From positions 1,515 to 65,514 of the forward strand of contig CAZDGN010000004.1 in assembly GCA_964505265.1 (NCBI GenBank): a stretch of DNA of 64,000 nucleotides, given 5' to 3'. The notes below the pieces were generated by a model that worked only from the letters and a program-made list of their open reading frames with translations, was not told where the DNA came from and did not search any database. This document shows, piece by piece, positions 1 to 64,000 of the stretch. Made by a program: the position numbers and the translations under genes. This DNA comes from an uncultured Rickettsia sp. (GTDB lineage Bacteria > Pseudomonadota > Alphaproteobacteria > Rickettsiales > UBA1997). Numbering within the stretch: position 1 is the stretch's first letter; every line of letters starts with the position of its first letter.

Positions 1-1440
1 TCAGCAGATAAGGAAAATAGCCGTCTTGGAAGCCTTTTGCATTCAATTATGACAAAATCAAATGCTCATATTATTGCAATGACGGGTTCTTATTTTAGAG
101 GAGATGGGGTTGCGGTTTTGATGCCTGAAGATGAGGAAAAATTTACCAAAATAACTTATAATTATTACGAGCAATTAAATGGTTATGATTACCTTAAATC
201 ACTTGGAATTGGTTATCATTTTTATCAAGGAAAATATACTAGTGCAATTGCCGAAATTTTGGATACCGATAAAAAAACAATTCTTCATATTCCCAATGTC
301 AATGCCGGCGAATCGACAAAAGATAAATATCAAGAAGTTGATACTATTATCGATTTAATTGGCGAGGTTGAGAGGCAAGATGACAAAACTGGGATTCTTT
401 TTGTAAAAAGATTTTCGGATGGTAAAATTTTAAAAATTGCCAATTTAGTTGAAGAGGAAAATCGACAGGTGGTTATTGAATATCTTCGTAATATTAAAAA
501 AGAAGAAGATATTGATTTAATAATTGCTCTTGGCATGGCAAAAGAAGGCTTTGATTGGCCATATTGCGAACATGCTTTAACGGTTGGTTATCGCGGTTCT
601 TTAACAGAGGTAATTCAAATTATTGGTCGTTGCACTCGAGATAGTAAAAATAAAACTCATGCACAGTTTACAAATCTTATTGCTCAGCCCGATGCCAAAG
701 ATGAAGAAGTAACTTTTTCAGTTAATAATATGCTAAAAGCCATAACTTGTTCATTGCTTATGGAGCAAGTTTTGGCACCAAGTTTTAAATTTAAAACAAA
801 ATTAAATGATGATGATAAAAGTTTAGCGGGAGAAATTAAAATTAGAGGTTTCAAAGAGCCAAGTTCAAAGAGAGTTAGAGACATAATTGAATCCGATTTG
901 AATGATTTAAAGGCGACAATTTTACAAGATAATCAAATGTTAAAAGCTTTGCCTGGAAATGTTGATGCTGAAGTGATTAACAAAGTTATGATTCCAAAAA
1001 TTATCCAAATTAAATATCCAGATTTAAGCATTGAGGAGGTTGAAGAAGTTCGTCAATATGTAGTGGTTGATTCAGTTATAAAAAACTCAGAAATTAGGGT
1101 TGAAGGTAATAAAAAATTTATAATTGGATCCTCTGGATTTATTAATATCGATGATTTACATATTGATTTAATCGACAGAATTAATCCCTTTCAACAAGCT
1201 TTCGAAATTCTTTCAAAATCGGTTACAACCAGTGTTTTAAAGCTTATTCAACAAGCAATTGAGGCAAGTAGAATTCAAATGACAGATGAAGAAGCACTTA
1301 TTCTTTGGCCAAAAATTAAAAGTTTTGTTCAAAATAATAATGGCAATCAACCAAATATTAATTCGATTGATCCTTTGGAAAGGAGATTAGCTGAAGCTAT
1401 AATTTATCTCCATAATCAACGCAGAAAACAAGGGGTTTAA
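1..1440 (+). CDS. SF2 (DEAD/DEAH, ResIII-like) helicase, C-terminal part; the 5' end lies outside the window
   Basis: Frame 1 is open from base 1 (SADKENSRLG...), so the listed TTG start at 37 is probably internal. The helicase C-terminal domain has LIIALGMAKEGFDWP and the motif VI-like QIIGRCTRD. The TAA stop lies 2 nt before the next ORF. Confidence 0.7.
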   Translation, partial: SADKENSRLGSLLHSIMTKSNAHIIAMTGSYFRGDGVAVLMPEDEEKFTKITYNYYEQLNGYDYLKSLGIGYHFYQGKYTSAIAEILDTDKKTILHIPNVNAGESTKDKYQEVDTIIDLIGEVERQDDKTGILFVKRFSDGKILKIANLVEEENRQVVIEYLRNIKKEEDIDLIIALGMAKEGFDWPYCEHALTVGYRGSLTEVIQIIGRCTRDSKNKTHAQFTNLIAQPDAKDEEVTFSVNNMLKAITCSLLMEQVLAPSFKFKTKLNDDDKSLAGEIKIRGFKEPSSKRVRDIIESDLNDLKATILQDNQMLKALPGNVDAEVINKVMIPKIIQIKYPDLSIEEVEEVRQYVVVDSVIKNSEIRVEGNKKFIIGSSGFINIDDLHIDLIDRINPFQQAFEILSKSVTTSVLKLIQQAIEASRIQMTDEEALILWPKIKSFVQNNNGNQPNINSIDPLERRLAEAIIYLHNQRRKQGV

Positions 1441-1442
1441 GT

Positions 1443-2603
1443 ATGGATAAAAAAGATTTACTCAAATTAATTGAAGATGACAATTTAGGTATTTTAAATA
1501 TTAAACCTAAGCAAGCTGGAGCTACAACTGATGAGCGTCTTTTATCTTCATTCCAAGAGATTAATAATTTTATAAAAATAAATGGTCGAAAGCCAATGGC
1601 TGGTGGTGATCTTTATGAAAATCAACTTAATTATCGTTTAAATTCAATTTGCGAAGATAATCAAAAAGTCCGAGCACTTTCTAATTTCGATGAATTTAAT
1701 TTATTACCAAAAGAAGTAAAAGAAATTAAAACCATCGATGATATTTTTGAAAATGATGATTTAGGAATTTTTGAAAGCGATAAAAATGATATTTTTAATT
1801 TAAAAAATATTCCAAAAGAAATTGTGATGCCGGACTATATCGCCAATAGAAAACCTTGCAAAAACTTCAAAGAATTTGAGCAAAAATTTATTCAGTGCCA
1901 AGCGGATTTAAAATCAAAAAAACGCAAACTTTGGCCTTTTAGAAAAGAGCAAAATATAGAAAAAGGATCATTTTTTGTTTTGAAGGGTATGTTAGTTTAT
2001 GTAGAAAATGTTGGTGAATTTAAAATAGTTAATGGAAAAAGAAATGCTCGTCTTAGATGTATTTTTGAGAATGGAACTGAATCTGATCTTCTCTTGAGAT
2101 CATTAGCTACAGAGCTCTATAGAGATGGTAAAAGAGTTACCCATCACGAAGATAATCTATTAGATAATTTTTATAACATTACAAAAGATGATCAAGAAAC
2201 TGGCTATATTTATGTTGTAAAATCATTAAGCGATAAGCAAGAAATAAAATCGATTAAGAATCTTTATAAAATTGGTTTTTCAAAAATTCCTGTTGAAGAG
2301 AGAATAAAAAATGCAGCTTTTGAGCCAACTTATTTGATGTCTCCAGTTATAATAGTAACGGCTTTTAGATGCTTTAATTTGAATCCACAAAAGCTTGAGC
2401 AATTATTGCATAACTTCTTTGGATCATCTTGTTTAAATGTCGATGTTTTTGACAATGAGGGAAGGCGTCATTTTCCTCGAGAATGGTTTATTGCTCCTTT
2501 AGAAATTATCGAACAGGCAATTCATTTTGTATTAAGTGGCGAGATTGTTCATTATCGATATGATATTGAAAAGGAAGAAATTTCAGGAAAATGTAATCAA
2601 TAA
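1443..2603 (+). CDS. T5orf172 (MUG113) / GIY-YIG-superfamily domain protein
   Basis: The C-terminal block GYIYVVKSL..LYKIGFS..VEERIKN..PREWFIAPL matches the T5orf172/GIY-YIG-like signature as I remember it. The N-terminal half is unassignable. The start is 2 nt after the helicase stop. Confidence 0.55.
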   Translation: MDKKDLLKLIEDDNLGILNIKPKQAGATTDERLLSSFQEINNFIKINGRKPMAGGDLYENQLNYRLNSICEDNQKVRALSNFDEFNLLPKEVKEIKTIDDIFENDDLGIFESDKNDIFNLKNIPKEIVMPDYIANRKPCKNFKEFEQKFIQCQADLKSKKRKLWPFRKEQNIEKGSFFVLKGMLVYVENVGEFKIVNGKRNARLRCIFENGTESDLLLRSLATELYRDGKRVTHHEDNLLDNFYNITKDDQETGYIYVVKSLSDKQEIKSIKNLYKIGFSKIPVEERIKNAAFEPTYLMSPVIIVTAFRCFNLNPQKLEQLLHNFFGSSCLNVDVFDNEGRRHFPREWFIAPLEIIEQAIHFVLSGEIVHYRYDIEKEEISGKCNQ

Positions 2604-2744
2604 TCTCTTAAATTTTTTAAATAAGCTTATATAAAAAATTAAGGCAAGTTGGATGGATTTTTATTTTAAATTTATATTTGGATTTTCTTTTTAAAACTCT
2701 TGATACCGCTTTTAGATAATTTTTCTCACCCCCCCCGAGACTCA

Positions 2745-2775
2745 AAGAATTTAACTACCGTTAAATTCTTTTTTT
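2745..2775 (+). terminator. Putative rho-independent terminator
   Basis: A perfect 10-bp stem, aagaatttaa (2745-2754) with ttaaattctt (2761-2770), encloses a 6-nt loop and runs into a T-tract ending at 2775. A second GC-rich hairpin, gctccccg-N8-cggggagc, follows at 2778-2801. Confidence 0.45.
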
Positions 2776-2954
2776 CCGCTCCCCGCGTAAAGTCGGGGAG
2801 CTTAGAACCGCTTGCATTGCGAGTATTTTAAAATAGTTTTTTCATTAAAATTTAAAACCAAATAATTTGATGGAGTAAATTTTTAATTAAAAAACTCAAT
2901 CTTAAAAAAAATATAAATTTAAAATATCAAAATTTTTTTGATAAATAACAACTC

Positions 2955-3027
2955 CCCCTCCCAAAATTTTCCTGCGGAAAATTTTACCCTCCCGCAAGGG
3001 GAGGGTGATAGCACCTCTTGTTTTGCC
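2955..3027 (+). repeat. Nested palindromic GC-rich repeat element, copy E1
   Basis: The sequence is ccctcccaaaattttcctgcggaaaattttaccctcccgcaaggggagggtgatagcacctcttgttttgcc. It holds the inverted repeats aaaattttcc/ggaaaatttt and accctccc/gggagggt. It aligns almost base for base with the reverse complement of 34376-34450 and 34842-34915. Confidence 0.8.
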
Positions 3028-3107
3028 AGCTTTTCTTTAAAGGGTGATAGCACCTCTTGTTTTGCCAGCTTTTCTTTAAAGGGTGATAGCACCGCTTGTT
3101 TTGCCAG
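3003..3107. repeat. 39-bp tandem repeat, about 2.7 copies, built from the 3' module of element E1
   Basis: The unit gggtgatagcacctcttgttttgccagcttttctttaaa occupies 3003-3041 and 3042-3080, with a partial third copy at 3081-3107 carrying a t-to-g change (caccGcttg). Confidence 0.9.
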
Positions 3108-3444
3108 AGGAAAATTTTACCTTTTGAAGTTAAGGGAAGTTTGATTTTGCTTCTTGTGTTATGTCTTAATGAAAAAAATAATATAATATGTTTTTAATAG
3201 TAAGAAAAAAAATAAGCTCATACCCTATTTTTTTAAACAATCTATTTGACAATACAACTTATGAAGTATTTAATAATCAATAATAGTGCCCGCCAATGCT
3301 TCTTGGTAAAACTAGCACACCAAGGCGGGACAATCACCTACAAGATTTCCGATGACAAAATTTCTTAAGCCATCCCTAACAATAGAAAATCAACTAAATT
3401 TGGGTAAAAAAGAGGAATACACCCCCTCCTAAAATCTGTATTTC

Positions 3445-4605
3445 TTACAAATGAAACTCGTCTTCTTCGTTTTTTTGGTAAATATCGTTAATTACATTGT
3501 TTATGCGAAAGATAGCATTAAATTCGGTAATAATTTTTTTGCTTTCTTCCACCAAATTAAGTTGTTTGGAAATAATTGATGGCATAAAAATCGACTCATT
3601 TCTTTCAATATAAATTAGCATTGAATTTTTTTGAAAAGAGGCGGTAATGGTTTTGATATTCTTATTGCCAATTGATTTTTGATTGATTTTAAAATTTTCA
3701 AGTAAAAGGCTAAAGGCATTAATAAATTCAATCGAAAATAATTCGTTAAATTCAACGCCACAATTTGAAAAAACGATGAAATTTTTATTAAAATCTTCAT
3801 TGTTAATTTCGATTTTTTCCAGATTTTCTGGGTCAGGATTTTCTGGAAATTTAGCCTGTCTAATAATGGTTTTGGCATTAAAATCTTGATTAAAATCGAC
3901 TAAAAAGGCAATGCCTTCGCTGATTTTGTTAATTCTTTCTTTGTTAATAAACTCTGCAATATTTTTTTTATGCATCAAGGCAAGATCGCCTCGGTTAAAG
4001 CGTGGATTTCTTTTGGAAATAATAACCTTATTTCGCAAAATAATTTTTTGAATAGCGAGATGAGAATTATCCTTTTTGGCGGTAATTAAATCTTGGCAAT
4101 CGCAAAGTTGAGTTTCAAAATCAGGCAAAATGTTGAATTCTTGATATCTTTTAAATAGGTTGGTGCCATTTTCGTTATATAAAAAATTCTCGCCAAAAAA
4201 TTTGAAAAAAAATTGTAAAAAATTCTTTTTGTAATTGTTTTGAAATCCTTGATTTAAGTGATTCGCAATAAAAATTATAATTAGCGACAACAAAATTGCA
4301 AAAAACCAGAAATTATTCGGAGTTTTTTTTAAATAAACTTGTTGATAAAAAACCAATATGCCAAAAGCAATAATTGAATATGTGAAAAATTTTAGAGTTT
4401 TTAAATTATAAAGACGAAAATTTTCAATTGGCGAAATATGGGTTTTCAAATATAAATTATAGTAATCACGAAAGGCGATTTCATATATTTCTTTGGCGAT
4501 AAAATTGTCGATGGAAAATTTTGATTTTAACGAACTAAATATTGCTAATATGGCGGTTTCGCAGGCACTCTTTAAATTAAAATTTACAATTTTTTTTATT
4601 TTCAT
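3445..4605 (-). CDS. Hypothetical membrane protein
   Basis: The long ORF has two clear hydrophobic helices (FFTYSIIAFGILVFY, FWFFAILLSLIIIFIA) followed by a soluble domain of about 250 aa. The ATG at 4605-4603 overlaps the ileS TGA stop (4604-4602) as ATGA. The listed start at 4647 is further upstream inside ileS. Confidence 0.5.
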   Translation of the reverse strand: MKIKKIVNFNLKSACETAILAIFSSLKSKFSIDNFIAKEIYEIAFRDYYNLYLKTHISPIENFRLYNLKTLKFFTYSIIAFGILVFYQQVYLKKTPNNFWFFAILLSLIIIFIANHLNQGFQNNYKKNFLQFFFKFFGENFLYNENGTNLFKRYQEFNILPDFETQLCDCQDLITAKKDNSHLAIQKIILRNKVIISKRNPRFNRGDLALMHKKNIAEFINKERINKISEGIAFLVDFNQDFNAKTIIRQAKFPENPDPENLEKIEINNEDFNKNFIVFSNCGVEFNELFSIEFINAFSLLLENFKINQKSIGNKNIKTITASFQKNSMLIYIERNESIFMPSIISKQLNLVEESKKIITEFNAIFRINNVINDIYQKNEEDEFHL

Positions 4606-7211
4606 GTTGCTGAAGTTTGATTTAAACCCCTCCAAACATATTCGCAAGTAAATGGCAATAACGAGGCGCAGGACTCACACATAATATTTAGCACCGTAAA
4701 TAAAACATTGTAGGCATCTTGCTTGTCTTGGTCAATTTCGCTTTTCCAAAAGCGTTGACGATTTCTACGAATATACCAATTATTTAACACCTCAAAAAAT
4801 TTATTGAACTCTTCGCAGGCAATAACGGTATCGAATTTATCCATCGATTTTTCAATATTATTTACACAATTTTTTAATTTTGCCAAAATATAATTATCCA
4901 AAATATTCGAAAATTCTTGATTATAATTTATTCTTTGTGCTTTGATTCCATCGGCATTGGCATAAAGGCAAAAGAAGTTATAAGCATTGATTAGAGGCTT
5001 TATTGACAATCGAAGTGTGTCACGAATGGCTTTGCCGTCTTTATCAATCCGCAATTCTTGACCTCGCATAACGGGTTGCGAGATCATGAAAAAGCGCATA
5101 GCATCGGAGCCAATCGTTGAAAATATTTCTAAAGGGTCGGCGTAATTTCTGAGGCGTTTTGATAATTTTTGCGAATTTTCATCAAGAATGGTGCCGTGGC
5201 AAATTACATTTTTAAATGGAATTCGGTTGAATAAAGCGGTTGATAAAACCATCATAGTATAAAACCAGCCTCGAGTTTGAGCCTGATATTCAGTAATGAA
5301 ATCTGCTGGAAAATTATTTTCAAACCATTGCTTATTTTCAAAAGGATAATGAACTTGAGCAAATGGCATTGACCCACTCTCGAACCAACAATCAAGAACA
5401 TCGGAAACTCTTTCAAAAATTTCACCATTTTCTTCGAAAGTAATTTCATCGATGAAGGGGCGGTGCAAATTATCGATTTTTTTGCCTGAAACTTTTTCAA
5501 TTTCAGCAATTGAGCCAAAGACGCGAATTTTTCCAGATTTGCTTTTCCACACGGGAACGGGGCAACCCCAAAAGCGATTGCGAGTGATTGACCAATCTCT
5601 GGCACCTTCAAGCCATTTGCCGAATTGTCCGTCTTTAACATTTTCTGGAATCCAGTTAATTTGCTGGTTTAACTCCACCATTTTATCTTTAAAGGCAGTG
5701 ACTTTGACATACCAAGAGCTTACCGCCTTGTAAATTAGCGGAGTATCGGTGCGCCAGCAATGCGGATAATTGTGAAGAATTTGTTCGGGATTGCCGAAGA
5801 GAATTTTATTTTCCTTAAGGTATTTTATGATGTCGTCGTTGGTATCAAAGACTTGGCGACCTTGAAGATTTGGTAAATTCAGGATTTGATAATCTTTGGT
5901 GAAAATTTCAAATAGAGTTTTATTGATGACTAAGCTATTGAATTTGCCCGCTTCATCGACTGGGCAAATAGTTGGAATATGATTAGCCTTAGAAATAATT
6001 TGGTCATCTTCGCCGAACCCAGGAGCGATATGAACAATTCCAGTTCCCTCTTCGGTTGAAACAAAATCACCTGCCAAAATCGTGAAAATATTTGGATTTG
6101 GATTAATTTCTGATACATTGCCAGGTTTTGATGTTGAATATATTCCACCACTTTTTAAAAACTCAAAATATGGAAAAATCGGCTGATAGCTTAACCCAAC
6201 CAACTCACTACCCATAATGCTTCCAATCGCTTCATATTCACCTAAATCCTTGGCAAATTTTTCAATTAAATTTTTGGCTAAAATTAAAATTTCATCATTT
6301 TTTTTGATTAAAGCATATTCAATTTTTGCACCTACTGCTAAAGCTAGATTCGAAGGCAAAGTCCAAGGTGTAGTGGTCCATGCGATTAATGCCACTTTGG
6401 AGAAATCTTGATTAAAGTCAGTTAAAAATTTTGGAATTTCATTAAGGTAAAATTTGGCTTTAACAGTTTTGCTAGCCTTTTGCCTGTAAGCATTATCCAT
6501 TCTGGTTTCAAAATTTGAAAGTGGAGTTTGGCACGCCCAAGAATAAGGAACGACGCGAAAATCTTCGTAAAGTAAGCCTTTGTTGTAAAGCTCTTTAAAA
6601 GCCCACAAAACCGATTCCATATAGCTTAAATCCATAGTTTTGTAGCTATTTTTAAAATCAACAAAACGACCTTGGCGGGTCACATAATGCTCCCATTCGC
6701 TTGCATATTTCATCACCGATTTTTCGCAGGCTTGATTGAATTTTTCAATACCAAATTCTTTGATGGCAATTTGTCCTGAAATATTTTTTTGATATTCTTT
6801 GCTAAGTTCTTTTTCGGTTTCCATTTCCACTGGCAAGCCGTGAGTATCCCAGCCGAACCTGCGTTCAACTTTTTTGCCTTTCATAGTTTGATAGCGGGCA
6901 AACAAATCCTTGATGAAGCCTGTAAGAAGGTGGCCATAATGCGGAAGGCCGTTGGCAAAGGGTGGTCCATCATAAAACACAAATTCGTTTTTTTCATCAT
7001 GGTGATGCCTACAATTGCTATGCTCCTTTAAAGCACAGCTATCAATGACGGGCGAGGTATTGTCTTCGTCGAGTTCTTCGTTAAAATTACGAATTGCGAT
7101 GGATTTTTCGAAGATTTTTTGCTCTTGCCAAAATTTTAGTATTTCCTCTTCCATTTTAGCAAAATCAAGATTTTGATTAGCTTGTGGATAAAATTTATTT
7201 TTATTCATCAT
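4602..7211 (-). CDS. ileS: Isoleucyl-tRNA synthetase, eukaryote-like type 2, C-terminally short
   Basis: It carries FYDGPPFANGLPHYGH (HIGH region), the editing-domain block WTTTPWTLPSN, and KLSKRLRN (KMSKS) at aa 682-686. The protein ends only 183 aa after KMSKS. Confidence 0.9.
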   Translation of the reverse strand: MMNKNKFYPQANQNLDFAKMEEEILKFWQEQKIFEKSIAIRNFNEELDEDNTSPVIDSCALKEHSNCRHHHDEKNEFVFYDGPPFANGLPHYGHLLTGFIKDLFARYQTMKGKKVERRFGWDTHGLPVEMETEKELSKEYQKNISGQIAIKEFGIEKFNQACEKSVMKYASEWEHYVTRQGRFVDFKNSYKTMDLSYMESVLWAFKELYNKGLLYEDFRVVPYSWACQTPLSNFETRMDNAYRQKASKTVKAKFYLNEIPKFLTDFNQDFSKVALIAWTTTPWTLPSNLALAVGAKIEYALIKKNDEILILAKNLIEKFAKDLGEYEAIGSIMGSELVGLSYQPIFPYFEFLKSGGIYSTSKPGNVSEINPNPNIFTILAGDFVSTEEGTGIVHIAPGFGEDDQIISKANHIPTICPVDEAGKFNSLVINKTLFEIFTKDYQILNLPNLQGRQVFDTNDDIIKYLKENKILFGNPEQILHNYPHCWRTDTPLIYKAVSSWYVKVTAFKDKMVELNQQINWIPENVKDGQFGKWLEGARDWSITRNRFWGCPVPVWKSKSGKIRVFGSIAEIEKVSGKKIDNLHRPFIDEITFEENGEIFERVSDVLDCWFESGSMPFAQVHYPFENKQWFENNFPADFITEYQAQTRGWFYTMMVLSTALFNRIPFKNVICHGTILDENSQKLSKRLRNYADPLEIFSTIGSDAMRFFMISQPVMRGQELRIDKDGKAIRDTLRLSIKPLINAYNFFCLYANADGIKAQRINYNQEFSNILDNYILAKLKNCVNNIEKSMDKFDTVIACEEFNKFFEVLNNWYIRRNRQRFWKSEIDQDKQDAYNVLFTVLNIMCESCASLLPFTCEYVWRGLNQTSAT

Positions 7212-7322
7212 TGATTGAAAAATATTTAAAAAAAAGATTTTAATTTATGAAATTTTCATTATAATCTCATTTTACCAACAAGTTATAAAAATACATTTGT
7301 TTTTTTAAAAATTTTTTAAATT

Positions 7323-8612
7323 ATGAAAAAAGTCAATATCGCCATAGCTGGGCTTGGCACTGTCGGCACTGGAGTCTACAAAATTATCCAAGATAATAAA
7401 GATTTGTTTGCTTTGCGATCAAATTTAATTGTCGAAATTGTTGCGGTGAGCTCAAGAAGTAAAAAAGATTATCTAGATCCAAAAATTCGCTTTTATGAAA
7501 ATCCTTTGCAACTTGCCCAAGATCCAAAGGTCGATATTGTAGTTGAGTTAATTGGTGGTTGCGACATTGCCAAGGATTTAATTCATAGTGCTTTAAAAAA
7601 TAATAAAAAAGTTGTCACCGCCAATAAGGCTTTACTTGCCCTACATAGCGCTGAAATTCAATCATGGGTCGATAAATATCAAGGTTATATTGCTTATGAA
7701 TCGGCTGTAGCTGGAGCTAATCCAGTAATTAAAGCGGTTCGCGAAAGTTTTGTAGCCAATGAAATTTCCGAAATTTATGGAATTTTAAATGGCACTTGTA
7801 ATTTCATTTTAACTAAAATGAAAAACGAAAAGCAAGATTATAAAATTGCACTTGATGAAGCACAAAAACTTGGCTATGCTGAAGCCGACCCAACTTTCGA
7901 TATTAAAGGCAATGACAGCGCCCACAAAATTGTTTTACTCTCTGCACTTGCTCAATCATCGCTTCCAGACTACGAAAATAGCTATGTTGAAGGCATTGAC
8001 CAAATTTCTATTCAAGACATAAATTTGGCCGAAGAATTCGGTTATAAAATTAAATTACTTGGTATTTTTAAAAAATTAGGCGATAAGGTTCAGCAAACCG
8101 TTTATCCTGCCTTGATTAAAGCCAATGAAAAAATCGCCCAAGTTGATGGTTCATATAATGCGGTTTTAACTAAGGGCTCAAATTTTGAATATAATCTAAT
8201 GATTGGTCGAGGAGCTGGTGGCTTACCAACTGGTTCGGCGGTGGTTGCCGATATTATTGATATTGCTTGTGAACGAAATCAAAATTTTTTATTTAATGCT
8301 GATTCGATTAATTTAAAAAAACCACAAATCATTAAAATCAATGAAAGAGTAGGGCAATATTTTATTACTTTTTCTTTTGACAAAAATTCAATTTCTAAAA
8401 ATAATATTTTGGATGAGGTTTTTGCCAACCGCTTAAAAATTGACAAAGTTATTTATCAAATTGACGAAAAATTCCCTGAGCAAAATATGGTAATTGTAGC
8501 AATCATCACAGGTTCACATCAAGAAAAGCACCTAATTGATGCACTAGAAATGATTAATAAAAATCATATTAAAAACATAAAATTTATTCGCATTGAACAA
8601 ACCAATTTTTAA
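7323..8612 (+). CDS. hom: Homoserine dehydrogenase
   Basis: The N-terminus has the Rossmann motif IAGLGTVGTGV. The central catalytic region has YEAAVAG-like (YESAVAGANPVI) and NGTCNFILTKM motifs. There is a C-terminal ACT-like tail. Confidence 0.85.
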   Translation: MKKVNIAIAGLGTVGTGVYKIIQDNKDLFALRSNLIVEIVAVSSRSKKDYLDPKIRFYENPLQLAQDPKVDIVVELIGGCDIAKDLIHSALKNNKKVVTANKALLALHSAEIQSWVDKYQGYIAYESAVAGANPVIKAVRESFVANEISEIYGILNGTCNFILTKMKNEKQDYKIALDEAQKLGYAEADPTFDIKGNDSAHKIVLLSALAQSSLPDYENSYVEGIDQISIQDINLAEEFGYKIKLLGIFKKLGDKVQQTVYPALIKANEKIAQVDGSYNAVLTKGSNFEYNLMIGRGAGGLPTGSAVVADIIDIACERNQNFLFNADSINLKKPQIIKINERVGQYFITFSFDKNSISKNNILDEVFANRLKIDKVIYQIDEKFPEQNMVIVAIITGSHQEKHLIDALEMINKNHIKNIKFIRIEQTNF

Positions 8613-8614
8613 AT

Positions 8615-10759
8615 ATGTCTGATTTTATTTTAGAATTATATAGCGAAGAAATTCCAGCAAAGATGCAAAAAAATGCTCTTGAGAATTTTGATAAAATTGT
8701 TAATGAGGTTTTAAAAAAAAGTAATTTAAATTTTCAGCAAGATGATCTGAAAACCTTTATTTCAGCGAATCGCTTGGTCATTTCTTTAAAAAATATTCAA
8801 GATTTTCAATTGCAACAATCGCAAAGAAAAATTGGTCCAAAAATTGATAGCGATCCAAAATCAATTGAAGGTTTTGCCAAGTCGATGGGCTTATCTGGTG
8901 CTTCGGATTTAAAAATCCATGATGGATTTTATGTTTTTGAAAAGCCTCAATCTAAAACTCCAACTGAAGAAATAATTAAATTGGCATTGCCAACTATTTT
9001 GTTAAAAATGCAAAATATATGGGCCAAAACTATGGTTTATAATGTAGCAAATGATTTAAAATTTAAATGGATTCGCCCGATTCGTTCAATTTTGGCACTT
9101 TACAATGATAAAATTATTGATTTTTCTTTTGCTCATCTAAAATCATCCAACAAAACTTTTGGCAAAAATTTGCAAATTATTGAAATAAAAAATGCTTCAA
9201 CTTATCAAGAAGTTATGCAAGAAAATCATATTATCATCGACCAATTTTGTCGTAAAGAAATTATCTCAAATCAAATTGCCAAAATTTTAAAAGAAAAGCA
9301 AATTACTATTAATGTTAACTTCTTTCAATCGAATTTTTTTGAAGAATTAGTCGGTTTGGCTGATAACCCAACGGTTTTGGTTGGAAAAATTGACAATATT
9401 TTTTTAGAACTTCCGCATCAAGCCTTAAATATAACTTTGCAACATAATCAAAAATATATTTGCACCAATGATTATGATGGAAATTTTTCGCCTTATTTTT
9501 TATTCATTTGTAATTGTGAAGTGGGCGAACACAATCAAGGAAAAATTATTCGCGACAACGAAAAAATTATGCGAGCAAGGCTTAATGATTTAAAATTTTT
9601 CATTGAAGAGGATTTAAAAAAGCCTTTAATTAATTTTAAAGAAAACCTGGTAAATGTAATTCAGCACCAAAAAATTGGCAACATTGCTGAAAAAATTTCT
9701 CGATTCAAAGAACTGGCAAAATTTTTATCGGTCTTTACACCGCATTGCGACATAAATTTGATTGATAGAGCGGTAGATTTATCAAAGGCTGATCTATGCA
9801 CAAAAGCAGTTGCTGAATTGCCAGAATTACAAGGTTATTTCGGAAGTTTTTATGCAAAAAAACAACTTGAAAATCATAAAATTGCCGAAGCAATTTATGA
9901 ACATTATTTGCCAATTGGTGCAAATTCAGAAGTAGCAAAACAAGCGCTTGGCATAACTTTATCAATTGCTGATAAAATTGATAATATTGTGGGTTTCTTT
10001 TTGGTAAATGAAAAGCCATCAAGTTCGCGTGACCCTTATGCATTAAGGCGCTGTGCTCTTGGTATTATTAGAACTTCACATCAACATAATATTGCCTTTC
10101 CGATTCGAATTTTAGTTGAGCGTTCTTTAAAAACTTTTTCACCAAAAATGTTAAAAAATTATTTATCTCCTAATAAAAAAGATTTCTTTATTTTAAAGAA
10201 AAATTTAATTGAAGAGATTGTTAAATTCATCATCGAACGTCTAAAAATTTATCTAAAAGAGCAAGAAAATATTCGTTCAGATATTTTGCAAATGGTTCTA
10301 AATGATTATATCGATAACCTAGATAAACACAAGATGGTTGATGTTTTATATCTAATCAAAAAAATCAAATTCCTTAATGAATTTATTAACAACGAAAATA
10401 ATAAAAATTTAATTAACCTTTATAAAAGATCGGCAAATATATTGGCTATCGAAGAAAATAAGGACAAGAAAATTTATCAAGGTCGACCTTCGATTTTAGG
10501 TTTCAAGAGTAAATATGAAAGATTGCTTTACCGCAGAATAAAGCAGGTTTCAAGACCATTTTATAAGTTAGTTTCTAAAGCAGAATTTGAAAAAGCTTTG
10601 GCCTTACTTGCAATTATTGAAACACCATTAACGCATTTTTTTGATCATATCGTGGTTAATGATATTGATAATAACACTAGGGAAAATCGCTTGATTTTGC
10701 TAGCCCAAATACGTGAAATATTTAATGATATTGGCAATTTATCTAAAATCGAATTATAG
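8615..10759 (+). CDS. glyS: Glycyl-tRNA synthetase beta subunit
   Basis: The N-terminus ILELYSEEIPAKM, the blocks DPYALRR and LPELQGYFG, and the length (714 aa) are typical of GlyS. No glyQ is adjacent. Confidence 0.85.
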   Translation: MSDFILELYSEEIPAKMQKNALENFDKIVNEVLKKSNLNFQQDDLKTFISANRLVISLKNIQDFQLQQSQRKIGPKIDSDPKSIEGFAKSMGLSGASDLKIHDGFYVFEKPQSKTPTEEIIKLALPTILLKMQNIWAKTMVYNVANDLKFKWIRPIRSILALYNDKIIDFSFAHLKSSNKTFGKNLQIIEIKNASTYQEVMQENHIIIDQFCRKEIISNQIAKILKEKQITINVNFFQSNFFEELVGLADNPTVLVGKIDNIFLELPHQALNITLQHNQKYICTNDYDGNFSPYFLFICNCEVGEHNQGKIIRDNEKIMRARLNDLKFFIEEDLKKPLINFKENLVNVIQHQKIGNIAEKISRFKELAKFLSVFTPHCDINLIDRAVDLSKADLCTKAVAELPELQGYFGSFYAKKQLENHKIAEAIYEHYLPIGANSEVAKQALGITLSIADKIDNIVGFFLVNEKPSSSRDPYALRRCALGIIRTSHQHNIAFPIRILVERSLKTFSPKMLKNYLSPNKKDFFILKKNLIEEIVKFIIERLKIYLKEQENIRSDILQMVLNDYIDNLDKHKMVDVLYLIKKIKFLNEFINNENNKNLINLYKRSANILAIEENKDKKIYQGRPSILGFKSKYERLLYRRIKQVSRPFYKLVSKAEFEKALALLAIIETPLTHFFDHIVVNDIDNNTRENRLILLAQIREIFNDIGNLSKIEL

Positions 10760-10764
10760 AATAT

Positions 10765-12117
10765 ATGTATTTATCGAATTATTTTATTCCATCTTTAAAG
10801 GAAAATCCAATTGATGCCACTGTGGTTTCTCACCAGCTTATGGTTCGAGCTGGTATGATTCGCCAGACTGCGAGCGGAATTTACTCTTGGCTTCCGCTTG
10901 GGCTTCGAGTTTTGCGAAAAGTAGAAAAAATTATCAAAGAAGAAATGGACAAAGCAGGAGCCCTTGAGGTTTTGATGCCCACAATCCAGCCAGCAGAATT
11001 ATGGGTTGAGTCGGGTCGCTATGATGCTTATGGTAAGGAAATGCTTCGCATTAAAGATCGCCATGATCGCGATATTTTATATGGACCTACCCATGAGGAG
11101 GTTATCACTGATTTGTTTCGCAAAAATATTAATTCTTACAAGGATTTGCCAAAAAATTTCTATCAAATTAATTGGAAATTTCGTGATGAAATCCGCCCAA
11201 GATTTGGTTTAATGCGTGGTCGTGAATTTTTGATGAAAGACTCGTATTCATTTGACATCAATGAAGAAAATGCCAAAAAAACTTACGACTTAATGTATCA
11301 AACTTATTTTAAAATTTTCATAAAAATGGGTTTGCAACCAATTGCTCTTCGAGCCGATACTGGAGCCATTGGCGGGGATTTGTCTCATGAGTTTCATATT
11401 CTCGCTGATGTTGGCGAGAGTGCAATTTATTACGACAAAAAACTTGATGAAATTTATCAACAAGAATTATTTCATTATCAGCAAAATTCGGGCGACAAAG
11501 ACGATATTATCGCTCTTTTAAAAGGTGGGCAGGAAATTGAAAATATCAATATTGACATCAAAAAATTGCAATCAATTTATGCGATGGCCGATGATTTACA
11601 TTCGCCAGAAAATTGTCCAGTTGCCAAAGAAAATATTATTGCCAAACGAGGCATTGAGGTGGGTCAGGTTTTCAATTTTGGATTGAAATATTCTAAGGCA
11701 ATGGAAGCTTCGGTGATGAGTGCCTCGGGCGAAAAAATCTATCCAAATATGGGTTCTTATGGCATTGGGGTTTCAAGAGTGGTGGCAGGTGCGATTGAAG
11801 CCAATCATGATGAAAGAGGCATTATTTGGCCCGCACAAATTGCCCCTTTTGATGTGATGGTTATTAACATCAAAACTGGCGATGAGCAATGCGATTTAGC
11901 ATGTGCAAAAATTTACGAAAATTTGCAAAAACACCATATCGAAGTTTTATATGACGATACCAAAAATTCGATGGGACAAAAATTGGCAGTTGCCGATTTG
12001 ATTGGCGTGCCATATCAAATTATCGTCGGACCAAAAACTTTGGCAAACAATCAAGTTGAAATTAAAAATCGCCGAACTGGAGAAAAATTTTTAGTAGATA
12101 TAAGCAAGGTTTTGTAA
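10765..12117 (+). CDS. proS: Prolyl-tRNA synthetase, short form without the insertion/editing domain
   Basis: It has the class II motifs FRDEIRPRFGLMRGREF and SYGIGVSR. The 450-aa length is as in alphaproteobacterial ProRS. Confidence 0.9.
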   Translation: MYLSNYFIPSLKENPIDATVVSHQLMVRAGMIRQTASGIYSWLPLGLRVLRKVEKIIKEEMDKAGALEVLMPTIQPAELWVESGRYDAYGKEMLRIKDRHDRDILYGPTHEEVITDLFRKNINSYKDLPKNFYQINWKFRDEIRPRFGLMRGREFLMKDSYSFDINEENAKKTYDLMYQTYFKIFIKMGLQPIALRADTGAIGGDLSHEFHILADVGESAIYYDKKLDEIYQQELFHYQQNSGDKDDIIALLKGGQEIENINIDIKKLQSIYAMADDLHSPENCPVAKENIIAKRGIEVGQVFNFGLKYSKAMEASVMSASGEKIYPNMGSYGIGVSRVVAGAIEANHDERGIIWPAQIAPFDVMVINIKTGDEQCDLACAKIYENLQKHHIEVLYDDTKNSMGQKLAVADLIGVPYQIIVGPKTLANNQVEIKNRRTGEKFLVDISKVL

Positions 12118-12473
12118 AAAATTAAATCAACTAAAATAAAAAACCAAAACAATAAATTTTTATTTTTTGGCTAAAAATCTCTAGAAAGCCTCGATTCTTC
12201 AAGATTAGATTTTCATATTTTAAATTTAATTAATAAATATTTATATTAATTTTTAAATCCTATTATTCCGAAAATAAAACAATAAAATAAAAACAAAATA
12301 AATTATAAAAAAATAATTTACAAACTATTTAACATAATAAAAATCATAAAAAATAAAATTCCCATTAAAATATTTTTATATGATTGCAAATAATACAGAA
12401 ACAAGTCTAAGTCCAAATCCAAATATATCCGAATCTGATAACCAGAATCCCACAACCTCTTCAAGAACCTCAA

Positions 12474-12851
12474 TTGCAGGTAAGATCTAATTTTGATATT
12501 TCTAAAGCAGTTCTTGCTGGACTTTTAACTGCGGTTGCAGTTGGTGGGCTTGGAATTCTTGCAGGTGAAGCAAAATGTAGCACTCAAAATGTTCCAAAAA
12601 ACGACACAGAAAGCAGTAGATCTCGTCATAATAAATGTGTTGATTCAAATTCTGATTCAATTATTATTGGAATGTTTGCAGGATTGATAGCTGGTTTTAT
12701 TTTTGAATTAATTAGAAGAAAATTAAGAAGACCGCCTTCGGAGCAACCAGTTGAAGAACAAGAAATTTCCCCGACAACACTAGGGCAACAAAGAAGATTG
12801 CCAAATACTTACTACTACTCAAATATCTTCAGGACAGCATCAAGGAGTTGA
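12474..12851 (+). CDS. Hypothetical small membrane protein, possibly frameshifted
   Basis: The TTG-initiated ORF has two hydrophobic segments (AVLAGLLTAVAVGGLGILAG, IIIGMFAGLIAGFIF). An ATG ORF at 12380-12490 in another frame overlaps its start. It ends in TGA. Confidence 0.3.
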   Translation: MQVRSNFDISKAVLAGLLTAVAVGGLGILAGEAKCSTQNVPKNDTESSRSRHNKCVDSNSDSIIIGMFAGLIAGFIFELIRRKLRRPPSEQPVEEQEISPTTLGQQRRLPNTYYYSNIFRTASRS

Positions 12852-12887
12852 AAGACAGTCTAGTCAAGAACTATAAATAATCAAGGT

Positions 12888-13736
12888 TTAAATATTGTCA
12901 AATAAACTCCTAAATCCTTTAGTGTTTAACCAAAAATTATTTTTGTTATTTTTTAAATAATTAATAATTTCATTTCTTTGGGTAGAAATTTTTTTCCCAG
13001 AAGAATTATCATCAAGTAATCTGTTGGAATATTTTCCATCAAGAAAGGATATTATGTAAAAATCTTTATTGCTTTCTTTTATGCTCAATAATTCAATTAA
13101 TTCTGACATTTGTTTATCTTGTCCACCACCAGAAGTGTTGATATGTTTGGCTTCGCAAATAAATAGTTTTTCATTTGATTTAATAATTAAATCCAGATTT
13201 TTATTTTGAGTTTTGGTTTGAATTTTAAGATTAAATTCTTCACGAACCATTTCCAAATTTATTTTACTTGAAAATTCTAAAAATCCAAATTTCGATTTAT
13301 TTAATTCATTTAAATTATTATATTTTTCATATCCATAATCATTAAGAATAAATGACAATTTCTTTTCTCCGGCTTTACCTTTTTTTCTTGATGAATTGTT
13401 GTCTATTAGAGCTTGTATCCAGTCTTTGGGGGTAAATTCATTCAAAACTCTATTTTGAAAAAACTTTTCGACAACAATTTTTAATGTATCAATATCCTCC
13501 TTAACACTTTCAATGGAATTGTCGCATGCATTAATAAAACAAGAAAATTCCGTAGAATTGGAATATTTATTAATATTATCAGAAAGTTTTAAATAATATT
13601 TTTGAATTAAATCACTATTTTCACTATTTTCACTAAGTGTTTTAATTGTTATTAAAATATTTTTGATTAAATTTGCATTTTCTATGTATTTATCCAGTTC
13701 AGAATTTATTCCAATAAAAGTATAAAATTCATCCAA
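12888..13736 (-). CDS. Putative type II restriction endonuclease
   Basis: A PD-(D/E)XK-like block, DLIIKSNEKLFICEAKHINTSGGGQDKQ, is present. The gene lies 29 nt downstream of, and co-oriented with, an N6-adenine methyltransferase gene. Confidence 0.55.
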   Translation of the reverse strand: MDEFYTFIGINSELDKYIENANLIKNILITIKTLSENSENSDLIQKYYLKLSDNINKYSNSTEFSCFINACDNSIESVKEDIDTLKIVVEKFFQNRVLNEFTPKDWIQALIDNNSSRKKGKAGEKKLSFILNDYGYEKYNNLNELNKSKFGFLEFSSKINLEMVREEFNLKIQTKTQNKNLDLIIKSNEKLFICEAKHINTSGGGQDKQMSELIELLSIKESNKDFYIISFLDGKYSNRLLDDNSSGKKISTQRNEIINYLKNNKNNFWLNTKGFRSLFDNI

Positions 13737-13765
13737 ATAGGGGTTCAGGATTATTTTTTGAAATA

Positions 13766-14953
13766 TTAAAATAATGAAGATTGTTTAAAATCATTTTCTT
13801 GATATATTAAATTTATCAGCTTATAAGCAGTATCAAACGATATTCTCTTCCGGTTATTGTCACGAAAATTTGTTAAAAAGAAAGAGAAATATTTGCTTCT
13901 ATTTTCATTTAATTGTTTGTTAAATATTTCAATTATTTTTGATTGTTCTTCAAGAGTGATTGGTTTCTTAAATATTAGATGAGCCATATTCCTCGAGGTG
14001 TTTTTCCCAACTAAAGCACTAACATTATATTCTCTAATATCTTCTAATTGAATTTTTTTTCCATTTTTACTATCAATTGCCCTTAAAAATAAAATATTTT
14101 TCTGTAGCATATTTATAAAGTTTTCGCTGGCATTGATTTGTTGTTTTTGATTTAAGTTTTGGATGGCAATGTCGATTTTTTTATTACCTTTTTCAATAAA
14201 GTCTTCTGTTAAGCGAAAGATTCCTAAAGAATTTTTTGTTTTCTTGATTTTTTTTATAAAATCACCTCCAAATTGCCAATTTAATTTTTTACTTAATTCA
14301 ATTTTTATATTTATGTTTTGTGGATAAATTGTGGCATCAAAAATGTTTATATCAGAAATTTTTGAATTTTTTTTAAAATAAAATGAAATCACGTTGTAAG
14401 TCGTGTCGTTAAATACCTTTTGTGTAAAAATGTTAAGTTTAACAATTGAAAATTTTGAAAAAAATAATTCACGAATTTTTCTAGAGTTTTCAGCGCATAA
14501 AAAGTTAAGAGGAATAACAATTATTCCCTCTTCGCAATCAAAGCAGGATTTTAAAGCAATTTGATAAAGATCTTCAAAAATTAAATTCTGTGTTTTGTAA
14601 AAAATATTTTTATACTCATTTGATATTTTGTTTTTATGAAGATAAGGCGGGTTGGTGCAAATAAACTTGTATTTCTTGGGAGATTCCAAGGAATCATTAA
14701 AAAATACATTATGATTATCAACATATTTTTCATCAAAATCAAAACCAACAGCACTCTTACAATTATGCTTTTTTGACCAGTTTAATAAATCTTGATTTCC
14801 AGCAAATGGATCGGTTACAACTTTATCTTTAACATAATTTTCAAATCCGTACAATATAAGATCAGAATTTGTTGTAAAAAATTGACCAAGATTTGTTTTT
14901 TTTGAATTTTCTTTTTTTTTATTTTTAAGATTTTTTGTAGGATTTATAGGCAT
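13766..14953 (-). CDS. N6-adenine DNA methyltransferase, gamma-class motif order
   Basis: The motifs GQFFTT, then DPFAGNQDL (SAM-binding FxGxG-like), then CTNPPYL (motif IV NPPY) occur in the order seen in TaqI/Eco57I-type adenine methylases. Confidence 0.75.
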   Translation of the reverse strand: MPINPTKNLKNKKKENSKKTNLGQFFTTNSDLILYGFENYVKDKVVTDPFAGNQDLLNWSKKHNCKSAVGFDFDEKYVDNHNVFFNDSLESPKKYKFICTNPPYLHKNKISNEYKNIFYKTQNLIFEDLYQIALKSCFDCEEGIIVIPLNFLCAENSRKIRELFFSKFSIVKLNIFTQKVFNDTTYNVISFYFKKNSKISDINIFDATIYPQNINIKIELSKKLNWQFGGDFIKKIKKTKNSLGIFRLTEDFIEKGNKKIDIAIQNLNQKQQINASENFINMLQKNILFLRAIDSKNGKKIQLEDIREYNVSALVGKNTSRNMAHLIFKKPITLEEQSKIIEIFNKQLNENRSKYFSFFLTNFRDNNRKRISFDTAYKLINLIYQENDFKQSSLF

Positions 14954-15058
14954 TAGGTGGATTTAATTTATTAAAATTTGTTATAATAATGCAAATATTG
15001 TAAAAAATTAATAAATAAATGCAAATAATTTTATAAATTTGCATTTATTTCGTAAATT

Positions 15059-17197
15059 TTAAAATTCCATAGTGAGGTTGGCTTTAAAGGCTCGAACTGA
15101 ACCGGGTTGGATATTGTTGTTATTGTGGGCGGTGAGGTGGTATTTTTTGTTAAAAATATTTTCCACATTTAATTGAGTGCGAATTTTTGAATTAATGTGA
15201 TAATAAATTCCGCCATCCACACGGTTAAATCCTTTAATGCGCACACTGTTATTAACCGAAGCGAATTGACTTGATTGATTGATGAAACCCAAGGCCAAAC
15301 CATATTTTTTTTCGATGTCATATTTTCCCCATAGCGAAAATTTATTTTGTGGAGTAAGTGCCAGTTTTTTACCTTTTTTGGCACTTGAAGTGTCGCTAGT
15401 GATTTCGGCTTTAAGGTGCGAGAAGCCAGCAATTATGTTGAAATTTTTGTAAATTTCGCCTTGAGCTGAAAGCTCTAAGCCTTTAGTTCGAGAGGCTCCA
15501 GATAGAACAAACAAGCCAGTTCCTGCTGGGTCATTGGCTCTGGTGTTGGTTCTGTCTAAAATAAATAAGGCGCCACTAATATTAAATTTTTTGGTGAGAT
15601 CAATTTTAGAGCCAACTTCGTAATTTTGTAATTTTTCGGCTTTTAAAGTTTTTGACTTTGCATCGAGTTCATTAAATTGGTCGCCTGCACTTGGTAAATA
15701 AGATGTGCTTAAGCTGGCATAGTTGGAGATATTAGATTTAGGTTTAAAAATCAAAGCCAATTTTGGTGAAATTAAATTTTGTGAATTTTCAAATTTTTTA
15801 TGATTAAAATTGTCATTTAAAATAATTTTAAAATTATCTAATCGCACACCAACATTGGCTTCAAAATAATTATTTAAAATCAAATTATCTTGTAAATATC
15901 CCGCAAGAATTCTAACATTATTTTTATTTTTAATATTAGTTTGATAAGAAACTGATGACGAAATAATGTCATCAAAAACAGAAACTTCAAGGCTTGAAGC
16001 ACTACCATTAAATAAGCCATTTCTTCTTTCTAATTTTGAAGCTTGATGAGAAATTTCGGTGCCAATTAATAATTCATGCTTTATATTTTTGGTGGTAAAT
16101 TTACTTATAAAATCGGTTTGGTTGGTGAAGTTAAGGCGAGTTTGGTCGTTGTCGTAAGATGCCAATTTAAATTTATAATTATTGTCAACTGCGCTATTTG
16201 GATATGAATTTTTGTAATATTTATCGTAATTGCTTAAGCGGGTATGATTTTTAATTTTAAAATCCTTATTAAAATCATGATTTAATGTTGCAAAAGCGCT
16301 ATTTACTTCAGTTTTTGAGCCATATTGATCAGGACTGCCAAAAAATTTATTTGAGCGAATTGTAAGTGGTGAGCCGTTTTTTGAAGGCAAACCACGGTCA
16401 TTAAAGCGATTATCATAAAAATATTCATAACCAACTTTTAAGTCAGTTTTTTGGCTTAAAATAATGGTTGCCGTTGGGTTGATGCCATATTTTTGCATAT
16501 ATCCATAATCACGGAAGGTTTTAGAATTTTCATAAACACCATTGATTCTAAAATTAAATTTATTATTGATTTTTTCAGAAATATCGCCCTCGAAACGATG
16601 ATTTTCAAAGGAACCGCCACTTAAACTTACTTTACGAATTTTGTTGCCATTGGCAAATTTTGAAACTCGATTTACTAAGCCACCAGAGCCACCTCGACCA
16701 AATGCCAAAGCATTTGGACCTTTTAAAAACTCAATTTGTTCGATATTATAAAAATCACGAAAATATTGGGCATCATCGCGAGCGCCATCTAAAAAGAAAT
16801 CGGCAGTTGTGTCGTTGCCTCGAATCGAAACTTGGTCGCGATTGCCTTCGCCTTGCTTGACAAAAAACCCTGGAACATAACGCGAAGCCTCTTCAAGATT
16901 AACAATATTTTGGTCTTGAATTTGTTTGCGTCCAACCACGGAAATACTTTGTGGAGTGTCATTTAGAGCTTTATTAATTTTTAGCGAGCTTGACGAGGTA
17001 AAGTTTTTGTAATCAGAATTTTCGTTAGTGGCAGTGACGGTGATTTGTGGAAGGGTCGATGAAGAAATTATGTTGGTTTGAACTGGTTTTGAAGAAATAT
17101 TTTTTTTAGCAAAAATATTGTTAATTAAAATAAGATTTAAAAATAAAATTTGTAAAATTAACCAAAAAAATTGCGGAAATTTGCGAAGAATTAACAT
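15059..17197 (-). CDS. TonB-dependent outer-membrane receptor (siderophore-type)
   Basis: It has a signal peptide, plug-domain motifs (VSIRGN, IEFLKGPNALAFGRGGSGGLVN) and a beta-barrel body with a terminal aromatic residue (..LTMEF). Confidence 0.85.
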   Translation of the reverse strand: MLILRKFPQFFWLILQILFLNLILINNIFAKKNISSKPVQTNIISSSTLPQITVTATNENSDYKNFTSSSSLKINKALNDTPQSISVVGRKQIQDQNIVNLEEASRYVPGFFVKQGEGNRDQVSIRGNDTTADFFLDGARDDAQYFRDFYNIEQIEFLKGPNALAFGRGGSGGLVNRVSKFANGNKIRKVSLSGGSFENHRFEGDISEKINNKFNFRINGVYENSKTFRDYGYMQKYGINPTATIILSQKTDLKVGYEYFYDNRFNDRGLPSKNGSPLTIRSNKFFGSPDQYGSKTEVNSAFATLNHDFNKDFKIKNHTRLSNYDKYYKNSYPNSAVDNNYKFKLASYDNDQTRLNFTNQTDFISKFTTKNIKHELLIGTEISHQASKLERRNGLFNGSASSLEVSVFDDIISSSVSYQTNIKNKNNVRILAGYLQDNLILNNYFEANVGVRLDNFKIILNDNFNHKKFENSQNLISPKLALIFKPKSNISNYASLSTSYLPSAGDQFNELDAKSKTLKAEKLQNYEVGSKIDLTKKFNISGALFILDRTNTRANDPAGTGLFVLSGASRTKGLELSAQGEIYKNFNIIAGFSHLKAEITSDTSSAKKGKKLALTPQNKFSLWGKYDIEKKYGLALGFINQSSQFASVNNSVRIKGFNRVDGGIYYHINSKIRTQLNVENIFNKKYHLTAHNNNNIQPGSVRAFKANLTMEF

Positions 17198-17308
17198 AAA
17201 TAATAAGACAAAAAAATTAATAAAATAATAAAAACTAATTTTAATAAAATTTTTATAAAACCAGTAAAATAAATATTTGGAATGGCTTTAAAATTAAAAA
17301 ATCATTGC

Positions 17309-17327
17309 AATAATGATTATCATATTA
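17309..17327. promoter_or_regulatory. Candidate Fur box upstream of the TonB-dependent receptor gene
   Basis: The sequence aataatgattatcatatta matches 14 of 19 positions of the classical GATAATGATAATCATTATC consensus. It sits about 110-130 nt upstream of the 17197 start, within the atcatt..aatgat dyad. Confidence 0.4.
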
Positions 17328-17368
17328 GGTAATAAAAATATTTTTTTCAAGATTTTTTTTCGCGATAA

Positions 17369-17857
17369 TTATTTTTTTGCTTTTTTCTTTAGGCGAAATT
17401 TTTTTAAGGTTTTTAAATCAATATATTCAAGAGCTTTGATGTTGGTGGATTCCAATTTTATTTTTGGAGCAAATCCAGCTTCGTAGGCTTCAAGCCAACG
17501 TAAAGCGCATAAGCACCAAAAATCTCCCGCTTTTAAGCCCGGAAAATTATATTGTGGATTTGGCGAAGATAAATTATTTCCTCTAGATTTTGTAAATTCT
17601 AAAAATTCAGTTGTTACTTGGGCACAAACCACATGAGTTCCTGCATCTTGAAAATTTGTATGGCAATATCCATCACGAAAAAATCCAGTGAGTGGTTCAA
17701 AACAACAAGGCTGGAGTGGTTTATTTAGAACATTTAATGCCGAAGTTTTTTGATTTGCTTTTGGAATTATCGTCATATTTTGTGCATAAATTTTGGTTGG
17801 TGATAAAAAAATAATTATAGTAAAAAAAATTTTATAAAATTTAGTTTTTTTTCGCAT
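17369..17857 (-). CDS. DUF2237 family protein with an N-terminal hydrophobic extension
   Basis: The blocks CCFEPLTGFFRDGYC, GTHVVCAQVT and GDFWCLCALRWLEAYEAG match the DUF2237 family as I remember it. The N-terminus looks like a signal peptide. An alternative start is M28 (17776). Confidence 0.6.
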   Translation of the reverse strand: MRKKTKFYKIFFTIIIFLSPTKIYAQNMTIIPKANQKTSALNVLNKPLQPCCFEPLTGFFRDGYCHTNFQDAGTHVVCAQVTTEFLEFTKSRGNNLSSPNPQYNFPGLKAGDFWCLCALRWLEAYEAGFAPKIKLESTNIKALEYIDLKTLKKFRLKKKAKK

Positions 17858-17993
17858 TTTTTTTGGAATTTTTACATTTTTCAGAGCAGAATTTTATATG
17901 TTCCCAGTCTCGTTGCCATTTTTTTCGCCAAGCAAAAGGTCGGTTGCAAAATTCACAAATTTTTTGTGGTAAATTTAATTTTTTGTGGGTCAT
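17841..17993 (-). CDS. DUF2256-type small zinc-ribbon protein (50 aa, below the ORF-track cutoff)
   Basis: My own translation gives MTHKKLNLPQKICEFCNRPFAWRKKWQRDWEHIKFCSEKCKNSKKNAKKN. It has a CxxC...CxxxC pattern and the RPFxWRKKW core. Its ATG overlaps the photolyase TAA (TAATG), and its 3' end overlaps the DUF2237 start by 17 nt. Confidence 0.65.
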   Translation of the reverse strand: MTHKKLNLPQKICEFCNRPFAWRKKWQRDWEHIKFCSEKCKNSKKNAKKN

Positions 17994-19444
17994 TAACTTT
18001 CTTTTTTTGGCAGTTGTTTGAAAGCTTCAAGAGCCTTATGCCTTGATTCTTCGATATTTACAATTGGATGAGGATAGGTTTCGCCTAAAATTATCCCAGC
18101 TTTTTGTAAAATTTCGCTTGAGGCTTCCCACGGCTTATACAAATATTTACTTGGCAAATTTTTTAATTCAGGCACATATTTTTTGGTATATGCGCCATCT
18201 TCATCAAATTTTTCTCCTTGCAAAACTGGATTGAAAATTCGAAAATACGGAGCCGCATCAGCACCGCTTCCAGCTACCCATTGCCAACTTGCCACATTAC
18301 TTGCCAAATCGGCATCAACCAAACAATCAAAAAACCAATCCTCGCCAACTCGCCAATCAATTAGTAAATTTTTTACTAAAAACGAACCAACAATCATACG
18401 CACGCGATTATGCATATAGCCAGTTTGCCAAAGTTCACGCATACCAGCATCAACTATTGGATAACCCGTTTTCCCTTGTTGCCAAGCCTTGAGATATTTG
18501 GCATTATATTGCCATGAAAAATTATCGAATTTTTCATTAAGATTTTTTTTGGTAATTTTTGGAAAATGATAAAGCAAATAATATGAAAATTCTCGCCAAC
18601 CAAGTTCACTTAAGAAGTGATCTAAGTTTTTTTCACCTGTTTTTTCTTGATAATTTTCTTGTGTATAATACCAAATTTGTTGAGGTGAAATTTCGCCAAA
18701 ATGCAGGTGGGGCGAGAGTTGCGAGACTTTTTTTAAATTTGGAAAATCTCGACCAATTTTATAATTACTCAAATCATTTTTTACAAAATTTTGCATTTTT
18801 TTATAAGCATTTTCTTCGCCGATATGCCAATATTCTTGCATAATTTTGTCCCATTTGATTTTGGGTAAAAGCTTTAAATCGGCAAGCACAAGTGAATTGA
18901 CCTTGTCGTGATATAAATTCAAATCGCTTGGCGTTTGTGTTGGTTTTTTTGGAGGCAAAGCATTGAGCAAGCAACCTTTACGATAAAAGTGAGTGAAAAC
19001 CTTGTAGGGGGTTTTATCATCCTTTAAAACTTCAAGAGGTTCCCAAAGAAGCGAACCGTTAAAACTTTCAACTTGCAGGTTTTTCTCTCTAAAATGTTTT
19101 TTTATTTCAGTATCTTTTTTTATCAAAAGCGGTTCATATCTTCGGTTCCAAAATATTGCCTCGACCTCATGATTTTTGATGATATTTTGTAAAATCTTTA
19201 GTGGTTCGCCTTGATAAAAATTTAATTTATTATCCAATGATTTGTTTAAAGATTGAAGCGAGTGGTGAAGCCACCATTTGCTGGCCGAGCCAATTTTTCG
19301 ACCCTCGTCAATTTCATTATCAAAAATATAAATCGGCATAATTTCGCAATTATTTTTTTTGGCGAAATCATCGCAATTATTCAAGGCGGGATTGTCGGTT
19401 AACCTCAAATCTTGGCGAAACCACATTATAATTTTTTTCTTCAT
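17993..19444 (-). CDS. phrB: Deoxyribodipyrimidine photolyase (class I CPD type)
   Basis: The N-terminus has WFRQDLRLTDNPAL. The FAD-binding C-terminal domain has GYMHNRVRMIVGSFL and SWQWVAGSGADAAPYFRIFNP. Confidence 0.9.
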   Translation of the reverse strand: MKKKIIMWFRQDLRLTDNPALNNCDDFAKKNNCEIMPIYIFDNEIDEGRKIGSASKWWLHHSLQSLNKSLDNKLNFYQGEPLKILQNIIKNHEVEAIFWNRRYEPLLIKKDTEIKKHFREKNLQVESFNGSLLWEPLEVLKDDKTPYKVFTHFYRKGCLLNALPPKKPTQTPSDLNLYHDKVNSLVLADLKLLPKIKWDKIMQEYWHIGEENAYKKMQNFVKNDLSNYKIGRDFPNLKKVSQLSPHLHFGEISPQQIWYYTQENYQEKTGEKNLDHFLSELGWREFSYYLLYHFPKITKKNLNEKFDNFSWQYNAKYLKAWQQGKTGYPIVDAGMRELWQTGYMHNRVRMIVGSFLVKNLLIDWRVGEDWFFDCLVDADLASNVASWQWVAGSGADAAPYFRIFNPVLQGEKFDEDGAYTKKYVPELKNLPSKYLYKPWEASSEILQKAGIILGETYPHPIVNIEESRHKALEAFKQLPKKES

Positions 19445-19517
19445 AAATTTTGCTTGATAATTAATTATTTTATTGAAATAAATTTATATAGATTTTTTAA
19501 ATTTAAAACACCTATTT

Positions 19518-20537
19518 ATGGTTTTAAAAAACAATATTTCTAGAGTAATTGTTCCGCCCGCTTTGGCTAAAAAATTAAAGGAATTAGCAGAGAGTTTGGT
19601 TCCAGTAAATGCCAAACCGAGGAGAAATTTTAATTGGCAAGAAATTTCAAAATATCAGCCTAAATTTATTGAGATAGTTGAAAAGCATCCTGAATTTGCC
19701 CATCATTTAGCTCAAACTTTGGCTGAAAAATCTAAAATAATTTATTTGCAGGGTCTAAATTTTCCTTCGGTTGATTCAAATGTAATTCCAAAAACTATTT
19801 ACAATTCAGATTCTGAAATGATTGGCAATCGAGATGTTGCAATCTGTAAAATTTCATCATCTTTGGTGTTAGGATTGCTGGTTAATACTAATAAGAAAGG
19901 AGAAATATTTCAAACAATTTATCCAACAGAGGAATCGAAAGGAAGTAATTCAAAATTTGATGGAGATAGAGAATTGCTTTGGCATAATGATGGGTGGAAT
20001 AAGGGAGTTGATGAATTGACTATTTTGGTTGGAGTAAAAGGACATGACGCGGTAAAAACCAAAGTAATTTTGGCTGAAACCATCATCGATTATTTTAAAA
20101 AAAATGGCAAAGAAGAAGATTTGGAAAGTTTGTTTAAAATCACCACAATTGCAGAAAATAATAGTGATTTTGATTATGAATATGGCAAAATTATTGACCC
20201 CGAAACTAATGAAATAAGGTTTGCAAAATATGGTTGTTTTGGTTATCATCAAAATGATGTAAAAGTTTTAAATGCGATTAAATTATTGCAAAAATATCTT
20301 GAAGAAATTGATCCAGATTTTTCAGAGTCTTTGCAATCAGGAGATATGCTGATTTTACAAAACAAACATGGGCTTCATGCCAGAGAAACCTCACAAATTA
20401 TTGGTGAAAGTCAAAGATTGTTATTGAGATCAAGAGTAATTGATGGCGAAGTTGGTTTAAGAGCATCATTGCCAGATGGAATGGTTAGTATGGCTAGAAC
20501 TGAAGGTTTAAAAGGTAAGGAAGGGTTGGAAAAATAA
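19518..20537 (+). CDS. Putative Fe(II)/2-oxoglutarate dioxygenase (TauD/TfdA / clavaminate-synthase-like)
   Basis: It has an HxD-type motif (LLWHNDGW), a distal His (NKHGLHARE) and a following Arg (LLLRSR). The substrate is unknown. Confidence 0.45.
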   Translation: MVLKNNISRVIVPPALAKKLKELAESLVPVNAKPRRNFNWQEISKYQPKFIEIVEKHPEFAHHLAQTLAEKSKIIYLQGLNFPSVDSNVIPKTIYNSDSEMIGNRDVAICKISSSLVLGLLVNTNKKGEIFQTIYPTEESKGSNSKFDGDRELLWHNDGWNKGVDELTILVGVKGHDAVKTKVILAETIIDYFKKNGKEEDLESLFKITTIAENNSDFDYEYGKIIDPETNEIRFAKYGCFGYHQNDVKVLNAIKLLQKYLEEIDPDFSESLQSGDMLILQNKHGLHARETSQIIGESQRLLLRSRVIDGEVGLRASLPDGMVSMARTEGLKGKEGLEK

Positions 20538-20565
20538 TTTTATTTAAAAGAGTTGGTAATTATTA

Positions 20566-21549
20566 CTACTTTTGAATAACTTCTTGATTTTGGCTTTTTA
20601 AATTTTTTAAAATATTTGGCATTAATGTTTTTAATTCTCGAAGATTATTTAAGGTTTCTGGTTTGGTTTTAGCTAATGTAGCAATGACTTCGGAAGCCTC
20701 TTTTAAAGTTTCATCATCGATTTTTTCTCGATTCTCTTTTGTCCAATTTTTAATAATTTTTTTAAAATCTTCAGCCTGATATTCACATAAAGACTTAGCA
20801 TTAATTACGGTGCTTCGATGCAGAATTGCTGGGCTAAGAGCCGATCTTCAAGAGTTGGTTGCGGAGTTAACGCTACTAATAATCATAAATCCAGCTTGGG
20901 GTTTGATTGTTGAATCTTGTGGATGCTGACCTGTTAATAAAGCGTTGATGGTTTTTTCGAGTCCGCCTTCTTTAATGTGGGTATTCATCTCGTCAAAAAC
21001 TACGATTACACCTAATTCAAAAGCCTTGATTAAATTCTTTTCAATTTCTTCAATCGGCAAGCTAGCGGGGATTTTATAGTAATAATGAGCCGGAGTTTCA
21101 GGTTGAATTTCTGATTTAATTTCCTTTTCAATATTCTTTTCAATTTCTTGTAGTGATTTTGTTTCGATGATTCCTCTTTCTTGCAAAACTGCATCGATCA
21201 TCATACTTTTACCAACTCCGGAATCGCCTTCAAAAATTACTCCGCAAGTTCCTAAAAATTGAGGCGGAATTTTACCCTCTTTTTGTAATTTTCTGATTTC
21301 AATCGCGGATTGCAAATCGGCAATATTTTGTTGATTGGCTTGGGTTGCAATAAAATTAGCATTTCGAACTTGACTAAATTCAATTGGCGATATTTTTTTA
21401 ACAATTTCTTTTAAAACTTTTTCTTGTAATTCTCTAACGGTTTCTGTGGGTAAATCTTCTTTGGTTTGAGGATCGCCTTGATTTTTTTCTTTATATTTTT
21501 TTATTTCTTCGATGGTAATTTTTTTGAAATCTTCCTCAGATAATTTTGC
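20566..21549 (-). pseudogene. Remnant of an AAA_5 (MoxR/dynein-related) ATPase gene, 5'-truncated and carrying an in-frame TGA
   Basis: A single frame is open from 21549 down to the TAG at 20566-20568, interrupted only by a TGA at 20848-20850. It has Walker A (GDSGVGKS), Walker B (VVFDEMN) and an arginine-finger-like SPAILHRS after the TGA. There is no start codon upstream of the TTG at 21315, and the frame opens right beside the IS remnant that begins at 21553. Confidence 0.7.
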
Positions 21550-21552
21550 TTA

Positions 21553-21767
21553 CCACTAAAACCAAAGAGAACTCATCGAGGGAATTGCAATTCAGATTTA
21601 TTATTACAATAACAATAGAATCCAATCTGCTAAAAAAATGCCACCAACGGTTTTTTAACAAAAATTTAGTCAATAAAATTTTAAAATAAATTAATTGATC
21701 ATTCAAGTTAAAAAAATTGAATGATTTCTGTTAATCAATTTAGAAGGAAGTTTTTGTCAAAAAAAAG
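21553..21767 (+). mobile_element. IS3-family element right-end remnant, copy 1
   Basis: It encodes only the last residues of a DDE transposase (..NQRELIEGIAIQIYYYNNNRIQSAKKMPPTVF*), matching the yYNnkR(i/p)h..L...tP tail of rve-domain transposases. About 100 bp of 3' sequence follows, with the hairpin atcattcaa-N10-ttgaatgat, ending ..tttttgtca. It is 214/215 identical to 26852-27066. Confidence 0.7.
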
Positions 21768-22431
21768 GGGGGGTGAGGTTTGAGCTGGTTATCTTTAATT
21801 TAGCAAAGTCAAAAATCGCCTTTTTTTATATAACCTCACTTGTTAAGAAAATGGATTGCTAAAATTTTGATTCGCAAATGCTGTTATTTCACTTATATCC
21901 GTCACAAAAAGGAATAAAATTACTACAAATTATAATTGACTTTTTTAAATCAAAAGTCAAAATTTAATTTTATTTAATATATTTTGAATTTATTAAAAAT
22001 TATGAATAAGGACTTTGTTCAAAGAATCCTCAATATTTTTGAAATATTAGGATATATTTTTGTATTGGGATATTTAGGAAAATATTGTAAAGGATGTCAT
22101 TACTATATGGAAGATATCTTATTATTTTTATTTTTTGTAGCCTTTCTTAGAATCTGTTCAAACTACCTTTTTCAATTCAAACTGTTTAATATATTTATAT
22201 TTTTTCTTATAAAAAAAATTTGTACAAAATTATGCTATGTTTTTAAATGTATTAATTCAAAATGGTATAATTAAAAATGGGTAAGTTTTATCTTATCTCT
22301 TATGCAAATTTTAACTTTACCTCGTCATCTATTGATAATTTAGTCTTGGCGATTTTTAAAAAACAAAAATCTTATGAGTATTGCAGGCTTTTGACATAAT
22401 CAGATTTGGATAAGGAGTTATTTTTTGTCAT

Positions 22432-24366
22432 CTATTTTAACTTAGATTGAGATACAATCTTTTTTATTTCTGCAAATAATCTATCGATAGCACCACCATT
22501 ATTTTTTTCGTCATTTTTTAATTCTTCAAGTCTGTAGCGATTATTAAAGTGATCTTGCCAAGACTCGCTGGTATTAGGAGGAACAAGAACCAACAAATAA
22601 CTATTATGATATTCATGGATTATGGCTTGTTTTTTATTTCTCAAATTCTGAGTTATTGTTTTAATATCTTCTTTATCTCTTAATATCACTCTATGGATTG
22701 TATCGAGACCTTTTTCATCAAAATCAAATAATCCTATTATTGTTTTTGTTTGTATGATTTTTTGAAAATAAGGAATTATAGATAAAGCCTTTATAGCATT
22801 AGGTACATTATCTGCACAACCGCATTCAATAAATTTGTAATTTGTTAAACCTAATTCTTCTGCTTTTGTTGAAAAATATTGTTCATCATCTTTTCCTTCA
22901 ACAAATATTATCACATCTCTCGATCCTTTAATGGCACCAATCGGTCCAAGTTCTTCATCATAAACAAATTTAGGCGCAAGTTTTTCTAAAATTTTCTTTT
23001 TACCATCTTCATTTTTAGCCCACTCAATTTTATGACAACCATCTTCATTTATAATTTCACACAAGCTTTTTGGATCAACCTCTGCAACAGTTGATGGAGA
23101 ATGAGTTGTTAAAATTACCTTAATATTTTTTTCAACAAACTCCTTATTTATGGTTTTTAAATAAAGCTCGGCTAGAGCAGGATTAAGGTTGGCATCAAAT
23201 TCATCTAATATAATTAAATTAACTGCATCTTTAGAATTATCATCTTTGCAAATTACAAAATAATAACAAATTAGTTCAAAAATCATTTTTTCACCACTTG
23301 ATAAATTTTGAAAAGATATGTATTCACTATGACAATCTTTATTATGAGAATAAAATGTTAGTTCATATTTTTTTCGAGTTGGTGGATTTAATAAATATCT
23401 AAATTTTTTATCTCCAAATTCAGTATTTAGATTGGTTATTTCTTCATTGATTTGCTCCCAATAAGATCGCCCCCCCCTTCTTTTTTCATTCTTTTGATCT
23501 TCAATCTTTCTAGAAATTTTATCGATAATAGCCTCCATCGATTGAAATGGATTAATTAATTTGTAGATATATTCATCAAACTCAAAAGGGTTCGTTATTT
23601 TTGATTTATCTCTGGCTTCTTTTCTTAATTTTTTTCTAATTTCTTGATCTATTTCCCTTAAGTTAATTCTATGATTATAATCTGAATAATTGCCTATATA
23701 TTTTGGCTCATAACCCTCTCTTTCGAATATTTTCAATCCATTTTCATATTCTAGAAAAATATTTTTAAATTCTTTTTTATTTTTATTTAACCTAGAAATT
23801 TTTTGAATTCGATTTTTTATCTCTGTTTTAACATCATCTTCACGAGTAATTCCTAAAGTTTTAGCAATTACATCTTTCTGCTCTCCAGTCATTTCAAAAA
23901 GTAAGTTTGTAACTTCATATAAAAAGTCAAAACCATATTCGTAAAGATCAGAATCTTTATTAAAAAGCATATTATTAACATCTAACAAATCGCTATAATA
24001 AATTTTCTTCCTTGAGCAAAAGTGAACAAATCTTCTATTAATTTCAACCCATATATCTTCAATTGTTAAACTTTCTTGCTCAGAAAATCTTTCCCTTGAG
24101 TTTCTAAATCTTATAAATCCATCGCTTCTTCTAATCTCATTGCGAGAATTTGGGTTTGTTGTCTTAAAGAAAACTGAACTAGGTTCTTTTTCTCTCTTTT
24201 CTCTATATAAATGGCTTAAAATAGTTGTTTTTCCACTTCCATTGAGACCGGTTACTACAACCAGCTTTCTATCTTCTGGATCAAAAATTAGTTCCTTCTT
24301 AAAAAAACCTTTATATTTCGCTGGTATTGTTGTTTTAATAATGTTTGCGGGTATTTTTGTTATCAT
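22432..24366 (-). CDS. Fused ABC-type ATPase plus C-terminal Toprim-like (OLD-family / DUF4435, PARIS AriA-AriB-like) protein
   Basis: It has Walker A (GLNGSGKTT), a long charged helical insert, an ABC signature (LSSGEKM), Walker B (LIILDEFDANLNP) and an H-loop (LTTHSP). The C-terminal region has IIFVEGKDDEQYF and a DxD motif (LFDFDEKG), typical of Toprim/DUF4435 nucleases. Confidence 0.7.
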   Translation of the reverse strand: MITKIPANIIKTTIPAKYKGFFKKELIFDPEDRKLVVVTGLNGSGKTTILSHLYREKREKEPSSVFFKTTNPNSRNEIRRSDGFIRFRNSRERFSEQESLTIEDIWVEINRRFVHFCSRKKIYYSDLLDVNNMLFNKDSDLYEYGFDFLYEVTNLLFEMTGEQKDVIAKTLGITREDDVKTEIKNRIQKISRLNKNKKEFKNIFLEYENGLKIFEREGYEPKYIGNYSDYNHRINLREIDQEIRKKLRKEARDKSKITNPFEFDEYIYKLINPFQSMEAIIDKISRKIEDQKNEKRRGGRSYWEQINEEITNLNTEFGDKKFRYLLNPPTRKKYELTFYSHNKDCHSEYISFQNLSSGEKMIFELICYYFVICKDDNSKDAVNLIILDEFDANLNPALAELYLKTINKEFVEKNIKVILTTHSPSTVAEVDPKSLCEIINEDGCHKIEWAKNEDGKKKILEKLAPKFVYDEELGPIGAIKGSRDVIIFVEGKDDEQYFSTKAEELGLTNYKFIECGCADNVPNAIKALSIIPYFQKIIQTKTIIGLFDFDEKGLDTIHRVILRDKEDIKTITQNLRNKKQAIIHEYHNSYLLVLVPPNTSESWQDHFNNRYRLEELKNDEKNNGGAIDRLFAEIKKIVSQSKLK

Positions 24367-24401
24367 ATTTTTTTTTCAATTCTTGATAAAATTAACTAAT
24401 T

Positions 24402-25151
24402 TTACTTACAAATTTCATATATAAAGTTAATAATTTTATAAATTTTTGAAGACGGATTGGGATTTCTGTTTTTATGTTTCAAATGATTTTCATCTAGGTC
24501 TTGACAGTTTTTAATCGCTTGATTAATTTTCTTTTTATCAATAAATTTTTCAAACCAATTTTCATTATTTTTTTCGTAAATAAAATTTTTATTTTTGGTT
24601 TTTAAAATTTTAGAAATTTCATCTTCTACTGATTTAGAATTTTTAAATTGCTTATCGGAAAATTTTTGAAAATGATTGAGAAGCCATATTTCGTATGATG
24701 GATTAGAATCAATTATTTCAATTTCATTTGAGTATTTTTGATTTAAATCTTGTAAATTTTTCGATGAAATTATTTCTTGGTATATTTTAGAATTGCCTTG
24801 ATTCTCTTGAGGCGAAACCGCATCAACAACACAAAATATTTTATCAAATTTAATTTTTGGACTATTTCTCTCTTCATCTTTTAATTTTTTTGCTAAATCA
24901 ACAATTCCTTGCAAAGATTGATTTTTCGGGCATATTAAGGTTATTTTAATTCGTTCAAATTTGTTAATTTTTATAAAACATCTTTGTTTTTTTGATTTTG
25001 GAAAATATTTTTCAGAATCGGATTTTTTTAAATCGGAATTGTTATTTTGAAATTTTAATTCTTTTAAAAAATATTCCATATAAAAAATGAAAGATTTTTC
25101 ATCTTCAGAAATTATTAAAATATTTTTGTCAATGAATTGATTCTTTGCCAT
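24402..25151 (-). CDS. RloB-like (Toprim-related) protein
   Basis: Three blocks line up with the RloB family pattern as I remember it: ILIISEDEKSFIFY (cEGekTEpnYF position), KIFCVVDA, and SNPSYEIWLLNHF plus NPNPSSKIYKII (SNPcFElWlLlHf...nPsT). The gene starts 6 nt after the upstream ATPase gene stop. Confidence 0.6.
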   Translation of the reverse strand: MAKNQFIDKNILIISEDEKSFIFYMEYFLKELKFQNNNSDLKKSDSEKYFPKSKKQRCFIKINKFERIKITLICPKNQSLQGIVDLAKKLKDEERNSPKIKFDKIFCVVDAVSPQENQGNSKIYQEIISSKNLQDLNQKYSNEIEIIDSNPSYEIWLLNHFQKFSDKQFKNSKSVEDEISKILKTKNKNFIYEKNNENWFEKFIDKKKINQAIKNCQDLDENHLKHKNRNPNPSSKIYKIINFIYEICK

Positions 25152-25157
25152 TAAACC

Positions 25158-26462
25158 CTACTTATTTTTGCTAATAAATGGGCGGGCACCGAATTCATGA
25201 TTGCGATATCGATCACAAATATTGTCATCATTGCGAATTCCGTTAAATTGATTGAGGCTATAAAGTTGACTTGATTGCTCTTTATCATCTTTGCTAATAA
25301 ACCAAATTTGATCGCGACGAAATAAATTAATTTTTTTATCAGTCTTTTTATCGTAAATTTTATCAAGCAAAATATCATTATGTGCCGTGAAAAGCACTTG
25401 ACCATTGCCTTCATTGATGTTTTTATCATGAAACATTTTAACAATTTCGAGCAAAATATCGGGATGAAAAGAGCGATCAATTTCATCGAAAAATAATACT
25501 CCACCATTGATGAGGGTTTTAAAAATTGATGCCGAAATTGAAAATAAATTCATGGTTCCAAACGACATTTTATTGGCTTTTAACCTTGTGCCATTTGGAT
25601 TGATAAAATTTATATTTGGTTTTTTTCGCATATTTTTTTTCATCTCCTCGCTAATATCAGAATCTTCTTCGATAAATTTTGGGAGTCGAACTTCTTTAAA
25701 TTCAACCTCAATATCCTTAACATTTAAATCAAATTTTTGCAAAAGTTTGACAACTTTATCTTTATTTTTTTTGTTTTTACTAATCCAGTGAATAGTTTCA
25801 AAATATCGATCTTCATGATCAAGAATAACTTCAGCATAATTTTGCATCCAATCATAAATTGGATTCAAGAATTTATTGCCATCTTCATTGATATTGAGTG
25901 ATAAAAATAAATTATTTTGAGTATTTTCAAATAGATTTATAGCCTTGTCTTTGTGCCCTTCAAAGCTATCTTTAAATTCATGATATAATTTATTTTTCTC
26001 AAAACCAATTTCATAAATTAATTTTGGCGAAACATCGACTCCATCTTTGTAAGAGGATAATTTTTCATAATGAATTTGCGAAGAATCATAGGCGAATTCA
26101 TATAAATATCTTGTTGAATTTGAGGCGATAAAATCAATTTCAAAAATCGTTGGTTTTTGAAATTTTTTATCTAGAACAAAAGGATCAAATTCTTCAATTG
26201 CATCACCTCTTTTCCTTTTTGTTGATAAAATCATTAAACCAAAACAATACCAAGATTTTACTAAATTAGATTTACCAGAAGCATTGGAACCATAAAGAGC
26301 AATTGATTTTAATAAATTTGGCACTTGTTTATTTTTGGTAGCAAAAATATTGCTTTTTAAATGAGATTGACTTTTGCCGTGATATTTTTCGCTAACAGAA
26401 AAATTAACAGTTTGTTTGCCTTTGATTGAACGAAAATTGCTAACCGAATATGAAATCAACAT
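25158..26462 (-). CDS. AAA_21/COG1106-type ABC ATPase (RloA/AbiLi-like)
   Basis: The N-terminus is VSNFRSIKG. It has Walker A (LYGSNASGKSN), Walker B (VLFFDEIDRSFHP) and an H-loop (LFTAHN). The C-terminal RRDQIWFISKD...LYSL...YRNHEFGARP is typical of this ATPase family. Confidence 0.7.
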   Translation of the reverse strand: MLISYSVSNFRSIKGKQTVNFSVSEKYHGKSQSHLKSNIFATKNKQVPNLLKSIALYGSNASGKSNLVKSWYCFGLMILSTKRKRGDAIEEFDPFVLDKKFQKPTIFEIDFIASNSTRYLYEFAYDSSQIHYEKLSSYKDGVDVSPKLIYEIGFEKNKLYHEFKDSFEGHKDKAINLFENTQNNLFLSLNINEDGNKFLNPIYDWMQNYAEVILDHEDRYFETIHWISKNKKNKDKVVKLLQKFDLNVKDIEVEFKEVRLPKFIEEDSDISEEMKKNMRKKPNINFINPNGTRLKANKMSFGTMNLFSISASIFKTLINGGVLFFDEIDRSFHPDILLEIVKMFHDKNINEGNGQVLFTAHNDILLDKIYDKKTDKKINLFRRDQIWFISKDDKEQSSQLYSLNQFNGIRNDDNICDRYRNHEFGARPFISKNK

Positions 26463-26689
26463 AAATTTAGAAAATATTCTTTGTAATTAATTTACAAAAA
26501 ATATAAAGTATTGTGATTATTATTGCAAGAATTTTGTTGATTTTGCAATTTTTTTACAAAAATAACAAAATTTTCTACAACACAAACTTCATTAAATCAT
26601 TATTGTTTGATAATAAATCGCCTAGATGTTTATTATCATTATAAGAATTGATATTAAAATACTTGTATAGAGAATTGAAGGGAATTTAT

Positions 26690-27066
26690 TTAATTAATGA
26701 ACTTTTCAATGCAAATCAAAGGGCAATGTCCTTAAAATTTATTTCAACTCCTCCTTTTCGATCAATCAAATTGAGAAGAAATTTTATATTCCAAAAGGAA
26801 TTCTATGAATTTTTTTTCAAAAGCTAAAATTTTAGCTTGAAGATTTTATTCCCACTAAAACCAAAGAGAACTCATCGAGGGAATTGCAATTCAGATTTAC
26901 TATTACAATAACAATAGAATCCAATCTGCTAAAAAAATGCCACCAACGGTTTTTTAACAAAAATTTAGTCAATAAAATTTTAAAATAAATTAATTGATCA
27001 TTCAAGTTAAAAAAATTGAATGATTTCTGTTAATCAATTTAGAAGGAAGTTTTTGTCAAAAAAAAG
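26690..27066 (+). mobile_element. Degraded IS3-family transposase 3' region plus right end, copy 2
   Basis: The stretch 26852-27066 repeats 21553-21767. Upstream sequence still shows broken transposase-like strings (KSKGNV.., EFFFKS*NF.. compared with KGNCxDNA / ENFFxxLKxE) interrupted by stops. The left boundary is approximate. Confidence 0.55.
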
Positions 27067-27418
27067 TACGGTTCACTTTTTTTATCACCATCAGCCTTAT
27101 ATTCAATCGAACATGCAAAAATTTCGCCGTCGGTTTTTTTTAAAATAAAAGCCACATCGAATCCTTCATCTTTTAGTTTGGCAATTTCAAATGCCATTTC
27201 AAGATTATTCCACAAACGATAACATGAATTATAATCTAAAAGAACTTTCCTTTTTTTTGGGGTTTGACTTGGAGAAGTTTGGGGCTTAAATCCGCACCAC
27301 CATTAATAGCATCTGAAGGAGAGAATGGAGCGCTTGGGGAGATTTGCTTAGTTGATTTTGAGGTTTCCTGAAATAAAAACCTAAAATCATTATTGTTAAA
27401 TAAAAGCGAAGAGTTCAT
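27067..27418 (-). pseudogene. Frameshifted gene fragment abutting the IS end
   Basis: An ATG at 27418 opens a 60-codon ORF. One extra A in the A8 run (T8 at 27251-27258 on the plus strand) would join it to the open frame ..LDYNSCYRLWNNLEMAFEIAKLKDEGFDVAFILKKTDGEIFACSIEYKADGDKKSEPY, which runs straight into the IS end at 27066. Confidence 0.35.
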
Positions 27419-27618
27419 AATTTATAAAAAAATTAAATTACAAATTTATAAAAAAATAGGCTACAACTTGTTTTTTAATTAATTTTTTAATATTTTCAAC
27501 TAGTTATTAATATTTAAAATAAATTTTAATATATTTGTTCGGATTTTTTTAAAGAAGTGGAGATTTAGAAAAATCATGTTAATTTTATAGTTAAGATTTA
27601 ACCAAAAAAATTAACATA

Positions 27619-29052
27619 ATGACCTTAAAAATTGAAAATCTTTACATAAAATTCAGAAAAACCGATGGCAATTTTCAAGAAATTATTCGGGATTTTTCTT
27701 TAAATTTATCATCACAAAAAATTACTGCATTAGTTGGCAAAAGTGGTTCTGGTAAGTCTCTAATCGCTCTTTCTATTTTAAAATTATTGCCAAAAAATGC
27801 TGAAATTTCTGGAAAAATTTATTTTGATAATCAGGATTTGTTAAAATTAAATGACAAAAATTTACAAAAAATTCGTGGCAAAGAAATTGGTTTTATTTTT
27901 CAAGATCCAAACACTGCATTAAATCCGCTTCACAAAATTGGCAAGCAAATTGGCGAGGCAATTTTGACACATCAGCCAAAAATTTCTAAAAATATATTAA
28001 AATTCAAAATTGAAAATTTAATGAAAGAAGTTGGTCTTAGTTCTTTGATTGATAGGGTCAATCACTATCCTCATCAATTATCGGGCGGGCAAAAACAGCG
28101 GGTAATGATTGCTATTGGGATTGCAAATAATCCACAAATATTGATTGCCGACGAGCCAACTACGGCACTAGATAAAAAAATCCAAGGCGAAATTTTGGAA
28201 TTATTAAAAAAACTTTCAATCGCTCGTAAAATGTCGATTTTATTGATTAGCCACAATAAAGCGGTAGTAGCAAATTTGGCGGATGAGGTGATAATGATTG
28301 GCGATAATTCGGAGCATTTGCATTTGCCAAATCGAATTGATTTTGTGAAAAAAAATACTGATGAAGAAATTTTGGTGGTGAAAAATTTGTCAGTTAAATA
28401 TAAAAATCATGAGGTGCTAAAAGATATCAATTTTACCTTAAAAACAGCCGAGAATATTGGTATTATAGGTGAAAGTGGCTCAGGAAAATCAACATTAGCT
28501 TTGGCTTTACTTAATTTAATACCAAGTGCGGGTGAAATAAATTTTGCTGATAAAAAAAATTGGCAAAAAAATGCAATTGAACTTCGAAAATCTATTCAGA
28601 TTTTATTTCAAGATCCGTTTTCAAGCTTGAATCCGCGGACAAAAATTTTCGACATAATCGCCGAAGGCTTAATTATCAATAGTTCGTTAAATTATTTGCA
28701 AAAAATATTTAATTTAACTTCGCCTAGCTTTAAAGAATATGTAAAAAATCAGGTTGAAGATATTGCCAAAAAATTGCAATTACCTCTTTTTTTGTTAGAA
28801 TTATTTCCGCATCAACTCTCGGGAGGGCAAAGGCAAAGAGTGGCTTTGGGGCGTTCGCTAATTTTGCAACCAAAAATTTTGATTCTTGACGAGCCGACCT
28901 CGGCACTGGATTATCAAACTCAAAATGAAATTTTAAATTTATTAAATAATATTCAAAAAAATCAGGAAATTTCTTATATTATCATTTCTCATGATGATGA
29001 GGTGATTAATAAAATGAGTGATAAGATTATAGAAATAAAAATAAGTAAATAA
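27619..29052 (+). CDS. ABC transporter ATP-binding protein with two fused ATPase domains (YejF/peptide-type)
   Basis: There are two Walker A sites (GKSGSGKS, GESGSGKS), two signature motifs (LSGGQKQR, LSGGQRQR) and two Walker B sites (LIADEPTTALD, LILDEPTSALD). Confidence 0.85.
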   Translation: MTLKIENLYIKFRKTDGNFQEIIRDFSLNLSSQKITALVGKSGSGKSLIALSILKLLPKNAEISGKIYFDNQDLLKLNDKNLQKIRGKEIGFIFQDPNTALNPLHKIGKQIGEAILTHQPKISKNILKFKIENLMKEVGLSSLIDRVNHYPHQLSGGQKQRVMIAIGIANNPQILIADEPTTALDKKIQGEILELLKKLSIARKMSILLISHNKAVVANLADEVIMIGDNSEHLHLPNRIDFVKKNTDEEILVVKNLSVKYKNHEVLKDINFTLKTAENIGIIGESGSGKSTLALALLNLIPSAGEINFADKKNWQKNAIELRKSIQILFQDPFSSLNPRTKIFDIIAEGLIINSSLNYLQKIFNLTSPSFKEYVKNQVEDIAKKLQLPLFLLELFPHQLSGGQRQRVALGRSLILQPKILILDEPTSALDYQTQNEILNLLNNIQKNQEISYIIISHDDEVINKMSDKIIEIKISK

Positions 29053-29137
29053 TAAATTTATAATTAGAAAATAATTATTGATAATTAAATTAAATATTTA
29101 TAATTGATTAATACTACTAACTATTAATCAATAAAAT

Positions 29138-29944
29138 ATGAGTTCTTGTTTTCCCTTATTTTCCAAATTCAAAATCCCAAAGATTTCAACATCATTATCT
29201 GCAATTGGCACTTTTTTTTGTTACAAAAGAGGTGGTTATGAGCAATCGTCAACATCTCCGGAATCTCCAACAAATTCCTCTAATAGCCCTACAAATAACA
29301 GTGATAAAGAAGCTATTAATTCATCGAAATTATCAGGAGCTATTATGCAAAATGGTGGCGAAAGTCATAGCAATTCTTCTAGTTCCCCCTCAATGATTTC
29401 CATTTCTCGAGAATCTTCCGTTTATTATACTTTGTCACGAACTCAATCATCTGAATTTACTCCAGTTGATCCTTCTCCACCCAGAAATGCAAGGGGGGTG
29501 TCTCGAAGTGATGCAAGGGAAGATGCTAAATCTCCACTTCGTTTCACATCAGCTCCAGAATTTAGTTCAAAATTTCATATTGATAATTCAGAAAATAATG
29601 AAGATTTAAAAGGTAATCATTTTATAGAAGATTATCTTGATAGAATAATAAATAATATGAAAATTCGCGATTCAGCTAAGGAAGATAAAGCATCTAAATC
29701 ATTATCTGATCCACAAAATCTTGATCTTCATTCTAAAATTATGCGAGGAAGATATACAGCTGGGAAAAATTATCCATCAATACCATCTGAAGGAGCCCGT
29801 CCAAATTTAAATGCAGGTGAAGGTGTTGGTCTTGGAATGAGACCGAGTTTTACATGGGTTAGGGCTGTAGGAACGGAGGCAGCGTCAGAAGCTACAAGAA
29901 GAGTTAAAGATGCTAAGGAAAATGGAGGGATGATGACTTTTTAA
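29138..29944 (+). CDS. Hypothetical Ser/Pro/Asn-rich protein, probably disordered
   Basis: The ORF is 268 aa and more GC-rich than its surroundings. It contains low-complexity tracts (SSTSPESPTNSSNSPTNNS, HSNSSSSPS) and no recognisable domain. Confidence 0.4.
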   Translation: MSSCFPLFSKFKIPKISTSLSAIGTFFCYKRGGYEQSSTSPESPTNSSNSPTNNSDKEAINSSKLSGAIMQNGGESHSNSSSSPSMISISRESSVYYTLSRTQSSEFTPVDPSPPRNARGVSRSDAREDAKSPLRFTSAPEFSSKFHIDNSENNEDLKGNHFIEDYLDRIINNMKIRDSAKEDKASKSLSDPQNLDLHSKIMRGRYTAGKNYPSIPSEGARPNLNAGEGVGLGMRPSFTWVRAVGTEAASEATRRVKDAKENGGMMTF

Positions 29945-29973
29945 GTTGTAAAATCATTTGGCAGCCAAATTCG

Positions 29974-32088
29974 TTAACCGCTATTAATAATTCTTAAGCA
30001 CTCATCATATTTAAATATTCTTAGGAGAAATTGATATTTTTTATTGATTTCTAATTTTAAATGCGGATCTGACAAAAGAATATTTTTGGCTTGCTGATTG
30101 GCGTAGTTGAAAAAATGATGATGTGAACTTAAATTGGCAACATAAAAATCAGGAAAACCGCTTTGCTTAGTTCCAAGCATTTCACCGCTTCCGCGCATTT
30201 TTAAATCTTCTTCGGCAATAAAAAATCCATCATTTGATTGGCGCAAAATATTTAATCGGGCTTGCGAATTTTTGCCATATTTTTTGCCATAAAGTAAAAT
30301 ACAATAAGATTTTTTGTCGCTTCTACCAACTCTGCCTCGAAGCTGATGGAGCTGAGCTAAACCAAAATGTTCAGCATTTTCAATAACAATAATCGTGGCA
30401 CTTGGCACATCAATACCCACTTCAATTACGGTTGTAGCCACTAAAATTTGTTTGGAATTGGATTGATTACTGGCAAAATCTTGCATAATTTTTTCTTTTT
30501 CACTTTCTTTCATTTTGCCGTGTAAAAGCCCTACTTTATTGGCTTCGAAATAATTTGAAATTTCTTGGTATTTTTGCACAACCGAAGTTAAATCGGCATC
30601 ATTATTTTTGGAATTTTCTTCATTATTTTCGTCGATTGCAGGGCAAATCCAATAGATTTTTTCTTGATTGTTAATGGCTTTTTGCATCGCTTGATAAAGT
30701 TCTGGTGATTTATTTTTTGACATTATAGTTGTTTCAATTTTTTGCCGATTTTTGGGCTTTTCATTGATGATACTTATATCCATATCGCCATATAAACCCA
30801 GCATCAAACTACGAGGAATCGGTGTTGCACTCATCAAAATTAAATCAACATTTTCGCCTTTTTCTACAATTTTCAACCGTTGCAAAACACCGAAGCGGTG
30901 CTGTTCGTCAATGATGGCAATCCCCAAATTTTTAAACCTTACATCATCTTCTAGTACTGCGTGGGTGCTGATTAAAATTGAAATTTCACCATTAATTAAT
31001 TTTTCAAGTAAAAGTTTCTTTTGTTTTTTTGTGGTCGCCGAAGTAAGAATTTCTATGGTTAAATCAAAATCAATCAATAATTTTTTGAAATATTCAAAAT
31101 GTTGTTTGGCAAGCACTGTAGTTGGCACTAACACGCAAGCTTGTTTGCCTTGAGAGATATTTTGCAAAGCTGTAAAAATTGCAATTATAGTTTTTCCACT
31201 GCCAACATCACCTTGAATTAAGCGGGTGATTTTTTTACTTGAAAAAATTTCTTGGTTAATTTCATTGATTGCCTTTAATTGAGCATTAGTTGGGGTGAAG
31301 GGGAGGGAGTTAATAAATTTGTCGCCTAGAAATTGTTGATTTGGATAGAATTTTTTTAAGCCTTTTTGGCGATTTTTTGCCATAATCATCGCCAATTGTG
31401 ATGCTAAAATTTCATCAAAGGCGAGGCGTTGAATGGCTGGGTTTTCTGGATTGAGATCGTTTTGATTTTGTGGATTATGGACAAGTTTTAGAGCTTGATA
31501 AAATGTTGGAAAACCTAAACGCTTAACAAAATCGCTGTCAATCCATTCTTCGCAAGACTTTGGAAGTTGTTTTAAAATTTGTTGAATTTGATAGGCAATA
31601 AATTTATTCGATAATTTTTGACTTAGCGGATAAATCACATTAAATTTGGCAATATCATTGATTTTATTAATCTCTAAAATATGTTGCGGGTGGTTGATTT
31701 GATTGTCGTTAAGGTGTTTTTGAATTTTGCCAACAACGGCGATTTCTTCACCGATTTTTAATTTTTCTAATTGACTTGGAAAAATTTTGAAAAAAACTAA
31801 AGAAAAAAATCCAGTTGGGTTATAACATATAATTTTAAAAGGTTGCGAAGACCTTGCGGGTGCTTGGTGAGCCTGAACTTTGCCCTTAATTAAAACCAAT
31901 TCCTGATCTTGAACTAAACGCAAATCGGGTTCAAAATTAATTTTTTCCAATCGATACGGAAAATGTAAAAGCAAATCAATAATTTGCTCACCCTCAATTA
32001 ATTTAGATAAATATTCGCCCAAGGATTTACCGACTCCTTTAAGGCTGGTTATTGGGTCAAATAAAAAATAATGCGGGTTTTTGATCAT
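29974..32088 (-). CDS. recG: ATP-dependent DNA helicase RecG
   Basis: It has Walker A (GDVGSGKT), DEQHRFG and QLRGRVGR, plus an N-terminal wedge/OB region. I place the start at MIKNPHYF (32088) because the longer listed ORF overlaps the 3' end of smpB. Confidence 0.9.
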   Translation of the reverse strand: MIKNPHYFLFDPITSLKGVGKSLGEYLSKLIEGEQIIDLLLHFPYRLEKINFEPDLRLVQDQELVLIKGKVQAHQAPARSSQPFKIICYNPTGFFSLVFFKIFPSQLEKLKIGEEIAVVGKIQKHLNDNQINHPQHILEINKINDIAKFNVIYPLSQKLSNKFIAYQIQQILKQLPKSCEEWIDSDFVKRLGFPTFYQALKLVHNPQNQNDLNPENPAIQRLAFDEILASQLAMIMAKNRQKGLKKFYPNQQFLGDKFINSLPFTPTNAQLKAINEINQEIFSSKKITRLIQGDVGSGKTIIAIFTALQNISQGKQACVLVPTTVLAKQHFEYFKKLLIDFDLTIEILTSATTKKQKKLLLEKLINGEISILISTHAVLEDDVRFKNLGIAIIDEQHRFGVLQRLKIVEKGENVDLILMSATPIPRSLMLGLYGDMDISIINEKPKNRQKIETTIMSKNKSPELYQAMQKAINNQEKIYWICPAIDENNEENSKNNDADLTSVVQKYQEISNYFEANKVGLLHGKMKESEKEKIMQDFASNQSNSKQILVATTVIEVGIDVPSATIIVIENAEHFGLAQLHQLRGRVGRSDKKSYCILLYGKKYGKNSQARLNILRQSNDGFFIAEEDLKMRGSGEMLGTKQSGFPDFYVANLSSHHHFFNYANQQAKNILLSDPHLKLEINKKYQFLLRIFKYDECLRIINSG

Positions 32089-32089
32089 T

Positions 32090-32527
32090 TTAATAATCGT
32101 CTTGTCGTTGTAATCTTCTGGCTTCATCGCGTTTTTTAATAGTTTCGCGTTTGTCGTAAAGTTTTTTGCCCTTGCCGATGCCAATTAAAATTTTGGCGAA
32201 GTTTTTTTTGTTGAAATAAATTTTAATTGGAATAACGCTACAACCATCTTGCTCTATCTTGCCAATAATCTTATTTAGTTGCTTGTGGTGTAAAAGTAAT
32301 TTGCGTTCGCGTTTTGGGAGGTGATTAAAACGATTGGCACCTTTAAATTCAGAGATATTAGCATTGATTAAAAAAAGCTCACGATTTTTTTCGGCAATGT
32401 AAGATTCATTTAGGCTGGCCTTGCCTTCACGTATGGATTTTACCTCGCTTCCAACTAAAATTAGACCCGCTTCAATTTCTTCGGTAATTTGATAATTAAA
32501 ATGTGCTTTTCGATTTAATATTTGCAT
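32090..32527 (-). CDS. smpB: SsrA-binding protein SmpB
   Basis: The blocks NRKAHFNY, EAGLILVGSEVKS and KLLLHHKQ, and the basic C-terminal tail, are classic SmpB features. Confidence 0.9.
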   Translation of the reverse strand: MQILNRKAHFNYQITEEIEAGLILVGSEVKSIREGKASLNESYIAEKNRELFLINANISEFKGANRFNHLPKRERKLLLHHKQLNKIIGKIEQDGCSVIPIKIYFNKKNFAKILIGIGKGKKLYDKRETIKKRDEARRLQRQDDY

Positions 32528-32826
32528 AAATAATATTGTGGTTTGGTATTTATTATATTTTAGTAAATATATTTTTACTTTAAAACCAAATTTATAAAAA
32601 AATAAAAACTTTAACTTGCAATTAAAACTTTTGTTAAGTAAAATTTTACAACTTCAAATTATAGCTTGTGACTAAATTTATATGATTTTCACTGAAATTT
32701 GCTTGTTTAAACTGCTTTTAAAGCCATGATTTATATGGTTTTGGGGTTTAAAAAATCAAATTTGAATTTATCAATTAAATTATTTTCACTTTATTAAATT
32801 TATTTATTTTAAACTAAAAATTACTT

Positions 32827-33234
32827 ATGTCTTTATACGAAACCGTATTTATTGTTAGACAAGATCTTACAGCTGAAGATGTTGATGCACTTACCAATAA
32901 ATTTACTAAAATTATCACTGATGGTAATGGTAAAGTCCAAAAAGAATATTGGGGGCTTCGCACTCTTTCTTATAAAATTAAAAAGAATTCTCGCGGTCAT
33001 TATGTAATGTTGAAAATTACCGCTGATTACCCTGCCGTTGCTGAACTTAAAAGAATTATGAGCTTCAATGAAGATGTGATTAGAAGCACAATTTACAGTG
33101 TAGAATCTCATGACAAAGAATCAGTTTTATTTGTTTCTAGCACTGCCAAAGATTTCAAAGCTGGTAAAGTTTCTGCCAAAAAAGAGCCTTCTAAACTTGA
33201 CTTGGTTATTGAACAATTTCAATTTGATGCTTAA
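32827..33234 (+). CDS. rpsF: 30S ribosomal protein S6
   Basis: It has MSLYETVFIVRQDL and YWGLRTLSYKIKK, and sits in the operon position ahead of rpsR and rplI. Confidence 0.9.
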   Translation: MSLYETVFIVRQDLTAEDVDALTNKFTKIITDGNGKVQKEYWGLRTLSYKIKKNSRGHYVMLKITADYPAVAELKRIMSFNEDVIRSTIYSVESHDKESVLFVSSTAKDFKAGKVSAKKEPSKLDLVIEQFQFDA

Positions 33235-33256
33235 TTAACAACTAAAATTTTATCTT

Positions 33257-33562
33257 ATGATTAACAATATTGTCCCGCAAGTAAATAACGAAAATGAAGA
33301 AAGTTTTGTCAAAGTTTCTTTAGTCAATCAAAGTGTTTTTATTCGCAAAAAAAAGACTTGCCCACTTCGTGATGTTGATATTTCAGAAATTAATTACAAA
33401 AATTTAAAACTTCTTAATAAATTTATTTCTGAAAGAGGCAAAATTATTCCAAGTAGAATTACTAATGTCGAGTTAAAAAAGCAAAAAGCTATCGCTAATG
33501 CAATTAAAAAAGCTCGCTTTCTAGCTTTGCTTTCACCAATAAAAAAAGATTCTAATTACTAA
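33257..33562 (+). CDS. rpsR: 30S ribosomal protein S18
   Basis: It has [25 protein letters not shown] and [10 protein letters not shown]. Confidence 0.85.
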
Positions 33563-33573
33563 TTTTTAAAACA

Positions 33574-34167
33574 ATGAAACTAATTCTTATAGATAATTTA
33601 CCAAAATTAGGCAAAATCGGCGATGTTGTAACTGTTAAAAATGGTTATGGCAAAAACTTCTTAGTTCCAAATAAAAAGGCAATTTGCTACACTGAGGAGA
33701 ATTATAAATCTTTCGCTGAAAAAAAAGCTGAATTCGAAAAACAAAGTTCAGAAAAATTAGCCATTGCCAATAAGATTAAAGAATTATTAGCTGGCAAAAA
33801 TATCATTATTATCGAAAATGCTTCCGATGACGGCCGTCTTTATGGTTCTGTAAATTCATCGGTTATTGCTAACAAAATTAATGATGTTATCAACGAAAAA
33901 CTAATCGATAAATCAGTGGTTTTCTTATCAAAACCAATCAAAGAAATCGGAATTTATGATTCAAAATTAAATTTACACTCTGATTTAATTCTTGATGTAA
34001 AACTTTTAGTTTCTAGAAGCGAATCTGAAGCTATGGTTCTATTAAATCCAAAAAAGAAATCTAAAAAAGAATCTGATGATCATGAAAATGAATCAACTTC
34101 ACAAGAGGGTGTAGAAGAAGTTGTTGTCAAAGCCAAAAAACCAAGAAAGAAAAAATCTGAAGAATAA
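33574..34167 (+). CDS. rplI: 50S ribosomal protein L9 with a basic/acidic C-terminal extension
   Basis: The N-terminus MKLILIDNLPKLGKIGDVVTVKNGYGKNFLVP is present, and the gene follows rpsR. Confidence 0.85.
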   Translation: MKLILIDNLPKLGKIGDVVTVKNGYGKNFLVPNKKAICYTEENYKSFAEKKAEFEKQSSEKLAIANKIKELLAGKNIIIIENASDDGRLYGSVNSSVIANKINDVINEKLIDKSVVFLSKPIKEIGIYDSKLNLHSDLILDVKLLVSRSESEAMVLLNPKKKSKKESDDHENESTSQEGVEEVVVKAKKPRKKKSEE

Positions 34168-34192
34168 ATTCATATAAAACTTAGATTTAAGA

Positions 34193-34229
34193 AAATCCCT
34201 TTAATTTTATAATTAGAGGGATTTTTTTT
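34193..34229 (+). terminator. Rho-independent terminator after rplI
   Basis: The stem aaatccctttaatt / aattagagggattt has one mismatch and is followed by a run of T, 26 nt after the rplI stop. Confidence 0.6.
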
Positions 34230-34297
34230 ATCTATAATTTTACCAGCATCCTTAGAAATCTCGCTTTTTGGTTGTGTCATAGTAAAATTCTCTTTGG

Positions 34298-34450
34298 CAA
34301 AATTAGCGGTGTCATCACCCCAGCTAGTTGCTCAATTGATAAAATTCCTAGGCTAAGAGAGGGTAAAATTCTTTTTGGCAAAATTAGCGGTGTCATCACC
34401 CTCCCCATCGCGGGAGGGTAAAATTTTCTGCAAAGAAAATTTTGGGAGGG
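34298..34450. repeat. 153-bp repeat block A1 containing palindromic element copy E2 (inverted relative to E1)
   Basis: Block 34298-34450 recurs at 34764-34915, differing by one indel (gcaaag vs gtaag) and a visible substitution (ggtgtc vs ggtgtt). It contains two copies of ggcaaaattagcggtgtcatcacc and the hairpin accctccc-catcgc-gggagggt. Confidence 0.85.
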
Positions 34451-34565
34451 TAATTGACATTTATCAAGGAAAATTTTGATGTTTTATAATTATATTTTTT
34501 ATAAAATTGAGTATTTTAATATATTTATTTTTCAAATTATTTGGGTTTTAATTATATGATTTCAG

Positions 34566-34635
34566 CCCCCTCCCAAAATTTTTTTGGTAAAAAAATTTTA
34601 CCCTCTGAGCGAGGTGGAGGGTGATAAGTACCACC
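34566..34635 (+). repeat. Palindromic element copy E4 (same orientation as E1, more diverged)
   Basis: The sequence ccccctcccaaaatttttttggtaaaaaaattttaccctctgagcgaggtggagggtgataagtaccacc has the same module order as E1. Confidence 0.7.
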
Positions 34636-34763
34636 TTAATTTTTAGTTAAAATTTAAAAAATTAATTTACTTTAAACTTTTTATAACTTTTTAAAAATTA
34701 ATTATTTTTTTAAAACTCGTTGCGATAACTTTACTTTGAAAATAAAATATATAATTTCATTGA

Positions 34764-34915
34764 CAAAATTAGCGGTGTCATCACCCCAGCTAGTTGCTCA
34801 ATTGATAAAATTCCTAGGCTAAGAGAGGGTAAAATTCTTTTTGGCAAAATTAGCGGTGTTATCACCCTCCCCATCGCGGGAGGGTAAAATTTTCTGTAAG
34901 AAAATTTTGGGAGGG
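34764..34915. repeat. Repeat block A2 containing palindromic element copy E3
   Basis: See 34298-34450. The block ends 18 nt from the proB stop codon. Confidence 0.85.
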
Positions 34916-34932
34916 GGGGGTTATAGTTTTTT

Positions 34933-36069
34933 TTACAAAATAAATAAATTATCGATGTGGATAAGTTCTTTTTTGGCTGATGTTCCGAGGATTTTTTTAA
35001 TTTCGTTGGAGTTTTTTTGTAAAATTTGTTTAACTTCTTGACTGTTAAAATTAGCAATGCCACTACCAATATGTTGTCGTTTTTCGTCAAGAATAAAAAT
35101 TGCTTCATTTTTGGCAAAACTACCGACTACATCTATTGCTCCAACTGGCAATAAACTTACTTTTTTGGTTAAAAGTTTTTCTTTGGCAAGTTCGTTAATC
35201 ACTACCGAACCCTTGGCATTAACCAAACCAGCCAGCCAGTTTTTTTTGGACTCACTTATATGTTTTGAGGTTTTTGAAACCTTATCTTGCGGAGTAAAAA
35301 TTGTGAATTTTTGTTTGCCTTTAACTAATTTCTGTAAAACATTTAAATCGGTGCCATTGGTGATAATACAATCGCTTTGCGATGACATTACCATTTTGCT
35401 TGCCATAATTTTGGTGATCATTCCGCCAGTTCCAACTTTAGATGAAGTGCCTTTTGCCATTTTCTCAATATCTTTACTAATTTTATTGACGATGGCTATA
35501 TGTTTGGCGTCTTTATAAATTTTGGGATTTTTATTGTAAAGACCATCAATATCTGAAAGTAATATTACTAAATCTGCTTTTATCATTTGGGCAACTCGCG
35601 CTGAAAGCCGATCATTATCGCCAATTTTAATTTCATCGACGGCAACTGAGTCATTTTCGTTGATAATTGGAATGATATTATTTTTTAAAAGTTCTTCGCA
35701 AGTGTTTTTGCAATTTAAAAAATTCTTACGCAAATTGCAATCATTGGCAGTAAGAAGTATTTGTGCTACTTCATAATTATGCTTATTAAAAATATTTTTA
35801 TAAATTGACATTAATTCGATTTGCCCAACAGAAGCACAAGATTGTTTTTGTGGCAGGGTTAATTTTTTGTCAAGAAGCCTCAATTTTATTCTGCCAAGGG
35901 CAACCGCTCCAGAGGTGACGATAATTATTTTGCAATTATTTGACAAAATTTTACTAATATTTTCTGCCAAGTTTTCAATCCACTTATAGCGGATTTGATT
36001 GTCATCAACTATTAATGATGACCCGATTTTTAAAATAATTTTGTGATACTTTTTATTATTAATTTCCAT
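34933..36069 (-). CDS. proB: Glutamate 5-kinase with a C-terminal PUA domain
   Basis: It has ILKIGSSLIV, VTSGAVALGR and IGDNDRLSARVA. I prefer the ATG at 36069 over the listed TTG at 36084. Confidence 0.85.
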   Translation of the reverse strand: MEINNKKYHKIILKIGSSLIVDDNQIRYKWIENLAENISKILSNNCKIIIVTSGAVALGRIKLRLLDKKLTLPQKQSCASVGQIELMSIYKNIFNKHNYEVAQILLTANDCNLRKNFLNCKNTCEELLKNNIIPIINENDSVAVDEIKIGDNDRLSARVAQMIKADLVILLSDIDGLYNKNPKIYKDAKHIAIVNKISKDIEKMAKGTSSKVGTGGMITKIMASKMVMSSQSDCIITNGTDLNVLQKLVKGKQKFTIFTPQDKVSKTSKHISESKKNWLAGLVNAKGSVVINELAKEKLLTKKVSLLPVGAIDVVGSFAKNEAIFILDEKRQHIGSGIANFNSQEVKQILQKNSNEIKKILGTSAKKELIHIDNLFIL

Positions 36070-36070
36070 A

Positions 36071-37045
36071 TTATTTTTGTTCAATTACAATTTCTTTTTT
36101 GGCATTTTCAATTTGTGCTTTATAAAGAAGGTTTTGTAGCAATGGCAGAGGATATGGTTTAAAATCCAAATCGCCTGAAATAATATAAACCCCAACACTT
36201 CTATTTAGTTGATTTTCAACCTCATCATTGGCAATTATATCAGGAAAATCTTCGGATTCAATGCGTTCTTGAATGATATTTTCATCAACACCATTTTTGA
36301 TTAAATAATTTTTTACTACAAAAATTCGATTTTTTACTAAGGCTAAATTATATTTTTCTTTTATGGCATTATCAGGATTACCAGTAATAATTAGTCTAAA
36401 TCTACCACCTTGGGACTTTAAGTAATCGACAATTTCAAGCATTTGTTTCTGCCCTTTTTCGTTTAGAATATAGTTTTCAGCATCAAAAATCACTTCAAAT
36501 CTTGTAAATTCTGGCTCGACAATTTTAACTTCAGGCGTTTTATCTTTGGTAAGGTCGTTTAAAAAACTTTCCAATTCATCTACTAATTTTACAAAATTAA
36601 CTCGACAATTTGACAATTCATCGGATCGAAAAATTGCCTTAGATTCTTTGGAAACATAGCAATCGTAAAGATAAGATAAATGGGCCATTTGAATTGGAAG
36701 TTGAAATATCAAGGTTTGATTATTAATCAAATTTTCTAACTTTTTTTGCATTAAAATAAATTCCGACATCCTTGTTAGCTCTCCCTTCCATGTAATTGGA
36801 TTTTCTGGAGAATAGCTTTTGCCACCTTCAATATCTAGACCTTTTTTGGCAAAATATTCAGCGGTTTTTAAATCGTTAACACCAACTAATCTGCGGGCAA
36901 AAGACAAATATTCAAGAGCTAAGAAAGCTTCGTAGCCCCCAGTTGATTTGAGCATTTGTTCTTTGCTACTTAAAAGCTGTAAATAGCTGATTTTAGCACA
37001 AGATCCTGCAAATAATAATGTGAGAATTATAATAAAATTTTTCAA
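36071..37045 (-). CDS. Putative OmpA-domain lipoprotein
   Basis: The N-terminal signal has a Cys (LLFAGSCAK). The degenerate C-terminal OmpA-like region is RLIITGNPDNAIKEKYNLALVKNRIFVVKNYLIKNGV. Confidence 0.45.
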   Translation of the reverse strand: MKNFIIILTLLFAGSCAKISYLQLLSSKEQMLKSTGGYEAFLALEYLSFARRLVGVNDLKTAEYFAKKGLDIEGGKSYSPENPITWKGELTRMSEFILMQKKLENLINNQTLIFQLPIQMAHLSYLYDCYVSKESKAIFRSDELSNCRVNFVKLVDELESFLNDLTKDKTPEVKIVEPEFTRFEVIFDAENYILNEKGQKQMLEIVDYLKSQGGRFRLIITGNPDNAIKEKYNLALVKNRIFVVKNYLIKNGVDENIIQERIESEDFPDIIANDEVENQLNRSVGVYIISGDLDFKPYPLPLLQNLLYKAQIENAKKEIVIEQK

Positions 37046-37137
37046 TGAAAATTAAAATTATGAAATTTAAGGTAAAAGGTTTTCAAAATTAAATTAATTT
37101 ACTAAAGTTAAATTCTAAAAACAACTTAAATAATAAT

Positions 37138-37749
37138 TTAATAAAATTCGACTACTCCGCTGGAAATATCATACATTGCTCCAACTAAAATGATTTTTTC
37201 TTCAGCGATTAATTCATTTATAATTGAGCTTTTTTCTCTAATTTGTTTCAATACATTTTTTACATTGGCTTTGGAAACAAAATCGTAATATTGAGATTGG
37301 TCCTCGTTTTTTTCTTGCCAATCTTTGTCAATTATCACACTGATTTTATCGAGTAGACCCGTCAAATGCCCCATTTTTAGGTGATTGCAGGCTCCTTTTA
37401 TGGCGCCACATTCGGTATGACCCAGAACCACAACAATTTTGGCACCCGAAATTTTGCAGGCAAATTCCATACTACCAATAATGTCGTCATTTAAAATATT
37501 GCCGGCAATTCTACAAGAAAAAATATCTCCTAAGCCTTGGTCGAATATAAGTTCAGCTGATGTTCTAGAATCAATACAACTTAAAATAAAAGCAAATGGA
37601 TATTGTTCATCACTGGTTTCATTGACCTGCTGCAATAAATTTCGATTAAGTTTTAAATTAGTTACAAAGCGATTATTTCCGGCTTGAAGCATCTCTAAAG
37701 CTTTTTGTGGTGTAAGTTTGTCACGCATTATTTTTGTAAGTGTTACCAT
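37138..37749 (-). CDS. Beta-class carbonic anhydrase
   Basis: The zinc-ligand motifs SCIDSR and GHTECGAIKGA are present. Confidence 0.85.
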   Translation of the reverse strand: MVTLTKIMRDKLTPQKALEMLQAGNNRFVTNLKLNRNLLQQVNETSDEQYPFAFILSCIDSRTSAELIFDQGLGDIFSCRIAGNILNDDIIGSMEFACKISGAKIVVVLGHTECGAIKGACNHLKMGHLTGLLDKISVIIDKDWQEKNEDQSQYYDFVSKANVKNVLKQIREKSSIINELIAEEKIILVGAMYDISSGVVEFY

Positions 37750-39251
37750 GTTTTTTTAATAGCTTTAAGTTGAAGTTGAATATTTCTAGATTTAGCATTT
37801 ATCTCAAAATCCTTGATTATTTCATAAACATCATAATCAATAAAAACAGATTTTGAGCCATCAATCATTACCTCTGAATTATCGGGAATTGATTTAAGTA
37901 ATTGCAAAATTTTTCCCTTGTTTAAAAACGAAACTTCTTGAGCCAAAGTGATAGTGAATTTGTTGCGATGATGCTTTTCGTTAACCTGCTCAAAGGCATT
38001 ACGGAAATTATTGATCAATACAAAAATAATGGCCACAATCATTCCCAAAACTACTCCCTTTAATAAATCAAAAACCAACATACCAAATATTGTTGCTAAA
38101 AAAGGGATAAATTGTTCGTTTCCAAGTTTCTTTACTTGCCATAAAACTTTAGGGTTTGCAAGTTTATAGCCAACAAAAAGCAAGATGCAAGCAAGGCTGG
38201 CGAAGGGAATCATATTTAAAATTTTAGGAATAGAAACCGCACACATCAATAATAAAAATCCATGGAAAATTGCCGAATTTTTACTTTTTGCACCAAACGT
38301 ATGATTGGCAGAGCTTCTAACAATTACCTGAGTAATGGGTAGTCCGCCAATCAAACCTGAAACTAAATTGCCGATTCCTTGAGCCTTTAACTCTTTATTG
38401 GTTGGGGTTATACGTTTTTGTGTGTCGAGCTTATCGATGGCTTCAACTGATAAAAGAGTTTCAATTGAAGAAACAATTGCCAAAATTAATGCAAGAAAAT
38501 AAATTTTTGGATTGTTAAGCATAGAAAAATCAGGAGTAGTGAAATTATTTAAAAAATCATCAAAGGATTTAGTTATAGGAATTTGTACAATTTGATGATC
38601 GGCCAAATCATAAAAATTACTAATAATTATGCCAATCAAAACTACAACCAAAGGACCTTGAATGAATTTAAGCACACGGTGTTTTTGCATTAAATATTTA
38701 TCCCAAATTACTAAAATAGTTAAAGAAATTATAGAGATTATTACGGCAAGTGGAGTAATATTGGCAAGAGTTTGTTTGAAGCTAATAAAAATATTTTGGG
38801 TTAAAAATTCTTGGAAATCATTTGGGTTTTGATTGTCATAGCCAAGAGCATGAGGAATTTGTTTGATGATAATTATTAAGCCGATGCCAAATAACATTCC
38901 TTTAATTACCGAAGATGGAAAGTAATAAGCTATTGAACCGAGGCGAAAAACCCCCATCAAAAATTGCAATATTCCCGCAATACATACCACCAGTAAAAAA
39001 CCCTGATAAGAGCCAATTTCATTGATATTACTAAAAACTATGACTGCTAAACCAGCAGCTGGACCACTTACCCCAAGAGCGGATTTGCTTAAAAAACCAA
39101 CCAAAATTCCGCCAACTACACCTGCTATAATGCCCGAAAATAAGGGAGCTCCAGAGGCAAGAGCAATGCCGAGGCATAGTGGCAGTGCCACGAAGAAAAC
39201 CACGATACTGGCTGGAAAATCTGCTTTGAAATTATGTAAAAATTGTTTCAT
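37743..39251 (-). CDS. SulP-family anion transporter with a C-terminal STAS domain
   Basis: It has multiple TM helices, SulP blocks (GVVGGILVGFLSKSALGVSGPAAGL, ELKAQGIGNLVSGLIGGLP) and a soluble C-terminus. Its 3' end overlaps the carbonic anhydrase start by 7 nt. Confidence 0.8.
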   Translation of the reverse strand: MKQFLHNFKADFPASIVVFFVALPLCLGIALASGAPLFSGIIAGVVGGILVGFLSKSALGVSGPAAGLAVIVFSNINEIGSYQGFLLVVCIAGILQFLMGVFRLGSIAYYFPSSVIKGMLFGIGLIIIIKQIPHALGYDNQNPNDFQEFLTQNIFISFKQTLANITPLAVIISIISLTILVIWDKYLMQKHRVLKFIQGPLVVVLIGIIISNFYDLADHQIVQIPITKSFDDFLNNFTTPDFSMLNNPKIYFLALILAIVSSIETLLSVEAIDKLDTQKRITPTNKELKAQGIGNLVSGLIGGLPITQVIVRSSANHTFGAKSKNSAIFHGFLLLMCAVSIPKILNMIPFASLACILLFVGYKLANPKVLWQVKKLGNEQFIPFLATIFGMLVFDLLKGVVLGMIVAIIFVLINNFRNAFEQVNEKHHRNKFTITLAQEVSFLNKGKILQLLKSIPDNSEVMIDGSKSVFIDYDVYEIIKDFEINAKSRNIQLQLKAIKKTW

Positions 39252-39287
39252 TGAATAAAAAAATAAGTTGCTAAAAAAATATAAAAA

Positions 39288-39593
39288 TTAGCAATTATTT
39301 GGGGGCGAGGTTGGAACTTCGTTAAAAAATTCTAAGGAAGAAATTAAATTAAAAAATTTAAAACTTTTGTGAATTAAGTTTGGGGAATTAAAATCAAAAA
39401 AACTGGCTAAAATTTTTGAATTCTCTGATTTGGATTTAAGGGATTCTTCACTTTCAATTTCTGGCTCCATCTCGATATTAAAGGAATATTTTTGATTAAA
39501 GTCGTTAGAAAATAATGATAATAAAATATTGTTGATAAAAAATATAAATAGGCTAAAAATAATAATGTTTTTAAAGAAATCTGAAATTTTCAT
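39288..39593 (-). CDS. Hypothetical small protein with an N-terminal TM/signal segment
   Basis: The evidence is the ORF and the hydrophobic N-terminus only. Confidence 0.25.
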   Translation of the reverse strand: MKISDFFKNIIIFSLFIFFINNILLSLFSNDFNQKYSFNIEMEPEIESEESLKSKSENSKILASFFDFNSPNLIHKSFKFFNLISSLEFFNEVPTSPPNNC

Positions 39594-39639
39594 TTAATTA
39601 TTATTTATCAAAAAAAATTTTTAGTCAATTAAATTTTTA

Positions 39640-40353
39640 CTAAATTAATTTTGCAAAAAAATTTAGTGATGCCAAAAATGTGATGATTGCAATTCCTTTT
39701 TTAAAATATTTATCAGAAATTTTACGATGAACTAGATGGCCAAGATAAATGGCAATGAAAACCGGAATTATACTCCAAAAAAAATCAGATATTATATATA
39801 ATTTAGTTGGGTTAGATAATGAAATTTGTAAAAATCGTAAAATATTGCAACATAAAAAAAACATCGCCATAGTTGCTCTTAATGCTGATTTTGAAGAAAA
39901 TTTATGATATAAAGCATTGACTACAAAAGGTCCGCCAACCCCAAATGCTCCTTGAATAAAAGTGCCAAGCATTAATATTTTTAAGTGTAAGATTTTTGGA
40001 AATTGATATTTTTCAAAAAAACTTAATTTTAACGAGAGTAATAAAAGAGTTGTGGCCAATAAAATCGTTAAAAAATTACTATTGGAGATAGAAAAAATAA
40101 AGGCTCCAAATATAGAAAAAATTATAGTTATTGGCATAATTTTTAAAAATATTTTTTTATCAAAATATTTGAAGCTGGTAATGACGATATAAAGCGAAGA
40201 GAGTAAGCCTATATACAAGCCAGCAATTACCATAATTTTTAAATCCACAAAAAAACCTAAGAAAAAATAAGCGATTAAACCGCCCCCAAAGCCAAAAATA
40301 CTCTCAAAAAAGAAACCGATTGAAAAAAATAAAGCAATTAAAATTGAAGTCAT
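39640..40353 (-). CDS. TauE/SafE-family (sulfite-exporter-like) membrane protein
   Basis: The protein is 237 aa and polytopic, with the duplicated glycine motifs FGFGGGLI and GAFGVGGPFV typical of the family. Confidence 0.6.
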   Translation of the reverse strand: MTSILIALFFSIGFFFESIFGFGGGLIAYFFLGFFVDLKIMVIAGLYIGLLSSLYIVITSFKYFDKKIFLKIMPITIIFSIFGAFIFSISNSNFLTILLATTLLLLSLKLSFFEKYQFPKILHLKILMLGTFIQGAFGVGGPFVVNALYHKFSSKSALRATMAMFFLCCNILRFLQISLSNPTKLYIISDFFWSIIPVFIAIYLGHLVHRKISDKYFKKGIAIITFLASLNFFAKLI

Positions 40354-40485
40354 AATTTAATATAAGAATGGTTTAAAAATAGCATAATTTAATTTAAAAT
40401 ATTTACAATAAATTAAATTGTTATTATAATTTAAGAAATTAAAATTTTTAAATTTTAAAATTATATTCAAATATAAAATCTAATA

Positions 40486-42063
40486 ATGAAATTTCCATCT
40501 TTAGGCTTTCAGATTTTAATAATATTTTTGTCTTTGAATTTGGGTCTAAATGTTAACAACCAAGCACTTGCTACAAATTTAAAAAAAGAGAATAAGGCTA
40601 AAAAAAAATCTAAAAATATTTCACAGCAACATCATAAATCTAAAATCAAAAATAAAAAAATTCAAGAGCAAGATGATGAAGATTTATTGGACTATATTTT
40701 TGATGAGGAGGATTGGTTTGAGGATTACGATAAACAAGAAAATGAACAATCAAAAATAATTACTGATAATTCTCAACAAATAAATTCAAATCTAATTTCT
40801 AATCAGTCCAATGATTCAAATATAAGTGATTTCGGTGTTTTAAGGGTGGTGATTGAAAATAAAAAAACCCAAAAAAAATATGATACGGATGAGAGTCAAA
40901 TTTTTTTAAATCCACAAATTTTTAATGTTAAAGAAAATGAAAAAATTAAAAATCTAGAAATTATCGAAAAACCCGTTCAAAAATCTATTTTTTCCATCAA
41001 TCATCGTCTAGTCAATGATTTATCTTTTGCTAACAATTTTGGTAATCCTAGAAATAATTTTCAAGATACTACAGGTGTTGTAAGGTTTTCCTCGAATATT
41101 GAATATAAAAACTTTAAATTATTTTCAATATTAAGATTGGCTCGAATTGATAATAATCGAGATCAAGAGCGAAGATTGAACGATCCTTCGGGTGGAGGAT
41201 CTAGAACATTTGAAAATTTTGGCGTAACCTTGCCAGAGCTAAACCTAAAATATTCTTCTGGTAATAATTCTATTATTGCTGGAAAATTTACCTCAAATTT
41301 TGGAACCGCTTGGCGATGGAATCGAGGTATTTTTATTCATAATATTGCAGGAAATTATGGCTTATTTGAAAAGCTCGGCTTGGCTTTTGTTAGTAAATAT
41401 GGTGATATAAAAAAAACTGGATTATATAATTTTTCCTTTAGTACCTTTACCAATGACAGAAAAAATTTTGATAACGCTTTATTTCATCGCAGAGATAGTG
41501 ATAGCAAATCTCAAGGTCTTGCTGGTGACACTAGAAGTTTAAAATCCTATACATTAGCTACGGATATTAATTTTGAATTTTCAGAAAATGAAAGATTATC
41601 ATATCATTTGGCCTATGCAAATCTTGCCATAAATAAAGAAATGTCTCCAATTAAAAATGCTAAAATTAAAAATCAAAACGGATATGTTTTTGGAGTGAAT
41701 TACACCTTCCCAATTTTCAAACAATTAAATGCCGAAACCTTAATTGAATATGCGAGAATTAGCAATATTAATGGTAATACCGATATAAGTAATAAATTTC
41801 TAACTACTAATTTAATTTTTAAATATAACAAAAAATATAGTTTAATGATTGGTAATTCAAAAAATAAAATCAAAAATAAATTAATATCAAGAAGTTATAA
41901 TCAAGCTAGTGAAATTAATTTAGGTTATGAATTTGACAAAACTAAATATTATGACAAAATCACCGCTCAAATTGGCTATCATCAGCTTATTGAAAAATCT
42001 CCAACACAAAATCAAACCAACAAATCTATGGCGGTTCTATTAAGATATTTTAAAAATTTTTAA
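40486..42063 (+). CDS. Hypothetical outer-membrane beta-barrel protein
   Basis: It has a signal peptide (..NNQALA), a charged linker, alternating beta-strand-like sequence and the C-terminal ..LLRYFKNF. The family is not recognised. Confidence 0.4.
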   Translation: MKFPSLGFQILIIFLSLNLGLNVNNQALATNLKKENKAKKKSKNISQQHHKSKIKNKKIQEQDDEDLLDYIFDEEDWFEDYDKQENEQSKIITDNSQQINSNLISNQSNDSNISDFGVLRVVIENKKTQKKYDTDESQIFLNPQIFNVKENEKIKNLEIIEKPVQKSIFSINHRLVNDLSFANNFGNPRNNFQDTTGVVRFSSNIEYKNFKLFSILRLARIDNNRDQERRLNDPSGGGSRTFENFGVTLPELNLKYSSGNNSIIAGKFTSNFGTAWRWNRGIFIHNIAGNYGLFEKLGLAFVSKYGDIKKTGLYNFSFSTFTNDRKNFDNALFHRRDSDSKSQGLAGDTRSLKSYTLATDINFEFSENERLSYHLAYANLAINKEMSPIKNAKIKNQNGYVFGVNYTFPIFKQLNAETLIEYARISNINGNTDISNKFLTTNLIFKYNKKYSLMIGNSKNKIKNKLISRSYNQASEINLGYEFDKTKYYDKITAQIGYHQLIEKSPTQNQTNKSMAVLLRYFKNF

Positions 42064-42064
42064 T

Positions 42065-42712
42065 ATGAAAAAAATTTTATTGGCAGTTCCAAAAGGAAGA
42101 ATTTTAAATGATTTAAAGTTATTTTTTGAAAAAATAAAAATAACTCCTGATACTGATTTATTTAATGAAAATACTAGAAATTTAATTTTTAAAACCAATC
42201 TCCCTAATCTTGAAATTGTTAAGGTTAGAAGTTTTGATGTTGCCAATTTTGTTAAATTCGGGGGAGCTGATTTAGGAATTTGTGGCAAAGATGTAATTGA
42301 AGAATTTGCTAGTGATGAATTTTTTTCAATGTTAAATTTGAATATCGGTAAATGTCGTTTGGCAATTGCTGGTGATACCAGTCAAAATAAGGACTTCCGC
42401 AAATTTGATAAAATTAAAATTGCTACCAAATATGTTAATATTACTCAAAAATATTTTGAAAAATATGGAATTCAGGCAGAAATTTTAAAGTTAAATGGCG
42501 CACTCGAAATTGCCACTAAGCTTGGTTTGTCAAATTATATTGTTGATTTAGTTAGTACTGGACAAACATTAGCTAACAATCAAATGATTGAAATTGAAAA
42601 AATTTTAGATGTGAGCTCATTTTTAATTGTTAATAGAACTTCTTTTAAAACCAAAAATCTTGAAATAAATTATTTTTTAAAAATTTTTGAAAGCTTGACA
42701 AGAGAAAATTAA
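42065..42712 (+). CDS. hisG: ATP phosphoribosyltransferase, short (HisZ-dependent) form
   Basis: The blocks LAVPKGRIL, VRSFDVANFVKFGGADLGICGKDV, IATKYVNI and DLVSTGQTLANN, and the 215-aa length, fit the short form. Confidence 0.85.
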   Translation: MKKILLAVPKGRILNDLKLFFEKIKITPDTDLFNENTRNLIFKTNLPNLEIVKVRSFDVANFVKFGGADLGICGKDVIEEFASDEFFSMLNLNIGKCRLAIAGDTSQNKDFRKFDKIKIATKYVNITQKYFEKYGIQAEILKLNGALEIATKLGLSNYIVDLVSTGQTLANNQMIEIEKILDVSSFLIVNRTSFKTKNLEINYFLKIFESLTREN

Positions 42713-45700
42713 ATGATAAAAATTTATAATTCAACCACATCGCCTAATGAGGATATAAATAAAAGAAAAATACCTATTTTAAAAAACTATTTATTTATTT
42801 TTTTTCTGATATCTATAAATCTTTTTCAATTTTCCAATAATGCTTTTGGTGTTAATGTTTCTGTTAACAATGATGTTAGAAATGTAACGGGTAGCGAGTG
42901 TTTAACTTCGGAATTTGACGAGGAGGAGTTTGATACTGATGAAATTGATGGAGAGATTCGAAGTAAACAATTGCCATCCCCTTGTTACGAGTCTAATTAT
43001 AATGAAAGCAAGCAAGTATGTGAGGTTGGGGGTTTTCCCGAGGCGATGCAGATTTATAATAATCCAGATTTGACTTGGAACTACGGAAATCAGGCTTGTT
43101 TAGGATATATAACTTCCACCGGAATTACATTGCAAGCAATTTTTATGGCTGCAAGATATTATTGTCCAATGCCAGGATTTTTTGCCCAAGGAAGTGCAGA
43201 TTTAGCTAATGATGTAAAGACCGCTGGTCAAGCGGGGGCTCAAGCTGCAACTCAGGTTAGTAAACAAGCGGCTAGAGAAGCATCTAATGTAAGCAAACTT
43301 GGAACAAATGGTTCAAAATCAATTGGAGAAAAATTAAGTGGTGCAGCAAAGACTCCTATTCAATCGGCAATGAACAAGGTGAAAAATTTGACGAAAAGAA
43401 CATCAGGAATTTCTTCTCCATGGCAAAGTGCTTCAATGGTTATTGATCCATTTATGATAGCTGAAATTGCTTACTTTGGGGGATCTTGCTATTATGCTCC
43501 ATCATGCTGTGCTGCATTTGGTACGACATCAAGTGCATATTTAACTGCGGTTGGGATTTTGGGTGGTATGTATTTAAATGCAAGAACTGCTTATTTAAAC
43601 ACTGAGGTTTGTGGAGAGGGTTATAGAACTTGGAGAAAGTCAACAGATCCTCTTGAGCCAAATAAATTAGGAATTTGGCAAAAGGAAAAGGGATTTTATG
43701 CAAAATGCCTAGAAAATTTTTTTGGAGATGCAAACTACGATTTGAGTTTTAGTAATATCGAATCGCCTCCCAAAGAGCATGTTGCTTATGATCGTTTGAT
43801 GAAATTTAAAAGCAATTCAGCAACATATAGCTTTAGTACAAGTCCAAGCGATTCAATATTTGATTGTAAAGTAACGGATAGTGGTACTGCAAGAAATACT
43901 CAAAAAACATTGACCAATATATATTATCGTGAGCACTTATTTAAAGGAATTGAGTATACTGACTCTGGTCCTGGTGAGTGTAAAAATCCTAGTTGGAATG
44001 AGAGTGAAAAGTTAAAGTATCTTGGATATAAAGATGAAAATCAAAAATATTATTTTCGCGGATCGGCCGAAGCCCCAAATTATGCATGTGATAGGTTTTT
44101 AATTAAAGGAATCAGTGATGAAGAGGGAATAAAAGCATTTGAATGTTGTAAAAAAAGAAGTATGGGAGCAATTTGTTTAGAAAGAAGAATAACTGGAAAT
44201 TATAAGTTTTGTTCAATGGATGATGGCGAGTGCAGTATAAATCTTGGAAACCTTCAGTATCCTCAAGCAGCTCCAACAAAATATGATATTTCAGAATCTG
44301 AAACTGATCCAAGATTTATTTGTGCTAAAACTTATAACCATTGTCCTTTTGATCATAATTTAGCAGGGGGTACCGATTATGCTCAACAATATCCAAAGCG
44401 TCCAAGTATCATAACTAATTTCTGTCAATATTTGCGAAATTGTGTTAAAAGAGTTCCTTATTCAAGAATTATTCCAAATGATCCAGATAGTTTTTTTATT
44501 GCTGGAGCTTGCAATAACTTGATGGGGGATTCGCAATTTTTTTATGATGAAATTAATTTACAATACTCACCAATTAGGTCTAGAAATTTTAGTGCCCCAA
44601 TTATTCAATGTGTTAAAGAATCAATTGAAAATAATTTTTTACAAATTACTGGCAAAACTAAATGTGCATCAACTGATTTTATTTATAATCCAATTAATAA
44701 AAATTGCGAGAATTTAGTAGATAGAAGCATTACTAATACCGACTTTTTATTTGTTAAGGGAGATGTAAGAGGTATAACTTTATTTCAAAAATTACAAAAT
44801 CAATTTAGAAATATTATAAGAATTGTTTTAGTTCTTTCGGTTGTTATGTTTGGATATAGCACATTATTTGCGGTTCCAGAGGCACATATCAATAAAAAAA
44901 CAATTATGGTTTTTTTAATTAAAATTGGTTTAGTTTCATTTTTTGCCCTAGGAAATGCTTGGCACGGATTGTTTATTAATCAAATATTAAATATTTCAAG
45001 CGAGATATCGAATATAACATTTTCCCCTGATGCCAAAAGTAAGGATGGATGTGAATTTCCAAAAAAGAATTATCAATATATCGATAAACTTCGTAACCTT
45101 GAGACAAATAATTTAACTTCTTATGCCAACTTACCACCCGAATATCCACCTGGTAAAAATTATTTAAGAATCTGGGATACATTAGATTGTAAGTTAGTCC
45201 GAGCAATAGGTTATGGACCCAATGTTGATACTGCAAATATTGCTAAAATGATTTTTGCAGGTTTTTTGACTGGAGGCGTAGGAATAGTTTTTTTCCTAGC
45301 TTCATTTGCATTGGCTTTTATGTTGCTATCAATTATATTTAGGGCTATACAAATTACTTTAATTTCGTTGCTTGCGGTAGTATTGTTGGTTTATATTTCT
45401 CCTATTACGATAACTTGTAGTTTGTTTGAAAGAACCAAGGGTATTTTTGAAAATTGGTATAAACAATTACTTGGATATATCCTGCAACCAATGATTTTAT
45501 TTGCTTATTTAGGTTTGTTTATTACGGTCATAGATTCGGTTTTTATTGGTAAAGCCAAATTTCAAACAATTACGGCTGGAAAATATTTTGAATTACCAGA
45601 ACCAAATTGCTCTGGAGTTGAGGATTCTAGTTTATTTTGCATTTTTAACTTTCCAAAATTTAAAAACTATACTGGTTTGGAATTTTTTGACTTGGCAATT

Positions 45701-46081
45701 CCTATATTGGTTGGATTAAATCCAGAAAAAGTTAATACCATAATTAGAGGTGCAATAATTTTATTTGTTATGTATAGTTTTATGGATAAAGTTACATTTG
45801 TTGCAAAAAAATTAGTCGGAGGTCAAGAATTGAGTGCTGATAAGGCTCCAGATATAGCTAGTGCAGCTAAGAAGGCAATGAGAGCGGTTCAGAAGAGGGC
45901 GCTAAATCTCACCAAGCGATCGGCTATGCAAGTCGGGGGTTTGGCTGCCAAGGGTACAAAATCTGCTTTAAGTAAGGGTAAAAGAAGTAGTGACTATAAA
46001 GAAAATAATCAAAAGTTTGAACCAAGTTCGGGAGGAGAATCATCTCGTTCAGGAGGAGAATCATCAGATCCCTCTTCTTAA
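42713..46081 (+). CDS. Giant VirB6/TrbL-like type IV secretion membrane protein with a Cys-rich N-terminal domain
   Basis: The C-terminal third carries about 6 TM helices with a TrbL/VirB6-like pattern (..SPITITCSLFERTKGIFENWYKQLLGYILQPMILFAYLGLF..). Residues about 300-650 are Cys-rich and soluble. The C-terminal tail is Ser/Gly-rich. Confidence 0.55.
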   Translation: MIKIYNSTTSPNEDINKRKIPILKNYLFIFFLISINLFQFSNNAFGVNVSVNNDVRNVTGSECLTSEFDEEEFDTDEIDGEIRSKQLPSPCYESNYNESKQVCEVGGFPEAMQIYNNPDLTWNYGNQACLGYITSTGITLQAIFMAARYYCPMPGFFAQGSADLANDVKTAGQAGAQAATQVSKQAAREASNVSKLGTNGSKSIGEKLSGAAKTPIQSAMNKVKNLTKRTSGISSPWQSASMVIDPFMIAEIAYFGGSCYYAPSCCAAFGTTSSAYLTAVGILGGMYLNARTAYLNTEVCGEGYRTWRKSTDPLEPNKLGIWQKEKGFYAKCLENFFGDANYDLSFSNIESPPKEHVAYDRLMKFKSNSATYSFSTSPSDSIFDCKVTDSGTARNTQKTLTNIYYREHLFKGIEYTDSGPGECKNPSWNESEKLKYLGYKDENQKYYFRGSAEAPNYACDRFLIKGISDEEGIKAFECCKKRSMGAICLERRITGNYKFCSMDDGECSINLGNLQYPQAAPTKYDISESETDPRFICAKTYNHCPFDHNLAGGTDYAQQYPKRPSIITNFCQYLRNCVKRVPYSRIIPNDPDSFFIAGACNNLMGDSQFFYDEINLQYSPIRSRNFSAPIIQCVKESIENNFLQITGKTKCASTDFIYNPINKNCENLVDRSITNTDFLFVKGDVRGITLFQKLQNQFRNIIRIVLVLSVVMFGYSTLFAVPEAHINKKTIMVFLIKIGLVSFFALGNAWHGLFINQILNISSEISNITFSPDAKSKDGCEFPKKNYQYIDKLRNLETNNLTSYANLPPEYPPGKNYLRIWDTLDCKLVRAIGYGPNVDTANIAKMIFAGFLTGGVGIVFFLASFALAFMLLSIIFRAIQITLISLLAVVLLVYISPITITCSLFERTKGIFENWYKQLLGYILQPMILFAYLGLFITVIDSVFIGKAKFQTITAGKYFELPEPNCSGVEDSSLFCIFNFPKFKNYTGLEFFDLAIPILVGLNPEKVNTIIRGAIILFVMYSFMDKVTFVAKKLVGGQELSADKAPDIASAAKKAMRAVQKRALNLTKRSAMQVGGLAAKGTKSALSKGKRSSDYKENNQKFEPSSGGESSRSGGESSDPSS

Positions 46082-46292
46082 TTTTTGATAAGCTAAGTGC
46101 TTAAATCGTGGTAATTCTCGCTTTAAAATAAAATAATTCATCAAAAAATATTTCTTAAATATTAAGAGAAGTATTTTTCAAGATAAAAATTTACGAAAAA
46201 AAGATATAATATCTAAGTTCACAATGCTAATTACAAGATACAATTTTCATAAATAAATTAATGTTTTGGTATTTAATCGGTATCAAACTAAA

Positions 46293-46910
46293 TTAATTTT
46301 TTAAAAAAAAACTGGTATTTTTGATCTTTAATTGGGCAGGTGCAATACCAGAAAAAACAATATGTTCAAAATTATTTTTTTCTAAGAAATCAATAGTTTT
46401 TTGATAGTTTGAGCGTTCAGAGTCATCAAGAATTAAATATCCTCCAGATTTCAGTGAGTCAAGAGATTGAAGTGTGCAGAGATGCCTTTTTAATGAATCG
46501 ATGACTATAAAATCAAATTTAATATTATTCATTATTGAATAATTATTCGCAAAATTCTCGTAATCGACATTGTCAATTGCATCTTCTAATAAAAAAATTT
46601 CAGAATTTTTGGATATAAAATGTTTGTTATTAGAATTAATTTTGTTAGGAATTTTTTGGCAAATTATATCAAACCAAGTTCGGTTGCTTTCAATAGCCAC
46701 AACCTTTAAGCAATTGCTATTATAAAAAATTGTCGATGATCCAGAACCAAACTCAAATACATAATGTTCTGGCTTAAGATGCTTTTTTAAAAATTCAATA
46801 GCCTCAAAACTATACCAAGGAATTGCATTAAAATTTTCATCGACTGAAAAGCCGATTTTAGAGGAGTTAATCCAGCTACTTTTGTATAAATTAAATTGGT
46901 CTTTAATCAT
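46293..46910 (-). CDS. Putative class I SAM-dependent methyltransferase
   Basis: It has a glycine-rich motif I (VFEFGSGSSTIF), an acidic motif II (VVAIESN) and GGYLILDD. Confidence 0.45.
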   Translation of the reverse strand: MIKDQFNLYKSSWINSSKIGFSVDENFNAIPWYSFEAIEFLKKHLKPEHYVFEFGSGSSTIFYNSNCLKVVAIESNRTWFDIICQKIPNKINSNNKHFISKNSEIFLLEDAIDNVDYENFANNYSIMNNIKFDFIVIDSLKRHLCTLQSLDSLKSGGYLILDDSERSNYQKTIDFLEKNNFEHIVFSGIAPAQLKIKNTSFFLKN

Positions 46911-46942
46911 TGGTAAATTAATTTTAGTTTAATTTAATTACT

Positions 46943-47269
46943 TTACCTACCAAAAACTACAGTACATCTTTTACTAAATAAGAAGTAATTTTTACTATAT
47001 TTATCAACAGCATAAATACTTTGTATATTGGCATTTTTAATAGCCGAAATAACCGATTGATCGCCCGATAATTTGATGGCAGTCTCACCGATATAAGGAA
47101 TGGTAAAACCACCAAAAAGGTTGCGCGAACAAGATTCTCCTTTTTTAATTTCAGATAAGGAGGAAACAGTTATTTTTTCTAATTCATTAAAATCAGTATT
47201 GTAGCTGTAACATGAAATGTTAAAAGCTAATAAAATAATTAAAAATATATTTTTTATATATAACTTCAT
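46943..47269 (-). CDS. TRL-like small lipoprotein
   Basis: It has a lipobox-like signal (AFNISC). The block LFGGFTIPYIGETAIKLSGDQSVISAIKNANIQSIYAVD...CTVVFG resembles the TRL domain family. Confidence 0.45.
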   Translation of the reverse strand: MKLYIKNIFLIILLAFNISCYSYNTDFNELEKITVSSLSEIKKGESCSRNLFGGFTIPYIGETAIKLSGDQSVISAIKNANIQSIYAVDKYSKNYFLFSKRCTVVFGR

Positions 47270-47274
47270 TATAT

Positions 47275-48096
47275 CTAGTAAATTATATTAAATTTTATAT
47301 TATTGTCAATATAGCATTTATCTTGGGATTTATAAAACTTTTGCAAATAGATTTTTGAATTCTTATTGTTAATATATTTGATAAAAGCGGTAGTTACTTT
47401 GCCGCGGTCAGTACTACTATTTTCAAGGCTGTAAACTGGCATAATCCATTTTCGATTTAGGTTAAATTGCATATTACTTGCTTCTCTAAGGTCAAGTCTT
47501 ATGGGTTTTTTGATGTTATCAGCTAAAAGTGAAAATTTAAAATTCGCAGCAAATTTTAAATTGCCAAAAACCGAATTAGAATTGTTGGCATTTATTATAA
47601 TTTCTTTATCAACTAAATCTGGGCGGAAAATTTTTTCAGGTTTGAAAATTTTTAAAACTTGAGGTGGTAAGATTGTAATTGCCGAGTTGTTAAAATTAAA
47701 CATTGAAAAAAACCCCTGCGAAAATTTTGAAGTGAATAAATATGGTGTTAAGGTGAAGTCAGATTCGTTTGAAAATATTATGTTGATTAGATCAACTGTT
47801 TTGTAATATCTTAAATCAACCAAAATAAATTCTGCATCTTTTGGAGCTTTTTTGATTGAATTATAGATATGAGATACAACACTTTCATCGGTAAGTTTCG
47901 AAACTGAAGGCAAATCAACTGATTGCCTTCGCTTAATTTCAATTGCTGATAGTGGATTAAATAATTGTTTTCTCTTGCTTATTTCACTTTCTGTATTGAT
48001 GCAATCATAACTAGAATTTTGATTAATAACTTTATTAGCACAAGATTGAAGGTTAATAATTACAAATATAAATAACATTCTTTTTATTAAAATCAT
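47275..48096 (-). CDS. Hypothetical lipoprotein
   Basis: It has a signal peptide with Cys (INLQSCANK) and no recognisable domain. Confidence 0.4.
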   Translation of the reverse strand: MILIKRMLFIFVIINLQSCANKVINQNSSYDCINTESEISKRKQLFNPLSAIEIKRRQSVDLPSVSKLTDESVVSHIYNSIKKAPKDAEFILVDLRYYKTVDLINIIFSNESDFTLTPYLFTSKFSQGFFSMFNFNNSAITILPPQVLKIFKPEKIFRPDLVDKEIIINANNSNSVFGNLKFAANFKFSLLADNIKKPIRLDLREASNMQFNLNRKWIMPVYSLENSSTDRGKVTTAFIKYINNKNSKIYLQKFYKSQDKCYIDNNIKFNIIY

Positions 48097-48267
48097 CTAA
48101 AGTAAATTGTTTTTCGTTAATAACAAAGCTAGTCGGTAATATTTTAGTTTATTCCTTAAATAAATTTTTACAACTTAAAATAGATAGGATAATTTTAAAA
48201 ATCTATTTTACTTAAATATGAAACAAATTTTTGGATTGTATATTTTTAAAGGGGGAGATTTGTAATA

Positions 48268-48300
48268 ATCGCAAAATCTTTTTATAAAAGATTTTGCGAT
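48268..48300 (-). terminator. Perfect 14-bp hairpin downstream of cspA
   Basis: The arms atcgcaaaatcttt (48268-48281) and aaagattttgcgat (48287-48300) form the stem, 15 nt after the cspA stop. The T-tract is weak. Confidence 0.45.
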
Positions 48301-48315
48301 AAAATATAGCTTTAG

Positions 48316-48528
48316 TTATTCGGCAAGTTCTAGAACATCAACCGATTCTTTGCCTTTACGATTAGTTAAAGTAAAATAAACTTTTTGATTTTCATTTAGA
48401 GTTTTTAGACCAGCTTTAATTACAGAGCTAATGTGAACAAAAACATCTTTGTCACTGCCATCTGGCTTAATGAAGCCATAACCTTTAGTAGCATTAAACC
48501 ATTTAACTTTTCCAGTAATTTTTTCCAT
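48316..48528 (-). CDS. cspA: Cold-shock protein (CspA family)
   Basis: [15 protein letters not shown] (RNP1) and DVFVHIS (RNP2) are present, and the protein is 70 aa. Confidence 0.9.
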
Positions 48529-48663
48529 GATATTTATTAATTTTAATTCAATGAAATAACAAAAAGTTATTTCTTCAATATATAAAATACAAACTTAAAT
48601 TCAAAAATAAATAATTATTTTACTTTTTATTAAAAAAATTTTTAAATTGATAATAAATTAGCT

Positions 48664-50010
48664 CTAAAATATTTTTTTAAATAATTTTTTACCCAACTTT
48701 TTAAAGCTAAAAGAGTTATTTTTTCCAAATTCATTTTCATATTTTTGAAATTTCTTTGGTTTTTTTGGATTTTTGTCGGATTGCTTTCTTTCATTTCTGC
48801 TTCCAAAAAACTTTTTATGCTCAGAGTTATTAATTTTTTTACCAATAATTGCATTAGGTAATTCAATAATTTTAAATCCTTTAAGATTAGAACAATCTTC
48901 GCGAGGAATTTGTTTATTTATTAAAGTTTCGATTAATTTAATTTTTCTAAATTCTTCGGGTTCACAAATCGAAATCGCACAACCGCTTCTGCCAGCTCTA
49001 GCAGTTCTTCCGATGCGGTGAACATAATTTTCACTGTCCCGAGGTAGGTCGTAATTTATTACTAGAGTAATTTTAGAAATATCAATTCCTCGAGATGCTA
49101 AATCAGTTGCCACCATTATATTTACCGATTCATTGGCAAATGATTTGATGGCTTTGTCGCGGGCTGCTTGAGATTTATTGCCGTGCATCACTAGATTATT
49201 AAATCCACATTTTGCTAAGCGAGTAGATAATCTATTGGCATTATGTTTAGTTTGACAAAAAATCAAAACCGAACCCTCTTGATGATTCGACAATAAATAA
49301 TGCAAAACGCTAAATTTTTGGTTTTTGCTGGTGGTTATAATTTTTTGCTCGATTTTGTCGACAGTGCTAGAAACTCTTGCGGTTTGAATTTTAGTTGGAT
49401 TTTTTAAAATATCATTTGCCAAATCTTCGATTTTTTTAGCCATTGTTGCCGAAAACAGAAGTGTTTGTTTTTTATTTGGTAATAATTTTAATATTTTTTT
49501 AATATCCTCATAAAATCCCATATCCAGCATGCGGTCAGCTTCGTCAAGTATTAGGATTTTTACATCCGAATATTTAACATAATTTTGATTTGTTAAATCA
49601 ATTAATCTTCCTGGAGTAGCTATTAAAACATCTAAACCTTTATGCAAATTATTAATTTGGTCACGTTCGCCAACCCCACCATAAATCGTTGCATATTTAA
49701 AATTAAATTTTTGGCAATATAGCTTGAGATTCTCGGCAATTTGAGTAGCTAATTCTCTGGTTGGAACTAAAATTAATGATGAGATATGTAGCGGTTTTTG
49801 TTGTGGAGTATTTTCGAGTAAAAGTTGAATTAGTGGAATGCAAAAAGCATCGGTTTTTCCGGTTCCTGTTTGCGAAATAGCAATAAGGTCGCCACCATTT
49901 AAAATATTTGGAATTGCTTGTTCTTGAATTGGAGTTGGTGTTGAGTAACCTTTTTTTTCAAGAATATCAATAATCTTACTATTGATATTAAGCGCTGAAA
50001 AATTTGTCAT
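48664..50010 (-). CDS. DEAD-box ATP-dependent RNA helicase (RhlE-like) with a basic tail
   Basis: It has the Q motif (GYSTPTPIQ), SQTGTGKT, PTRELA, DEAD (LDEADRM), SAT and HRIGRTARAG. Confidence 0.9.
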   Translation of the reverse strand: MTNFSALNINSKIIDILEKKGYSTPTPIQEQAIPNILNGGDLIAISQTGTGKTDAFCIPLIQLLLENTPQQKPLHISSLILVPTRELATQIAENLKLYCQKFNFKYATIYGGVGERDQINNLHKGLDVLIATPGRLIDLTNQNYVKYSDVKILILDEADRMLDMGFYEDIKKILKLLPNKKQTLLFSATMAKKIEDLANDILKNPTKIQTARVSSTVDKIEQKIITTSKNQKFSVLHYLLSNHQEGSVLIFCQTKHNANRLSTRLAKCGFNNLVMHGNKSQAARDKAIKSFANESVNIMVATDLASRGIDISKITLVINYDLPRDSENYVHRIGRTARAGRSGCAISICEPEEFRKIKLIETLINKQIPREDCSNLKGFKIIELPNAIIGKKINNSEHKKFFGSRNERKQSDKNPKKPKKFQKYENEFGKNNSFSFKKLGKKLFKKIF

Positions 50011-50224
50011 AATTATGTTAAAAAATATTAAAGAAATATTTTATAAAGGGCTAACGAAAAACAAACAAAATCGAGTAAAAAATAAAATATTCATTAAATT
50101 TTAATTAAAGCTAATGATAGGCTTTAGATAAGATAAATAGTGAATTGCAAAATAATCTTTATAAAATAACTTTCACATTATAAAATATCTAAAAATTTTA
50201 AGCAATAAAAAGATTTTAAAAATA

Positions 50225-51352
50225 ATGTTTAAAGACTATAAAGAAAAAATTAATGCACTAAAAAAACAAAATTTATACCGAAATTTAGTAAATTCAGAAG
50301 CAATTGATTCTACTAAAATCAAATATAATTTAAAAAAGGTGATTTCCTTTGCATCCAATGATTACATGGGTTTAACTCAAAGCAATATTTTAAAAAAAAC
50401 CGCAATATCAGCTATAAAAAAATATGGTGTTGGTGCGGGTGCATCTCGCTTTGTTTCTGGCAATAACCAGCTTTATGGTAAATTAGAAAATTTAATTGCT
50501 GAATTTTATCAAATGCCAAAGGCACTGGTTTTTTCTTCGGGCTATATGACTGCACTTGGGGTTGTTAAGGCTCTAGCTAGTAAAGACGATATTATCATTG
50601 CCGATAAATTAATTCATGCATGCTTTATTGATGCAGCAAAAATTTCCGAAGCAAAATTTTGTCGATTTCAGCATAATTCTATAAAACATTGTAATGAAAT
50701 TTTACAAGAAAATCGAGATTTACATCGCAATTGTTTGATTATAATTGAATCAGTTTATTCAATGGATGGAGATGTTTCGAATATTGAAGAATTTATTATG
50801 TTAGCACAAAAATTTCGAGCAATTTTGATTATTGATAATGCTCATGGGTTAGATTGTAAATTTTCGTCCAGCCCAAATTTGTTATTAATGGGAACCTTGT
50901 CCAAAACTATTGGTGCTTTAGGCGGTTTTGTTGCCGGAAATACAGTTTTAATTGAAAATATTTTACAATTTTCGCGTTCACTAATATACTCAACCGCTCT
51001 TCCTCCGGCGATTTTAGCTAGTGCAATTCGTTCATTTCAATATTTGCGGAAAACTAAAAATTCTACTAAAGCTATAAAAAATGCAGAATATTTTTGTGAA
51101 TTGATGGGGCTAAAAAAACCAGATTCACAAATCATTAAAATCATTATCGGAGATAATGCCAAGCTATTAAAAATTCAAAAGGAAATTTTAAAGAAAGGTT
51201 TTTTGGTTTCGGCAATAAGATCGCCAACGGTAATGATTAAAAGTGAAAGATTAAGAATTTCCTTTCAAAGTGAGCATAAAAAATCTCAAATTAAAAAACT
51301 TTCAATCGTTATTAAAAAAATCCTAGCGGATTTTAAGATTGATATTTCTTAA
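50225..51352 (+). CDS. bioF: 8-amino-7-oxononanoate synthase
   Basis: It has FASNDYMGL, ASRFVSGN, SMDGD and the PLP lysine context GTLSKTIG. The 375-aa size fits BioF rather than ALA synthase. Confidence 0.75.
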   Translation: MFKDYKEKINALKKQNLYRNLVNSEAIDSTKIKYNLKKVISFASNDYMGLTQSNILKKTAISAIKKYGVGAGASRFVSGNNQLYGKLENLIAEFYQMPKALVFSSGYMTALGVVKALASKDDIIIADKLIHACFIDAAKISEAKFCRFQHNSIKHCNEILQENRDLHRNCLIIIESVYSMDGDVSNIEEFIMLAQKFRAILIIDNAHGLDCKFSSSPNLLLMGTLSKTIGALGGFVAGNTVLIENILQFSRSLIYSTALPPAILASAIRSFQYLRKTKNSTKAIKNAEYFCELMGLKKPDSQIIKIIIGDNAKLLKIQKEILKKGFLVSAIRSPTVMIKSERLRISFQSEHKKSQIKKLSIVIKKILADFKIDIS

Positions 51353-51950
51353 GTTTTTTAAATGTTAAGACAATAATAAAAATTACTGCTGAAACTAAAA
51401 CCAAAGAAATGGTGATTTGTCGAAGGTAAGTGAAAATTAAATCTTGATTTTCACCTATAAAATAGCCAAAAAAAGCTAAAATACTTGTCCAGATTGTGGC
51501 TCCTAGGCTAGTGTAAAAGAAAAACAACTTAAAATTCATTTTGGCAAGACCCGCGGGCAAGGAAATAAAATGCCTAAATCCCGGAAGTAATCTTCCCATA
51601 AAAACCGAAATATTGCCATAATTTTTAAAAAATTCCTCAATATTTTCAATGGTTTGAGGTTTAATAAAAAAATATTTGCCAATTTTTAAAATAATTTTTC
51701 TTGGAAAGAAAAATGCTAAATAATAACTAAATACCGCCCCAGCTACATTGCCGATAATGCCAAAAAAAGTGACCAAATAAATATTAAGCGAGCCTTTTGA
51801 GCTGGCAATACCAGCTGGAATCATAATAATTTCGCTTGGTATTGGAAATAATGTGCTTTCTAAAAACATACCAATAAAAATGCCCAAATAGCCAAGCTGT
51901 TCAGTTATTGTGACCACAACGCTGATCATTTCTTTTAAGAATTCGTGCAT
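51333..51950 (-). CDS. DedA-family membrane protein
   Basis: The block LESTLFPIPSEIIMIPAG and the RLLPGFRHFISLPAG motif are present. Confidence 0.8.
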   Translation of the reverse strand: MHEFLKEMISVVVTITEQLGYLGIFIGMFLESTLFPIPSEIIMIPAGIASSKGSLNIYLVTFFGIIGNVAGAVFSYYLAFFFPRKIILKIGKYFFIKPQTIENIEEFFKNYGNISVFMGRLLPGFRHFISLPAGLAKMNFKLFFFYTSLGATIWTSILAFFGYFIGENQDLIFTYLRQITISLVLVSAVIFIIVLTFKKLKKYQS

Positions 51951-51951
51951 A

Positions 51952-52575
51952 TTATTGAAATTGATTGATAAATTTTTCTATGGATTGAGGTTGCTGTCTT
52001 TCAACTCTTTTGGCTTCAATTATTGAGCGAATTTTTTGATAAGAATTATTCAAATCATCATTGATAATTAAATAATCATATTCGCGGTAATGACTAATTT
52101 CGCTCAAAGCCTTTTTCATGCGGCTTTGCACAATATGTTCTGGATCTTGTGCTCTGGCACGAAGCCTTCTTTCGAGTTCTTGAAGCGATGGCGGTAAAAT
52201 GAAAATCGAAACAATTTCATTTTTAGAAAATTTTTCACGAATTTGTCTGGCACCCTGCCAGTCGATATCAAATAAAACACAATGCCCCTTGTTTAAAGCC
52301 TCTTTGACGGGAGATATCGGAGTTCCGTAGAAATTTTCGAAAACCTCAGCATCTTCTAAAAATTCTTGCTTTGATTTCATTTCCAGAAAATTTTGGTGGG
52401 ATACAAAATAATAATGTTGTCCACTAATTTCATTTGGTCTTTTAGCTCGAGTTGTGGCTGAAATTGAAAGTTGGATTAAAGGGTCATTTTGCACAATCAT
52501 TTTGCAGATTGTTGATTTTCCAGCTCCAGAAGGTGAAGATATAATAATTAAAAAAGGCGAATGATTGATAAACAT
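51952..52575 (-). CDS. gmk: Guanylate kinase
   Basis: It has a P-loop (SSPSGAGKST) and the blocks TTRAKRPNE, HYYFVS and DIDWQGA. Confidence 0.9.
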   Translation of the reverse strand: MFINHSPFLIIISSPSGAGKSTICKMIVQNDPLIQLSISATTRAKRPNEISGQHYYFVSHQNFLEMKSKQEFLEDAEVFENFYGTPISPVKEALNKGHCVLFDIDWQGARQIREKFSKNEIVSIFILPPSLQELERRLRARAQDPEHIVQSRMKKALSEISHYREYDYLIINDDLNNSYQKIRSIIEAKRVERQQPQSIEKFINQFQ

Positions 52576-52617
52576 TTATACAGTTATTTAATTTGGTGAA
52601 TTATTAAAAATAATAAT

Positions 52618-53436
52618 TTATTCGCCGTCTTTAACAATAGCAATGTCTGGAGCATCTGGGGCTTTCATACCAACCACATGATAGCCAGCATCAACATGAA
52701 GAGTTTCGCCAGTTACTCCATTGCCAAGCTCTGATAATAAAAATACTCCAGCACCACCTACATCTTGTAAAGATACATTACGACGAAGTGGAGCATTATA
52801 TTCATTCCATTTGAAAATTAATCTAAAATCACCAATTCCACTGGCAGCTAGCGTTTTGACTGGACCTGCTGAAATTGCATTGACTCTGATATTGTCTTTA
52901 CCCATATCCATAGCTAAATAACGAACACTAGCTTCAAGTGCAGCTTTGGCAACACCCATTACATTATAATGTGGCATAACTTTTTCAGCACCGTAATAGC
53001 TAAGGGTAATAATGCTTCCACCGCCAGCATTTATCATTAACTTTTCAGCTTCTTTGGCAACTGCAACCAGTGAGAATGCTGAGATATTCATAGTATTAAC
53101 AAAATTTTGTGGTGAAGTGTGTAAATATTTTCCGCGAAGTTCTTCCTTATCAGAATAAGCGATGGCATGAACTAGAAAATCTAATTTACCCCATTTTTTT
53201 TCTAAAACTTCAAAAACTTTTTTGATGGATTCTGGGTCATTGACATCGCAAGGTAAGACGATATCGGAACCAACTGATTGAGCCAAAGGTTCTACCCTTT
53301 TTTGCAGAGCCTCTCCTTGAAATGTGAAAGCTAATTCGGCACCATATTTTTTTGCTTCTTCGGCAATGCCCCAAGCAATTGATCTATTGTTGGCGACACC
53401 CATAATTAAACCTTTTTTTCCTGATAAGATTGTCAT
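52618..53436 (-). CDS. fabI: Enoyl-ACP reductase (NADH), FabI
   Basis: It has GKKGLIMGVANNRSIAWGIA, the Y-x6-K context (YNVMGVAKAALE) and IRVNAISAGPVKTLAASG. Confidence 0.9.
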   Translation of the reverse strand: MTILSGKKGLIMGVANNRSIAWGIAEEAKKYGAELAFTFQGEALQKRVEPLAQSVGSDIVLPCDVNDPESIKKVFEVLEKKWGKLDFLVHAIAYSDKEELRGKYLHTSPQNFVNTMNISAFSLVAVAKEAEKLMINAGGGSIITLSYYGAEKVMPHYNVMGVAKAALEASVRYLAMDMGKDNIRVNAISAGPVKTLAASGIGDFRLIFKWNEYNAPLRRNVSLQDVGGAGVFLLSELGNGVTGETLHVDAGYHVVGMKAPDAPDIAIVKDGE

Positions 53437-53456
53437 ATTAAAAATTTTTTAAATTA

Positions 53457-54065
53457 TTAATTCGTATAAAGCCACGGTGTAATTTTGCGGTTGATTTCTT
53501 CAAAAGAAGTGATTTTATCATTTTTTTGCAGAGTTAAACCAATATCGTCAAGCCCTTCAATTAAACAATGTTTTTTGAAAGCATCGATATTAAATTTGTA
53601 AATTTTATTATTGGCCAAGATAGTTTGATTTGGTAAATCAACCTCGGCAATATTGTTTTTGTCTTGAGAATATTTTAAAATTTCATCGACCTGATTGTGA
53701 GGTAAAATGATTGGTAAGATTCCGTTTTTAAAACAATTATTAAAGAAAATATCGGCGAATGAAGGAGCAATTACCACTCTAATTCCAAAGTCTAGAAGAG
53801 CCCATGGAGCATGCTCACGACTTGACCCACAACCAAAATTATCTTGGGCAACTAAAATTTGTGCTTTGTTGAAAGGCTCTTGATTTAAAACGAAATCGGC
53901 AATGATATTTTCGTTTAAATCATAACGCATTTCGTGAAAAAGATTTTGACCCAAGCCAGTTCTTTTTATAGTTTTAAGAAACTGTTTTGGAATGATCATA
54001 TCAGTATCGATATTAATAAGGGCAATTCCAGCAATTACTGATTTAATTTTATTGAATTTTTGCAT
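53457..54065 (-). CDS. leuD: 3-isopropylmalate dehydratase small subunit
   Basis: It has DTDMIIPKQFL, NFGCGSSREHAPWAL and SFADIFFNNCFKNG. No leuC is adjacent. Confidence 0.85.
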   Translation of the reverse strand: MQKFNKIKSVIAGIALINIDTDMIIPKQFLKTIKRTGLGQNLFHEMRYDLNENIIADFVLNQEPFNKAQILVAQDNFGCGSSREHAPWALLDFGIRVVIAPSFADIFFNNCFKNGILPIILPHNQVDEILKYSQDKNNIAEVDLPNQTILANNKIYKFNIDAFKKHCLIEGLDDIGLTLQKNDKITSFEEINRKITPWLYTN

Positions 54066-54150
54066 TAGCTTTAAATTTAGCTTTAATTTTTTTAAATTCT
54101 AAATTAATTTTTTTTTAAGTAAATAATTTTTTTTAATAAAAAACCAAAAA

Positions 54151-55080
54151 TTAATTAATTATTGTTGATATATCGAATTGAATTTGCTGTTTTAAATGTT
54201 CAAGATTAACAAATTTCATTTCATCGCGAATAAAATCCTCGAAGATAACTACAATTTTTTTCCCATAAATATCTTGATTAAAATTAAAAATATGTGTTTC
54301 AAAAATCGGTTGAGAATTATTTTGATTAATTGTTGGCTTGATGCCAAAATTAGTTATGCCTGAAAATGTTTTTTGCATTTTTGGAATAAAAATTTTGGTT
54401 TTATAGACACCAAATTTTGGCAAGATTAAATAAGGCTTAGTCAATAAATTCGCAGTGGCAAAACCGATTTTATGCCCAATTTGATTGCCTTTAACTACCA
54501 TTCCTTCAATTTGATAATTTTTTCCTAAAATTAAATTTAATTTTTTTATTTCACCATTTTTTATAAAACTTCTAGCCTGCGAAGAAGAAATTGTGAGGTC
54601 ATTATCGAATTTAATTGGACTAATTTCATGTAAATCAAAATCGTAATTTTCTAGGGTTTTAAAATTACCTTGGCGATTTTTGCCAAATGTAAAATCATAA
54701 CCAACGATTAATGATTTAGTGTTAAATTTATTTATTAATATATCCTCAACAAAGTTGTTATGGCTTAATTGTGATAGATAATTATTAAAGTTAAGTATTA
54801 AAAGATAATCTAAATTATAATTTTGAAGAATTCTTATTTTATTTGCTAAACTATAAATACGAAAATTTTTGCTAAAATTTGGATTATTTTTATTTAAAAA
54901 TATAATTGGGTGAGGTTCAAAAGTTAGTAAAGCGGTTTTAAGTTGATTTTTTTTAGCTACTTGATGAGTTTTGGCAATAATTTTTTGATGAGCTTGGTGA
55001 ACTCCATCAAAGTTGCCGATAGTTAAGGCAATTGGGGGTAGTTGTTGCGATATTTGATTTAAATTTCGAATTAAAATCAT
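54151..55080 (-). CDS. ribF: Bifunctional riboflavin kinase / FAD synthetase
   Basis: The N-terminus has TIGNFDGVHQAHQ. The C-terminal kinase region has GFATANL and IYGKKIVVIFEDFIRDEMKF. Confidence 0.85.
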   Translation of the reverse strand: MILIRNLNQISQQLPPIALTIGNFDGVHQAHQKIIAKTHQVAKKNQLKTALLTFEPHPIIFLNKNNPNFSKNFRIYSLANKIRILQNYNLDYLLILNFNNYLSQLSHNNFVEDILINKFNTKSLIVGYDFTFGKNRQGNFKTLENYDFDLHEISPIKFDNDLTISSSQARSFIKNGEIKKLNLILGKNYQIEGMVVKGNQIGHKIGFATANLLTKPYLILPKFGVYKTKIFIPKMQKTFSGITNFGIKPTINQNNSQPIFETHIFNFNQDIYGKKIVVIFEDFIRDEMKFVNLEHLKQQIQFDISTIIN

Positions 55081-55167
55081 TTTTTAAAATCATTCTTGGA
55101 ATTAAATTTAAAAAAATTATAATACTAAAAATTAAACTCCGCAATATTAATTAATCTATTTTAGGTG

Positions 55168-56898
55168 ATGAAATTTTATATAAAATTATTTTTGGCTTGG
55201 TGTTGTTTGAATTTATTTATCAAGGAACTTTCTGCAAACAACATTTCACATGGTATTTCGATATTTGAAAATTTAAAATATCCACAAAATTTTTCTCATC
55301 TTGAATACGTTAATCCGAATGCACCAAAGGGGGGAGCGGTTAAATATGGTGTTGAGGGTGGCTTTAACTCCTTCAATCAATTTATTTTAAAAGGCTTGCC
55401 CGCTTCGGGTTTATCATTGATTTACGATAGCTTGATGGAAAGTGTAGATGATGAAATTGGTTCAAGATACGGTTTAATTGCTAAGGCGGTAAAAATTTCA
55501 GATGACAAATTAAATATTACTTTTTTCTTAAATCAAAATGCTTATTTTCACGATGGTGTCAATATTACTGCCGATGATGTGGTTTTTACTTTTAACAAAT
55601 TATTGCAAGAAGGTCACCCATCATATAAAATGAGTTATCGTGATGTTAAGGAGGTAAAAAAAATTAATAAGCATCAAGTGGTTTTTAATTTAAAAAATTC
55701 ACAAAATCGAAATTTACCTCTGTTAATTGCTTCATTACCAGTTTTACCAAAGCATTTTTATGAAAAAAACGATTTTTCTAAATCCTCGCTAGAAATTCCT
55801 CTCGGCTCTGGACCATACCAAATCAAGGATTTTAGTGTAAATCGATTTATAGTTTATGAGCGGGTAAAAAATTATTGGGGTAGAAATTTGCCAATTAACC
55901 GAGGAAGATATAATTTTGATAAAATCACCTTTGATTATTATCGTGATAACAATGTTTTGGTTGAAGCTTTTAAATCTCAGAAATACGATATTAGGCAAGA
56001 AAATATTGCTAGAAATTGGGCAAATTTATACAATATAAAAGCGGTTGAAAATGGCGAAATTATTAAGGCGGAGATTCCTCATCAAACCCCACCTTCAACT
56101 CAAAGTTTTATTTTAAATTTACGAAGACCAAAATTTCAGGATCTAGCTTTAAGAAAAGCAATTGCTTTGGTTTTTGATTTTGAATGGCTTCAAGCCCATA
56201 TTTTTTACGGCTCCTACATTCGCAATCAAAGTTTTTTTACAAACTCTATTTACACAGACAATGAAATCAAGCCTTTCACTTATGTTTCCAAAACTAATGG
56301 CGATGGCTTTAATCGCGAAAATATTTTACAAGCCCAAGAAATTCTATTGCAAGCAGGCTATAAAATTAAAAATAACCAGCTTTTTTCTCCGCAAAATTTA
56401 CCCATTAACATTGAATTTTTAATTGACCAAAAAACTTTTGAAATGGTAATTGCTCCTTATATTAAAAATCTTAAGAAGATTGGAATTTTAGCCAAAATGC
56501 GTTTTGTTGACGAAAACCAATATCAAACCAGAATTAATAATTTTGATTATGATATTATAGTTTCAACAATACCACAACAGATGGTTCCTGGGTCTGAGTT
56601 ATTTGCTTATTTTCACTCATCGCAAAAGGACATAAAAGGCTCGGCCAATCTTTCTGGTTTTAATGATAAAATAATTGATGATTTAGTAGAAAAAATTTCT
56701 ACGTCCAAAAAAATTCAAGATTTATCAAAATTATGTAAAAAATTTGATAGATATTTACTAGAGAACTATTATATTATTCCACAATGGTATAATAATAAAT
56801 ATCGGATTTTATACCGAAATATTTTTGAATTTCCGAAAATTACACCAAAATACTCATTGGCACTTGAAACTTGGTGGATTAAAAATATTAACAATTAA
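55168..56898 (+). CDS. ABC transporter periplasmic substrate-binding protein, family 5 (YejA/peptide-type)
   Basis: It has a signal peptide and a length of about 576 aa, with family-5 SBP blocks (FHDGVNITADDVVFTF, GSGPYQIKDF). Confidence 0.75.
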   Translation: MKFYIKLFLAWCCLNLFIKELSANNISHGISIFENLKYPQNFSHLEYVNPNAPKGGAVKYGVEGGFNSFNQFILKGLPASGLSLIYDSLMESVDDEIGSRYGLIAKAVKISDDKLNITFFLNQNAYFHDGVNITADDVVFTFNKLLQEGHPSYKMSYRDVKEVKKINKHQVVFNLKNSQNRNLPLLIASLPVLPKHFYEKNDFSKSSLEIPLGSGPYQIKDFSVNRFIVYERVKNYWGRNLPINRGRYNFDKITFDYYRDNNVLVEAFKSQKYDIRQENIARNWANLYNIKAVENGEIIKAEIPHQTPPSTQSFILNLRRPKFQDLALRKAIALVFDFEWLQAHIFYGSYIRNQSFFTNSIYTDNEIKPFTYVSKTNGDGFNRENILQAQEILLQAGYKIKNNQLFSPQNLPINIEFLIDQKTFEMVIAPYIKNLKKIGILAKMRFVDENQYQTRINNFDYDIIVSTIPQQMVPGSELFAYFHSSQKDIKGSANLSGFNDKIIDDLVEKISTSKKIQDLSKLCKKFDRYLLENYYIIPQWYNNKYRILYRNIFEFPKITPKYSLALETWWIKNINN

Positions 56899-56907
56899 TT
56901 TAAAATT

Positions 56908-57489
56908 ATGTTTATTCAAACTGAAGAAACTCCAAATCCAGCAACTTTAAAATTTATCCCTGACAATAAAATCGTTCTTGAAGATGGGGTAATGGAATTT
57001 AAAAGCCAAAAACAGGCTTCTGCCAAGTCGCCACTAGCTCTTCAGCTTTTTGCTATTGTGGGTATTGAGGCGGTAATGTTTGGTAGAGATTTTATTACTA
57101 TAACCAAATCAGGTAATGTCAATTGGGATTATTTAAAGCCAGAAATTCAGGCTACTATTATGGATTTTTATACAACTAATAAACCAATTTTATTTGAAAA
57201 TGTTGCTAACTCAAAATCTGAAATAAAAAATTCTCAAAACTCCAATGAGGATTCAGAAATTGTCAAACAAATTAAAGAATTGATTGAAATTAAGGTTAGA
57301 CCAGCGGTAGCTATGGATGGAGGTGATATCACCTTTCATTCATTTGAAGATGGGATTGTTTATTTGGCATTAAAGGGATCATGTTCGGGCTGTCCAAGTT
57401 CTAGTATAACTTTAAAAAATGGTATTGAAAATATGCTTAAACACTACATTCCAGAAGTTGAGGGAGTGGAGCAAGTAAGTGAAGAATAG
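56908..57489 (+). CDS. NifU/Nfu-type Fe-S cluster scaffold protein (Nfu_N plus NifU C-terminal domain)
   Basis: It starts MFIQTEETPNPATLKF and has RPAVAMDGGDI and GSCSGCPSS. Confidence 0.85.
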   Translation: MFIQTEETPNPATLKFIPDNKIVLEDGVMEFKSQKQASAKSPLALQLFAIVGIEAVMFGRDFITITKSGNVNWDYLKPEIQATIMDFYTTNKPILFENVANSKSEIKNSQNSNEDSEIVKQIKELIEIKVRPAVAMDGGDITFHSFEDGIVYLALKGSCSGCPSSSITLKNGIENMLKHYIPEVEGVEQVSEE

Positions 57490-57504
57490 TAATTTTTTAA
57501 AAAA

Positions 57505-57581
57505 GCATTCGTAGCTCAACTGGATAGAGTGTTGCTTTCCGAAGGCAAAGGTTGTGGGTTCAAATCCCGCCGAGTGCACCA
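57505..57581 (+). tRNA. tRNA-Arg (anticodon CCG), CCA encoded
   Basis: A manual cloverleaf fits: acceptor GCATTCG/CGAGTGC, D stem GCTC/GAGT, anticodon stem TTGCT/GGCAA with loop TTCCGAA, T arm GTGGG-TTCAAAT-CCCGC, discriminator A plus CCA. Confidence 0.85.
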
Positions 57582-57584
57582 AAA

Positions 57585-58226
57585 TTACCTTAAGCTAGCA
57601 ATAGTTTTAGCATAATTATTGCTAGAAAAAATATAAGAACCAGAAACTAAAACATTGGCCCCAGCATTAATGGTTTGTTTAGCAGTTGACTCATTAATTC
57701 CGCCATCAACCTCTAATTCAATATTTTTACCAATTTTTTCAATTTTTTTTCGAATATTTTCAATTTTTTTAAGTTGAGATGTTAAAAATTTTTGTCCTCC
57801 AAATCCGGGATTAACCGTCATAACTAAAATCAAATCTAAATCTTCTAAAATATAATCAAGTGTATCTTCGTGGGTAGAAGGCACAAGCGAAACCCCAGCT
57901 TTAATATTGTATGATTTAATCAAATTAATTGATCTATCGAGATGAATGCTAGATTCTTGATGTATGGTAATGATGTCGGCACCAGATTGGGCAAAATTTT
58001 TAATGTGCAAATCTGGATTGTTAATCATTAGATGAACATCAAAAGATTTATTTGTGAATTGACGTAAAGCCTTTACTACATCGCTTCCAATGGTAATGTT
58101 TGGGACGAATGAGCCATCCATTACATCAATATGAATATAATCAGCACCCGCTTTATCAAGGGCAATTATTTCTTCACCTAACTTTGAAAAATTTGCCGAT
58201 AAAATAGATGGAGAAATTTTGATCAT
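57585..58226 (-). CDS. rpe: Ribulose-phosphate 3-epimerase
   Basis: It has PSILSANF, HIDVMDG, DVHLM, VNPGFGGQKF and EVDGGI. Confidence 0.9.
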   Translation of the reverse strand: MIKISPSILSANFSKLGEEIIALDKAGADYIHIDVMDGSFVPNITIGSDVVKALRQFTNKSFDVHLMINNPDLHIKNFAQSGADIITIHQESSIHLDRSINLIKSYNIKAGVSLVPSTHEDTLDYILEDLDLILVMTVNPGFGGQKFLTSQLKKIENIRKKIEKIGKNIELEVDGGINESTAKQTINAGANVLVSGSYIFSSNNYAKTIASLR

Positions 58227-58228
58227 AG

Positions 58229-58732
58229 TTACTTATTAAAACAATTAATTGCAGTAATGTCATAAATTGGGTGCTCAAGTCCAGAAATTGATGGGCTTGA
58301 AGCAAACATCCAGCCATAAAAAATTCTTTTCTCAGTGATTTTGTCCTTACCTTCGTTTTTTGTTTCAAAAACTTCGAGTAAAATTTTACTTTCGGGCTTT
58401 TGTTCTAGAGGGGATTGCCAACATTTATGTGGAATAATTTTTATGCTTCCAAAATTAGTTTTATCATTAACTTTTAATTCGGTAAAGGAGGTTTTAGCGG
58501 TGGTTTTGTTCAGTATTTGAACTAGAGCATAGTTGGTAAATCCTCCTGAACTTGATTCGGTATCGTCTTGTTCTAAATTAACTTCAGAATTTTCGGTTGC
58601 AGTCTCGCTAAAACCCTCATCTTCAAGTTTTTTTTCGGTGCTTGTGGTTTTAGTATTTTTATTTTGAGCAATAACATTTTCATTGATTAAAATCATCAAA
58701 AATAAAATTGAAAAAAATTTAATTATTTGCAT
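58229..58732 (-). CDS. DUF2155-domain periplasmic protein
   Basis: It has a signal peptide from the ATG at 58732. The C-terminal block FGSIKIIPHKCW...IFYGWMFASSPSISGLEHPIYDITAINC matches DUF2155 as I remember it. The listed longer ORF uses a TTG at 58774. Confidence 0.6.
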   Translation of the reverse strand: MQIIKFFSILFLMILINENVIAQNKNTKTTSTEKKLEDEGFSETATENSEVNLEQDDTESSSGGFTNYALVQILNKTTAKTSFTELKVNDKTNFGSIKIIPHKCWQSPLEQKPESKILLEVFETKNEGKDKITEKRIFYGWMFASSPSISGLEHPIYDITAINCFNK

Positions 58733-59204
58733 TTTTATTTCCACCAAAAATGAATTTACCAAGAAGCTCCTCAAAATTAACTGAAGATTGAGTAAAAGTA
58801 ATTTCTTGATTTTGAGTTAAAAATTCGGTATCGCCACCCGGAACAATCGAAATATATTTTGAACCTAATAAACCTTCCGAAGAAATTTTAGCTGAAGAAT
58901 CGGTAGGTATTTTGACATCTTTATTAAGTTTAAGAGTAATTACTGCTTGAAAGGAATTTTTGTCAAGATCTTGGGTAACTACTGACCCAATTTTTACTCC
59001 AGAAATTTTAACATCACTGCCAGAAGATAAGCCGTCAGCATTTTCAAATTTGGCTATTAAATTATAGCCATTATGATCAGAAACTTTGGACTTTTCAAGC
59101 GAAGTAAAAAAGAATAGAATTGCCACACCCAAAACAATGGAGCCAACAGCAAAATCAAAATAATTATGATTGGATTTAGTCATATTTTTTAAAATTATTT
59201 GCAT
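58719..59204 (-). CDS. mlaD: MlaD-family (MCE domain) lipid-transport protein
   Basis: It has an N-terminal TM segment (FAVGSIVLGVAILFF) and an MCE core (YNLIAKFENADGLSSGSDVKISGVKIGSV). An alternative start is at 59183. Confidence 0.7.
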   Translation of the reverse strand: MQIILKNMTKSNHNYFDFAVGSIVLGVAILFFFTSLEKSKVSDHNGYNLIAKFENADGLSSGSDVKISGVKIGSVVTQDLDKNSFQAVITLKLNKDVKIPTDSSAKISSEGLLGSKYISIVPGGDTEFLTQNQEITFTQSSVNFEELLGKFIFGGNKNANN

Positions 59205-59523
59205 CCCAAGCTTCGTAATGAGAGGGATTATTATAAGTTGAAGTTTTTGAATTTTGCGGACTGTAAGAGTTTAATGTTCCTGTTAAGTTTGGCAAATGAA
59301 TTTTTTGCCAAGAATATTTATTGGTATTGATTTGAACTGGGGCTTGATCAATCATATAGTGCATCCAAACATGCCATTCTGCTGGTATTTTAGTTGGTTC
59401 TGCAATGCCATTATAAACTACAAATCTTTTTTTGTTTATATGTTGATAATATTCGTTACCAAACTCATCTGAACCAATTTTTTTACAGGTTAATTTGGTT
59501 ATAAAATTTTGAATAAATTGCAT
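59176..59523 (-). CDS. NADH:ubiquinone oxidoreductase subunit NDUFA12-like protein
   Basis: It has GSDEFGNEYY, PAEWHVWMH and WQK. The 115-aa size is typical of the alphaproteobacterial NDUFA12 homologue. Confidence 0.7.
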   Translation of the reverse strand: MQFIQNFITKLTCKKIGSDEFGNEYYQHINKKRFVVYNGIAEPTKIPAEWHVWMHYMIDQAPVQINTNKYSWQKIHLPNLTGTLNSYSPQNSKTSTYNNPSHYEAWDANNFKKYD

Positions 59524-59668
59524 TATTTAAAAAAAATGGTTAGTAATTAAATAAATTATATTAAAAAAAATTTAAATTACAAATTGAGTTTTAAAATTTT
59601 TTTATAATATAATCTATAAGTTAAATTTATTTAAATAAATTTTACTTCAATACAATCAAAATATCTAA

Positions 59669-62110
59669 ATGAGTCTTTTTTTTAAAACCATATTAATTCT
59701 TAAAAACAGTTGTGTAAAAGATATTTTAACAATAAAAAGTTTTTTAAAAAAAGGATTTTTTATTTTTTTAATTACCATTTTTTTACCACATACAATTGGT
59801 TTTGCTAAAAGTAACAATAATGATAATAATCCCAATCCCAATGCCAAATATCGAATTATTTCAAATGCAAATAAATCGACAAAAAATCATAAATTTTCTA
59901 AACCAACACCCACTTATTATGATAAAAATAAAAATCCCAAAAAAAATAGTAAATCTCCAGAAAATATTAAGGTTAGCTCTAAGATTAAATATCAAAAAAT
60001 TAGCGAAGAGGCTACAAAAAAAAGCACTGAAGATGCAGATGATCTTGAAATACCCGAAGATAAAAATACTCTAGAAAATAAAAATATTGAACAAGAATTA
60101 TCATCAAAAGAAGATTTTATTTCGCAAAAATTATGGAAAAAATTTTCTAAGAGTGACATTGAAATTTTACAAAATATTAATAATAAACTAAAAATTAACG
60201 ACTATGATGATGCTATTCGCCTAGCTAAAATTTTGCAAAGTAAAAATAGTGAAAATAAGAATTCTTTAGCTGATGCAGTAATGGATATAATTTTGTGGAA
60301 CAAATATAGTTCTAAATCCGATTTAAAAAAAGTAGCATTTATCGATATATCAAGTTTTGTTATGGATAATCCTTTTTTTCCAAACATTAACGATTTGCGT
60401 AAAAATGTCGAAAAAATTGCTGTGAATAATAATATTGATTACAAATATTCTGAAATTTATTTCAACACAAATCCAGCATTAACAACCGAATCCAAGCTTT
60501 ATGTGATTGACTCAAAAATTTCTAAATTATCTGCAAATTACAAAAACTTTGATGAAAAAATCAAGGATTTACAAAATAAATCTATTCAATCAGAAATTGC
60601 TAGGGTTTGGATTAGTGAAGATTTTACTGAAATTGAGGAGCGTCAATTTTTAGAAAAGTTCAAAAACATTCTTACTCAACAAGATTATGCCAAAAGGATT
60701 GAGCGTTTACTTTGGGAGAATAAAAAAAGCGAATCTTTTCGAATTATGAGCTATGTTGGCGAAGATTATCGCAACTTATTTGAAACCATCTTAAAGTTTG
60801 ATGAATCGCCTCGCTATATCGATAAAATGATACTTGATGTACCAAGAAGACTGCGTTCAAATGAGCTATTAAATTTTAAAAGGATGATATGGTATAAATC
60901 CAAAGATCAAATTGATGATGTATTGGAAATTCTAATTGAAACCCCAAAAGATTATCTTAATCCAGATAAATGGTGGAGTTTTAGAAGATTATATGGTCGC
61001 GAAATGCTAAAAACCGGTAATTATAAAAAATCCTACCAAATTATTTCAAATCATAATCTTCCAACTACCTCTTCAGATTATTGGGAAGCGGAGTGGACTG
61101 CAGGTTGGGTAGCTTTAAGGTTTTTAGATGAGCCTAAAGATGCCTTGAAGCATTTTTTGCAAATGAAAAATAATGTTAGTCAACCTGTGACAATATCAAG
61201 AGCTTTATATTGGGAAGCTATGTGCTATGAGGCTATGGATGAAAAATCAAAAGCTATTGAAACCTTTAAAATCGCCAGTCAATATCCAATTTTTTTCTAT
61301 GGACAATTAGCAATACATAAACACAAATCGCTTGACCCACTTGGTTCAGCTAAGGATATTATTTTGCCAAAAAGCCCAGAAATAACTGGTCGTGATATTG
61401 CAAAAATTTCTGAATCCAGAGCCGCTCAAATTGCTTATATTCTTGCGGTTTCGGGCGATAGGGCTAATGCCACCAAAATTTTTGAATGGTTAGTAAATAA
61501 TTCTCCAACCGATGGTCAAATTGCCGTTATTATGAAGATAATTGAAGAAATTGGCGATAGACAGCTTGATGCCCGAATTTCTAGGTTTGCTTCCAAAAAG
61601 AATGTATTTTTTATTAAGGAAAAATTCCAAATAATTAGTGAAGTTATGAATGATGAATATGCTCCGCTAGTTCATGCCATAATTAAACAAGAAAGTGGAT
61701 TTGCCCAAATGGCAGTCAGTAGGGTTGGGGCTCTTGGTTATATGCAGTTGATGCCTGCCACTGCTAAATTAGTGTCCAAAGAAATCGGAATTCCGTATAA
61801 TCAAAAAAAATTGACCCGCGATATTCGCTATAACATTAGGTTGGGGTCATTTTACATTAAAAAATTAATAGATGAATTTGAGGGTTCAGAAATGCTTGCC
61901 ATCGCCTCATATAATGCTGGACCAAATGCTACAAGACGTTGGATTAATGAATTTTATGATCCAAGAAAAGAAAAAGATCAAGATAAAATCGTAGATTGGA
62001 TTGAATTAATAACTTATTCTGAAACCAGAAATTATGTGCAAAGAATTATTGAAAATATGATTGTTTACAAATATTTGATGTCGAGAAATAATTATGATTT
62101 GTTAAAATAA
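59669..62110 (+). CDS. slt: Soluble lytic murein transglycosylase (Slt70-like)
   Basis: The C-terminal SLT domain has the catalytic IIKQESGF, YMQLMPATA and AIASYNAGPN. A long superhelical N-terminal region and a signal/anchor segment precede it. Confidence 0.85.
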   Translation: MSLFFKTILILKNSCVKDILTIKSFLKKGFFIFLITIFLPHTIGFAKSNNNDNNPNPNAKYRIISNANKSTKNHKFSKPTPTYYDKNKNPKKNSKSPENIKVSSKIKYQKISEEATKKSTEDADDLEIPEDKNTLENKNIEQELSSKEDFISQKLWKKFSKSDIEILQNINNKLKINDYDDAIRLAKILQSKNSENKNSLADAVMDIILWNKYSSKSDLKKVAFIDISSFVMDNPFFPNINDLRKNVEKIAVNNNIDYKYSEIYFNTNPALTTESKLYVIDSKISKLSANYKNFDEKIKDLQNKSIQSEIARVWISEDFTEIEERQFLEKFKNILTQQDYAKRIERLLWENKKSESFRIMSYVGEDYRNLFETILKFDESPRYIDKMILDVPRRLRSNELLNFKRMIWYKSKDQIDDVLEILIETPKDYLNPDKWWSFRRLYGREMLKTGNYKKSYQIISNHNLPTTSSDYWEAEWTAGWVALRFLDEPKDALKHFLQMKNNVSQPVTISRALYWEAMCYEAMDEKSKAIETFKIASQYPIFFYGQLAIHKHKSLDPLGSAKDIILPKSPEITGRDIAKISESRAAQIAYILAVSGDRANATKIFEWLVNNSPTDGQIAVIMKIIEEIGDRQLDARISRFASKKNVFFIKEKFQIISEVMNDEYAPLVHAIIKQESGFAQMAVSRVGALGYMQLMPATAKLVSKEIGIPYNQKKLTRDIRYNIRLGSFYIKKLIDEFEGSEMLAIASYNAGPNATRRWINEFYDPRKEKDQDKIVDWIELITYSETRNYVQRIIENMIVYKYLMSRNNYDLLK

Positions 62111-62198
62111 TAAAGACCAAATTAACTTAATAAACTGTAAAGATTGCAATCATTTTTTTTGTATGTAAAATGTTAATGAATTTAATAATTTTATTTTT

Positions 62199-63623
62199 AT
62201 GTTTGATAAATTTAATGACGAATGTGGAATCTTTGCAATTTATGGTTCTCCTGATGCCTCAATCAATACTGTTTTAGGTTTACATGCTTTGCAACATCGT
62301 GGACAAGAGGCGGGTGGAGTAGTGTCGATGGATGGTGAAAATGCCAATTTTCATTTTGCCGATGGTTTAATTTCGGATAATTTTACTTCACGCAAAATTC
62401 TAAAAAAGCTTGAAGGAAATTCAGCGATAGGGCATGTTCGATATTCAACTGCTGGCAAAAAAAATGCTCGTAATTTTCAGCCAATTTATGCCGAATTAAG
62501 TCATGGCTTCATTGCTATTGCTCATAATGGAAATTTAACTAATGCTAAAACATTACGTAAAAAATTAATCAGTGAAGGCTCAATTTTTCAATCCACGATG
62601 GATACCGAAGTTATTATTCATCTTATTGCTAAAAGTCAAAAAAATTCACTACAAGAAAAAATTATTGATGCCACTTCTCAAATTGAAGGGGCTTGTTCTT
62701 TGGTCATAATTTCTAAGGAAGGAATTATTGCTATGCGCGATCCATTTGGGGTTAGGCCACTCAGTATCGCAAGACTTGGTGATGCCTATGTTATTGCCTC
62801 GGAAACTTGTGCATTTGATATTGTTGGGGCAAAATTTGAACGCGATATAGAACATGGTGAAATGGTTATTATCAATGAATCGGGCTTAAAATCCTTAAAG
62901 CCATTTAATCCTCAACCATCAAAATTTTGTATTTTTGAATATGTTTATTTTGCTCGCCCAGATAGCTTTATCGAAGGCAATCATGTTTATGAAATGCGAA
63001 AAAATATCGGTGTTCAATTGGCTAAAGAAATTCGTCTTGAAGCTGATGTGGTGGTGCCAGTACCAGACTCTGGAGTTCCTGCTTCAATTGGCTATGCCAA
63101 TCAATCAAAAATCCCTTTTGAACTGGGAATAATTCGCAATCATTATGTTGGTAGAACTTTTATTGAGCCAACTGATAAAATTCGTCATTTTGGGGTTAAA
63201 TTAAAACATAATGCCAATTTGTCGGTAATCAAAGATAAAAGGGTGATTTTAATTGATGATAGCATTGTTCGCGGTACAACATCAAAAAAAATTGTCCAAA
63301 TGATTCGCGATGCGGGAGCTAAAGAAATATATATGCTTATTGCTTCCCCACCAACAATTTCTCCTTGTTTTTATGGTGTTGATACCCCAGAAAAGCAAGA
63401 TTTAATTGCCTCCAAGAGTTCGATTGAAGAAATACGTAAAATGATTGGTGCTGATTACCTTGGTTATTTATCGATGGATGGAATGTATCAAGCTATATTA
63501 AAAACTAACCGCGATAATATAAATCCGCAATATTGCGATGCTTGTTTTTCTGATCAATATCCAATTCATCTTACTGACAAAATTGGTGCCAAAATTCCAT
63601 TATTTGAAAAACCAAATTCATAA
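62199..63623 (+). CDS. purF: Amidophosphoribosyltransferase
   Basis: The N-terminal nucleophile context is ECGIFAI. It has LQHRGQEA and the PRPP loop (ILIDDSIVRGTT), with a C-terminal Cys cluster. Confidence 0.9.
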   Translation: MFDKFNDECGIFAIYGSPDASINTVLGLHALQHRGQEAGGVVSMDGENANFHFADGLISDNFTSRKILKKLEGNSAIGHVRYSTAGKKNARNFQPIYAELSHGFIAIAHNGNLTNAKTLRKKLISEGSIFQSTMDTEVIIHLIAKSQKNSLQEKIIDATSQIEGACSLVIISKEGIIAMRDPFGVRPLSIARLGDAYVIASETCAFDIVGAKFERDIEHGEMVIINESGLKSLKPFNPQPSKFCIFEYVYFARPDSFIEGNHVYEMRKNIGVQLAKEIRLEADVVVPVPDSGVPASIGYANQSKIPFELGIIRNHYVGRTFIEPTDKIRHFGVKLKHNANLSVIKDKRVILIDDSIVRGTTSKKIVQMIRDAGAKEIYMLIASPPTISPCFYGVDTPEKQDLIASKSSIEEIRKMIGADYLGYLSMDGMYQAILKTNRDNINPQYCDACFSDQYPIHLTDKIGAKIPLFEKPNS

Positions 63624-63626
63624 TTT

Positions 63627-63851
63627 ATGACTAATTTATCTGAAAAAACTAATGCCAAAAAAATTGTAAAAATGTCTTTTGAGGAAGCTTTGCAAAGACT
63701 CGAAGAAATTTCTCAAATCTTATCTTCGCAAAAAATCAATCTCGAACAAATGATTGAATTATATGAAGAAGGAACGGCTCTTAAAGACCATTGTAATGCA
63801 AGGCTTGAAGAAGCAAAACTGAAAATAGAAAAAATCGAAACTTCTTCATAA
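63627..63851 (+). CDS. xseB: Exodeoxyribonuclease VII small subunit
   Basis: It is a 74-aa helical protein with SFEEALQRLEEI and LYEEGTALKDHC. Confidence 0.8.
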   Translation: MTNLSEKTNAKKIVKMSFEEALQRLEEISQILSSQKINLEQMIELYEEGTALKDHCNARLEEAKLKIEKIETSS

Positions 63852-63940
63852 ATAATGTAATCGGCGGCATTTAAATTTATTAAAATAAGATGCTTGAATT
63901 TTGTTTTTTATAAATTATTATTTTTTAAAAAAATAATTAA

Positions 63941-64000
63941 ATGAATCAAATACCAAATATATTAACTATTGCTAGAATTGCTATAATCCCTCTTTTAGTT
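63941..64000 (+). CDS. CDP-alcohol phosphatidyltransferase (PgsA-like), first 20 codons only
   Basis: MNQIPNILTIARIAIIPLLV matches the usual PgsA-family N-terminus. The window end truncates the gene. Confidence 0.5.
   Translation, partial: MNQIPNILTIARIAIIPLLV

Follow-up and report, generated by a model that had tools for sequence, protein, structure and literature searches.

Predicted anti-phage genes between two relics of an IS3-family element in a split giant AAA+ gene of an uncultured Rickettsiales bacterium

Judging from gene content and arrangement, three predicted anti-phage genes appear to have landed in and destroyed a giant AAA+ gene of an uncultured Rickettsiales bacterium, whose lineage is probably host-associated. 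The near-identical direct repeats that bracket these genes (R1 and R2) are the overlap of two unequal, same-orientation relics of one insertion sequence (IS) of the IS3 family (IS150 group). The most likely origin of the locus, though with little more than even odds, is an IS-bracketed insertion of the composite-transposon or translocatable-unit type that has since decayed. The locus is a well-resolved but ordinary case of defence-gene movement, with no new mechanism. As an example of defence-gene traffic, it would consist of an AbiL pair from an hslU locus and an OLD-like gene, bracketed by IS150-group sequence and put into a giant AAA+ gene, which is now missing from sister species through deletion. 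Coordinates of all features in the window, i.e., the whole 64-kb stretch of DNA that was analysed, are collected in Table 1.

Table 1. Features of the locus, in window coordinates.
Feature	Position	Strand	Evidence or remark
Fragment A, last ~328 codons of the giant AAA+ (AAA_5/MoxR-like) gene	20566..21552	-	homologues P0001-P0015
Region absent from two sister Rickettsiales MAGs (93-97% nt), 6.9 kb	20612..27512	.	
Left IS relic	21553..21774	+	IS positions ~1078-1342 of 1349; nhmmer E 1.4e-34
Repeat copy 1 (R1)	21553..21767	+	segment common to R1 and R2
Left relic hairpin	21698-21706 / 21717-21725		
Left relic/cargo join	IS position ~1340		GGGGGGTGAGG
Cargo segment 'B'	21775..22431	.	small ORFs 21984-22274 (+), 22277-22399 (+)
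OLD-like ABC/AAA_21 ATPase plus Toprim-like, 644 aa	22432..24366	-	Pfam AAA_21 6.7e-14; PADLOC ATPase-Toprim_I-B 1.7e-18
abiLii (RloB-like, Toprim/OLD-type partner), 249 aa	24402..25151	-	Pfam RloB 4.9e-19; PADLOC AbiLii 6e-8
Captured chromosomal module: abiLi-abiLii, upstream region and hslU fossil	24421..26652	-	86-88.5% nt identity to L034, L035, L036
abiLi (AAA_21 ABC-type ATPase), 434 aa	25158..26462	-	PADLOC AbiLi 3.2e-71; Pfam AAA_21 6.5e-25
hslU fossil, last 24 codons plus stop	26575-26652	-	91 vs 20.2 ± 2.4 in shuffles
Segment without hslU or IS likeness, 69 nt	26653..26721	.	
Right IS relic, internally deleted mini-IS, 354 bp, both termini	26722..27075	+	nhmmer E 4.9e-41 plus 5' piece
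Left inverted repeat (IRL) and orfA start region of mini-IS	26722-26807	+	IS positions ~1-135, hairpin region missing
orfB 3' remnant of mini-IS	26807/8-26984	+	from IS position 1032
Repeat copy 2 (R2)	26852..27066	+	inside right mini-IS
Mini-IS hairpin	26997-27005 / 27016-27024		
Right inverted repeat (IRR) of mini-IS, tip TACGGTTCA	ends 27075		tip test P=0.0006
Fragment D, first ~114 codons of the giant gene	27076..27418	-	BLASTP vs L048 1418-aa ORF

The first-pass annotation had described R1 and R2 as direct repeats identical except for one base, and this stands: 215 of 215 positions align with a single mismatch (T at 21601, C at 26900), and the BLAST match between them reaches 218 bp at 99.1%. 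Their starts lie 5299 bp apart, with 5084 bp between the copies. The 64-kb window holds no third copy, and a chance origin of the repeat is excluded because the next best self-matches are shorter than 50 bp at about 80%. Both cargo/repeat junctions recur in independent short-read assemblies from other samples, being 100% identical in strain L001 (SRR8942238) and 99.3% identical in L002 (SRR9924787), with the unitigs of both ending 24-30 nt inside the repeats, as expected at k=31. Since strain L003 has T at position 26900, the one base at which R1 and R2 differ in the window reflects a recent, strain-specific SNP; R2 also has private SNPs in other strains (26855 and 26871). Across the strains sampled, the repeat-cargo structure is stable. 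A reading of the repeat as an RNA gene or att site was ruled out, there being no Rfam or tRNA matches nearby and no integrase in the cargo. An alternative genetic code with TGA as a sense codon was likewise discarded, as real genes lack in-frame TGA under table 11.

The IS was identified by an exhaustive protein search together with a DNA profile built from about 80 relatives of the element. The earlier claim that the repeats encode the 3' end of a transposase is supported, as their peptide shares 74% identity with the C-terminus of P0141 (E 1.8e-5 in a library of 1.8e9 proteins). P0141 itself, 297 aa in length, carries HTH_21, rve (1.4e-26), and rve_3/rve_2 domains and is 31% identical to InsK of Escherichia coli IS150 (E 1e-29). 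The frameshift-tolerant score is 116 vs 25 ± 4.3, and an nhmmer profile of seven full-length family copies detects both repeat copies (E-values in Table 1). Family copies are 1303-1363 bp long and carry orfA, with its start (MPKGIP..), upstream of orfB, between imperfect terminal inverted repeats; the IRL is GGCAAGGTCCCC.., the reverse complement of the IRR is TG[C/A]A[C/A]TG[T/C][C/A]CCC.., and the right end is ..CA. An end of the element at ..TTTTTGTCA, as annotated before, is wrong, as family copies run about 18 nt further (to ..AAAAAA[T/G]GGG(G)TACAGT[T/G]CA as the last bases). Another deletion derivative of the same family is P0137, in which the orfA N-terminus is fused to the orfB C-terminus.

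Other routes did not recover the identity of the IS. Pfam on the repeat-encoded peptide gave only rve_2 at E 0.038, and frame-stitched peptides were uninformative in Pfam, NCBIfam, plasmid tblastn, and a word-indexed search of 5.8 billion proteins. Nor did a 38-nt repeat pattern reveal it in genome and metagenome collections, and a degenerate YYYNNNRIQ motif returned random low-complexity matches only. No protein more than 75% identical to the transposase of the relics' IS was found anywhere searched, and neither the window nor 42 kb of sister-genome loci has an intact copy. As far as these tools show, the family, found in freshwater metagenomes and Rickettsiales-like genomes, matches no named IS; the locus documents a previously uncatalogued IS3-family lineage, with mini-IS derivatives, in freshwater metagenomes.

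Both repeat copies are right ends in identical orientation, as had been proposed, and the relics to which they belong differ in extent. In the right relic, IS positions ~1-135 are fused to 1032-1349, with ~136-1031 lost. Its IRL scores 45 vs 25.8 ± 3.6, with 0 of 1320 genomic controls as high, and its orfA-start region 67 vs 23.5 ± 3. The IRR tip abuts codon ~114 of the giant AAA+ gene, and this is a genuine transposition junction. Such a precise IRR/target junction speaks against the arrival of a fragment longer than one unit whose ends were arbitrary. The flanks of the mini-IS (..CAAAG / CTTTT..) are not direct repeats of the kind left by a 3-4 bp target-site duplication in the IS3 family, as expected if the two differ in origin, and the left outer end is deleted. 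Of the transposase-like sequence annotated upstream of copy 2, one part is confirmed (49 vs 27.3 ± 3.7 in shuffles), but the stretch at 26463-26652 is not transposase; it is the AbiL promoter/upstream region and the hslU fossil. With InsK of IS150 as reference, a transposase remnant upstream of copy 2 had seemed absent, a result overturned with P0141 as reference.

The left relic is cut inside orfB, as first described, and its IRL and the left ~1.08 kb of the IS are gone. Two nonsense codons interrupt its orfB 3' end (TAA at 21556-58 and 21656-58), and both are common to R1 and R2. The relic also retains the IRR core and an A8 tract that leads directly into a G7 tract (G10 in L002), where the IS family has A6-8 then G3-4 and copy 2 a single G. 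Runs of at least six G are rare (6 in 64 kb), and as copy 1 has this family-type run, only ~9 nt separate its limit from the IS end, which fits a copy that formerly had its own terminus. The final ~9-nt tip itself is unrecognisable (P 0.58-0.95 vs family tips, 0.04 vs the copy 2 tip), so that copy 1 may meet the cargo at an illegitimate junction and not at an IS terminus. This segment is locally hypervariable: strains that otherwise diverge by ~0.3% differ here at 3 positions in 10 nt.

Fragments A and D, on the outer sides of the relics, belong to a single gene of ~1800 codons, A being its 3' end and D its 5' end; the middle ~4 kb of this gene has been replaced. The left flank is indeed an AAA gene that is truncated, its 5' side being cut exactly at the repeat boundary, and it carries an in-frame TGA (20848-20850); by tblastn, the cut corresponds to residue ~86 of P0002 and ~31 of P0009, and the Pfam AAA match of the fragment is weak. 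The right flank, for its part, is a frameshifted fragment, as previously stated, with the shift in a T8/A8 run (27251-27258); its reading frame enters the IS for 12 codons and stops at 27039-27041. Once frame-stitched, fragment D aligns with N-terminal residues 13-121 of the 1418-aa L048 ORF (31% over 118 aa, E 5e-6 in BLASTP), and this homology to the giant protein ends at K113, the IS junction. P0007 bridges the point where the 1418-aa ORF meets the 377-aa ORF. The right fragment had no counterpart in the N-termini of the short AAA homologues, a match being found only with the full giant gene of L048. When compared with relatives, the segment is not syntenic, as the first-pass reading required: two sister genomes lack the whole 6.9-kb region, with no more than the final 13 codons of the giant gene left, and the 9-bp TTTAAAATA is present at both borders of their deletion. 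An integration hotspot, as the locus had been called, is not shown; the locus is a decaying giant gene, deleted outright in sister genomes.

The cargo is a 5.1-kb mosaic of intact genes of predicted defence function, and its initial description as defence-like is borne out by the AbiLi match in PADLOC, the RloB match of AbiLii, and the ATPase-Toprim match of the third gene (Table 1). Here, abiLi and abiLii are adjacent on one strand and 6 nt apart, in the two-gene arrangement by which AbiL is called, and the pair is conserved in at least five other loci. The pair was lifted from a conserved chromosomal position downstream of hslU, the native locus kdsB-rimB-rimK-engB-hslU-abiLi-abiLii being present in L035, L049, L052, and L053. 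In the 69 nt between the hslU fossil and the mini-IS, there is no signal for an extension of either the fossil or the IS. The OLD-like gene is intact in two strains, contains a C8 homopolymer (23470-23477), and differs between strains by nine nonsynonymous and three synonymous changes. Its ATPase domain is unambiguous (AAA_21), and its C-terminal region matches only PADLOC ATPase-Toprim_I-B (residues 249-598) and, weakly, DUF3226; the protein also matches NCBIfam PtuA at 2.6e-11, far under the cut-off, and weakly the retron Ec78 ATPase in the PDB. Despite a retron-I-B effector model as the best match, no reverse transcriptase or msr/msd is found near the gene. The small ORFs of segment 'B' have no family matches, and positions 21775-21926 are hypervariable between strains, with 10 of the 29 mismatches in the cargo. 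Neither a replication gene nor an integrase is present in the cargo, and a promoter/terminator scan was not above shuffles.

According to the history that we favour, two copies of an IS that was probably already dead, given the two nonsense codons that they share, would have come to flank a chromosomal piece with abiLi-abiLii, 24 hslU codons, and the OLD-like gene. The IS-bracketed unit could then have entered the giant gene either as a whole composite, transposed by a transposase acting in trans, or as a circle of one IS plus cargo, with integration at a copy of this IS already resident there. A single later deletion would have taken both the left ~1.08 kb of the left IS and about 4 kb of the target gene, and an internal deletion would have reduced the right IS to 354 bp. 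The order of events has no unique reconstruction, and mobilisation in trans is unproven, since no intact IS was found in the window, in sister loci, or as a protein. A composite transposon has two ISs, each with both ends; here, the left relic lacks its IRL and the right relic is internally deleted, and the present locus is only a decayed derivative of one at most. Of its outer junctions, the right one (IRR / giant-gene codon ~114) is precise, and the left was lost with the ~4 kb of target gene.

We give a modest chance to an alternative in which the right IS alone transposed and the left 215-222 bp are a secondary, non-transpositional copy. The join of IS position ~1340 to the cargo start would then be the head-to-tail junction of a 5299-bp unit of cargo plus IS, produced by tandem duplication or by a re-integrated circle or concatemer, with a ~9-kb deletion later trimming the left unit and the giant gene. 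Consistent with this, copy 1 lacks a recognisable IS tip, the R1-R2 spacing equals one unit, and the left border has patchy microhomology (the repeat search extends to 223 nt). Moreover, the copies were 215/215 identical in the common ancestor of the strains and have both nonsense codons in common, which is expected of duplicated dead sequence. However, two large illegitimate events are required, and an illegitimate breakpoint would have to fall by chance within ~9 nt of the IS end (about 0.2-0.7%). The G7-10 run of copy 1 also fits the family, whereas copy 2 has a single G, which means that copy 1 did not arise simply by copying copy 2 with a cut after A8G.

That gene conversion homogenised the shared 215 bp of two independent, diverged ISs, which would leave the near-identity silent on recent duplication, strikes us as improbable. 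The abrupt stop of identity at both borders, the strong difference between the copies in their last 10-16 nt, and the inactivating mutations common to both would suit it, but the left border of identity is merely the truncation point of copy 1, no diverged donor-type signature is demonstrable in 13 nt, and the private R2 SNPs in other strains imply that homogenisation was not continuous. Least probable, and very much so, is an assembly artefact in which the chromosome reads fragment A, one repeat, fragment D, with the 5.3-kb cargo and its repeat as a separate circle or located elsewhere. The 215-bp repeat exceeds the unitig k-mers, and short-read graphs therefore fit the integrated form as well as an empty site plus a free circle. 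Against this, the window assembly separates the locus by copy-specific flanks and the SNP, the same four junction types occur in at least three samples and in strains 0.6% apart, and the cargo lacks a replication gene.

Returning to the decayed IS-bracketed insertion, IS decay immobilises the cargo yet leaves a 215-bp recombination substrate, and through this remaining homology RecA could loop out or amplify the 5299-bp unit. Loss or amplification of the enclosed genes by recombination across the repeats, as the first-pass annotation suggested, is plausible from the arrangement. It is very doubtful that the dead-IS repeats have been co-opted as a transposase-free, RecA-dependent recombination switch for loop-out and re-integration or amplification of this unit, with the A8-G7/G10 and C8 tracts possibly adding phase variation. 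If true, such a switch would make the AbiL and OLD-like genes variable in dosage or presence within a population, and an intracellular, IS-poor Rickettsiales lineage could toggle costly abortive-infection genes.

Among known systems, the phage-defence biology of AbiL (AbiLi/AbiLii), PARIS, and other ABC-ATPase plus Toprim/OLD systems has been reviewed (PMC13064643). The AAA_21 ATPase and RloB/Toprim-like pair of the cargo fits PADLOC AbiLi/AbiLii, and a putative single-chain ATPase-Toprim (OLD-like) gene lies beside it, though the host here is an uncultured Rickettsiales bacterium, in which the defence function is a prediction. The IS resembles the IS150 group in the P0141 domains, the InsK identity, the element length of 1.30-1.36 kb, the orfA-orfB order, and the ..CA right end. 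It departs from the group in that the window has dead relics only (the mini-IS of 354 bp and the 3' fragment of 222 bp, interrupted by nonsense codons) and in that the family left end begins GGCAAGG rather than TG. With MITE-like internal-deletion derivatives, the right relic shares the retention of both terminal repeats around the missing ~136-1031, P0137 being a parallel, but it was seen as a single copy with no sign of multiplication.

For the bracketing itself, an IS3-family precedent is the IS2-like composite 'megacircle' of Burkholderia thailandensis, which inserts beside a resident IS (PMC6350997). As in that case and in IS26 translocatable units (PMC6350997; PMC7986276), a circle of an IS and adjacent DNA that joins a resident IS would leave cargo between direct IS repeats; in contrast, the window has no circle and no active transposase, and excision today would have to be RecA-dependent across the 215 bp. 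Tn6330 (ISApl1-mcr-1-ISApl1) has documented the 'birth and demise' of a composite transposon (PMC5821093). Unlike Tn6330, the window has an IS3 rather than an IS30 element, phage-defence rather than antibiotic-resistance cargo, and neither an intact ancestor nor a target-site duplication, and composite transposition is a reading of the sequence; what the two would share is a chromosomal segment between two direct ISs that moved and was then immobilised by deletions of the flanking ISs, in whole or in part.

When the two repeats that bracket the cargo of defence genes were compared with protein families, the 32-aa repeat peptide gave a weak Pfam match to rve_2 (E 0.038), frame-stitched repeat peptides returned no match in protein searches, and E. 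coli IS150 InsK matched about 20 codons of the repeat and no more. It was an exhaustive phmmer search with the repeat peptide that settled its transposase identity, yielding 13 proteins with E≤1e-3, most of which match the peptide along its full length at 66-74% identity. Included among these was P0141 (297 aa), the reference transposase of the IS family, which has HTH_21, rve (1.4e-26), rve_3, and rve_2 domains and shares 31% identity with IS150 InsK (E 1e-29). The coding part of the repeat scored 116 against P0141 (shuffles 25±4.3) and the 199 bp upstream of the right repeat scored 49 (shuffles 27.3±3.7), and the same scoring gave no signal upstream of the left repeat. Here, these values and the full-length peptide matches agree with the first-pass annotation, in which the repeats were read as transposase 3' ends, with degraded transposase upstream of the right copy and with the left copy cut inside the gene. 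Moreover, since homology to P0141 continues past the repeat's stop codon, both copies share two nonsense mutations, this stop (TAT->TAA) and a CAA->TAA upstream of it. The organism uses the standard genetic code, as its real genes lack in-frame TGA.

A scan with P0141 uncovered 79 loci of the same IS family, and all-versus-all comparison defined the element's ends and a length of 1303-1363 bp. Both relics were then mapped with a DNA profile built on seven full IS copies (see table). With the family's left terminus at 26722 (score 45 vs 25.8±3.6, reached by 0 of 1320 genomic controls) and a retained right tip, TACGGTTCA, that ends at 27075 (P=0.0006), the right relic is a mini-IS of 354 bp that has lost internal sequence and kept its two ends; the motif ..tttttgtca, previously taken as the end of the element, is not its terminus. 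In the left relic, an A8 run is followed by a G-run, as in the IS family, and tip tests found no recognisable IS likeness in the last ~9 nt after it. The hairpin 3' of the transposase stop is conserved, with compensatory changes. The family (loci L055-L133) is abundant in freshwater-type metagenomes and has recurrent short derivatives; one of these, P0137, joins an orfA N-terminus (MPRGIPSL..DKG) to an orfB C-terminus (ELIEAIALQ..), and many other matches are C-terminal relic ORFs of 67-111 aa. The orfB remnant also contains a perfect 18-bp palindrome, AAGCTAAAATTTTAGCTT (26821-26838), which lies 14 bp to the left of the right repeat and owes its existence to substitutions away from the IS consensus. 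A weak left-terminus similarity at 43436-43489 on the minus strand (GCAAGATCCCCCAAAG.., nhmmer E 0.024), apparently in coding sequence, is probably due to chance.

Features of the IS-bracketed segment (window positions)
Feature	Position	Strand	Evidence
Left repeat	21553-21767		
Left relic, IS positions ~1078-1342	21553-21771		DNA profile, E 1e-34
OLD-like ATPase-Toprim gene, 644 aa	22432-24366	minus	PADLOC ATPase-Toprim_I-B 2e-18
abiLii	24402-25151	minus	Pfam RloB 5e-19, PADLOC AbiLii
abiLi	25158-26462	minus	PADLOC AbiLi 3e-71, Pfam AAA_21
hslU, last 24 codons	26581-26652		score 91 vs 20±2.4
Right relic, IS 5' region	26732-26807		
Right relic, IS positions 1032-1346	26807-27072		DNA profile, E 5e-41
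Right repeat	26852-27066		

The flanks bear out the truncated AAA gene described on the left and the frameshifted fragment described on the right. On the left lie the final 328 codons of an AAA_5/MoxR-like gene, with an in-frame TGA and a cut at the repeat border. On the right, two small minus-strand ORFs, joined over an A8/T8 run, match residues 13-121 of a 1418-aa ORF at locus L048 (31% over 118 aa, E 5e-6), directly after which comes the homologue of the left fragment. As these two ORFs are also bridged by the homologue P0007, both flanks are the ends of one ~1800-codon gene, of which 21553-27075 replaces the middle ~4 kb. The right-flank alignment to the giant protein runs to residue 113 and ends precisely where the IS tip begins. 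The junction of the right relic with the giant gene is a true transposition junction. The region ~20612-27512 is missing from two sister genomes labelled Rickettsiales (L007, ~93% nt; L008/L009, 94-97% nt), in which only the last 13 codons of the giant gene survive. In a more distant contig, L047 (JGI 3300042883), the giant-gene (AAA) homologue again adjoins an orthologous YejF-like double ABC ATPase (27619-29052 in the window), tail-to-tail there and head-to-head in the window, which suggests an old linkage with inversion.

The two repeats align without gaps and with the single mismatch noted earlier (21601 T, 26900 C), the match extending in BLAST to 218 bp at 99.1%, with a start-to-start spacing of 5299 bp; self-comparison found no third copy within the 64-kb window. 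Position 26900 is T in another strain (L003), so the sole difference is a young SNP, and the right repeat of other strains has SNPs of its own (26855, 26871). The same cargo occurs in independent short-read assemblies of other samples (SRR8942238, 100% identical; SRR9924787, 99.3%), whose unitigs end 24-30 nt into the repeats on both sides, as a repeat longer than k=31 would be expected to cause. Recombinational excision or amplification across the 215 bp would be plausible, and k=31 graphs cannot show either.

All three cargo genes are intact in two strains; the AbiL pair hardly differs between them, and nine nonsynonymous and three synonymous changes separate their versions of the OLD-like gene. 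Loci elsewhere, in genomes where neither the OLD-like gene nor the repeat accompanies them, match 24421-26635 at 86-88.5% identity, and the AbiL pair is a module of its own. The pair occupies one conserved site, kdsB-rimB-rimK-engB-hslU-abiLi-abiLii, in four loci from three AbiLi lineages, whose proteins share 80-87% aa identity with the AbiLi of the window; given this site and the hslU remnant still in the window, the module was lifted from that locus. In the rest of the cargo, small ORFs within 21775-22431 had no family match, and 26653-26721 gave no signal with hslU or the IS. Beside the left repeat, the initial ~150 bp of cargo (21775-21926) carries 10 of the 29 differences between the two strains, a divergence of about 6% vs about 0.3% in the remaining cargo. 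The G-run at 21767-21774 varies in length, from G7 in the window to G10 in SRR9924787, and strain differences also cluster (23477-23480) beside a C8 tract (23470-23477) in the OLD-like gene; both are possible phase-variable tracts.

Elsewhere in the window, a low-GC (24%) segment at 12117-15055 is missing from L007 and different in L009; it encodes a protein that weakly matches Tsp45I-type restriction enzymes (12888-13784, E 1e-6), as well as one of 397 aa without a family match, and is probably another strain-variable defence islet. Sister genomes also differ at dispersed ~160-180-bp repeats (34283-34450/34750-34916 and, inverted, 2846-3028; 94-96% and ~82% identical), which contain 30-nt sub-repeats and G8/CCCTCCC motifs at their ends, and at three tandem 39-nt units (3002-3118).

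On either side of the captured, mosaic cargo the relics represent one dead sequence in the same orientation, and we infer that the locus is a decayed IS-bracketed insertion; the first-pass account was essentially right. According to the main rival, the left copy arose as a duplicate without transposition and forms the head-to-tail junction of a 5299-bp unit. The lack of a recognisable IS tip in the left copy speaks for such a duplicate. Against it, the breakpoint would need to land no more than 9 nt from the IS end, and the left copy has a family-like G-run that is absent from the right one. Gene conversion of the repeat copies and an assembly artefact are minor alternatives.

For the decayed insertion, an IS-bracketed unit may have entered the giant gene as a composite transposon, or a circle of IS and cargo may have integrated at a resident IS copy. 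One deletion would then have taken most of the left IS and ~4 kb of the target gene, and a separate internal deletion would have shortened the right IS. Precedents exist for IS-bracketed entry by the composite or circle route (PMC5821093, PMC6350997, PMC7986276), and the locus is a well-resolved yet ordinary case of a known kind.
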